Of a DNA stretch of 41,488 bases, positions 1 through 41,488 are shown one piece after another. Made by a program: the position numbers and the translations under genes. Under the pieces are notes generated by a model, which had not been told where the DNA came from, did no database searches, and was given only the letters and a program-made list of their open reading frames with translations. The DNA is from a virus (Duplodnaviria; Caudoviricetes). The stretch lies in the IMG/VR virus record IMGVR_UViG_3300032277_002045, positions 1 to 41,488 of that record; one strand, written 5' to 3'. How positions within the stretch are numbered: the stretch's first letter is position 1; each line of letters opens with the position of its first letter.

Positions 1-54
1 TCTGTTGCTAAGCTGGTTAAACTCCGCCTTTGGACCGGCATTACCCACGTATCT

Positions 55-117
55 CTACGCGTTTGGGTTGGTCAACCACTCTGAAGGAGTGATTACACCA
101 TTATGTTCTGTGTACAT
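55..117 (-). CDS. Candidate 20-aa peptide MYTEHNGVITPSEWLTNPNA (not in the ORF track)
   Basis: Minus-strand ATG at 117-115 and TAG at 57-55. It is preceded by AAAACCAAACAAC, the same element found upstream of genes at 11605, 16087 and 20038. Confidence 0.35.
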   Translation of the reverse strand: MYTEHNGVITPSEWLTNPNA

Positions 118-156
118 AACGTTGTTTGGTTTTAAGTGTAATAGGATAATTAAATA

Positions 157-194
157 ACTACTACCAATGCTATCCCTTAAACATTGGTAGTAGT
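157..194. repeat. Perfect 13-bp inverted repeat (hairpin), possible terminator or RNA processing element
   Basis: ACTACTACCAATG (157-169) pairs with CATTGGTAGTAGT (182-194); 12-nt loop. Confidence 0.8.
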
Positions 195-200
195 GTAGTT

Positions 201-286
201 CTGTTTCCACGCAAATCTACAGTGCGCAGTTACTCAGCCCGCTTGAGTAACAATGCTTTCCAGCAACAGGGCAAACCCGTTAGGGC
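201..286 (-). ncRNA. Candidate structured RNA (four-way junction plus a small hairpin) downstream of the 291..587 gene
   Basis: On the minus strand, a closing stem CUGUU/AACAG encloses three arms: GCU-GGAA-AGC (GNRA loop), GUUACUCA/UGAGUAAC and GCGCA/UGCGU. A GCCC-UAAC-GGGU hairpin lies upstream. The G-U pairs form only on the minus strand. Confidence 0.4.
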
Positions 287-290
287 ACTC

Positions 291-587
291 TTATCCCTTG
301 CAGGATAGAGTGTCCAACGTGTTCTCGTCAGAGCCCGGAAGGTGTAACATGTAAGAGGAGTCCTCTTCTGTTCCGCCTTCAACGTCAACCCAGGTGACGC
401 GGAGTTCAGGTGATAACGAAGTTATCTCCTTTGATACTCTGCCAGTCATCTCGGTGCCGTCCACCACGAAGAAGTTCTTCTTGGTGTGAGGGTTCTTGAT
501 AAGCTTGATGGTGTTAGCACCTAAGCTTATTACGAAATCAATCACTGATTGTGATTTGTTGCTGAAAATTAATTTTTTCTGTGACAT
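291..587 (-). CDS. Hypothetical protein, probably an early gene
   Basis: 98-aa ORF with an A-rich start context, divergent from the late operon. This region looks more GC-rich than the rest of the window. Confidence 0.7.
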   Translation of the reverse strand: MSQKKLIFSNKSQSVIDFVISLGANTIKLIKNPHTKKNFFVVDGTEMTGRVSKEITSLSPELRVTWVDVEGGTEEDSSYMLHLPGSDENTLDTLSCKG

Positions 588-744
588 ATCTTAAATTTTT
601 TAAATTATTGGCTAGGGGGTATCCCCAACTCAAAATTTAGCCGGGGAGCAGAATCATAGGACCCCATGCACATGCAACACATACAACATTTTGCAGAGGG
701 GGTATAAATTTTTTGGATTAAAGAGTGGGGGGACTGCTAGGAAA

Positions 745-756
745 TTTGTATATTAT
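745..756 (+). promoter_or_regulatory. Putative phage late promoter motif TTTGTATATTAT
   Basis: Identical 12-mer in intergenic DNA at 745, 17837, 19431 and 38883, each upstream of a + strand gene. Confidence 0.7.
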
Positions 757-773
757 TTATATAAAGAAGTAAC

Positions 774-1079
774 ATGGAACAACCAGAGTTTAATGAAGAG
801 GAGCAATTATCTGAATTAGAAAAGATGAAATTAGAGCGTATCATGTTAGATACAGCCTATGATAATTCCTATAGAGTATTAACAAATAAGATTGCATTTG
901 AAGATCTAATAGAAGAGAAACATGATATAGGTGTTAGTGCTCTTATGGCCTATGATCCTCATTCAGGTATTGAAAGAGAAGAGCTGGAGACTATGATTGA
1001 CTACTATGTAGCAGAGGATACAGAAGAGCATTACTTACGTTGCGCAGAACTAAAAAAGATATTAGATGAAATGGATTAG
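774..1079 (+). CDS. Acidic hypothetical protein with a C-terminal UVR-like (UvrB/UvrC) coiled-coil motif
   Basis: C-terminal EEHYLRCAELKKILD resembles the EDYExAAxLRD UVR motif. Confidence 0.6.
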   Translation: MEQPEFNEEEQLSELEKMKLERIMLDTAYDNSYRVLTNKIAFEDLIEEKHDIGVSALMAYDPHSGIEREELETMIDYYVAEDTEEHYLRCAELKKILDEMD

Positions 1080-1941
1080 TAGTATAGTATTCTTCTTATG
1101 TACAGTTTTTGTATCCGGGCAGCAGATATTGGAGCAATTTGATAGCTTTGATGGAGTTGGAGAATGGACTTCACCTGGATTGGCTAATACAGGTTCTCAT
1201 TCTGGAGAACTTTGTTTCAATGTAACAGGTACTTACACTAATGGTGAGTTTTATGTATTTCAATCTCCAATATATGATTTTAGTAGTTGGAGTACTGTAG
1301 ATTTACTGTGGTCTCAAGAAAGTGATATAAGAACCGGGGATCTATTTGCATTGTATTTCTATGATGGGGGCTGGTTTTATTATGATATCTCTAATCTAAA
1401 TGGAACATATATGGTATCATTACCCACAACTACAATTGCTATTGCATTTGTTTTAGATGCTGGCGGAACGGGGAACTTAAACAATAAGTATTCGCATGTA
1501 GGTTTCCTTGACATATCAGATCCAGTAGCATTACCTATTGAATTGTTAAGCTTTAGTGCTGAACCTGTTCAAGATGGTGTGATAGTTGAATGGTCAACAG
1601 CCTCTCAAATAAATAATGACTACTTTTCTGTTGAGCGTAGCACAGATGCATATGAATGGTGGGAAATGATCAGAATAAACGGTGCCGGAAATGCCAACAC
1701 CCAAATAGATTATACATGGCTTGATGTTAATCCTGTTGATGGCACATCTTATTACAGATTAAAGCAAACTGATTATGATGGTGAGTCTGAAACATTTAAC
1801 CCCGTATCTGTTACTATAATAAGGAAAAAACCTAAACTTATCAAGAAGACCAACATAATGGGTCAAGACGTAAATGACGAATACCGTGGTATCGTTATAG
1901 AACACTATTCGGATAATACATTTAGAAAAACAATTCAGTAA
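1066..1941 (+). CDS. Secreted protein resembling a Bacteroidota T9SS cargo (signal peptide, LPIELLSF Ig-like domain, short CTD-like tail)
   Basis: Signal peptide MKWISSIVFFLCTVFVSG followed by Q. Domain LPIELLSFSA...VEWSTASQINNDYFSVERS...YYRLKQTDYDG. C-terminus KLIKKTNIMGQDV...GIVIEHYSDNTFRK. Confidence 0.75.
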   Translation: MKWISSIVFFLCTVFVSGQQILEQFDSFDGVGEWTSPGLANTGSHSGELCFNVTGTYTNGEFYVFQSPIYDFSSWSTVDLLWSQESDIRTGDLFALYFYDGGWFYYDISNLNGTYMVSLPTTTIAIAFVLDAGGTGNLNNKYSHVGFLDISDPVALPIELLSFSAEPVQDGVIVEWSTASQINNDYFSVERSTDAYEWWEMIRINGAGNANTQIDYTWLDVNPVDGTSYYRLKQTDYDGESETFNPVSVTIIRKKPKLIKKTNIMGQDVNDEYRGIVIEHYSDNTFRKTIQ

Positions 1942-1966
1942 ACTTTAATTATTTAAACTTTTTTCA

Positions 1967-1974
1967 TATATTTG
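1967..1974 (+). promoter_or_regulatory. Possible Bacteroidota housekeeping promoter -7 element (TAnnTTTG)
   Basis: TATATTTG in intergenic DNA 23 nt before the ATG at 1998; no clear -33 TTTG. Confidence 0.4.
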
Positions 1975-1997
1975 ATTAAAATTTTAAATTAAATATT

Positions 1998-2300
1998 ATG
2001 AGTGAAGAGACCAACAAACAACCGTTAACCCCGGAAGAAGCTGATAAAAGACGTAAAGAAATTACGGATTTTTACAAAAAACAAATACCTCATCTAAAAG
2101 TACAGGCTCAGTATGAGAACTTAATGACAGAGATAGAAGAGTCTCGCGCTAAGAGAATGCAGGCTCAAGCCTTCTTGGCGGATGCGTATATGCAGGTAGA
2201 GAATGCTAAATTAACTCCTGATGAAATGAGTAATAATCAAAAAGAAGCTAAGGAAAACTTTCAGAAAGAGAAAAGAAAACTTAAAGTAGAAAAATCTTAA
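1998..2300 (+). CDS. Hypothetical coiled-coil protein
   Basis: 100-aa charged helical ORF in the operon. Confidence 0.75.
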   Translation: MSEETNKQPLTPEEADKRRKEITDFYKKQIPHLKVQAQYENLMTEIEESRAKRMQAQAFLADAYMQVENAKLTPDEMSNNQKEAKENFQKEKRKLKVEKS

Positions 2301-2301
2301 C

Positions 2302-3249
2302 ATGACTAAGCTATTAAAAAAGGGAGATACTGGACCTAATGTAGTAAGACTTCAGAAAATTATAAATGTTATACCAGATGGTAAGTTTGGTCCCCATACT
2401 GAAAAGGCTGTAATGCGCTTTCAGCTAGAAAAACAACTAAAAGTAGATGGGATAGTTGGACCTAAGACATGGCATATGCTTACCATGAGTAAATCCAGCG
2501 GTGAAGCAATTGATGAAGATAGTGATATAAACTCGCAATACTTTAAAACTTCTTATAATCAGTTAATCCATAAATATTACCTAAGTAAAGATGAATACGC
2601 TTCTAAAAGAGGCGGGAATGAATATTGTTTTTTACATCATACAGCTGGTAGAGAAAATCCATACAGAACAATAGATCATTGGAACAAGGATACCCGGGGT
2701 AGAGTTGCTACAGAGTTTGTTATAGGGGGTCAATCCCATAAAACAGGTGATGATAAATATGATGGCAATACAGTACAAGCTTTTCCAGAAAGCGGGTATG
2801 GATGGCATTTAGGTAAGACTGGATCTGGACATATGAACAGACACTCTGTTGGTATAGAAATATGCTCTACAGGATACTTAGATGAAATCATAGATATAGA
2901 TGGAACTATTACGGAATACCGTACATATTTTAATTCCGCTGTAGATAAAAGTCAAGTTATAAAACTTGATGAGCCATTTAGAGGTAAATTTTTTTATCAC
3001 AGGTATTCAGACAAACAAATAGAAGAGGTTGATAAGCTTTTAAGATATATAGCAGAAAGAGATCAGATTGATATGAGAATAGGACTTCAACAGTTTATAA
3101 AGAAGTATGGTCCTAAGAAAGCATTTGAATTTCAAGAAGATGCCTATTATGGTAAAGTTAAAGGCTTATTAAGTCACACTAATGTAAGAAGAGGTAAATC
3201 AGATGTTTATCCAGATGAGAGATTAGTGGAAATAATTTTAAAACTTTAG
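2302..3249 (+). CDS. Endolysin: N-terminal peptidoglycan-binding domain (PG_binding_1) plus Zn-dependent N-acetylmuramoyl-L-alanine amidase (Amidase_2)
   Basis: LKKGDTGPNVVRLQ...DGKFGPHTEKAVMRFQ...VDGIVGPKTW; amidase motifs LHHTAG, SVGIEIC, SHTNVRRGKSD. Confidence 0.9.
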   Translation: MTKLLKKGDTGPNVVRLQKIINVIPDGKFGPHTEKAVMRFQLEKQLKVDGIVGPKTWHMLTMSKSSGEAIDEDSDINSQYFKTSYNQLIHKYYLSKDEYASKRGGNEYCFLHHTAGRENPYRTIDHWNKDTRGRVATEFVIGGQSHKTGDDKYDGNTVQAFPESGYGWHLGKTGSGHMNRHSVGIEICSTGYLDEIIDIDGTITEYRTYFNSAVDKSQVIKLDEPFRGKFFYHRYSDKQIEEVDKLLRYIAERDQIDMRIGLQQFIKKYGPKKAFEFQEDAYYGKVKGLLSHTNVRRGKSDVYPDERLVEIILKL

Positions 3250-3251
3250 AG

Positions 3252-3608
3252 ATGGCAGAAGTAACTAAAATAACAAAGAAAATAAGAACTAGTTTAGATA
3301 AAACATTAAAGTATCAAATACTAACATATTGTTTTTTCAATGATATACAGATAAGCAATGCAGATTTAAATTGCCTAGCTCTATTAGGATTATTGGGTGA
3401 GCATGAACTTACAGATTTTTGCAAGATAGCTGTAACAAATGATGTATTTAAAAGCCCGCAATCTGCAAGAAATGCTGTAAATAAAGCTACTAAAAAAGGC
3501 TTGATATCTAAAAATGGAAATAGCAAAAAAAGTATTCTATTATCTAAAAAAATACAAACTTCAAAGGAGGGTGTAGTTTTATTAGATTTTAAAATTCTTG
3601 GAGAATGA
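3252..3608 (+). CDS. Hypothetical protein, possible winged-helix DNA-binding protein
   Basis: SPQSARNAVNKATKKGLISK resembles a wHTH recognition helix plus wing. Confidence 0.55.
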   Translation: MAEVTKITKKIRTSLDKTLKYQILTYCFFNDIQISNADLNCLALLGLLGEHELTDFCKIAVTNDVFKSPQSARNAVNKATKKGLISKNGNSKKSILLSKKIQTSKEGVVLLDFKILGE

Positions 3609-3964
3609 TACCAAAAAAATATACAACATTTAAAAAGGATATTTCAAATGAAGTTGAGGTACATCAGTCTGTAGTAGATGATCTAGTTCAATTTTATTAT
3701 GCTAAAGTAAGAGAAGCTTTATCTAATTTAGATGATAATAGAGTTTATGTTGAAGGATTAGGTACATTTTCAATAAGAAAGGCAAGACTTGAAAAAGCTA
3801 TAGTTAAAAACAAAAGTTATTTAGGCAATTTAGAAAAGCGTACCTATAAAGGCTATTCTAAAGTATTATCTGTTGAAAATAAGATAGATAAATATGAAAA
3901 AATGTTGATTAAAATTAAAGAAATAAATGATAAAAGATCTGAATTTAAAAACAATAGATCATGA
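3605..3964 (+). CDS. HU/IHF-like DNA-binding protein
   Basis: ISNEVEVHQSVVDDLVQFYYAKVREAL...RVYVEGLGTFSIRK matches the HU/IHF pattern; ATGA overlap with the upstream gene. Confidence 0.75.
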   Translation: MIPKKYTTFKKDISNEVEVHQSVVDDLVQFYYAKVREALSNLDDNRVYVEGLGTFSIRKARLEKAIVKNKSYLGNLEKRTYKGYSKVLSVENKIDKYEKMLIKIKEINDKRSEFKNNRS

Positions 3965-4287
3965 AAATAAAAGATATTTTTAACAATAGAAGTCAAATTC
4001 TAGAAGGAATAAAAAATAAATTATTTAAGAAAGAACATGTAGAAGCTATTGCTAAAGAAAGATGGGAGCAGCATTGTGTAAGGTGTGACTCATTGGATAG
4101 AGATGGTAAAAAATGCACAGTTCCTAAAACAGAACCATGTTGTGGTGAATGTGGTTGCAGCTTGGGTCTTAAAATAAGATCATTATCTAGCTCTTGTCCT
4201 TTAGATAAATGGAATGCTGTACTTACAGACGAAGAAGAAGAAAAGTTAAATAAAAATATAAAAGATGGCAAAGACGGATCTAAATAA
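3961..4287 (+). CDS. Small Cys-rich, probably metal-binding protein (DUF6171-like)
   Basis: CxxC...C...CCxxCGC...K......CPxxKW pattern. Confidence 0.65.
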   Translation: MKIKDIFNNRSQILEGIKNKLFKKEHVEAIAKERWEQHCVRCDSLDRDGKKCTVPKTEPCCGECGCSLGLKIRSLSSSCPLDKWNAVLTDEEEEKLNKNIKDGKDGSK

Positions 4288-4495
4288 ACTTAGGCAAACT
4301 AAAGAGTATTTTACTGAAAAGTATTTTACTGAAAATGTAGACTATACATATGTAAGTAAAAATGATAGATATTTTAAAGAAAAAGTTATAGAGTTGAGAA
4401 AAGATTTTCCCAATGACAGAGAGTTTGGATCAGCTGTTGCACAATTATTACACAAAGATAAAAATCCTGATTTTCCGGGAGTACAAAACTTATAG
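4265..4495 (+). CDS. Hypothetical protein
   Basis: 76-aa ORF filling the operon gap; ends 2 nt before the next ATG. Confidence 0.65.
   Translation: MAKTDLNKLRQTKEYFTEKYFTENVDYTYVSKNDRYFKEKVIELRKDFPNDREFGSAVAQLLHKDKNPDFPGVQNL
4306..4335 (+). repeat. Perfect 15-bp tandem duplication (GTATTTTACTGAAAA x2)
   Basis: Copies at 4306-4320 and 4321-4335, in frame (YFTEK YFTEN). Confidence 0.9.
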
Positions 4496-4497
4496 CT

Positions 4498-5307
4498 ATG
4501 GCAATAACATTTAAAGAAAAAGGACATACATATGAAAGCAATGATCAAGATAAGATAGACTGGATTAGTGTTACATCATTAGTTAGTATGTTTAAAGAAC
4601 CGTTTGATGGTAAAACGCAAGCAAAAAAATCATCTAAAAACAAAAAATCTAAATGGTACGGTATGGCACCAAAAGAAATTTTAGATGCATGGGATAATGA
4701 AAAAAATAGGGCAATTAAACTTGGTAATTGGTATCATAATCAAAGAGAAGCTGATATACTAGATTTTAAAACAATTGAAAAAGATGGAATTGAAGTTCCA
4801 ATAATAAAACCTATAGTTAAAGAAAACGGTGTTAAACTAGCACCAGAACAAAAGCTTTCAGATGGCGTATATCCAGAACATTTAGTTTATTTAAAGTCCG
4901 CGAAAATTTGTGGCCAGGCTGATGTAGTTGAGATAGTGAATGGAGTCATTAATATTAATGATTACAAGACAAATAAAGAAATAAAAGAAAAAGGCTTTAC
5001 TAATTGGGAAGGTATAACTAAGAAGTTATATAAACCAGTATCTCATTTAGATGACTGTAATTTGAATCATTATAACCTACAATTGAGTATTTATGCCTAT
5101 ATTATTAAGAAGCATAATCCTAAACTTAAAATAGGAAAGCTTACAATACAGCATGTAAAATTTAAACAAATAGGTGAAGATGAAAATGGTTATCCAATTA
5201 ATGAACATATAAACGGAGAGCCTATTTTAGAAGATATCACAATGTATGATTTACCTTATCTTAAGTCTGAAGTTATTAGTATTATTAATTGGCTAAAAAC
5301 AAAATAA
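4498..5307 (+). CDS. PD-(D/E)XK family nuclease
   Basis: ISVTSLV; PEHLVY...ICGQADVV...INDYKTNK...HYNLQLSIY motifs of RecB/Cas4-like phage exonucleases. Confidence 0.85.
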   Translation: MAITFKEKGHTYESNDQDKIDWISVTSLVSMFKEPFDGKTQAKKSSKNKKSKWYGMAPKEILDAWDNEKNRAIKLGNWYHNQREADILDFKTIEKDGIEVPIIKPIVKENGVKLAPEQKLSDGVYPEHLVYLKSAKICGQADVVEIVNGVININDYKTNKEIKEKGFTNWEGITKKLYKPVSHLDDCNLNHYNLQLSIYAYIIKKHNPKLKIGKLTIQHVKFKQIGEDENGYPINEHINGEPILEDITMYDLPYLKSEVISIINWLKTK

Positions 5308-5308
5308 A

Positions 5309-5677
5309 ATGGCAGCTATAGATCCAGATGATATGATTGCGTGTACTATTGTTACACAATTTGTAGAAACAGTTACAACAACCGTAACTGAACCTAGTCC
5401 TCCGTTACCTCCACTTCCGCCAGACGCGGATCCTGCAGTTGCTGCAGCCTTAAGTGGTGCGCTGGGCAATACTGCAATTTCATATGATACTCAAGAACAA
5501 AATATAGTAGAGTCACTTCAGAGCGGTTATTATAATAGAACTAAAGTTGTAAGTTTAGAGCCTGTAGTAGATGGGCAGACTTTAGTTCCGGGCAGAACTG
5601 AAATATTTTTTGACAATGGTTCATCTATAAAAATTGCAGCACTGATGATAACTGTATTAAATGATATAACAACATGA
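5309..5677 (+). CDS. Hypothetical protein with a Thr/Pro/Ala-rich low-complexity segment
   Basis: 122-aa ORF containing TVTTTVTEPSPPLPPLPPDADPAVAAAL; tightly packed in the operon. Confidence 0.7.
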   Translation: MAAIDPDDMIACTIVTQFVETVTTTVTEPSPPLPPLPPDADPAVAAALSGALGNTAISYDTQEQNIVESLQSGYYNRTKVVSLEPVVDGQTLVPGRTEIFFDNGSSIKIAALMITVLNDITT

Positions 5678-6189
5678 TAGTAAAATTATTTGATATTCAA
5701 AATGATAAAGTAGTAGTAACAGAACACTGTTATGCTTTAGACTTTTTAAAATCTATAATGGAAGAATATCCTGAATCATATATGTCCATATATCAATATT
5801 TATTTTATATGGCTTGTCCAGATCCAGAATCTAATCCGTTTTTTAACTTACCGGAACATGAAAAAGAAGATATTGTTATAACAGAAGTTAGTTTAGAAGA
5901 ATCTACAGAAGATCCTAAGATAAGATATGCTTTAGATATGTGTTTAAAAATGTATGAAACGCCAACAATGCGGGCATATATGGGAATTAAAAAGGCTTTA
6001 GATAATATGGCTACATATATGGCAAATACTCAAATAACAGATGGTAGAGATGGAAACATTAGTCAAATAAGAGCTGTAGCTAAAGACTTTGACGCAATTA
6101 GGCAATCATTTAAAGGTGCATTTAAGGATTTAAAAGATGAACAATCAACTTCTGTACGCGGAGGTCAAGGATTAGCGTATGACCAATAA
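5674..6189 (+). CDS. Conserved-looking phage protein upstream of the terminase (possible small terminase or packaging accessory)
   Basis: 171-aa helical protein. The function is inferred from position only. Confidence 0.5.
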   Translation: MIVKLFDIQNDKVVVTEHCYALDFLKSIMEEYPESYMSIYQYLFYMACPDPESNPFFNLPEHEKEDIVITEVSLEESTEDPKIRYALDMCLKMYETPTMRAYMGIKKALDNMATYMANTQITDGRDGNISQIRAVAKDFDAIRQSFKGAFKDLKDEQSTSVRGGQGLAYDQ

Positions 6190-6242
6190 TTTAATTTTTT
6201 TATACTGGGATGAACCCATATACAAATCAAAATCAAATAAAA

Positions 6243-6518
6243 ATGACAAAGCAAAAGGTAGTACCAATAGGCAGAAAAGTATTGATAAAGAACAAAGTAC
6301 CAGCTCAATATTATCCGGGAACAACAATACTGAAAACAGAAGTAGTAAATGAATATATTGCTGATATAGTAGCAGTTGGAGATGCCGTTCAAGGGTTGGA
6401 GGTTGGAGATGTTGTAAAATACTCTGAACATGCAGACGGTATAGATATGATGCATGATGGCGAAAAAGTACAACTAATGAACTATGATATGATATTTGCA
6501 AAAATAGTAGATGCATAA
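6243..6518 (+). CDS. groES: GroES/Cpn10-like co-chaperonin
   Basis: VVPIGRKVLIK...IVAVGDAVQGLEVGDVVKY...DGEKVQLMNYDMIFAKI. ATG 6243 (A-rich context, GroES length) is preferred over 6210. Confidence 0.85.
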   Translation: MTKQKVVPIGRKVLIKNKVPAQYYPGTTILKTEVVNEYIADIVAVGDAVQGLEVGDVVKYSEHADGIDMMHDGEKVQLMNYDMIFAKIVDA

Positions 6519-8691
6519 AATTGTACAAACATATGATAATGGTCAATGGACTGAAACCACTTTTGAAAATGAGCAAGAGTGGTTAGATTTTTTATTGCCA
6601 TTATTTAAGGAGCCTGGTAAATATAACTTTGATGAAACATCTTTCATTTTTAATGAACAGGCTAGAATATTTAATGATCAAGGGTTTTATTGCAACAAAC
6701 CTTTTAGATCAAAAGACTTCACTAGATATTGGGATAAAGAAAAAGATAAATGTAGAAATGGAGTTATATATCACAATAAAGGTGAGACATGGTATTTAAC
6801 CAGAGACTATTATATGTGGTTAAATTTTCTTCCTATTTATGATAAAGAAGAAAAAGCATACGGATTTGCAAAAGTTAGAGATGCTCAGTATCATATGGCC
6901 ATATATGAGATAATAGCAGAATTAAATAATAAACATGCTGCTATATTTAAAAAACGTCAGATAGCATCTTCTTATTTCCATATGGGTAAGCTTATAAATA
7001 CATACTGGTTTGAAGAAGGTAGTGTTTGTAAAATAGGGGCAAGTCTTAAAGATTACATTAATGATAAAGGATCCTGGAAGTTTCTAGAAGAGTATAAAGA
7101 TTTTCTTAATGAGCATACTGCTTGGTATAGGCCAAGCAATCCAGAAAAAGTTTTACTTTGGCAACAGCAGATTGAGGTTAGAGTTGGCAATAGAAAAACA
7201 AGCAAAGGTTTAAAATCTAAGATACAAGGTGCATCATTTGAAAAGAATGCAACAACTGGAGTAGGTGGACCCACAACTTATTTCTTTCATGAAGAAGCGG
7301 GTATTGCACCCAAGATGATGGATACGTATGAGTATTTACGTCCCGCAATGTCATCTGGAATGATGACTACAGGACAGTTTATTGCGGCAGGATCTGTTGG
7401 TGATTTAGATCAATGTAATCCACTTAAGGATATGATACTTAATCCTACTAATAATGATATATATGCTGTTAAAAGTAATTTATTAGATAAAGATGGTACA
7501 GAAGGATTATCTGGATTATTTATACCAGAACAATGGTCTATGCCTCCATATATAGATGAGTTTGGTAATTCAAAAGTAAAAGAAGCTTTAGAGGCAATAT
7601 TAGTTGAAAGAGCTGAATGGAAGATAAAACTTAATCCAGAACAATATCAATTAAGGATATCTCAGAAACCTACAAATATTGCAGAAGGCTTTGCATATAG
7701 GAAAGAATCTATATTTCCACAAGGTATTATTCAACGGCAATTAAAAAAGATAGAAGACAAAGAATATCATTATGAACATATAGAGCTTAACAGAACACAT
7801 GAAGGTATAGAAGCTAAGAGAACTTCAAAACTTCCTATAACTACATTTCCTGTAGATAAAAAAATGCAGGATAAAACAGGTAGTATAGTTGTTTGGGAAA
7901 GACCTGTTAAAAATCCAGAGTGGGGTGCATACTATGCTTCTATTGACCCCGTATCTGAAGGTAAAACAACAACGTCAGATTCATTGTGTAGTATATATGT
8001 TTACAAAAATGCTGTTGAGATAACAAGAGAAACTCCAGAAGGTGTAGAGCAAATAATTGAACAGGATAAAATTGTAGCAGCATGGTGCGGTAGATTTGAT
8101 GATATTAATAAAACACATGAAAGACTTCAGTTAATAATTGAATGGTATAATGCATGGGCTGTTATAGAAAACAACATATCTCTTTTTATTCAGTACATGA
8201 TATCTAAGAAAAAGCAAAAATATTTAGTCCCAAAACAACAAATATTATTTTTAAAAGATATAGGCTCAAACAAAACAGTATACCAAGAATATGGTTGGAA
8301 AAATACAGGTACACTTTTTAAAAGTCATCTTATATCATATGCAATAGAATTCTTAAGAGAAGAGATTGATGAGGACCTTGATGACGAAGGTAACGTTATT
8401 AGTTCTACTTTAGGAATAGAAAGAATACCAGATCCAATGCTACTAAAGGAAATGCTAGCATACCAACCTGGTGTGAATGTGGATAGACTTGTATCTTTTG
8501 CAGCACTTATTGCATTTGCTAAAGTTCAGCAGTCAAATAGAGGTTATTTGAAAGTTAAAGAAACAGATTCATCTTTGGAAAAGTCCCAAAATTTGTATAA
8601 ATTAAAGTATAGTCCGTTTAAAAATTTGGGCCGTAATAAGTCAAACTCATCCCGAAAAATAAAAAGAAGCGGATTTAAAAATTTTAGATAA
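6511..8691 (+). CDS. terL: Terminase large subunit
   Basis: Walker A-like KKRQIASS, Walker B FFHEEAG, RNase H-like nuclease YYASIDP, late DRLVS; immediately upstream of the portal (TAATG overlap). Confidence 0.92.
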   Translation: MHKIVQTYDNGQWTETTFENEQEWLDFLLPLFKEPGKYNFDETSFIFNEQARIFNDQGFYCNKPFRSKDFTRYWDKEKDKCRNGVIYHNKGETWYLTRDYYMWLNFLPIYDKEEKAYGFAKVRDAQYHMAIYEIIAELNNKHAAIFKKRQIASSYFHMGKLINTYWFEEGSVCKIGASLKDYINDKGSWKFLEEYKDFLNEHTAWYRPSNPEKVLLWQQQIEVRVGNRKTSKGLKSKIQGASFEKNATTGVGGPTTYFFHEEAGIAPKMMDTYEYLRPAMSSGMMTTGQFIAAGSVGDLDQCNPLKDMILNPTNNDIYAVKSNLLDKDGTEGLSGLFIPEQWSMPPYIDEFGNSKVKEALEAILVERAEWKIKLNPEQYQLRISQKPTNIAEGFAYRKESIFPQGIIQRQLKKIEDKEYHYEHIELNRTHEGIEAKRTSKLPITTFPVDKKMQDKTGSIVVWERPVKNPEWGAYYASIDPVSEGKTTTSDSLCSIYVYKNAVEITRETPEGVEQIIEQDKIVAAWCGRFDDINKTHERLQLIIEWYNAWAVIENNISLFIQYMISKKKQKYLVPKQQILFLKDIGSNKTVYQEYGWKNTGTLFKSHLISYAIEFLREEIDEDLDDEGNVISSTLGIERIPDPMLLKEMLAYQPGVNVDRLVSFAALIAFAKVQQSNRGYLKVKETDSSLEKSQNLYKLKYSPFKNLGRNKSNSSRKIKRSGFKNFR

Positions 8692-11459
8692 TGAAAGTAT
8701 TCAATGCAATGCAACTTAAAAGTGGTGCTAAAGGTGAAGGTTATCCTACTTCATCTAGTTTAACCCAACCTATACAATTTTTACCATCAAAAAAGAAAAA
8801 TGATGATTGGTATGCTTGGAATATTGATTGGCTTGAGCTACAAGGTATTGAATTTTTAAGACATAATGCAAGAAAGCTTTTAAAAAACTATAAACTTGCA
8901 AAAGGTATTATAGATAAAAGTGATTACATTATTGAAGAAGATAATGATTATAAGGAGCTAATGGACGTCCTTACTAAAGAAGATTCATCTGCTTTAGAGC
9001 TTAAATTTTATCCTATAATCCCTAATGTCATTAATGTACTAACGGGAGAATTTTCAAATAGATTTTCCAAAGTTCAGTTTAGAGCTGTAGATGACACCTC
9101 TTATAATGAGATGTTAGAAGATAAACGTGCAATGATAGAAGAGAATTTACTAGAAGATGCACATGCTAAGTTAACTGCAAAAATGATTGAGATGGGTGAA
9201 GACCCTTCTTCTGAGGAAGCCCAAGAACAACTAAGCCCTGAAGGTTTAAAATCTCTTCCAGAAATAGAAGACTTCTTTTCTAAAGATTATAGAAGTCTTG
9301 TTGAGGAATGGGCAAGTCATCAATTAAAAGTTGATGAAGAAAGATTTAAAATGCAAGAACTTGAAGAAAGAGGTTTTAGAGATATGCTTATTGCAGATAG
9401 AGAATTTTGGCATTTTAAAATGCTAGAAGACGATTATGACGTAGAGCTTTGGAATCCTGTTTTAACATTCTATCAAAAATCTCCAGATGTTAGATATATT
9501 TCTAATTCTAATTATGCCGGTAAAATTGATTTAATGACTGTTTCAGATGTAATTGATAAGTATGGTTATTTAATGACCGAATCTCAATTAGCATCACTTC
9601 AAGAAATATATCCAGCTAGATCTGCGCTATATCAAGTCAATGGTATGCAAAACGATGGTTCTTACTATGACCCATCTAGATCACACGAATGGAATACCCA
9701 AATGCCAGGTTTAGCTTATAGACAGTATGTAAGTAACTGGAATGATGATCCTGCTAGAGGTGGGGATATTGTTAGTCAAATATTAAATGAAGGTGAAGAT
9801 GTGGGTATTTGGGGAGAAGCTGAACTAATGAGGATTACAACAACATACTGGAAGACCCAGCGTAAGCTTGGGCATCTTACTAGAATTAAACCAGATGGTG
9901 AAATAATTCAAGAAGTTATTGACGAAAACTATAAAGTTACAGAAAAGCCTGTATATGATACAACAATATTTAAGCAAAAAAGTAAAGAAAATTTATTAGA
10001 AGGAGAGCATATTGATTGGATATGGATTAATGAAGTTTGCGGAGGAGTTAAGATAGGGCCTAATTTACCTGCATTTTGGAGATCAAATATGGGGGATAAC
10101 ATGAATCCAATATATTTAGGTATTAATAGAACTAAGCCCGGCAGAATCCCATTCCAATTTAAAGGTGATCAGACACTATATGGATGCAAGCTACCTATAG
10201 AAGGAAGAGTCTATTCAGATAGAAATACTAAATCAACATCACTAGTAGATCTAATGAAAGCATATCAAGTTGGTTACAATATGGTTAATAATCAAATTGC
10301 AGATATACTTGTAGATGAACTAGGTACTGTTATTATGTTTGACCAGAATGCGCTACCAAGACATTCAATGGGAGAAGATTGGGGTAAAGGTAATTATGCA
10401 AAAGCATATACAGCAATGAAAGATTTTAGTATGCTTCCTTTAGATACATCTATTACTAATACTGAAAATGCAACAAACTTTAATCATTATCAGACTTTAA
10501 ACTTAGAGCAAACAAATAGATTAATGTCTAGAATACAACTTGCAAATCATTTTAAGCAACAAGCATTTGAGTCTATTGGAGTTAATCCCCAACGTATGGG
10601 TACTCCAATGGGACAAGAAACAGCTACTGGTGTAATGCAGGCAATGAATCAATCATATGCTCAAACTGAAATGTACTTTACGCAGCATGCAGATCAATTA
10701 ATGCCAAGAGTTCATCAAATGAGAACTGATTTAGCGCAGTTTTATCACAGCTCAAATCCAAGTGTAAGATTAAGTTATATTACTAGCGAAGCTGAAAAAG
10801 TAAATTTTGTAATTAATGGCACAGATCTGCTATTACGTGATTTCAATATATTTACAACAACTAAAGCAAATCATAGAGCTATACTAGAACAGCTTAAACA
10901 AATGGCTATTCAGAATAATACTACAGGTGCTAGCATCTACGATCTTGGAAATGTCATTAAAGCTGAATCAATTTCTGAAGTTTCAGATATACTTAAAGAT
11001 GCTGAAACAAAAACTGAAATGCAAAGACAGCAAGAAATGCAACAACAAGAGAAAATGCAACAAGAGCAAATCCAAGCTCAGCAAGAACAAGAACAGATGA
11101 AACTTCAGTTTGAGCAGGAAGAAAATGATAAGGATAGACAAAAAGATATTACAGTTGCAGAAATTAGAGCGGCTGGATATGGTGCAGGAGAAGATATAAA
11201 TGAGAATCAGATGTCAGATTTTCAAGATGCAATGAGTGATATGAAAGAAACTGCTAGATATAGAGAGCAAATGGATCTTAAAAGAAACGAAAATATCATG
11301 AAGCAAACTGAAAGTAAAGCTAAATTGGATATTGAAAAAGAGCGTCTTAGAACTCAACAGTCCGTAGCAAATACAAACTTGGAAATAGCTAGAGAGAATA
11401 AAAATAAATATGATGTTCAAGCCAAAAAAGAAGATCAAAAGAAAAAGAAAAAGAAATAA
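8691..11459 (+). CDS. Portal protein
   Basis: 922 aa, follows terL. KFYPIIPNVINVLTGE motif and a long Gln/Glu-rich C-terminal coiled coil (barrel), typical of crAss-like and podoviral portals. Confidence 0.85.
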   Translation: MKVFNAMQLKSGAKGEGYPTSSSLTQPIQFLPSKKKNDDWYAWNIDWLELQGIEFLRHNARKLLKNYKLAKGIIDKSDYIIEEDNDYKELMDVLTKEDSSALELKFYPIIPNVINVLTGEFSNRFSKVQFRAVDDTSYNEMLEDKRAMIEENLLEDAHAKLTAKMIEMGEDPSSEEAQEQLSPEGLKSLPEIEDFFSKDYRSLVEEWASHQLKVDEERFKMQELEERGFRDMLIADREFWHFKMLEDDYDVELWNPVLTFYQKSPDVRYISNSNYAGKIDLMTVSDVIDKYGYLMTESQLASLQEIYPARSALYQVNGMQNDGSYYDPSRSHEWNTQMPGLAYRQYVSNWNDDPARGGDIVSQILNEGEDVGIWGEAELMRITTTYWKTQRKLGHLTRIKPDGEIIQEVIDENYKVTEKPVYDTTIFKQKSKENLLEGEHIDWIWINEVCGGVKIGPNLPAFWRSNMGDNMNPIYLGINRTKPGRIPFQFKGDQTLYGCKLPIEGRVYSDRNTKSTSLVDLMKAYQVGYNMVNNQIADILVDELGTVIMFDQNALPRHSMGEDWGKGNYAKAYTAMKDFSMLPLDTSITNTENATNFNHYQTLNLEQTNRLMSRIQLANHFKQQAFESIGVNPQRMGTPMGQETATGVMQAMNQSYAQTEMYFTQHADQLMPRVHQMRTDLAQFYHSSNPSVRLSYITSEAEKVNFVINGTDLLLRDFNIFTTTKANHRAILEQLKQMAIQNNTTGASIYDLGNVIKAESISEVSDILKDAETKTEMQRQQEMQQQEKMQQEQIQAQQEQEQMKLQFEQEENDKDRQKDITVAEIRAAGYGAGEDINENQMSDFQDAMSDMKETARYREQMDLKRNENIMKQTESKAKLDIEKERLRTQQSVANTNLEIARENKNKYDVQAKKEDQKKKKKK

Positions 11460-11555
11460 AATAAATCTATTCTAAAGTTTATTTTTGACGTTAGCTATAC
11501 TACTGATAAAAAGTTTAAATAAAGCTCAAATAATTTAAGTTTATTTGAAATCTTT

Positions 11556-11567
11556 GTTTTATATTAT
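11556..11567 (+). promoter_or_regulatory. Variant late promoter motif (GTTTTATATTAT)
   Basis: Shares the TATATTAT core; intergenic, upstream of the scaffold/MCP genes, followed by a small ATGAA-TAG-TTCAT hairpin. Confidence 0.55.
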
Positions 11568-11604
11568 ATATGAATAGTTCATTTGAATTAAAAACCAACA
11601 AAAT

Positions 11605-12879
11605 ATGAGTGATAATACAAACAACGTGGAAACCACAGTAGAAAAAGTAAATATTGATATTGATGAAGTCTTTGGGGCTGGAGTAGATAATGTAACTCTA
11701 CCTGAAGAAGAATCAAAACCTGGCATTTTAGATAGAGTAAATCCTGATCCAGATTTTACGTTTACAGAAGAAGTTAAAAAAGAAGACTGGATGGAGAATG
11801 AAGATGTGGTTACTCCAGAAAAAATAACTAAAAAAACTGAAGCTGGTATTAAAGCCGAAGGTGGAGAAATAATTGACGATCTTGAGGATAATTCTGAATT
11901 GGAAAATAATGAAGATACAGTAAAAGAAGAGACAAGAGGTAGAAAGCAAATAAATGGATTTACAGATGTCATTAATAAAATGGTAAAATCTGATAAGCTG
12001 TTTGCTTTTGATGATGATAAACCTTTGGACGAATATAGCGCAAAAGATATTGAAGAATTGCTTGACGCAAATATGGAAGAAGTTAAAAATCAAGTTAGAA
12101 GGGAAACACCTAAACAATTTTTTGAAGCTCTTCCGAATGAATTAAAAGTAGCAGCTCAATATGTAGCTGATGGTGGCACAGATCTTAAAAGTTTATTTAA
12201 AACTTTAGCTCAAGCTGAAGATACTTTTGAAATAGATGCTTCTAATGAATCAGGACAAGAAAGAATTATTGTAGAATATCTTACAAGTACAGGATATGGT
12301 ACACCTGATGAGATTGCAGAAGAAATAGAAATATGGAAAGACTTAGGAAAACTTGAGCAACAAGCAATGAAGTTTAAACCTAAGTTAGATAAAATGCAAG
12401 AAAAAGTTGTAGCTCAAAAATTACAACAACAACAGCTTAAGCAAAAGCAACAAGCAGATGCATCTAAACAATATATGGATAATGTATACCATACTCTAAA
12501 AGAAGGAGCTTTATCTGGAATGAAATTAGATAAAAAAACACAATCATTATTATATAATGGTTTAGTTCAACCTGCATATCCATCAGTGAGTGGTAAAAAT
12601 ACAAACTTGTTAGGACACTTATTAGAAAAGTATCAATTTCAAGAACCTAATTATACTTTAATCTCAGAAGCCCTTTGGTTATTAGCAGATCCGAGAGGAT
12701 ATAAGTCTAAGATAATGGAGATGGGAGCTCAAAAGAATACTGAGAAAGTAGTTAGAAAGCTTAAGATGGAACAATCTAATAAAGGAACTGCTTCTTTAGG
12801 TGTAGCAGAAAAAGAGAAATCAACAAAAACATCTAAAAGAAAAATAGCCAAACCAACAAATATTTTCAAACGGATTTAA
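11605..12879 (+). CDS. Putative capsid scaffolding/assembly protein (position of crAssphage gene 77 homologues)
   Basis: Highly acidic N-terminal half, coiled-coil middle, basic C-terminus; lies between the portal and MCP. Confidence 0.6.
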   Translation: MSDNTNNVETTVEKVNIDIDEVFGAGVDNVTLPEEESKPGILDRVNPDPDFTFTEEVKKEDWMENEDVVTPEKITKKTEAGIKAEGGEIIDDLEDNSELENNEDTVKEETRGRKQINGFTDVINKMVKSDKLFAFDDDKPLDEYSAKDIEELLDANMEEVKNQVRRETPKQFFEALPNELKVAAQYVADGGTDLKSLFKTLAQAEDTFEIDASNESGQERIIVEYLTSTGYGTPDEIAEEIEIWKDLGKLEQQAMKFKPKLDKMQEKVVAQKLQQQQLKQKQQADASKQYMDNVYHTLKEGALSGMKLDKKTQSLLYNGLVQPAYPSVSGKNTNLLGHLLEKYQFQEPNYTLISEALWLLADPRGYKSKIMEMGAQKNTEKVVRKLKMEQSNKGTASLGVAEKEKSTKTSKRKIAKPTNIFKRI

Positions 12880-12925
12880 TAATCAAATAATATAAATAAC
12901 AAATAAAAACAAAAAACAATTAATT

Positions 12926-14545
12926 ATGGCAACTCCAGTATTAAACAATGGGATTTTCTTGAGAGATACGCAATACAAAGCGTCTTCTCATGTTGATTCC
13001 TACCACTTGTCTCAGATGCTTGGTTCTTCAGAACCAATGGATATGGGTCCAGTTGATTTATGGGCAATGACTCAAAAAGTAGAAATGCCCCTTTACCAGA
13101 TGGCTTCATTTGGTGGAAAGAATACCATTATGGTAGACAACGCTCGCGGTGAGTACAAATGGCAAACGCCAATTGCACAAGATCTTCCATTTATAGTTTC
13201 TAATGTAGAATCTGCAAATGATCTTGGTGCTGATGGTACTACTTTTAGACTTAAACTCTCTAAAAGAACATTTGGTCACGGTGACATTATTACTTATGAT
13301 AAGTACAATGGACTTGAAATGTACATTACTGCTGAGGATATTATTCCTGCAGGAGATGGATTCATTTACACAGTTCAATTAGTAAACAACAACAATGCAG
13401 CTAGTTTAGACGCTTCTTTGTATTTAGTTCCAGGAACTAAGTATTTTAGAAAAGGTTCTGCTAGAGGTGAGTATGGTGAAAGATTTTCAGACATTGAGAC
13501 TGGATCTGGATTCCGTGAATTCTACAACTTTGTAGGAGGAGCTGAAGCACACGTACATTACTCTATTTCTTCTAGAGCTGATCTTATGATCAAAGGTGGA
13601 ATGAATAGTGATGGTACTGTACCAGTAACTGAGATTTGGAGAAACTTTAACCAAGATCCTAACAATCCTTCTGTTTCTTCTATTGAAGAATTAGTAGCAA
13701 GCATGGGTAAATCAGGTGCTAGAGATGCATTTGAAAGCGGTTCACTATCAAGAACTTTCGTTACAAATATGGAAGCAGCACATCTTTCTAAGATTGCAAA
13801 TGATATTGAAACTTACCTAATGTGGGGTAAAGGTGGTAGAATCAGACAAGACGGTCCAGATGATATTAGATTATCAGTTGGTCTTTGGTCACAGTTGGAT
13901 AACTCATTTAAAAGAGTATACAACAAGTCTAGCTTTACACTTGATATGTTTAAATCTGAACTTTACAATTTCTACCAAGGAAAAGTTGAGTTTAAAGGGC
14001 CAGACCCGCAAAGACAACTTATCGTACAAACAGGTATTGGCGGTATGCAATTAATCAACAAAGCTATTGCTGATGAAGTATATGGTTCTGGATTAGTTCA
14101 AAATGCTTCTGATATTGGTGCGGTAACTGGTAAAGGAATGGACTTAGACTTTGGTTTTGCTTATACAAGCTTTACTATTCCTTTCCTTGCTAACGTTAAG
14201 TTTGTACTTAACCCAGCATTTGATAACTTACACACTAATGATATTGAGAATCCATTAATTGATGGAAGACCTCTTAGCTCATTTAGCTTTATCATCTTTG
14301 ATGTAACTGATAATGGAAATGACAACATTCACTTGTTGAAACTTTCTTGGGATAATCAACTTAAATGGTTCTACCAAAATGGTACAATGGATTATATGGG
14401 AAGAACGCAAGGATTTGCTTCTACCGGACAGTTCAATGGATATAGAGTTTATATGACTCAATGTATGCCAGCTATTTGGGTTAAGGATCCAACTAAGGTT
14501 CTAAAAATTGTAATGAGAAATCCAGTAACTGGAGGCTCGTTCTAA
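12926..14545 (+). CDS. Major capsid protein
   Basis: 539 aa, downstream of the portal and scaffold, followed by a strong terminator; codon choice suggests high expression (many TTC/AAC/TAC). Confidence 0.8.
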   Translation: MATPVLNNGIFLRDTQYKASSHVDSYHLSQMLGSSEPMDMGPVDLWAMTQKVEMPLYQMASFGGKNTIMVDNARGEYKWQTPIAQDLPFIVSNVESANDLGADGTTFRLKLSKRTFGHGDIITYDKYNGLEMYITAEDIIPAGDGFIYTVQLVNNNNAASLDASLYLVPGTKYFRKGSARGEYGERFSDIETGSGFREFYNFVGGAEAHVHYSISSRADLMIKGGMNSDGTVPVTEIWRNFNQDPNNPSVSSIEELVASMGKSGARDAFESGSLSRTFVTNMEAAHLSKIANDIETYLMWGKGGRIRQDGPDDIRLSVGLWSQLDNSFKRVYNKSSFTLDMFKSELYNFYQGKVEFKGPDPQRQLIVQTGIGGMQLINKAIADEVYGSGLVQNASDIGAVTGKGMDLDFGFAYTSFTIPFLANVKFVLNPAFDNLHTNDIENPLIDGRPLSSFSFIIFDVTDNGNDNIHLLKLSWDNQLKWFYQNGTMDYMGRTQGFASTGQFNGYRVYMTQCMPAIWVKDPTKVLKIVMRNPVTGGSF

Positions 14546-14557
14546 ATAACAATTATT

Positions 14558-14588
14558 AAGGGGGAGTTAATTCTCCCCTTTTTTGTTT
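14558..14588 (+). terminator. Intrinsic terminator after the MCP gene
   Basis: AAGGGGGAG-TTAATT-CTCCCCTT followed by TTTTGTTT. Confidence 0.9.
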
Positions 14589-14607
14589 AATATTTAAAAC
14601 TTTAAAA

Positions 14608-15291
14608 ATGAACTTTATAAAAAGAATAAAAGCTCTCTTCCCAGACAAGTATATTGGGAAAGATGTAAGAGCGGGAAAAAAAGGTGATAGTACAATTCAA
14701 GTTGCCAGACTATCTCATGTTAATGCAGTGGGTAAAGCTGCAGAAGCGGGATTGCAATTAGTAGCTGATGGTATGACTAGTTCAACAAATTCTACTTTGT
14801 TACCTACATCAACATTGCAAAGAACAGCAACTGAAATTGAATTTTCAGATGGAATCAAATTAGTTGGATATAAATTAATTACATTCCATTTACTAAATGA
14901 TACAAATGCTTTAGCTGATATAAACACTGTTAGAATTGGTTCTCCAGATGGAGGTACAACTCCTGGAGGATTTTATCTTCCTTACAGTGTAGGCGGCTGC
15001 GTAAAAGCTGATGATAGCGCATTATCTCCAGCAGGTACTAAGATTATATCTACATTTCAGAATGGATCTGATATGACAGATACATCTGGTGGTGCAAATG
15101 ATGGTTTAGCAATTCAAACAGATCAAACATCAATTTCAGCATTTAATAATACTGCTAATGTGGATAATTCAGTTGATGTAGATTTTGGTGTAATTGTTAG
15201 TCCAGATGGTGGTGTTGACTCTACAGCAGAGATATTTGTACAATACGAATTCTTGGCATATTCAACTGCAGATGTTGCATTATTACCTTAA
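14608..15291 (+). CDS. Putative capsid decoration / head-fibre protein
   Basis: Follows the MCP; short N-terminal helical segment (QVARLSHVN) then a Gly/Ser/Thr/Asp-rich beta region. Confidence 0.5.
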   Translation: MNFIKRIKALFPDKYIGKDVRAGKKGDSTIQVARLSHVNAVGKAAEAGLQLVADGMTSSTNSTLLPTSTLQRTATEIEFSDGIKLVGYKLITFHLLNDTNALADINTVRIGSPDGGTTPGGFYLPYSVGGCVKADDSALSPAGTKIISTFQNGSDMTDTSGGANDGLAIQTDQTSISAFNNTANVDNSVDVDFGVIVSPDGGVDSTAEIFVQYEFLAYSTADVALLP

Positions 15292-15317
15292 CTATTAATA
15301 TTTAAAAATTGAAAAAA

Positions 15318-15971
15318 ATGGCCGAAGAATTATATGCTAAAGAAGCACCGTTAAAAGATGATAGAGTAAAAGAGTTAGCTTACACAGATCCTGTATATAG
15401 TAAACCAATGTACGCTGAAAATGCTGTAACTGTTGATACAAACATACTTAGAAATAAAGCGTTAGATGCAACGTTTGTTACAGATGTAAAGTTAGATGAA
15501 AAACTGAAATTTGAAGATCCAGATTATACTTCTGTAACTTTAATCAAAAGAGCAGGTGAAGGAAGTGTGGAAGATTATGCAAAAGTGGTAGCAGAGTCAG
15601 CTTTAAAAACTGGTACTACAGATGAAGAAGCTGCCGCAGATATCATTAGTGAAAAAGCAAAATTTGAAAAAGAAGATGCAATAAAAAAAGATGAAAAAAT
15701 AAAAACTTATTTTCAGGATTCTTTTAGACTTATGGTATCTACATTTAGAGTTAAGTTATTGTTTGATCCTGAAAGAGGTGTGGTAGATAAAAAAGCTCAA
15801 GAAGCTCTTGATAAAAAAATTGAGAAAAAGAAAGAGTTGGTTGAGTCAGTATTAACCAAGTTTTCAAATACAGCAAGTTTTTCTGATAGACTTAGAAAAG
15901 CATTACCTGATTCTGTTAAAGAATTGGGTTTACCAATAGAGAAAACAGACGCTAAATATAGCTCGCTTTAA
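15318..15971 (+). CDS. Hypothetical charged protein
   Basis: ATG at 15318 after an A-run is preferred over the TTG at 15309. Confidence 0.7.
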   Translation: MAEELYAKEAPLKDDRVKELAYTDPVYSKPMYAENAVTVDTNILRNKALDATFVTDVKLDEKLKFEDPDYTSVTLIKRAGEGSVEDYAKVVAESALKTGTTDEEAAADIISEKAKFEKEDAIKKDEKIKTYFQDSFRLMVSTFRVKLLFDPERGVVDKKAQEALDKKIEKKKELVESVLTKFSNTASFSDRLRKALPDSVKELGLPIEKTDAKYSSL

Positions 15972-15987
15972 TTACTCAAATAACTAT

Positions 15988-16007
15988 TGCCGGTTTAATT
16001 GCCGGCA
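15988..16007. promoter_or_regulatory. GC-rich hairpin with TTAATT loop and no U-tract
   Basis: TGCCGGT-TTAATT-GCCGGCA in intergenic DNA. Confidence 0.6.
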
Positions 16008-16086
16008 TTAGAAATATTAATTGATAACGTGCATAATTATGTACATTTGAGTGATGATTAATAATTTATAAAAACCAATAAAAAAA

Positions 16087-17103
16087 ATGGAAGATTACAC
16101 AATTGTAGAAAAGTATCAGCAAGGTAAAGATAGTACTGTTGCCATACGCCCTTATTTTAATCCAGATAGAGAAAACATGGGGTTAGAAACTTATGGAATG
16201 TCACTTCATGAAGGAGTATGGCACCAAGAATCATTAGCCTGTTTAGAGCTAAATGGAATTAAAAGATATGTTACTGGATTAAATGAATTTGCTCCTGAAA
16301 TAAAAAAATTATCTCCAGGAGAAAGAGAGCTTAAAGTAAAAGAGATTAGAAAGACTGTAGCTCAATTAGAGGCTGAACTTGCAGCTAATATAATTGACCC
16401 GGAAGATAAAGACTTTTGGAATAAGGTTACATTGCTAAAACCAGATAATGATGCATTTTGGTCTAGAATAGAACTTAGATGTGGAAATGAACCTGTATTT
16501 TTAGATCCTACAAAAGATCCTTATGATCTGATTAAGATACATGCAATTAATGCAGGAGGATTTTCAATGATATCTAAGTCACTTAAAGCTGCTAAAAAAT
16601 CACCTAATCCTAAGAAGTTTTATTTAGATCAATCAGATGAAACTATATCTACTAGAACAGAATATACTAAATTAAAAAATAAAGCTCTTGTTAAATTAGA
16701 GGAAATGCATTCTAAAAATTTAACAAAACTTATGTATGTTGCAAAAGTTGTTGATGCTGATAGTGTGCAGTATTCTAAATCAACACAAGCAGATATTATT
16801 TATGAAAACATGGACGCGTTCATAAATGGAAATGGAACTGAATCAAGTAAAAAACGCGCAGCTACATCTTTTATTGATGCGGCAAATGATACAATGAAAA
16901 GTTTAAAACTAAGAGCATTAGTAAAAGATGCAATGTTTTACAGATTTATATTGGTGAAATCTAATGGATTTATTGAACCTTTAGATAATAGCATTAGGCT
17001 TGGTAAAGTTCCAAGTGAAGTTGTATCATTTTTACAAAGTGCAGAGAATGATGAAATATTAAAATCTTTATTAGAAAAGGTTGAACCTTACTGGAATGCA
17101 TAA
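16087..17103 (+). CDS. Conserved capsid-module protein (position of crAssphage gene 75 homologues)
   Basis: 338 aa; called from size and position in the crAss-like capsid block. Confidence 0.5.
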   Translation: MEDYTIVEKYQQGKDSTVAIRPYFNPDRENMGLETYGMSLHEGVWHQESLACLELNGIKRYVTGLNEFAPEIKKLSPGERELKVKEIRKTVAQLEAELAANIIDPEDKDFWNKVTLLKPDNDAFWSRIELRCGNEPVFLDPTKDPYDLIKIHAINAGGFSMISKSLKAAKKSPNPKKFYLDQSDETISTRTEYTKLKNKALVKLEEMHSKNLTKLMYVAKVVDADSVQYSKSTQADIIYENMDAFINGNGTESSKKRAATSFIDAANDTMKSLKLRALVKDAMFYRFILVKSNGFIEPLDNSIRLGKVPSEVVSFLQSAENDEILKSLLEKVEPYWNA

Positions 17104-17810
17104 TGGATAATACTACTCTACAAATAAAGCTAAAGCAAAGGTTGAATAAATTAGCCAGCAATGATTATGATAACATTGAAAAATGGCAAATGATAGAAGC
17201 TTTTAATAAGGCTGCTGTAGAATGGTCTAGAAGGCAACTACATGGCGGTAATGTGTATAAAGAAGGTGATGAGTTTTCTAAAAGGCGTATTGATGATATG
17301 CAAGTACTCCTTCAAGAACTATTATTAACTGGAATAGAAACAGATAATTATTTTGAAACTACTAATTTTCCAACTGAAGATTATCTAGAATTTAAAAGGA
17401 TTAATGCAAAGGCTAATGATGAGTGCTGCCCTGATAGTAGGCAAATGTCAGTTTATTTAACTGAAGAAGCTAATGTTACATTAAATCTTAGAGATCCATT
17501 AAAAAATCCTAGTTTTGAATGGGCTGAAACTTTTTGTACATTAATTGGCAATACGATCAGGATATATAAAAATCCTACTTTTAATATTGTAGAGCCTACT
17601 CTAACATATTATAGAAGACCTGCCTATATTCAATTTAACGGCACTCTTAATCCATATACGGGTCTTATATCTACATTAGATGTAGAATCTGAATTTAAAG
17701 ATGATATTGTAGAATTAATATTAGATGAAACAGCTGCTATAATTTCTGGAGATATAGATAATTATAATCAAATGCAAAGAGAAACTCAGGCAGCTGAAAG
17801 ATCTAATTAA
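17103..17810 (+). CDS. Putative neck/ring (head-tail connector) protein
   Basis: KRRIDDMQVLL and LTYYRRP...EFKDDIVELILDETA patterns seen in crAss-like ring/adaptor proteins; TAATG overlap. Confidence 0.6.
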   Translation: MDNTTLQIKLKQRLNKLASNDYDNIEKWQMIEAFNKAAVEWSRRQLHGGNVYKEGDEFSKRRIDDMQVLLQELLLTGIETDNYFETTNFPTEDYLEFKRINAKANDECCPDSRQMSVYLTEEANVTLNLRDPLKNPSFEWAETFCTLIGNTIRIYKNPTFNIVEPTLTYYRRPAYIQFNGTLNPYTGLISTLDVESEFKDDIVELILDETAAIISGDIDNYNQMQRETQAAERSN

Positions 17811-17836
17811 ATTTTATTGGTTTATTAAAAAAAGTT

Positions 17837-17848
17837 TTTGTATATTAT
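17837..17848 (+). promoter_or_regulatory. Putative late promoter TTTGTATATTAT
   Basis: Exact motif copy, followed by hairpin TGTCC-AAAGA-GGACA (17852-17866). Confidence 0.7.
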
Positions 17849-17898
17849 ATATGTCCAAAGAGGACAAATTGTATTTCTAAATTAAAAAATAAAAAAAA

Positions 17899-19362
17899 AT
17901 GGCGTATTTTAATCACGCATTTGCAAAAAGTTGGTTAGCTACAGACGTACTAACTGGCGGAGAAGCTACATCTGCATTTACAGCAGGGGATTTCGCATTA
18001 GTTGACGGAAGAACTTGGGAAGAAGATTCAGCTGGTAATATTGCAACTGCTAAACACTTAGCCTATCTAGTAGGAGGAAATTTCCACTCTGCTGATAGCA
18101 TTGGTAATAATCCGGGACATGGAGGTTACCAAGAATCAATTAAATCAAAAGGAATTAACTTCAACTACATTAGCAGACTTGGGTTTGCTCCTGTTGTTGC
18201 ATCTAAACAAGGTTCTGCTTGTCTTACTGTAGGATCTACATGTGCTCCATGTGGTGAGAATTTATTCTTACGTATGGATGTAAAAGGATCTCCAGCACTA
18301 CGTTTCTTGAACCGCAATGCTTATGCAATTGGCGATAGTTCAGGTGATGCTGCGGCTAATGGAGGACCTCTTCCTGCACTACTTTGTTGTGCTGATGGAC
18401 AAGAGTATGTTGATCCAGCATTAGCTCTTGCAGCTGCTTTGCAGATGACAATTGCTGATCCTATTGTTGCACCGTTTGTTGCTGAAGCTGGCAATGTAAG
18501 TGCGGGTAGTGTTACTGCTGTTGGTACTGGTTATACTAGTGCACCTAGTGTAGCAACTACTGGTGGTAGCGGTTCAGGATTAACTTTAACTACTACTGAT
18601 GATGGTGGTGGCGGTATTGCTAGTGTTGTACTTGGTGATACTATTGGCTCTGGATATGTAGACGGAGATGTTGTTACTGTTACAGGTGGTGGCGCTAATG
18701 CTACTGTTGAACTTACAGTTACAACAGCAGGTATGGTTGTTATTGAGGCAGGTGTTGAAACGGCTTATACTATAGCTGAAGTACTTGATGGAACTTATAC
18801 TCCAACTGCTGATCCAGTTGGTGATCAAGTTTCTGCTAGAGCTTGTGTAAATGGTGCTTATGTTGACACTAAATTTGGTGATTGTTCATTTGATACTAGA
18901 GATCATTATGAAAAAGAGCCTGTATCTCTTATCTTTTCTTTCTTAGATGAGACAGGAAATCCTTGTAGTGATTGCGGTACTTCCGTATCTAGTCCTGGAC
19001 AAATGGCTCAAACTTCAGGCGAAACTGTTCTTAGATCTTTACTATTAACTGAGAGATATGCTCAAAATCCATTTAACCAAGGAAACAGAGATTCTTCTAG
19101 AATCCGTGAAATTGAAGGATTTGATCCAATCTTAGATGCTGTTACTAGAACTAAGCTTTACAGAGTTTATTACTTACAACACAGTGTTCCACGTTTGAAC
19201 AACCCATCTGGAGTGTTTGACAACGATCAATACTTGTATCAAGTATTTGTTGACGAAGATAATGGAACATTAGTAACTGCAATGGATGGTCTATGGGCTG
19301 CCATTGAAGCACAATGTATTGCGGTAGGAAACTATCTTGTAGAGAGCACAGACTCACTATAA
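17899..19362 (+). CDS. Abundant virion structural protein with an inserted Gly/Thr-rich GxGY repeat domain
   Basis: Has its own promoter motif and terminator; Ala/Gly/Thr-rich; insertion containing VGTGYT and IGSGYVDGD. Confidence 0.6.
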   Translation: MAYFNHAFAKSWLATDVLTGGEATSAFTAGDFALVDGRTWEEDSAGNIATAKHLAYLVGGNFHSADSIGNNPGHGGYQESIKSKGINFNYISRLGFAPVVASKQGSACLTVGSTCAPCGENLFLRMDVKGSPALRFLNRNAYAIGDSSGDAAANGGPLPALLCCADGQEYVDPALALAAALQMTIADPIVAPFVAEAGNVSAGSVTAVGTGYTSAPSVATTGGSGSGLTLTTTDDGGGGIASVVLGDTIGSGYVDGDVVTVTGGGANATVELTVTTAGMVVIEAGVETAYTIAEVLDGTYTPTADPVGDQVSARACVNGAYVDTKFGDCSFDTRDHYEKEPVSLIFSFLDETGNPCSDCGTSVSSPGQMAQTSGETVLRSLLLTERYAQNPFNQGNRDSSRIREIEGFDPILDAVTRTKLYRVYYLQHSVPRLNNPSGVFDNDQYLYQVFVDEDNGTLVTAMDGLWAAIEAQCIAVGNYLVESTDSL

Positions 19363-19383
19363 TATACATATCATAATAAAAAT

Positions 19384-19416
19384 GGAAGGTGAGATTTATG
19401 TCTCACCTTTCTTTTT
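19384..19416 (+). terminator. Intrinsic terminator
   Basis: AAGGTGAGA-TTTATG-TCTCACCTT followed by TCTTTTT. Confidence 0.85.
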
Positions 19417-19430
19417 ATATTCCTGTTTTT

Positions 19431-19442
19431 TTTGTATATTAT
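19431..19442 (+). promoter_or_regulatory. Putative late promoter TTTGTATATTAT
   Basis: Exact motif copy immediately after a terminator and before the ATG at 19470. Confidence 0.7.
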
Positions 19443-19469
19443 TATTGTACGTATAAATAATTTGATTCC

Positions 19470-20027
19470 ATGGCTGAAAAGCATATTTTAAGTTTAGAAC
19501 TTCCTACTGTAGCAAATTGTGAAATCTTGTCTATAAAAGATACAAGTCAGTATTCTGATATTGTATCAAAAGATTGCCCTGAACTTCTTATTACAGTACC
19601 GGGTTTTAATAATCCTACACTAATAGAGGTTACTCCAGGATTTGATTTAAATTTAGCAGGATGTGATCTTAAAATACAAACTACAGCTTGTGGTGAAGAA
19701 AACATAGCACTTCCAGATGGAGTATATGTAATAAGATATAGTTTATCACCAAATGATAAAGTATTTGTAGAATACAATTATTTACGTACAACAGCAATTT
19801 TAAATTTATATTACGAAGTATTGTGTGGATTAAATTTATCTGACTGTGAGCCTTCTTCTGATAAAGAAGATCTTATTTCAGAAATAAACTATCTACGTAT
19901 TTTAATTGACTCAGCAAAAGCTCAAGTTGAATATTGCCATAACCCTAGTAAAGGAATGTCAATGTATGATTATGCTTTAACTAGATTGAGAAAAATACTT
20001 TGTACTACATCACCTAGTAACTGTTAA
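19470..20027 (+). CDS. Putative tail/neck structural protein
   Basis: LPDGVYVIRYS Ig-like strand followed by a helical C-terminus; located in the structural block. Confidence 0.55.
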   Translation: MAEKHILSLELPTVANCEILSIKDTSQYSDIVSKDCPELLITVPGFNNPTLIEVTPGFDLNLAGCDLKIQTTACGEENIALPDGVYVIRYSLSPNDKVFVEYNYLRTTAILNLYYEVLCGLNLSDCEPSSDKEDLISEINYLRILIDSAKAQVEYCHNPSKGMSMYDYALTRLRKILCTTSPSNC

Positions 20028-20037
20028 AACCAATAAT

Positions 20038-20211
20038 ATGAAATGTGTAAGTTGTAATAAAGGATTTTCTTGTGGTTGTCAAAAGACAAAAGCTAAAGAC
20101 GGAAGTACAGTGCATAAATCATGTCTTAGTAAATATAATGGTACTATTAATCAACCAGCTAATAGGTTAACTAATAGCATCAATAAAGCTAAGTCTAATT
20201 TAGTAAAATAA
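20038..20211 (+). CDS. 57-aa zinc-finger-like protein (not in the ORF track): MKCVSCNKGFSCGCQKTKAKDGSTVHKSCLSKYNGTINQPANRLTNSINKAKSNLVK
   Basis: AAAACCAATAAT directly before the ATG; CxxC...CxC...HxxC; stop overlaps the next start (TAATG at 20209-20213). Confidence 0.8.
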   Translation: MKCVSCNKGFSCGCQKTKAKDGSTVHKSCLSKYNGTINQPANRLTNSINKAKSNLVK

Positions 20212-20429
20212 TGCCTGAAGAAAAAGTAAATATAGAAAGTGAATTTGCAAATGCTGCCTACCAAGATTTTATATCTGTTAGATATGGGTTAACTCCTTGC
20301 TGTCATTTTGATTTTCAATCTATAACAATTAAACGTGACGCATGTAATTGGGAAAAACTGAAGAATACTACTTTAACAAGAACAGAAGGCTTAGTAAGTA
20401 AAGCAATTGATTGCGATAACCTAGGATAA
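20211..20429 (+). CDS. Small Cys-containing hypothetical protein
   Basis: 72 aa, RYGLTPCC motif, translationally coupled to the upstream ORF. Confidence 0.7.
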   Translation: MPEEKVNIESEFANAAYQDFISVRYGLTPCCHFDFQSITIKRDACNWEKLKNTTLTRTEGLVSKAIDCDNLG

Positions 20430-20445
20430 AAAAAATAAAAATTAT

Positions 20446-20453
20446 TATATTAT
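20446..20453 (+). promoter_or_regulatory. Late promoter core TATATTAT (variant)
   Basis: Intergenic, just upstream of the 1199-aa gene. Confidence 0.4.
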
Positions 20454-20462
20454 ATATACACT

Positions 20463-23400
20463 ATGATACCTTCAAAAAAAAATAACACTTCTCCTTGCAC
20501 ACCCGTTTCTTCAAATTGTGTAATATGGCAAGGACCTGATATTTCTTGTATAGATTTATGTAATGGTGACACTATTAGTGATGTTATTGCAAAATTAGCA
20601 ACAGAGATATGTAGCATAATTGATGCAACATGCGAATGTAATCCAGATCTTACTGGATTAGATATATCATGTATTACAGAAACAACTCCGGAAGGTCTTG
20701 TTCCAACTTTGCAAGCAATTATAGATTATAGTTGCGCTAGCTCAGGTGGCGGAGGTACTAAAGATCTTAATGTAAATTTAGCAAAATGCCTTCAATTTGA
20801 AGATAGGAATACAGGAAACCGGGTTACTGCTCTTCCTATAGATCAGTTTGCTGAATTAATAGGAAATCAGTTATGCAGTCTTATATCTGTAGTTAATTCA
20901 TTAGATCAAAATATTCAAAATCTTGATAATAGAATTCAAGTATTAGAAGCATGTGTTTTACCATGTACTCCAAATGGAGAAGCTGATTTTAATGTTATTT
21001 CTAATTGTTTATTTAAAGGAGAGACAGTTTCAATATCTACATTAATACTAGCAATTGAATCTAGGTTTTGTCAACAAGTTGGCGCTGTTGGAGATGTATC
21101 ATCTGTAAATGGAGCTATTTCAGCTCAAGGTATTTCAGCAACAGATAGAAGATTATCTCAAGAAGGTACAATTGGAAATATTGCAGGCTGGCTTGATTCA
21201 CCTAAAAGTTTGGCTGAATCAAATGTAAATCAATGGAAAATGATAGATGAACTATATCTTTCAGTATTAGATATACAAAGTACTCTACCTAAAAATTGTG
21301 ATAATGCAAATTTTGTTTTTACCTATAATACTCAAGATTCAAATGGAAACGGACTTGTAGATTTAATAAATTTAAACTTCCAAGCAACTCAAATTCCAGC
21401 TGGATTTACGGATTGCAATGGTACTACAACAATTACAGTAACTGATTCAGATGGAAATTCAATTACTCAAAATATTAATGTATCTGGATTAGTTAATGCA
21501 AATAGCGGTGTAAATGTAAACATAGAAAGCTTAAATAGATTTTCATCAATAAATCTAAGTATTCCGTTTTGTGTTACTGATGGTAATTCACAATGTGCAG
21601 ATAGACAGCAGGTAATTATACCATTAAGCGCTCCTTGTCCTTCAGGTGTAACAGTAGCTGCTGGAATAAATACTATTAATGTAAGTTTTCCAAATACTCT
21701 AGGTTCAGATGTAGCTTATGAAATAACAGCAACTAGTCAAGAAAGTGGTGGAGTTTTAGGAACTACTCAAATTGTAAATCCATCTACAAGTGTAAATTAT
21801 ACTTTTACGGGAGCAGTTGCCGGAAGCACATATGATGTACAAATTACTGTTATTGCTGGTAGAAATTCCAGAACTACCTGCCCAAGTGAGTCTGTACTTA
21901 TTCCAGGCATAAACTGCGGAGACGTAGAAGTTATAACTCCATCTACAAATCCTGTTGAATCTTCAGATGTATTTTTAGGATTATATGATAGCGGAGTAAC
22001 TGTAAAAAGATATTGGTATGATGCTGCAGATGGTTTAATAAAAGAAGAAAATGTGGGAGCTACAGTTCCTTGTGATTCCCCAACTTTATCAAGTCCAACA
22101 ATGGATTATCTTGGTACACCTGGAGATGTTGCAGTTACTGTAAGTTATGGTACAGAACCTTCTCCAATAAGTGCTGAAACATCATGGAGTATAGACGGAA
22201 TAACATATAATGGATTAGCAACAGGAGCAGATGGCGTTAGAGTAATCTCAACTGGACAAACAAGCGGCTCTGTTTATATAAAAGTAGAAACAACTTGTAC
22301 TGGACCTGTATTAAGCATCCCAACTATTTTAAGATATGACTTTGCAACAGAAGTTTGGGTGACAATACAAAGTCCCCAAGAATGTGCAAGTACATCATTA
22401 ACTGAATCTTGCCCATCAGGTATTGAAGTTGCAAGACAATATCTAGAATGTGGTCCAACTACTTATACTGTATTTGGTGGATCTGCTGCTAGCTATTGGT
22501 TTTATATTGGTAAAACAAATAGTCCTGGCGGAACTAGATATATTTATGCAGGATGGGATAATGCTACCAACAGTGTTAGAAGTGTTGTTGAATGCTGTAC
22601 ATGTCCAACATTTATACTTTCAGATCCAATTCAAGTATTATGCGGAAACAATGGAGATAGTGTTGATATAACATTACCTTATGTATTAGGAGAAGGTGAC
22701 CCAGCTATGACAATACTTGTTAATCCGGTACTAGGATCTGTAGTTCAAGGCGCTATCTCAAATCAATTTACATATACATCAATTAATCCTTCTGGCAATG
22801 CGGATTATGCTGATACATTCCAAGTTCAATTGCAACCTAGTGTTCCAGGAACCGGAAATTGTTCTTTATCAGTAATGACTGTTCAAATTGAAATGATTAA
22901 TGAAAATGTAAAATTAGATTATACGGATCAAGATATATATGTATTTGTAAATACAAATGGTATTAGTTCTGCCAATGGTGGTTTATTAAAAGCCGGATTT
23001 GGTATATTAAACGGTTATTGGAATTCTGAATTTGGATACACGGGTAATATTTATTTTATTCCTACGGATTCTAAAAGATGGGCAGGTTATCCTAAAGCTA
23101 TTGTTGATGATGGTGTTAGCTGGCTTCAATCTGCAGATTTAGCATGGCAAGCATTAGAAGACTTACCAACATCTTGGACTCCAGGTGGTGTTGGAGTTTA
23201 TAAAAACTCAGCAATAGTATTAACGTTTTCAAATGATTCTAGTGTTGACTATCATGATTTAACATTAGCTTCCGGATATGGAAGTGGACCAACAGCTCAA
23301 CCAACAGTTTCATACAAAGAAGATTATGATGCATTAATTGATATGTTAAGCGGAACTCAAGAAAGTATATGGGCTCAAGGTTTAGGACTTACTTCAAACC

Positions 23401-24062
23401 AATTTCCAGATGGTCTTTCTACAGTACTATATCCTTTAGTTGTAAATGGATCTGGATCTGCTGATGCAGCCAATATTTTGCAAATGATTGCAGCTTATAC
23501 TGCAGAGTTAATTCCACCAAGTAAATATGGAATTGCAACTGCACCGGATGTAGCACCCTATATATTGCAGGGATTGGCAACTACAATGCCTTACACAGGA
23601 TCTACTACTCCTGGTAATACAATTACTCAATTATTTAGAAAGCCTAGCTTTGGAAGTCTAGCTTTATTAGATCAAGAAGATAGTCCTTCTGAATGGAATG
23701 ATATAAAAGATGGTATTGGTAAATTTAGAACCTTACTTACAAGAGCAATAAAAAGTGATGATAATACATATCCGGCTACAACATTGCCTGTTACTAATGT
23801 ATTTGAAGTACAAGATTGTGCTGGAGCATGGGGACCTTGGTTTGTAAGAATAACGGATCACGGTTGCGGAACTATAGGTGTAGGTACTGTAGTTAAATTA
23901 AATAATCCAGGAGTTACTTTTCCAGCAAGTGGTGGAAGACCAGAATGGGTAGCTGGAACAAATAAATGTTTAACAATTATTGCTAACTGTTCTGCTACGC
24001 CAGATGAATTAACTGTTGACTTAGATAGTACATATGATGAATGTGTATCTTGTACACCTTAA
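20463..24062 (+). CDS. Large Cys-rich tail fibre/spike-like protein with a coiled coil and FN3/Ig-like domains
   Basis: Cys-rich N-terminus, heptads LDQNIQNLDNRIQVLE, FN3-like YTFTGAVAGSTYDVQITV. Confidence 0.6.
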   Translation: MIPSKKNNTSPCTPVSSNCVIWQGPDISCIDLCNGDTISDVIAKLATEICSIIDATCECNPDLTGLDISCITETTPEGLVPTLQAIIDYSCASSGGGGTKDLNVNLAKCLQFEDRNTGNRVTALPIDQFAELIGNQLCSLISVVNSLDQNIQNLDNRIQVLEACVLPCTPNGEADFNVISNCLFKGETVSISTLILAIESRFCQQVGAVGDVSSVNGAISAQGISATDRRLSQEGTIGNIAGWLDSPKSLAESNVNQWKMIDELYLSVLDIQSTLPKNCDNANFVFTYNTQDSNGNGLVDLINLNFQATQIPAGFTDCNGTTTITVTDSDGNSITQNINVSGLVNANSGVNVNIESLNRFSSINLSIPFCVTDGNSQCADRQQVIIPLSAPCPSGVTVAAGINTINVSFPNTLGSDVAYEITATSQESGGVLGTTQIVNPSTSVNYTFTGAVAGSTYDVQITVIAGRNSRTTCPSESVLIPGINCGDVEVITPSTNPVESSDVFLGLYDSGVTVKRYWYDAADGLIKEENVGATVPCDSPTLSSPTMDYLGTPGDVAVTVSYGTEPSPISAETSWSIDGITYNGLATGADGVRVISTGQTSGSVYIKVETTCTGPVLSIPTILRYDFATEVWVTIQSPQECASTSLTESCPSGIEVARQYLECGPTTYTVFGGSAASYWFYIGKTNSPGGTRYIYAGWDNATNSVRSVVECCTCPTFILSDPIQVLCGNNGDSVDITLPYVLGEGDPAMTILVNPVLGSVVQGAISNQFTYTSINPSGNADYADTFQVQLQPSVPGTGNCSLSVMTVQIEMINENVKLDYTDQDIYVFVNTNGISSANGGLLKAGFGILNGYWNSEFGYTGNIYFIPTDSKRWAGYPKAIVDDGVSWLQSADLAWQALEDLPTSWTPGGVGVYKNSAIVLTFSNDSSVDYHDLTLASGYGSGPTAQPTVSYKEDYDALIDMLSGTQESIWAQGLGLTSNQFPDGLSTVLYPLVVNGSGSADAANILQMIAAYTAELIPPSKYGIATAPDVAPYILQGLATTMPYTGSTTPGNTITQLFRKPSFGSLALLDQEDSPSEWNDIKDGIGKFRTLLTRAIKSDDNTYPATTLPVTNVFEVQDCAGAWGPWFVRITDHGCGTIGVGTVVKLNNPGVTFPASGGRPEWVAGTNKCLTIIANCSATPDELTVDLDSTYDECVSCTP

Positions 24063-24081
24063 TAAATAAAAATTAAATAAA

Positions 24082-24633
24082 ATGGCTTGTAATTGTAATA
24101 AATGTAACCCAGCTAAACCATGTGGTTGTTCTGATCCAGCAATAAGTAATCCTTGTACTTATAGTGATTGCAGTGTAGGAAGTGAAAGATGTGCCACGGT
24201 ATGTTGCACAGAATGTGTTAGCTATTGCGGAACTACTTTTCAAGTAGGTACTGCCGGAAGCATTATAAAAATTGAAACAGGAGAAAGATTAGATTCAATA
24301 ATTCAAAAAATGGCTTTAATGATGAGTCAGGGAATTGGAGGATGTACATCAGATGATTTACATCATGCTCCGTATAATGTTTATGCTGCTAATATAACAT
24401 CTAATTCTGCAGTTATATTGTGGAATAGTGAATCTACAGCAACAGCTCAAATAGAAGTATTTGCAGATTCTGGGTTAGGTTATGTATCACAGGGAATTGT
24501 TGGACCTACAGTATTGCAATTAGCAATATCTAGTCTTACTACAGCAACTGACTATAAAGTTAAATTAGTCTCTACAGATTCTCTTGCAGCTACCTGCGAT
24601 AGTGTGGAAATTTTATTTACAACATTACTATAA
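24082..24633 (+). CDS. Cys-rich structural protein with a C-terminal FN3-like domain
   Basis: 12 Cys in the first 49 residues; APYNVYAANITSNSAVILW...LTTATDYKVKL is FN3-like. Confidence 0.65.
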   Translation: MACNCNKCNPAKPCGCSDPAISNPCTYSDCSVGSERCATVCCTECVSYCGTTFQVGTAGSIIKIETGERLDSIIQKMALMMSQGIGGCTSDDLHHAPYNVYAANITSNSAVILWNSESTATAQIEVFADSGLGYVSQGIVGPTVLQLAISSLTTATDYKVKLVSTDSLAATCDSVEILFTTLL

Positions 24634-24637
24634 CAGA

Positions 24638-24701
24638 GGTGATAATTTGTTGGTTTTTTATTACCAAAGTTGTGAAGCCCAGTTAATTCTGGGCTTTTTT
24701 T
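24638..24701 (+). ncRNA. Candidate antisense small RNA: stem-loop exposing UUUGUUGGUUUU, followed by a terminator
   Basis: Stem GGTGATAA (24638-45) / TTATTACC (24658-65). The loop is the reverse complement of AAAACCAACAAA at 11591-11602. Confidence 0.45.
24675..24701 (+). terminator. Intrinsic terminator
   Basis: AAGCCCAG-TTAATT-CTGGGCTT followed by TTTTT. Confidence 0.9.
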
Positions 24702-24737
24702 GCTTAAATCATTATATTTATATACAAAATTAAAATC

Positions 24738-25940
24738 ATGAATAAATTAGAACGTCTAGTAGAAGAGTCAAAATATTGGAAAAGAGATCCGGAATACTGC
24801 GCAAAAAGAATTGGCATATCTATAGAAGAATTTATAAAAATTAGAAAAAATGTAAAATCTAAAAGGAAAGCTCAAAGAAAATCTAATGCTAATATTTCAG
24901 TAAATATTGAAAAAGGTGAAGCTAGATTTGAAGGTAAATCTACAAAAGAACCAAAAGATGCAAACGAAATAATAAATCTTTTAAAAATAGATACAACTAA
25001 ATGGAAGCTTTCTCAGTACTGGAATAAACAAATGTCAGATCACTGGCGTATATCTGCTCTAGTTACTAAAATTAAAGAATCAGATATAGATCATTTAGAA
25101 GAACTAATTCATAAATGGAAACCCAAAAAATATAAAATACCAAAGCTATCAATATCAAAAGGATATTCATTAAGTCCTGACAGAGAAGTTGTATGTGGTG
25201 TAATGTCACTTCAGGATATTCATTTTGGAAAAGAAGGTAATGAAACAATAGATAAAGATTTTGAAGATACCGTTCAAAATCTTATGAAAAGAGGAATTGC
25301 AGTACATAATATAGAAGAATTATTTTTTGTTGTAGGAGGTGATTTAATTAACATGGATACATTTCACGGTACAACTACAAGCGGAACTCCTCTAGATAAT
25401 TGTAGTACAGCAACAGAAGCATATATCCAAGCATTTGATGCAATGATATGGGCCATTACGTTTATACTTTCGTATGTCAAGCATTTAACTATAGTATATG
25501 TACCGGGTAATCATGATAGATTATCATCATTTCATTTAGTACACGCGTTATCTAAAGCTATAGATTCTGATCAAATAACATGGGATATCAAATATGAAGA
25601 AAGAAAAGTCCATGTATGGCATGATAACTTTAATGCCTTTGAACATGGAGATGCTGTAAGCAAAAATACACCAATTGTTTATGCAACAGAGTTTGCTAAG
25701 GAATGGGGCTATACTAAAAATAGAACTTTATATACAGGCCATTTTCATCAAAATAAAAAAATAGAATATATAACAACTGCAGAAACAGCAGGATTTATAC
25801 ATAAGACATTACCTAGCTTATCTAAGACAGATTATTACCATTATCATAAAAAATATGTTGGTAATAGAAGATCTGGTAAACTAGAATTGCAATCACCTTC
25901 TAAAGGTAATATTTGTGAACTTACTTATTTAGCGGATTAA
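24738..25940 (+). CDS. Calcineurin-like metallophosphoesterase with an N-terminal extension
   Basis: All five motifs present: DIH, GD, GNHD, H(GD), GHFH. Confidence 0.9.
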   Translation: MNKLERLVEESKYWKRDPEYCAKRIGISIEEFIKIRKNVKSKRKAQRKSNANISVNIEKGEARFEGKSTKEPKDANEIINLLKIDTTKWKLSQYWNKQMSDHWRISALVTKIKESDIDHLEELIHKWKPKKYKIPKLSISKGYSLSPDREVVCGVMSLQDIHFGKEGNETIDKDFEDTVQNLMKRGIAVHNIEELFFVVGGDLINMDTFHGTTTSGTPLDNCSTATEAYIQAFDAMIWAITFILSYVKHLTIVYVPGNHDRLSSFHLVHALSKAIDSDQITWDIKYEERKVHVWHDNFNAFEHGDAVSKNTPIVYATEFAKEWGYTKNRTLYTGHFHQNKKIEYITTAETAGFIHKTLPSLSKTDYYHYHKKYVGNRRSGKLELQSPSKGNICELTYLAD

Positions 25941-25974
25941 ACTTTGATGTTTAACTTTTTTAAGTGCAGTTTTT

Positions 25975-25986
25975 TTTGTAAATTAT
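25975..25986 (+). promoter_or_regulatory. Variant late promoter TTTGTAAATTAT
   Basis: 11/12 match to the repeated motif; intergenic, before the ATG at 25999. Confidence 0.6.
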
Positions 25987-25998
25987 AATATAACTACT

Positions 25999-26565
25999 AT
26001 GACAAAAAAATTTAAAAAACCCAATCTCAATGCTCCAAGATTTAGAGAAAAAAGATTAAGCCTTTTAAATAAAACATTGTTAAATGAATTTAAAGAAAAA
26101 TATCCTAAATATGGGGGTATAGATAATGAAAAATTAAAAAATATAATTAAACTTTATAATAAGAATTTATGGAAAGGTGTAATTGAATATAGAGATGGTG
26201 TTGAAATGCCAGACTCTTTAGGATATTTATTTATAGGAACATGTTCTCCAGCTAAGTACAATAAAGCTAATATAGATTACGCAAGTTCAAATGAACATGG
26301 TAAGATGTTGCAAAACAAAAATTGGGAAACAGATGGTAATATAGGTAAGATATTTTATACAAATGCATCTGCAAAATATAAATTTAAAAATAGAGAACTT
26401 TGGAAATTTGAAGCTTGTAGAGAATTTAAAAGATCTGTAGCTAAAGAATATCCAAAAGACTGGACTAAATATACAGTCATAAAAAATAAGTATCAGATAG
26501 CGCATTTGTATCAATCTCAAATTGATTCAGATTTACTAAAAGATTATAATGAATTTGAAATGTAA
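25999..26565 (+). CDS. Divergent HU/IHF-like protein of the crAss-like tail block
   Basis: LKNIIKLYNKNLWKGVIEYRDGVEMPDSLGYLFIG resembles the HU helix-2/strand pattern; basic; located before the ring/tube genes. Confidence 0.55.
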   Translation: MTKKFKKPNLNAPRFREKRLSLLNKTLLNEFKEKYPKYGGIDNEKLKNIIKLYNKNLWKGVIEYRDGVEMPDSLGYLFIGTCSPAKYNKANIDYASSNEHGKMLQNKNWETDGNIGKIFYTNASAKYKFKNRELWKFEACREFKRSVAKEYPKDWTKYTVIKNKYQIAHLYQSQIDSDLLKDYNEFEM

Positions 26566-26567
26566 TT

Positions 26568-27242
26568 ATGGCAACAACAATAGGAGAAGTTATATCAAGA
26601 ATAAGAGGTCAAGTAAAAGCTGAAGTACAAGATGCGTTTGTAACAGATAGATATGTGTATAGTTTGGTTACCAAGTATGCTCAGTTATTTATGAGAAGGC
26701 AAGATTTTGCAAATAAACTAATGAAGTTTAATTCAGTATGGCAAACTTTACCATTTATAGAACTTATTGAAGTAGATACTGTTGAAGCAGAATGTTCTGG
26801 AATACAAACAGGATGTACAATAAAAAGAAGTAAAAATAAGCTTCCTGATATGATTGAAGGTTATTGGGGTCCTCTAATTAGAACTGTTAGTTCTATTGAT
26901 AGCTCAATTGAAGCGCAAGCAACACAGCCTGGTACATATACATCTATAACAAAAACAACATCTTTTAGATATAATAAAAAAAAATATTGGTGGTATTTAA
27001 ACGGATATATTTATTTACCAAATGTTGCATGGGATGCAATTAAGATAGAAGGTGTATTTGATGATAATATAGGAGCATGGTTATGCGAAGAAGGTGCAGA
27101 GTGTACACCGCGATATAAGCAACAGATAAATATTCCAGAGGCACTGTTCGCGGAAGTTGAAGGTGAAGTTGTAAAAGCAATGTTAATGACAGTACAAGTC
27201 CCATTAGAAGATGGAGATAATAAAGTAAACGTTAATAGATAA
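26568..27242 (+). CDS. Putative ring/neck protein
   Basis: 224 aa; YWWYLNGYIY...IKIEGVFD pattern; syntenic with crAss-like ring proteins. Confidence 0.55.
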   Translation: MATTIGEVISRIRGQVKAEVQDAFVTDRYVYSLVTKYAQLFMRRQDFANKLMKFNSVWQTLPFIELIEVDTVEAECSGIQTGCTIKRSKNKLPDMIEGYWGPLIRTVSSIDSSIEAQATQPGTYTSITKTTSFRYNKKKYWWYLNGYIYLPNVAWDAIKIEGVFDDNIGAWLCEEGAECTPRYKQQINIPEALFAEVEGEVVKAMLMTVQVPLEDGDNKVNVNR

Positions 27243-27252
27243 AAATAACGCA

Positions 27253-28158
27253 ATGAGCATATCACATAAATATAGAACCTTTGATTCATTATATGAAGAT
27301 GTATCAATTGATTTTGCAAATTATGCATTGGAAAATATGATTGATCCTGCGCAATTAATTAAAGTAGCAACCAGAGTTAACTATGACTTAGGTTTAAGGA
27401 TTCATAGAACAAAAGAAATTGTTATTGATATAGAACATGGTAAAGCTAAACTTCCATCAGACTTTGCATATTTAAACTACGCATTCAGATGTGGTGAATA
27501 CACTATAGCTGATAGACCGCCATCAGGAACCCATATAGAAACATTTAATGATGTACCATATATTCCAGCTCCAGGTGAAGCCGGGCCATGTGAGGATCCA
27601 GAATGTAGAGATGTATGTGTTATCAAAACTTGTAGCGGAAATAATGAACATCAATTAGTTCAACGAATTAATCCATCTCAATATAGAACCTTTACCGCTT
27701 TTATGCCATTGAGGATTGACACTGTAAATGATGCAACATGTGACTGCCCCAATGTTGGATTACAAGCTCCAGATATTGCTGAAATAAAAGACGGCTTTAT
27801 GGTTACTAGTTTTACCACAGGTAAAGTTTATATAAGCTACCAAGGCGCAATGGAAGATCATAATGGCAATCTTTTAGTATTAGACCATCCTTATTGCAAT
27901 GAATACTATGAATATGCCTTGAAACAAAGGATACTTGAAAATATGATATTTGCAGGAGAAAATGTTTCTCAACAATTAGGTCTTATAGAAGGAAGGCTAA
28001 GAGGTGCCAGAAACAATGCGCTTAGTTTTGTTAATACTCCTGATTTTGCAGAACTTAAAAAAGTTTGGCTTTTAAATAGAAAGGCTCAATATCATAATTA
28101 CTATAATATGTTTAAGAGTCATCCCCCTCATGGAAACCGTTTATATAACTTATCATAA
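27253..28158 (+). CDS. Putative tail tubular (ring) protein
   Basis: IEHGKAKLPSDF and TSFTTGKVYISY...DHNGNLLVLD patterns; directly upstream of the tail stabilisation gene. Confidence 0.6.
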   Translation: MSISHKYRTFDSLYEDVSIDFANYALENMIDPAQLIKVATRVNYDLGLRIHRTKEIVIDIEHGKAKLPSDFAYLNYAFRCGEYTIADRPPSGTHIETFNDVPYIPAPGEAGPCEDPECRDVCVIKTCSGNNEHQLVQRINPSQYRTFTAFMPLRIDTVNDATCDCPNVGLQAPDIAEIKDGFMVTSFTTGKVYISYQGAMEDHNGNLLVLDHPYCNEYYEYALKQRILENMIFAGENVSQQLGLIEGRLRGARNNALSFVNTPDFAELKKVWLLNRKAQYHNYYNMFKSHPPHGNRLYNLS

Positions 28159-28160
28159 AC

Positions 28161-31100
28161 ATGGCAAAGCAGCAATCACCAGGAACATCTTCAACAGAAG
28201 TGAATGCATTCTCAAAAGGAATGCAAAAAGATTTGTTTGCAAGTCTTAGTCCAAAAGAACAATGGGCACATGCTAGAAATGCGGCAAATAATTCTGTAGA
28301 TGGAGATGTTGGTGTTATAGGAAATGAACCCGCAAACTTAGAATGTGCCAAAGTACCATACACAATTATTGGTGCAATACACACATATGCTGATCAATGG
28401 GTGATATTTTCTACTGATGATGAAAGCTCTGAGATTGGCATATTTGATGATAGTAAATGTGAGTATGAAACTTTAGTTAATGATCCTTGCTTAAATTTTA
28501 ATAGAAAATATTTAATAACTGGAGCAGCTAAAGAAAATTATGATTGCACATGGCAAGCTTATTGGGATGATAGTAATAATCCCTCAAGAACTTTAAACTT
28601 AGATGATATTCCGTGGGTACAGCAAATAGTATCAGCTCCAGGATCAGATTGTGTTTTATATGAAGATAGTACAGTATTAGATTGTGAAAGGATAAGATTA
28701 GCTCCTTTATTAACAACTCCTTGTGTAAAACTAAATAAAAATGTAGATGGTGGTCAGCTTAGAAACGGAAGTTATCAGGCACATGTGGCCTATGTTTTAA
28801 ATGATCAGAAAGTAACAGATTACTTAGGTCGATCTAATGTGCAGGCATTATTTGATCATGATATTAATGGGGGATCATTAGATATTGAAATAACAAATTT
28901 AGATAAAGAAGAGTTTGATCAATATGAGCTAGTTATATTAGCAGATAATCAAGGAACAAAAGTTGCAACAAGAATAGGAGTCTACAGTACAGAACAAACT
29001 AAAGTAACATTAGATTTTATTGATAACTCTTTACCTACTGTAGCATTAGGTAATTTATTTTTAAAAACTCCGGCTTATGAGAAATCTGAGTCAATGTATG
29101 TTGTTAATGATTACTTGATAAGACAAGGACCAACAGAACAATTTGATTTTAATTATCAACCTCTTGCAAATGAAATAAAATCAGAATGGGTTGTTGCTGA
29201 ATATAATGCGGAATATTATTTTAAAGGAGGTAATAAGACTCAATTTATGAGAGATGAAGTATATCCTTTTTTTATAAGATGGGTGTACAATACCGGAGAA
29301 AAGTCTGCTTCATATCATATACCAGGTAAGGCGCCAAGTCTTGCTGTTACAGGTAATCCTTTAACTACAACATCATTTGCAGATTTAGGTCCTAATTCAG
29401 ATCCTAATATGATTAGTGATTCCGGATCAGAATATAATTTTCAAGTATTTAATACAGCTGAAATAACGGCTGTAAACTTATCTATTCCAACAGGAGATGG
29501 CGGTACTATTATTGCTAAAGGAGATATGGCATACTGGCAATCAACTGAAAAATATCCAGCAACTAAACCAGATATTTGGGGAGATCTATGCGGAAAAGAG
29601 ATTAGACACCATAAATTTCCAACAGAAGAAAGATCATCGTTGCTAGATTTATCTGCAGAAAATGGTTCTAAGATTAGAATACTAGGTGTTCAGTTTAACA
29701 ATATTGAAAGGCCTAAGTATAATAATGGATCATATATTGAAAATATAGTAGGTTATGAGATATTGAGAGGATCTAGACAAGGTAATAAATCAATATTAGC
29801 AAAAGGAATATTTAGGAATATGCGTAGGTATGATATTCCAGAGAATGAAGGAAATTTAGGCCCTAGTGTGGGCTTATACCCAAACTTCCCATATAATGAT
29901 TTAAGGGGTGATGCGTATCATTGGGATGGAGAACTTCAAAATAGTACGAACAATGGGGACTGGAATTTTTATCAAGTTGATCCATTACCTAGAACAGATG
30001 GATGCGATAATTGGCAAGACTCAATAAATACATATAAACCTTTAATGGGATATGAAAGAAATGTATTTACATTTCATTCTCCAGAATTAATGTTTAGACG
30101 TCCTTTTTTAAATCCATATGAAATTAGAATCTATGGCGCATATGGCGGGGAAAGTGTTGGAACTTTTAAAGTTAGCGAAAAACATCCTCAAAATAAACTA
30201 CTAAGAAATGGAGCCGCAATAGTTGCAGGTATTATTGGTATTGGTTATGCTATTGGTCAAATGCAAGGTAAACAAAAAGTAAGTAAGTTTGATGCAACAA
30301 ACGCAAATGCTCCATGGTTGCCAATATGGGTTCAACCTGCAATTTTAGGTACTAACTTTGCTGGTTTTAATCCTGCAGCTTACGGTGCAGGATCTGGAAT
30401 AGGCGCAGGAACCATTGCAGCAAATGCAGCTTTAAATCTATTACTTGACGAATCATCTAAAGTAGCAGATGTATTAGTAGCAGGTGGGTCATTAAATGAT
30501 TTTATACAGCCTGTTTTAGGATCTATACAGCAAGGAATGGGTCTCGCACCTGGTATGACAGGTGGTGGACTTAAAAGAGAATTTGATAAAGATACAGATC
30601 ATTCCCTATTATCTGTTATTTATAAACTTGTTTTAAATGTGACAGGTTCTCGTACACATATTGCAATTGGTGCTCAAAAGATAATAGACTTATTATATAA
30701 TTTAATTAATCCTGAAGATTTTGCATTTAAATATAATTCGCACGGTTTATTTGATTCATATTATAAAACATTACCCGGAAGTATATATAGGGTGAGAAAT
30801 GTTCAATCTAATTATATTGGCGCAGCATTTCAAACATTTAATTCTGAATATAAAATAAATAATTTATTTAGACCTGATACTGTTGTAATACAAACATCAA
30901 AAGATTTACCTATACCTGCGGATTTTTCTGCTCCTATTGATAATTCTAGATATCTTGTGGGAGGAGATGCAGATGATACTTTTGGTGAAACATATATTGT
31001 AAATCCTAATATAAGTCAAACAAAATCAATATCAGCTTTATATGGAGCATTAAAGTTTAACTTTGAAAATCAATATGGTCAGCTTGAAGGTATCAAGCAG

Positions 31101-34100
31101 GTTCAAATGTCTAATTGTATTTTTGAGTTAAATCCTGATAGACCCTCTCTTAAATCTGAAACAACCCCAATATTTAGCGGGGACACATATGTTGGAAGAT
31201 GGACTGAAAAGGTCATAATGCCTATATTTACAGATTTTTTATATGGTCAACCAGATCAATACCCATATAACTATCTACAAAGAATAAACATTCCATATCC
31301 TAGATTTTGGATGGATACTAGAAAATATGATACTACTGAGTTAGCTCAAAAAATGACAAGTATTATAGGATCCGGCTCATCAGATGCAATGCCAAATGAC
31401 TTGTTTTATTTAGATAGAGGGGATTCATGTGGAGTAAGTTTCAGTGAAATATTTGATAATAAAAAAGGTAACGGTGCATTTGCATTGAGGTATGGTTACA
31501 TGTACACTCATTGTAATGGTATATTAGATTTCTTTGTTGAGTCTGAAGTTAACTTACCACAAAGAGACTGGGAAGATGTTCCGGAAGGTAGATATTATGA
31601 TCCTCATAGAAAGGCAGATATTGGTGAATTATTTCATGCCGAAATACAAAAGAAAGATAATACCTATAAGTATGATTATTCATTAAGTACTAGTAGATTT
31701 GTAACAAATTTAACATCTAATGGATCATTGCAACCAAGAGATTATAATCCAGAAATTGCAGAAACGTGTTTTACAAATTATCCTAAAAGATTAATATATT
31801 CATTACAAGCTCAGGAGGAATCAAAGAAAGATTTCTGGAGAGTATTTTTACCTAATAATTATAAAGACTTTAAAGATAGGGTCAATGTAATTAAACCTAT
31901 AAATAAAAGCGGGGCTATTATATTCTTTCCTTATCAATCACCTCAAATGTTTCAAGGACTTGATCAATTACAAACGGATCTTGGAACTAAGCTAACTCTT
32001 GGGGATGGCGGTTTATTTACGCAAGCTATGCAAAATCTGGTAAATTCTGATTTATCTAATGAGTATGGATCTTGCGAAAGTCAAAGAGGTGTGATGAATA
32101 CTCCAATGGGATTTTTCTTTATTTCACAAGCACAGGGTAAAATATTTCAACAAGGAGGACAAGGTCTTACGCCAATATCTAATCAAGGTATGAAATGGTG
32201 GTTTAATAAATATTTACCTTCAAATTTAATTAAACAATTTCCAGAATTAGAATTTAGCAAACTTTCAGATAATCCTGTAGTAGGAATAGGTTGTCAAGTT
32301 GCATATGACATAACAGATGATATTGCATATTTTTGTAAAAAAGATTTTACTTTAAAGGAGGAGTGGATAGATTCTGTTATTTATGATTCTGAATTAGACT
32401 GCTTTACTTACAATGGTTTGCCTCCATCAACAGAACCGCCTGTAGGTGAAAAGCCGGATTCAGGGGGAATTGCAACACCTAGAAGATTAGAACAACAAGA
32501 AACTTTACAACCAGTATCACCCATATCTGGATCTAAAAGATGTATTGAAATAGGAGACCCTCTTTATTTTGATGATTGCTCTTGGACTGTTAGTTATGAT
32601 CCAAAAGCTAAAGCATGGATATCATTTCATGATTGGCATCCTGAACTTAACCTATCAAGCATTAATCATTTTCTTACAACTCAAACTAAAACTACAGATA
32701 TACCGCAGTGTCCTCCTGGATTTACATATAATTCATCTACAGAAATGTGTGAGAGGCTTATAGACACTACTGAAAATGCAATAGTATCTGTAATTGATAC
32801 ACCTTTTGACCGACCTAATATTTGTCCAGAAGGCTTCGTATATAATGAACTTACATTACAATGTGAAAAAATAACAACTACTCCAATTAATTGCGAACCT
32901 ACAATTTATGATGTTTGTGGGGGAACTCAGATATTTGGGAATTATGGTGCTCAAGGAACTAAATTTTTTGAACCTGTAGATCCAAGTTTGCCACTTCCAA
33001 TACGAAGAGCTTCTGGTAACATTATTCAATATCAAGATTCTACTCAATTAAACGAAGTAACATCTGTTAGTAGCATAAATAATCCAACAGGTTATAATAA
33101 TATATGGAAAGATAGATTGAACTTTGCAGGTGTTTGGGGAAATGATGGGGCAGGGGGAGATTGTCCAGAACCTAGGACTCAAACTTTTGGCATTACAAGA
33201 GAACCAACACAACAATGGATTGGATTTACAACTTGTATTCAAATACCTGAAACTAAAGTATATTCTGTATTTATAGCGGCAGATAATAGAACAAGATTTA
33301 CATTAAACGGTGAATTAATTGTAGATTTTGGAACAAGTGCGGCACAGGCTAATTTTCAATATGGCTGGGTTTTTCCTTTAAATTTAACAGCAGGAACAAA
33401 TATATTACAGCTAGAAGGATATAATGATACTGCAGTGGCTGCATTTGCAGCTGAAGTATATGATGCTACTGTAGCTCAATTAGCATCATTTACTGATATA
33501 ACTCAACTTAATGCAGTTAAAGTCTTTTCTACCGAATCCTTAATAGGCAGCGGTGCTGTATTTGATTTAGGTGAAGAAGGATTAAGCGGATGCAATTGTC
33601 CAGAAGGATTTTTATTATCAAATTGCGGAGGAGAACTGCAATGTGTTCAAATTGAAACCGCAGATCCTATATTGGAATGCGATTGTCCAGATGAAAATGG
33701 AGATGGTATACCAGATGGAACTTTAGTTTATTATAATTCTGTAGATAGAAACTTCACATCTCCTGATGGAGATTGCGTTGATAAAGAAGTTCCACCACCA
33801 ATTTGTAGAGTGGTAGAATGTATATGTCCTCCAGGGCCAGATCCAGATGCCATTGTTATACAATCAGGTGAATGTGATGACATATATCAAGCTGGTCCAA
33901 ACGGCAATCCATTTTATCAAAATCCTAATCCGCGTAAATGTACATATAAACTATTAGAACAAGTTGAACCAAGCTTTGTAGTAGGTGGAATATGGAGACA
34001 TAATTATAGATGTGATTTGTTTGCCAACTATTATGATGTTGATTATCCATGGGAAGTTGAGTTAATTGAAAGTACTGGGCAAAACGTAAACACAGTACGT

Positions 34101-34598
34101 AGTGTAGAGTATCAATTAGAATCTTATGTATATAAAGGAGATCAATTCAATGCATGCGGAGATGATAGATGGCATGATTTAGATTATAATTTTGATGAAG
34201 CTATAATCTATAATACAGAACAGGTTTCCGGCTTATTACGTTTAGAATTAGATCCAAAAGAAGATCCATTAAACATGCTTACTTATCCAATCATTAATGC
34301 AAATGATATACAAATATTATATAGTAAAGTAGAACAAAAATATAGATTTAATCAGTTTTGGGATGTCACAGATGATAGAGGTGAGTTCACAACTGCAGAG
34401 AGAAATATTCTAATTACACAATGTAATGGTTATATTAGGGAACTAAATGAATCAAATTTAAATTACAATAAAGCAGAAGACCAAAGAAAAAAATTCAGAC
34501 ATTACTATAATAAAGTATTGTTGAGAAGAAATCTTTCTAGCAATAGGAAGATGCTCTTAAAATTAGTAAATTCAAAACTTAATCTTTCATTCAGATGA
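28161..34598 (+). CDS. Tail stabilisation / muzzle protein with inserted Cys-rich repeats and a PA14-like domain
   Basis: 2145 aa; N-terminal FSKGMQKD...HARNA...GNEPAN, QFMRDEVYPFFI and WTVSYDPKAKAWISFHDW resemble P22 gp10-like/crAss tail stabilisation proteins. Confidence 0.75.
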   Translation: MAKQQSPGTSSTEVNAFSKGMQKDLFASLSPKEQWAHARNAANNSVDGDVGVIGNEPANLECAKVPYTIIGAIHTYADQWVIFSTDDESSEIGIFDDSKCEYETLVNDPCLNFNRKYLITGAAKENYDCTWQAYWDDSNNPSRTLNLDDIPWVQQIVSAPGSDCVLYEDSTVLDCERIRLAPLLTTPCVKLNKNVDGGQLRNGSYQAHVAYVLNDQKVTDYLGRSNVQALFDHDINGGSLDIEITNLDKEEFDQYELVILADNQGTKVATRIGVYSTEQTKVTLDFIDNSLPTVALGNLFLKTPAYEKSESMYVVNDYLIRQGPTEQFDFNYQPLANEIKSEWVVAEYNAEYYFKGGNKTQFMRDEVYPFFIRWVYNTGEKSASYHIPGKAPSLAVTGNPLTTTSFADLGPNSDPNMISDSGSEYNFQVFNTAEITAVNLSIPTGDGGTIIAKGDMAYWQSTEKYPATKPDIWGDLCGKEIRHHKFPTEERSSLLDLSAENGSKIRILGVQFNNIERPKYNNGSYIENIVGYEILRGSRQGNKSILAKGIFRNMRRYDIPENEGNLGPSVGLYPNFPYNDLRGDAYHWDGELQNSTNNGDWNFYQVDPLPRTDGCDNWQDSINTYKPLMGYERNVFTFHSPELMFRRPFLNPYEIRIYGAYGGESVGTFKVSEKHPQNKLLRNGAAIVAGIIGIGYAIGQMQGKQKVSKFDATNANAPWLPIWVQPAILGTNFAGFNPAAYGAGSGIGAGTIAANAALNLLLDESSKVADVLVAGGSLNDFIQPVLGSIQQGMGLAPGMTGGGLKREFDKDTDHSLLSVIYKLVLNVTGSRTHIAIGAQKIIDLLYNLINPEDFAFKYNSHGLFDSYYKTLPGSIYRVRNVQSNYIGAAFQTFNSEYKINNLFRPDTVVIQTSKDLPIPADFSAPIDNSRYLVGGDADDTFGETYIVNPNISQTKSISALYGALKFNFENQYGQLEGIKQVQMSNCIFELNPDRPSLKSETTPIFSGDTYVGRWTEKVIMPIFTDFLYGQPDQYPYNYLQRINIPYPRFWMDTRKYDTTELAQKMTSIIGSGSSDAMPNDLFYLDRGDSCGVSFSEIFDNKKGNGAFALRYGYMYTHCNGILDFFVESEVNLPQRDWEDVPEGRYYDPHRKADIGELFHAEIQKKDNTYKYDYSLSTSRFVTNLTSNGSLQPRDYNPEIAETCFTNYPKRLIYSLQAQEESKKDFWRVFLPNNYKDFKDRVNVIKPINKSGAIIFFPYQSPQMFQGLDQLQTDLGTKLTLGDGGLFTQAMQNLVNSDLSNEYGSCESQRGVMNTPMGFFFISQAQGKIFQQGGQGLTPISNQGMKWWFNKYLPSNLIKQFPELEFSKLSDNPVVGIGCQVAYDITDDIAYFCKKDFTLKEEWIDSVIYDSELDCFTYNGLPPSTEPPVGEKPDSGGIATPRRLEQQETLQPVSPISGSKRCIEIGDPLYFDDCSWTVSYDPKAKAWISFHDWHPELNLSSINHFLTTQTKTTDIPQCPPGFTYNSSTEMCERLIDTTENAIVSVIDTPFDRPNICPEGFVYNELTLQCEKITTTPINCEPTIYDVCGGTQIFGNYGAQGTKFFEPVDPSLPLPIRRASGNIIQYQDSTQLNEVTSVSSINNPTGYNNIWKDRLNFAGVWGNDGAGGDCPEPRTQTFGITREPTQQWIGFTTCIQIPETKVYSVFIAADNRTRFTLNGELIVDFGTSAAQANFQYGWVFPLNLTAGTNILQLEGYNDTAVAAFAAEVYDATVAQLASFTDITQLNAVKVFSTESLIGSGAVFDLGEEGLSGCNCPEGFLLSNCGGELQCVQIETADPILECDCPDENGDGIPDGTLVYYNSVDRNFTSPDGDCVDKEVPPPICRVVECICPPGPDPDAIVIQSGECDDIYQAGPNGNPFYQNPNPRKCTYKLLEQVEPSFVVGGIWRHNYRCDLFANYYDVDYPWEVELIESTGQNVNTVRSVEYQLESYVYKGDQFNACGDDRWHDLDYNFDEAIIYNTEQVSGLLRLELDPKEDPLNMLTYPIINANDIQILYSKVEQKYRFNQFWDVTDDRGEFTTAERNILITQCNGYIRELNESNLNYNKAEDQRKKFRHYYNKVLLRRNLSSNRKMLLKLVNSKLNLSFR

Positions 34599-37500
34599 GA
34601 AATAAATATGCAGAAATAATAAAAGGACTACCCGGTGGGCCAAATGAGAACCTAAGTTTTCCGTCAGGTTGGGGTTACTCTAGCTTAGGATATAAAAGAA
34701 ATAGTCCTGATATAAATAACCCATTTAATATAATTCCATCTGGGAGAATAACAATGAAAGATGTAGATTTTCCTATTACAGGTATAGATGATTTAGGTAA
34801 TGAAAAGTTAATGTTTCCAGGTAATGAATATGAATTTCCAGGAAGCGAAGTATTTGAGCTTCCCCATAAAGAACATCGTAGTTTGGAATGGGAAGGTAGA
34901 CCTTTAATTTCCAATGATGGATTTGAAGGTTTTGAGGGTGGATTTCATTCTAAATATTTAGATATGCATGCGACTTACCGCAAGCCACTTCAAATGATAG
35001 GTGATGGGCACTTATCATTAACTGGTCATTTAAGTACAGGACCTAATGAATTTTCATTTACACCTTCTGTACATATAGGCGGCCATGGTCCTGAGTTTGG
35101 AATCAACATTGGATTTAAACATAGTTTTCAACCGGGTGGAGAAACTGGTGGAATGGGAGATCCTGATATGTTAGATTTTTATTATCATTATATGAATTCC
35201 GATAAATATAAAGAAAGATTAAAATCTTCAGGTTATGCTAATCCGCAGGAAATAGCAGGTAAACGTCAAAACTCTCACTTTAACACAAAGATACATTATA
35301 AAGATGAAGTTCCTGGCAATTGGAATGCGTTTATGGATATTTTACAAGGAAGACCTACCAACGCGAGTGGATCTTCTTACATTCCGGGTGATAAAATGGG
35401 TGAAACAACAACCGGTGATATATTAGTATATGATGGTCAGGCAGACTTAGAAGGTACAACATCGGGGGATATTGAAAGACATGAGCGTGCTCACGCAATG
35501 GTTCAAGATGCTGAATTAAATGATTATGATCAAAGGCAGTTTTCTGAAAGAGAAACAGAATCTAGTAGAAATAAAGGGTATAGACACGGAAAGAAAATAC
35601 CTATTGGCAATCAGCAACTTGAGGAAAGTTATGCAGATATGACCGGATTAAGATATACTATTTTTGATGAGTTAGGTATAGATGCTACAAAAGATATTAC
35701 TGATGAGGACATGTCTAAAATACAAAATTTAATTAAAGACAGTAAGTACAAATCAGCTAAAAGATTATTTGATGCTTACTCTCCGGAAGATATTAAATGG
35801 ATGTTAAATAATATTGCCAGCAATCAAAGCGCTTCTTCAGATCAAATGCAAATGGCTCAAGACGGGGATGAAATAAATTTTTATTCACCAGAACCAATAG
35901 ATAATACTTATGTAGATCAAAGTATTTTAAATAACCAGCTTACACCATTTAGATCTTTTGCACACCTTACTTATGAAGAACAAATGGCATTAATAAAAAA
36001 TCAGAAAATTGAAGCTGCAATGCGCCTTTTGAGAAGGAGCAGTACGGACAATAATAATGATGATATAATGTATGATTTTAATTCACAAAATGTTCCTATA
36101 ATATTCCAAGACGGGGATGAGGTAACTGGTGTAAATCCGGGATCAGGATATGATACAGATCATAAAATACAATATGTAGATACAGACAAAGAGTTTAATA
36201 CGGGATTTGAAACTCAAGATAGGATGCTTAAAGAAGCTATGGCAACGTATAAGCAATCTATGTTAAGTCAATCTGGTGCTACAGCGCATGCTCCTGAAGA
36301 ACCTGGTATTCCTAGTGGTGGTATTGGCGATAATGATGGAGGAGGACCTCCTGAATTTACTAAGTGGGAAGAAAAACATGGAGATTGGGATGGTCATACT
36401 TGGGTTCCAGACGAAAGATTTAAAGGTATTAAAGGAGCAATAGACAATATTGGTACTAGAAGACAAGCTAGAAAAGATTTTAGATCAGCTCATCCTAAAA
36501 CTGAACAAAGAAGGTTTGATAAGTGGAATAGGGCTGGTAATATATTTAGAAAAAGAGATGACAAAATAAGAAACAAGCCTGAAGCATTTAGAGAATATCA
36601 CCCAAGAGTAGGCACAGATCAAGAAGGTAATAATCTACGTCACTGGTCAAATATGTGGATGGGAGTAAGAGATAAAAGTCAGTTTGATGATTTTAACTTC
36701 TTTAAAAACAATAAACCCTTCAAACAAGATGGCGGAGAAAATGAACAATATGCTAATGCTTATTTAAATGATCTTTATATATCATCAGATGATTTAACTT
36801 ATCTAAATCATGAAGATGCTTTAGATTTAAATCTTTTACCTAAAGAAAAATGGAATGATAAAGTGTGGGTAGATCAAGATGGTGAAGATAAGGAAATGAG
36901 CTATGAAGAAATAGCAGATTACTATGACGGAACTATTCCCTGGGATATGTTAAATACTTCGGATAAACACTACTCTAATGAATATTATTGTGATCCTAGC
37001 AAAGGTTGTTTAGCTAGTTCTTTTGATGCCTATGATCAAGTGATTGGTCAAAAATATCCATCAACAGATTTTTTATCTGAGGCAAAGCTAAAAAATGAAA
37101 TGAACTTGCAAAGTTTACAGGGATACACAGTTGAAGAACGTTCTGACGGAACAAAGATTTTTATAGATCCTAATGGAAATCAAGTAAGTGATAGAACTAA
37201 ACAGTGGATTGAAAGTATTCCTTATTTTCAATCAGGTGACAACTATGATTTTACAGCAGATAGTTGGGATATACATGGCGTCACTGTAGATAGAGGTGGT
37301 AAAAATATATTTACAGGCGGAAAAGATTATAGCTATGATACTGATGAATACCAGAATCAAGATGATATGGCAGATTTTTCTACTTTAAGTGATTCAGAAA
37401 AACAAGCAATATATGCTCAAATGACTCCAGGTACAATTGTTGGATTTGGAAAATATAATCTTGGAGAGAATCAAAAATATGGTTTAACTGGATCTGGACA

Positions 37501-38854
37501 TAGTACTCAAGTTGTTGGTTTTGCAGAAGATGGTGTTCCAATTATATATGATTATGGAAAATACGTAAGGCTAGATGATCCTAATTTGTATGGTACAAGT
37601 AGTATAAGTAATATAACTATACCTAAACAACAGCTAGGTAAAAATCTTGAATGGGCCAAGTCAAAAGGTTACTATAAAAATGAAGGTCCATCTGATCTTA
37701 ACTTTGATATTTCACCTTTATACGAAGAGGGTGATGAAGATGAACTTAAACCATTTTATGATGCATTAGCAAAAAAGAAAAGACGTTTAATGAATGATTT
37801 AAATATCAAACCTGAAGATTATGATATGATGGCTAAAACATTAATTGGCATAACTATGGCTGAAACAACAGGGGGTGCTGGAGTTCAACATACTATAGAA
37901 GGTATTATTCCGGGAACTCCATTTCAAGAAACTGCGGGCTTAACTCAATTAACGTGGACTAATATTGAAAATGATCCTAAATTAAAAAAGGTTGCCGCAA
38001 GGTATGGAATTACTGAAATATCAGATTTAAAAGATCCGAGTAAATCAGCAATTGCTTCTATGATATATGGTCACAGAAATATGCAAGCTGCTAAAAAAAA
38101 TTGGGAAGAAGGCAAGGGCCATGAAGGAACGAGAACATATTATCCTGCAGATAGTTGGAAACAAGGAACCAAACAGCTATTTGGAAAATCTTCAACATAT
38201 GATGGTTATATGTTTAAAACAGATGAAGGACCAAAAGTTGATTTTTTTACAGGTAATAAATATATAGGCATAGGTATGGATAAAGATATAGAAGATATTC
38301 AAGCTCAATTTGATGAAATAGCACCTGGTAAATATACAGTACGTGAGGAAGATGGCGATTATGTAGTTGATAAAGTAACAAAAGGTAATTCAGAACTGTC
38401 ACCTGAAGAAATGTTTATATATAACTGGAACTCGCCAAATATATTAAAAAGTGGAGATGCACAAGGAGGTTCTGCTTATGTAAGGGGAATATTAGAGGAA
38501 ATGGATAAATTTCAAATTGGTGGTGAAGTAGTACCGGAAGATGTGCAGGCAATGAAAGATTCATTAGAGCAGGAGTTGCAAAATTTAAAAGGATTTAAGA
38601 TGAATCCAGCTCAACAATTAAAATTGTCTCAACAATTACATGATACGTATAATGAGAATGTTCCTCGTAGATTTAAAATAGGAGGTCCTAAATTATCAAA
38701 GGAATTGCAGTTATACAAAGACTATATTATAGGTAGTGATGATAGTGAGAAAGCCAGAAAAAACTATGATAAACTTAATAGAGTTTATTATAGAGAAGCT
38801 AAAGTTAAAAATATGAAGCCTGCCAATTATATAATGACCACAATGATATCTTAA
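34595..38854 (+). CDS. Multidomain virion cargo (ejection) protein: zincin-like HExxH domain, NlpC/P60/CHAP-like Cys-His domain and lysozyme/transglycosylase-like domain
   Basis: RHERAH...EESYAD; KGCLASS...MTPGTIVGF...GHSTQVVG...IIYD; ITMAETTGG...AGLTQL...DLKDP; modules are separated by FQxGG-like motifs. Confidence 0.65.
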   Translation: MRNKYAEIIKGLPGGPNENLSFPSGWGYSSLGYKRNSPDINNPFNIIPSGRITMKDVDFPITGIDDLGNEKLMFPGNEYEFPGSEVFELPHKEHRSLEWEGRPLISNDGFEGFEGGFHSKYLDMHATYRKPLQMIGDGHLSLTGHLSTGPNEFSFTPSVHIGGHGPEFGINIGFKHSFQPGGETGGMGDPDMLDFYYHYMNSDKYKERLKSSGYANPQEIAGKRQNSHFNTKIHYKDEVPGNWNAFMDILQGRPTNASGSSYIPGDKMGETTTGDILVYDGQADLEGTTSGDIERHERAHAMVQDAELNDYDQRQFSERETESSRNKGYRHGKKIPIGNQQLEESYADMTGLRYTIFDELGIDATKDITDEDMSKIQNLIKDSKYKSAKRLFDAYSPEDIKWMLNNIASNQSASSDQMQMAQDGDEINFYSPEPIDNTYVDQSILNNQLTPFRSFAHLTYEEQMALIKNQKIEAAMRLLRRSSTDNNNDDIMYDFNSQNVPIIFQDGDEVTGVNPGSGYDTDHKIQYVDTDKEFNTGFETQDRMLKEAMATYKQSMLSQSGATAHAPEEPGIPSGGIGDNDGGGPPEFTKWEEKHGDWDGHTWVPDERFKGIKGAIDNIGTRRQARKDFRSAHPKTEQRRFDKWNRAGNIFRKRDDKIRNKPEAFREYHPRVGTDQEGNNLRHWSNMWMGVRDKSQFDDFNFFKNNKPFKQDGGENEQYANAYLNDLYISSDDLTYLNHEDALDLNLLPKEKWNDKVWVDQDGEDKEMSYEEIADYYDGTIPWDMLNTSDKHYSNEYYCDPSKGCLASSFDAYDQVIGQKYPSTDFLSEAKLKNEMNLQSLQGYTVEERSDGTKIFIDPNGNQVSDRTKQWIESIPYFQSGDNYDFTADSWDIHGVTVDRGGKNIFTGGKDYSYDTDEYQNQDDMADFSTLSDSEKQAIYAQMTPGTIVGFGKYNLGENQKYGLTGSGHSTQVVGFAEDGVPIIYDYGKYVRLDDPNLYGTSSISNITIPKQQLGKNLEWAKSKGYYKNEGPSDLNFDISPLYEEGDEDELKPFYDALAKKKRRLMNDLNIKPEDYDMMAKTLIGITMAETTGGAGVQHTIEGIIPGTPFQETAGLTQLTWTNIENDPKLKKVAARYGITEISDLKDPSKSAIASMIYGHRNMQAAKKNWEEGKGHEGTRTYYPADSWKQGTKQLFGKSSTYDGYMFKTDEGPKVDFFTGNKYIGIGMDKDIEDIQAQFDEIAPGKYTVREEDGDYVVDKVTKGNSELSPEEMFIYNWNSPNILKSGDAQGGSAYVRGILEEMDKFQIGGEVVPEDVQAMKDSLEQELQNLKGFKMNPAQQLKLSQQLHDTYNENVPRRFKIGGPKLSKELQLYKDYIIGSDDSEKARKNYDKLNRVYYREAKVKNMKPANYIMTTMIS

Positions 38855-38882
38855 ACTATAAATTAGTAAATGTTATCAATTA

Positions 38883-38894
38883 TTTGTATATTAT
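38883..38894 (+). promoter_or_regulatory. Putative late promoter TTTGTATATTAT
   Basis: Exact motif copy 23 nt before the ATG at 38918. Confidence 0.7.
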
Positions 38895-38917
38895 AATTGT
38901 ATCTAATATGTTAAAAA

Positions 38918-41488
38918 ATGAGCTATAGAAATTTAAACAATAAAAGTTTTCATTCTAACAAGATAAAAAATTTCTTGCAGGGTGGTGGAGAACCATCTCA
39001 AGTAGAAAATCCAAAAGATCCTCAAGAAGAATTAGTGCCGTTAATAAAGTCTGCTATTGAGCAGGGTGCTGCATTACCTCAAATAATTGCATCTTTAGCT
39101 CAAAACCAAATTCCCATAGATATAATACAAGAAGCTTTAATTTCTGCAGGTATACCTCAAGAAGAAATAGCTGCAGCATTTCAAGAAATTGAGCAACTAC
39201 AAGCTCAAGATCAACAAGCTCAAGCTGAGGGCCCTATCCAACCTTCTCCAGAACAAGCAATTCCAGGAGAGCAGATGCCGCCAGAACAAATGGCTCCAGA
39301 AGGTGCAATGCCTCCAGGTATGGCACCAATGATGCAAGAAGGTGGTGAAAATGAAGAAATGCAGTCTAGAGATGGTGAGCCCGTTGAAACTATTATTGAT
39401 GATTCAAAAGATGGCTATGACTATAAAAAGATTGAAGATCCTCAAACAGGAGAAATGACTTACTTCTCAAAAAGAAGAGGTGCAAGTAAATGGAAAGATC
39501 TTCAAGACGGTAAAAATGATAGAGCATTAAAAGCTGTAAGAGCCAAAAAATTTGGAGATAATCCAGATGAATGGTATGGTACAGATGCAGAATCAAAATG
39601 GAATGCTCAAGAAAAGGGACGGTATAATGCTATGATGGCTGAGAAAAATAAACCAGCTGAAGCAAAAAGTTCTGCGAAAGATTTTAGTGGCCCAACATAT
39701 GATGATATTCTAAAGGGAGGATATAGGACAAAGGTTATACAATATCCTATGGGTTATGCAAACATGCCGCCAGGTCATATTGAAACTATATTGGTAGATT
39801 CTAAGGGTAACCCTGTATCTCAATATATGGACCAAGACGGCAATATACAGGATGCATTGGTTAATAGATGGGAAGAAAGAGGTCAAAGCTTTGCTATGAA
39901 AAATGATAGCGGGGGAGATGACAACGCTGGGGTAACAGGCTATGACGAGAACGGTGATCCTATCTTCAGCCGCTACGCGGGTCAATTTAAGGATAAAGCA
40001 ACCATGGATGCGTTATTAAAATCTGATCCATATATTAGATCAATGGATATAGCATTGAATCCAGAAGAGCTATCTCATTTTTTAAATACTACAGCTTTAG
40101 AGTCAGGGAAAGATTATCATTTTTCAGATAACAATTGTGCAGATGGTGTATGTAGAGCTTATAATGTGGATGATAAAACTGTTGGTCAAACTACAGGCTT
40201 GGGGGGTCTTATTAATATTGGAACAGAACTGGGACTTACTAAAGGAGGTGCGGGTGCTTTGACAGATCCTTTTCAAGTTTATAATACACTTCAAAATAAA
40301 TATAAGGGTAGAACATCTAATGTACTGGGAAAACAAAAAAGTAGAACGCAGGGAATGCTAGATATAGCGGTACCTGAAGTTCATAAGCTTGTATCCACAA
40401 GCGGACTTACAGATGCAATTACTCCAGATTGGCTGGTTTCCAAGGATGTAGCACGTGCGGCTGATTATACATTTGGTAATATGGCAGCTGAAGGTACAAG
40501 GAAAGTTATCAATGGTGTGGCTATGGTTTATAAAGGAGGCAGATGGGTTAAAGATGTATTTGAGGAAGCCGGTGCCAGATTAGAAGATGCAAGACAAAGT
40601 GTTATTAAGAATAGTTCTGATTGGACAGGAGGAGTAATTGATCTTGATCAAAGTTTGGACGATGCTGTAGACAATACTGTAAATTGGTGGAAAAAGAAAT
40701 TGAGTTTTGAAAAAGGAGGAGAACCTAACAGATATTCAAATATTCTTCATCAAGCTCAATATGGGTTAGGTTTTGGAAATGCTCAAACTTTAAATCAATT
40801 TCATAACAGAGATAAATCATATAGATCTAATATAAATAGTGCATACTTGCCAATGAACCTTAAAAGTAAAGGCAATCCAGCTGGAGCATTTGCAAATGCT
40901 TTAGAGAGTACTAGAGAGCTTTTTGGTGCAAAAGATAAGGATGGAGACGGTTTGGCTGATGGTGCCTTTAGAGATTTAAAAGCTAAAAGAAATAGACATA
41001 AAGCGGCAAAAGATGTATCCAAAGGTAAAGTTCCAAAAGGTTGGGAAAACTGGCAGGATAAAACAATGATGAAGTATAATGATGAAACAATGTCTTATGA
41101 CATGCAATATAATGATCCTAGGTTTCAATCAAATATTAAAAAGAAAAATTACGCAAACTTATTTAAAAAAGGTAAGAATGTAATATCAGATGAATACTTA
41201 AACAGAACTGATTTTGATGCAGAAGGATATAAATCATTTTCAGATTTATCTACTCAAATGAAAAGTCTAAGTAAGGATGAGCAAGATGCTTTAAGATATA
41301 CTACTAGTACTATGCAAGATTACCAAAAAGAAAAAAAAGATGGTAATTTACCTAAAGGAACGCAACTTGGGATGGATTCTAGAGGTGCAATAGGTTATTA
41401 TGATGAAGATGCAGAGCTGCCAGGTGGTAGCCAAAAACGAATAAATAATATGATGATGCAAAATTACGGAAGAGGTGGCTCCTCTAAA
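38918..41488 (+). CDS. Large virion cargo protein, 3'-truncated by the window edge (at least 857 aa; not in the ORF track), containing a permuted papain-like peptidase domain
   Basis: I translated the frame from ATG 38918 (MSYRNLNNKSF...) to the window end without finding a stop. It has a Gln/Pro/Met-rich linker, PPGHIETIL (His at 39776) and DYHFSDNNCADGVCRA (Cys at 40136). Confidence 0.85.
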   Translation, partial: MSYRNLNNKSFHSNKIKNFLQGGGEPSQVENPKDPQEELVPLIKSAIEQGAALPQIIASLAQNQIPIDIIQEALISAGIPQEEIAAAFQEIEQLQAQDQQAQAEGPIQPSPEQAIPGEQMPPEQMAPEGAMPPGMAPMMQEGGENEEMQSRDGEPVETIIDDSKDGYDYKKIEDPQTGEMTYFSKRRGASKWKDLQDGKNDRALKAVRAKKFGDNPDEWYGTDAESKWNAQEKGRYNAMMAEKNKPAEAKSSAKDFSGPTYDDILKGGYRTKVIQYPMGYANMPPGHIETILVDSKGNPVSQYMDQDGNIQDALVNRWEERGQSFAMKNDSGGDDNAGVTGYDENGDPIFSRYAGQFKDKATMDALLKSDPYIRSMDIALNPEELSHFLNTTALESGKDYHFSDNNCADGVCRAYNVDDKTVGQTTGLGGLINIGTELGLTKGGAGALTDPFQVYNTLQNKYKGRTSNVLGKQKSRTQGMLDIAVPEVHKLVSTSGLTDAITPDWLVSKDVARAADYTFGNMAAEGTRKVINGVAMVYKGGRWVKDVFEEAGARLEDARQSVIKNSSDWTGGVIDLDQSLDDAVDNTVNWWKKKLSFEKGGEPNRYSNILHQAQYGLGFGNAQTLNQFHNRDKSYRSNINSAYLPMNLKSKGNPAGAFANALESTRELFGAKDKDGDGLADGAFRDLKAKRNRHKAAKDVSKGKVPKGWENWQDKTMMKYNDETMSYDMQYNDPRFQSNIKKKNYANLFKKGKNVISDEYLNRTDFDAEGYKSFSDLSTQMKSLSKDEQDALRYTTSTMQDYQKEKKDGNLPKGTQLGMDSRGAIGYYDEDAELPGGSQKRINNMMMQNYGRGGSSK

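Follow-up and report, generated by a model that had tools for sequence, protein, structure and literature searches.

Among described systems, the closest to the locus analysed here are OppZ and CarZ of Vibrio cholerae, RNAs from an operon 3' end that base-pair to inhibit translation in a negative feedback; according to the available part of the source (PMC7398697), they are processed by RNase E, are experimentally shown, act in a host with Hfq and Shine-Dalgarno (SD)-led initiation and target their own operon. Our element is likewise a putative 3'-end RNA, predicted to pair with messages of the same programme, but it is phage-borne, has its seed in a hairpin loop, has its main targets predicted on other transcripts and is known from sequence alone. 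GcvB, in turn, silences ACA/CA-rich translation enhancers, as outlined in PMC3879156. It shares with our element a G/U-rich seed and A/C-rich leader elements of several mRNAs, but is a stand-alone, Hfq-dependent enterobacterial sRNA, whereas the element described here has no Rfam match and its predicted targets have no SD sequence. To our knowledge, Bacteroidota lack Hfq.

Antisense RNAs that initiate pairing from a loop with a YUNR U-turn include hok/Sok, pIP501 RNAIII and SR4/SR5, according to the part of PMC6562991 available. Our loop contains such a YUNR sequence (UUGG), the U-turn itself being a prediction; while those RNAs are cis-encoded and have long, full complementarity, the predicted pairing here is 8-17 nt long, in trans and with several targets. 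Post-transcriptional tuning of scaffold synthesis is known from phage P22, where the scaffolding protein exerts autogenous translational control and is itself the regulator; here, the regulator is predicted to be an RNA. The c4 antisense RNA of phages P1 and P7 serves immunity control in temperate phages and is, as predicted for our element, a structured phage RNA that pairs in trans via short exposed stretches, but our element has no match in Rfam.

No published description of the element was found in a literature search with subscription journals and bioRxiv supplements outside its scope, and a Crassvirales review, in its available part, mentions no non-coding or small RNA. The loop strings are absent from four supplements of Fremin 2023 (PMC10690425), whose alignments are probably in its other files, and the hairpin may be among the unnamed candidates of that study.

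The phage, its late module and its relatives

The window, that is the whole stretch of 41,488 nucleotides analysed, comes from an uncultured crAss-like phage and represents its late structural module, with genes for terminase (6511), portal (8691) and major capsid protein (12926) and ring and tail genes beyond. The gene order terminase-portal-scaffold-capsid-conserved gene-ring is present with homologous proteins, which places the phage among the crAss-like (Crassvirales-related) phages. Relatives in IMG/VR have genome sizes of about 110-135 kb. Named phages are distant: the portal protein has 22-33% identity to those of crAss-like phages, and the capsid protein has 28% identity to that of Lbo-JY46 (PP438436) and 26% to that of Cellulophaga phage phi17:2, both of which database records file outside the order Crassvirales. 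IMG/VR searches with proteins of these two phages returned no further relatives.

The phage leaders are A-rich and G-poor and resemble those of two flavobacterial samples, from which we infer a Bacteroidota host.

The sequence TGTATATTAT / TGTAAATTAT recurs 20-45 nt before late ORFs (in the window at about 765, 11560, 17840, 19440, 20445, 24712, 25980 and 38890) and also in relatives, with TAAATTA in all 21 leaders of the 25999 family; it is a probable late promoter, unlike the Bacteroidota consensus TAnnTTTG. Right after this late-promoter-like motif, the leader of gene 17899 has a small hairpin in the window (17840-17875) and in relatives, with an apparently covarying stem (TGTCC/GGACA in the window; GTAAC/GTTAC and GTAGC/GCTAC in relatives).

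A conserved hairpin in the 3' UTR of a late gene

An earlier note on this DNA had described an 8-bp stem with one G-U pair, a 12-nt loop and a terminator, and its coordinates check: the stem arms GGTGATAA (24638-24645, + strand) and TTATTACC (24658-24665) enclose the loop UUUGUUGGUUUU (24646-24657), the predicted pairing seed, and an intrinsic-terminator-like hairpin (24674-24697) with a T run follows, up to position 24701. The predicted fold of 24620-24720 agrees with this hairpin (z = -3.46). A short outer stem (AAC 24632-24634 / GTT 24669-24671) is possible; in relatives its counterpart ACAAC ... GTTG matches loosely in 46 of 52 rows and is missing from the RNAalifold consensus. The stem begins 4 nt past the stop codon of a 183-aa gene (24082-24633, + strand) and no promoter fits between, so that the RNA would be made with the late transcript. 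The element is located in a 3' UTR and uses the same intrinsic terminator as the operon, and the same is true for its counterparts in a freshwater clade, Lbo-JY46 and phi17:2 (see below).

Conservation was examined in the best 80 of 182 IMG/VR loci for the metallophosphoesterase-like gene downstream of the element (24738-25940, + strand), which have 58-81% identity and include many near-copies. This gene serves as a marker only: the hairpin remains behind the 183-aa gene in L089, L090 and L101, where the metallophosphoesterase gene is not adjacent, and no such gene was found in four near-complete genomes of the freshwater clade or at the corresponding place in phi17:2. Hairpin and terminator were found without anchoring in 78 of the 80 loci, and the remaining two end at contig ends. 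An alignment anchored on TTGGT has 52 distinct rows. Both sides vary in seven of the eight stem pairs, and 89.6% of the paired cells can pair, a level that none of 500 shuffles reached (a control that ignores relatedness) and that compares with 31-71% in slid controls; the RNAalifold consensus recovers the same helix. The stem covaries while the loop core stays near-fixed: the loop 12-mer is exact in 44 rows, GTTGGTT is present in 50 and UUGG in all 52, and it is only a core of 7-8 nt that is held. The near-invariant loop with a covarying stem beside a terminator, which the earlier note had proposed to look for in relatives, is thus present. The terminator is kept in relatives too, with varying sequence. 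Three distant genomes (G045, G047 and G052) and two additional records (L329 and L405) retain the loop core before a terminator in very different stems, and their leaders retain AACCAA.

The stem cells of the 52 rows contain 65 G-U and no A-C combinations, which points to an RNA structure of the + strand. That the loop is no start site of the opposite strand had been argued in the earlier note from the window and holds in the relatives: of 52 hairpins, only 3 have a minus-strand ATG after the box.

No Rfam family matched the window at gathering score and none matched four distant loci; the best match by E-value, ar15, reached 22.7 bits against a cut-off of 40 and was driven by the terminator. 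In a 144-nt context, five bases in the core of the window's loop are predicted to be only 31-48% unpaired, and the local fold closes the loop in 14 locus rows. A search for expression found two sequencing runs with small shares (0.07 and 0.05); these are contig-level matches, which give neither ends nor strand of an RNA.

A scan of GTDB returned five stretches: the phage hairpin and terminator are present in four of them, and the fifth is a reversed leader. The hairpin and terminator contigs L287, L288, L289 and L291 lie within bins assigned to Flavobacteriales, Lacinutrix, Gammaproteobacteria and Pseudomonadales and are probably co-binned phage DNA. We rejected them as host copies of the hairpin; with two flavobacterial and two gammaproteobacterial bins they do not fix the host.

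Complementary boxes at translation starts

Within the window, the complementary sequence AAAACCAA is only modestly above chance, with nine copies against 3.6 expected (about 2.5-fold; 2 of 100 shuffles reach nine), and the case therefore rests on the relatives. Leaders were collected with a simple script that takes the first ATG and was run on 20-kb pieces of the window and 20 relatives, which means that some starts are wrong and genes crossing the borders are lost. AAACCAA is the most enriched 7-mer of these leaders: 105 of 1843 phage leaders contain it no more than 25 nt before the start codon, compared to 6 in a control stretch farther upstream and 10.5 expected from column shuffles. The enrichment at starts that the earlier note had suggested to count is thus evident.

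All 20 homologues of the scaffold-like gene are preceded by the box, in most cases in the form AAAACCAAC, and so are 20 of 21 homologues of gene 16087; the box is less regular before the 20038 ORF (11 of 16) and the 1998 family (8 of 19), and the leaders of the capsid gene family lack it. The box has its CC at -12 to -7 in almost every leader of the scaffold gene and of gene 16087. When leaders are ranked by pairing with the loop of the window, the scaffold leader is first in 15 of 23 genomes and among the top five in all 23, while the median rank of the capsid leader is 23.

The earlier note had proposed a regulon of several mRNAs. What stands of it are the conserved targets 11605 and 16087, the less conserved 20038 and, in some relatives, the 1998 family; the capsid gene and the early-strand boxes drop out. 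The 12850-12860 match, which the note placed upstream of the capsid gene start, was rejected as a capsid gene target: it lies inside the scaffold frame (codons K-P-T-N), and of 67 distinct homologues only 2 have AAACCAAC within their final 48 nt. A regulon for shut-off of early genes was not adopted, as the early-strand boxes are not kept between orthologues (at best 5 of 15); they occur in 36 of 832 leaders of close relatives, in 1 of 123 leaders of three distant genomes with the same loop and in 1 of 224 of the freshwater clade. The minus-strand ORF at 117 is only 20 codons long and had no hits among 1980 predicted proteins. A further complement at 17813-17824 was discarded (kept in 0 of 75 relatives).

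The box is also not supported as a general leader motif of the host: AAACCAA is present in 2 of 332 flavobacterial leaders (two samples), and TAAAACCAA-ATG has at most 41 matches in any one of 41 Bacteroidota genomes.

The boxes hold their orientation and a fixed distance to the start codon. This is difficult to reconcile with boxes that are orientation-independent DNA sites, or with a hairpin of single-stranded DNA, in the role of a promoter, packaging or replication signal. Such DNA sites would fit with the RNA polymerase that crAss-like phages bring in their virion, according to the available part of PMC10136315, but the G-U excess in the stem indicates + strand RNA and the hairpin abuts a terminator, and we consider this reading very improbable.

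Predicted target genes

Of the pairing sites of the loop listed in the earlier note, the three before the following genes are as described. The main predicted target box, AAAACCAACAAA (11591-11602, + strand), ends 2 nt before the ATG of a gene (11605-12879) that is located between the portal and the major capsid genes and encodes an acidic protein of 424 aa (19% D+E). The protein has no PHROG or Pfam hit; its position and composition suggest that it is the scaffold. The second box, AAAACCAATAAA (16071-16082, + strand), precedes a gene downstream of the capsid gene (16087-17103) for a conserved crAss-like protein of 338 aa. No Pfam or PHROG match and no PDB match at E <= 0.001 was found for this protein, and its structure model (pLDDT 77.8) matches S0A085 of phi14:2 (294 aa, E 5e-8) and other crAss-like proteins. 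Gp065 of phi17:2 is linked to it by position (hhalign E 0.46, HMM E 0.019). A third, less conserved box (20026-20037, + strand) is found before a Cys-rich ORF of 57 aa (20038-20211).

All predicted targets are on the same strand as the element, at distances of 4.6-13 kb, and match it over 8-12 nt. The three target leaders are predicted to be mostly open (67-86% unpaired).

Among the genes g087-g093 of phi14:2, only the two that flank the capsid gene have no virion MS/MS note, and S0A085 is equal in length to g090; in phi17:2, the counterparts of the targets are annotated as 'hypothetical' amid structural genes. Both main targets are probably non-virion head-assembly proteins. The analysis singles out an unstudied post-capsid gene as a putative co-regulated partner of the scaffold gene.

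Parallel changes of element and leaders across lineages

Eleven loci form a freshwater clade (SH-aLRT 99 in a quick tree of gene 16087) that has only the terminator at the usual place of the hairpin, as read in four genomes, and whose scaffold and 16087 leaders are purine-rich (GAAGAAGAAAAACC and AAAACAGAAG). In all five genomes examined, a different element, UUUAG(U)UGGUUUUUCUUCUUCUG, is found relocated: it precedes the last late terminator, at the far end of the late region, and follows a small basic ORF; the pattern is present in 19 IMG/VR stretches. With the scaffold leaders of its own 11 loci, this element pairs at -15.3 to -23.4 kcal/mol, compared to -1.2 to -12.2 kcal/mol with those of 67 other loci (the L211 leader in this comparison comes from a mis-called start). 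The leader of L334 is a perfect 17-nt complement. The match is shifted to about -35 to -12 in this clade. In four freshwater genomes, the scaffold leader has ranks 2, 3, 3 and 2 with the own element versus 9, 12, 4 and 25 with the loop of the window. The element is predicted to be partly paired in cis, with UUUUUCUUC left as a toehold, and may be convergent rather than homologous to the hairpin.

The small basic ORF, in whose 3' UTR the freshwater antisense element lies, encodes 47 aa rich in Lys/Arg (RPGVHAKTK...YKGQGR; G051:64583-64726, near the end of the late region) and is conserved in at least ten close relatives. Separately, this clade and its sister have a structured and conserved RNA, roughly 130-150 nt long, that is located between the genes for the capsid protein and the homologue of 16087, immediately before the predicted target leader (L331:9816-9950, and at the same place in L330, L333, L335, L336, L337, L340 and L342). 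It has covarying stems (CTCCTGAG/CTCAGGAG, CTCTCAA/TTGAGAG and CTTCTGA/TCAGAAG around AGTAACAGCCTTGACGTGG), in most cases an anti-SD-like CTCCACCTCCT at its 5' end, and no match in Rfam.

In Lbo-JY46, the sequence UUUGUUGGUUGUUUAUAU precedes a terminator and is located 350 nt upstream of the phosphoesterase homologue; the hairpin that it forms is weak. The two best of 158 leaders for this element are those of the post-capsid and the scaffold-like gene, which rank 14 and 49 with the loop of the window. The recorded host of Lbo-JY46 (L286, L406, L407) is Leptolyngbya, yet its structural genes are crAss-like and its leaders are A-rich and G-poor as in Bacteroidota; a Bacteroidota bacterium accompanying the culture may be the actual host.

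In phi17:2, an 11-bp stem with the loop UUUUUUGGUUUUU and a terminator (51407-51419 of record NC_021798, minus strand; z = -4.56) is syntenic with the element of the window: it lies directly before the homologue of window gene 26568 (neighbour homology E 5e-22). The first G is missing from this loop, and the leader of the post-capsid gene is AAAACCAAAAA; the two leaders rank 1 and 4 of 167 with the own loop, versus 11 and 7 with that of the window. Phage phi4:1 is 99.5% identical to phi17:2 across this stretch.

The reverse search was a blind scan, in which every non-coding 18-nt window of a genome was scored from the two leaders. The element came first in 9 of 12 genomes and second in two; in G014, it was outside the top four. 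In four freshwater genomes it was first by 5-13 kcal/mol and in Lbo-JY46 first of 9168 windows; in phi17:2 (139 of 145 kb read) it ranked fourth among 8861, with two tRNA windows and another window ahead of it. No comparable element was found in the 41-50 kb scanned of each of phi14:2, csAssE-Sib and PhiCrAssBcn1. The lineage shifts count as three events at most. The freshwater clade is one evolutionary event, and the matches of Lbo-JY46 and phi17:2 are A/U-rich and come from one genome each.

These comparisons bear on the possibility that there is no pairing at all, with AAACCAA a strong phage leader motif (an A-rich enhancer or a protein site), the loop a separate protein site and the complementarity a by-product of A/U-rich sequence. 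This would fit with boxes outside the four families, which precede unrelated genes and are not conserved between orthologues (47 of 1768 leaders), and with a mild excess of TAAAACCAA before ATG in the 41 Bacteroidota genomes (362 versus 218 reversed). Minor loop variants are mostly uncompensated: in six close relatives, the own loop pairs with the own scaffold leader better than that of the window in one case, equally well in one and worse in four. However, only 2 of 220 loop shuffles pair as well as the loop, one of them being the loop itself, and a mere by-product leaves unexplained why, in three other lineages, the element before a late terminator again ranks at or near the top as a complement of these two leaders although both sequences differ. 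We regard independent motifs as quite unlikely and pairing between loop and leader, in some form, as highly probable, judged from these comparisons. The duplexes are weak, at -7 to -13 kcal/mol with the opening cost omitted.

Two further features were seen in the relatives. G014 (110498), G015 (31601), G016 and G018, the latter two behind gene family 73, have a second TTGTTTGGTTTTAAAA on the late strand, which is unstructured, lies some 3 kb upstream of the hairpin and is closely followed by a late-promoter-like motif. On the minus strand of G050 (11300), TATATTTG, which fits the Bacteroidota -7 consensus, is followed by a U-rich stretch with TTTGGTTTTCTGTTTTG and a terminator, antisense to a gap of the early strand; this is a possible stand-alone small RNA.

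Proposed mechanism

Our preferred reading, held with moderate confidence, is a terminator-linked base-pairing RNA that would repress two head-assembly proteins late in infection while capsid synthesis continues. The RNA would accumulate with the late transcript, as mRNA 3' end or as a processed fragment. Its UUGG loop would nucleate a duplex of 8-12 bp that extends from about -14 to -3 relative to the start codon and would cover A-12/A-13, A-6 and A-3. Adenines at -3, -6, -12 and -13 promote initiation in Flavobacterium (F. johnsoniae), according to the available part of PMC6847099. The output of scaffold and 16087 would fall relative to that of the capsid protein, whose leader is boxless, and the result would be a delayed negative loop within the late programme. 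Inhibition of translation is likely, its direction being argued only from the predicted position of the duplex over -14 to -3.

Terminator-like hairpins at 14558 and 19384 intervene between the main targets and the hairpin, which suggests action in trans on 11605 and 16087. The same terminators argue against an effect on RNA fate, in which pairing would guide cleavage, protect the 5' ends of the scaffold and 16087 messages or join the 5' and 3' ends of a read-through transcript. The short scaffold leaders, with about 35-57 nt after a promoter-like TATATT, and the third box, which is in one apparent transcription unit with the hairpin, would suit such a role, but the freshwater element is located at the far end of the late region and the distance from box to start is fixed, and we consider an effect on RNA fate improbable.

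Every pairing result would suit activation as well as repression. The duplex, at the usual position of an SD sequence, or a protein borne by the hairpin, could load ribosomes where the anti-SD of the host is sequestered, and the CC of the box is placed where an SD sequence would be. A duplex that extends to -3 should, however, clash with the mRNA channel of the 30S subunit, which counts against activation. The target leaders are predicted to be mostly open already, so that there is no structure to relieve, the match of the freshwater clade is shifted upstream, and there is no conserved SD-like arm outside the terminator stem. In favour of activation, ribosomes of Bacteroidetes ignore SD sequences and have a sequestered anti-SD, as outlined in the available part of PMC7797042, and in PhiCrAssBcn1 the genes before and after the capsid gene have SD-like GGAG leaders (L410:32670-32696 and 35460-35486), in contrast to the capsid gene itself: the same two capsid-flanking genes are tagged there by another signal. 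On balance, we consider activation unlikely and keep repression as the preferred direction.

Significance

In its widest form, the proposal would be an RNA address system run by a lineage of Bacteroidota phages whose proteins have about 25% identity, with tags in selected late leaders and one terminator-linked reader that co-evolve like SD and anti-SD; in its boldest version, the RNA would replace the sequestered anti-SD and switch the tagged head-assembly genes on. We offer this as a speculation that is doubtful at present. Our literature search found no precedent for a lytic phage that controls the stoichiometry of virion assembly by base-pairing of its own RNA. Since the element is present in the cultured phages phi17:2 and phi4:1 of Cellulophaga baltica, both the pairing and its direction are directly testable. 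Conserved among widely diverged phages, the element varies jointly with its predicted targets, and it bears on how Bacteroidota tune translation without Shine-Dalgarno pairing.
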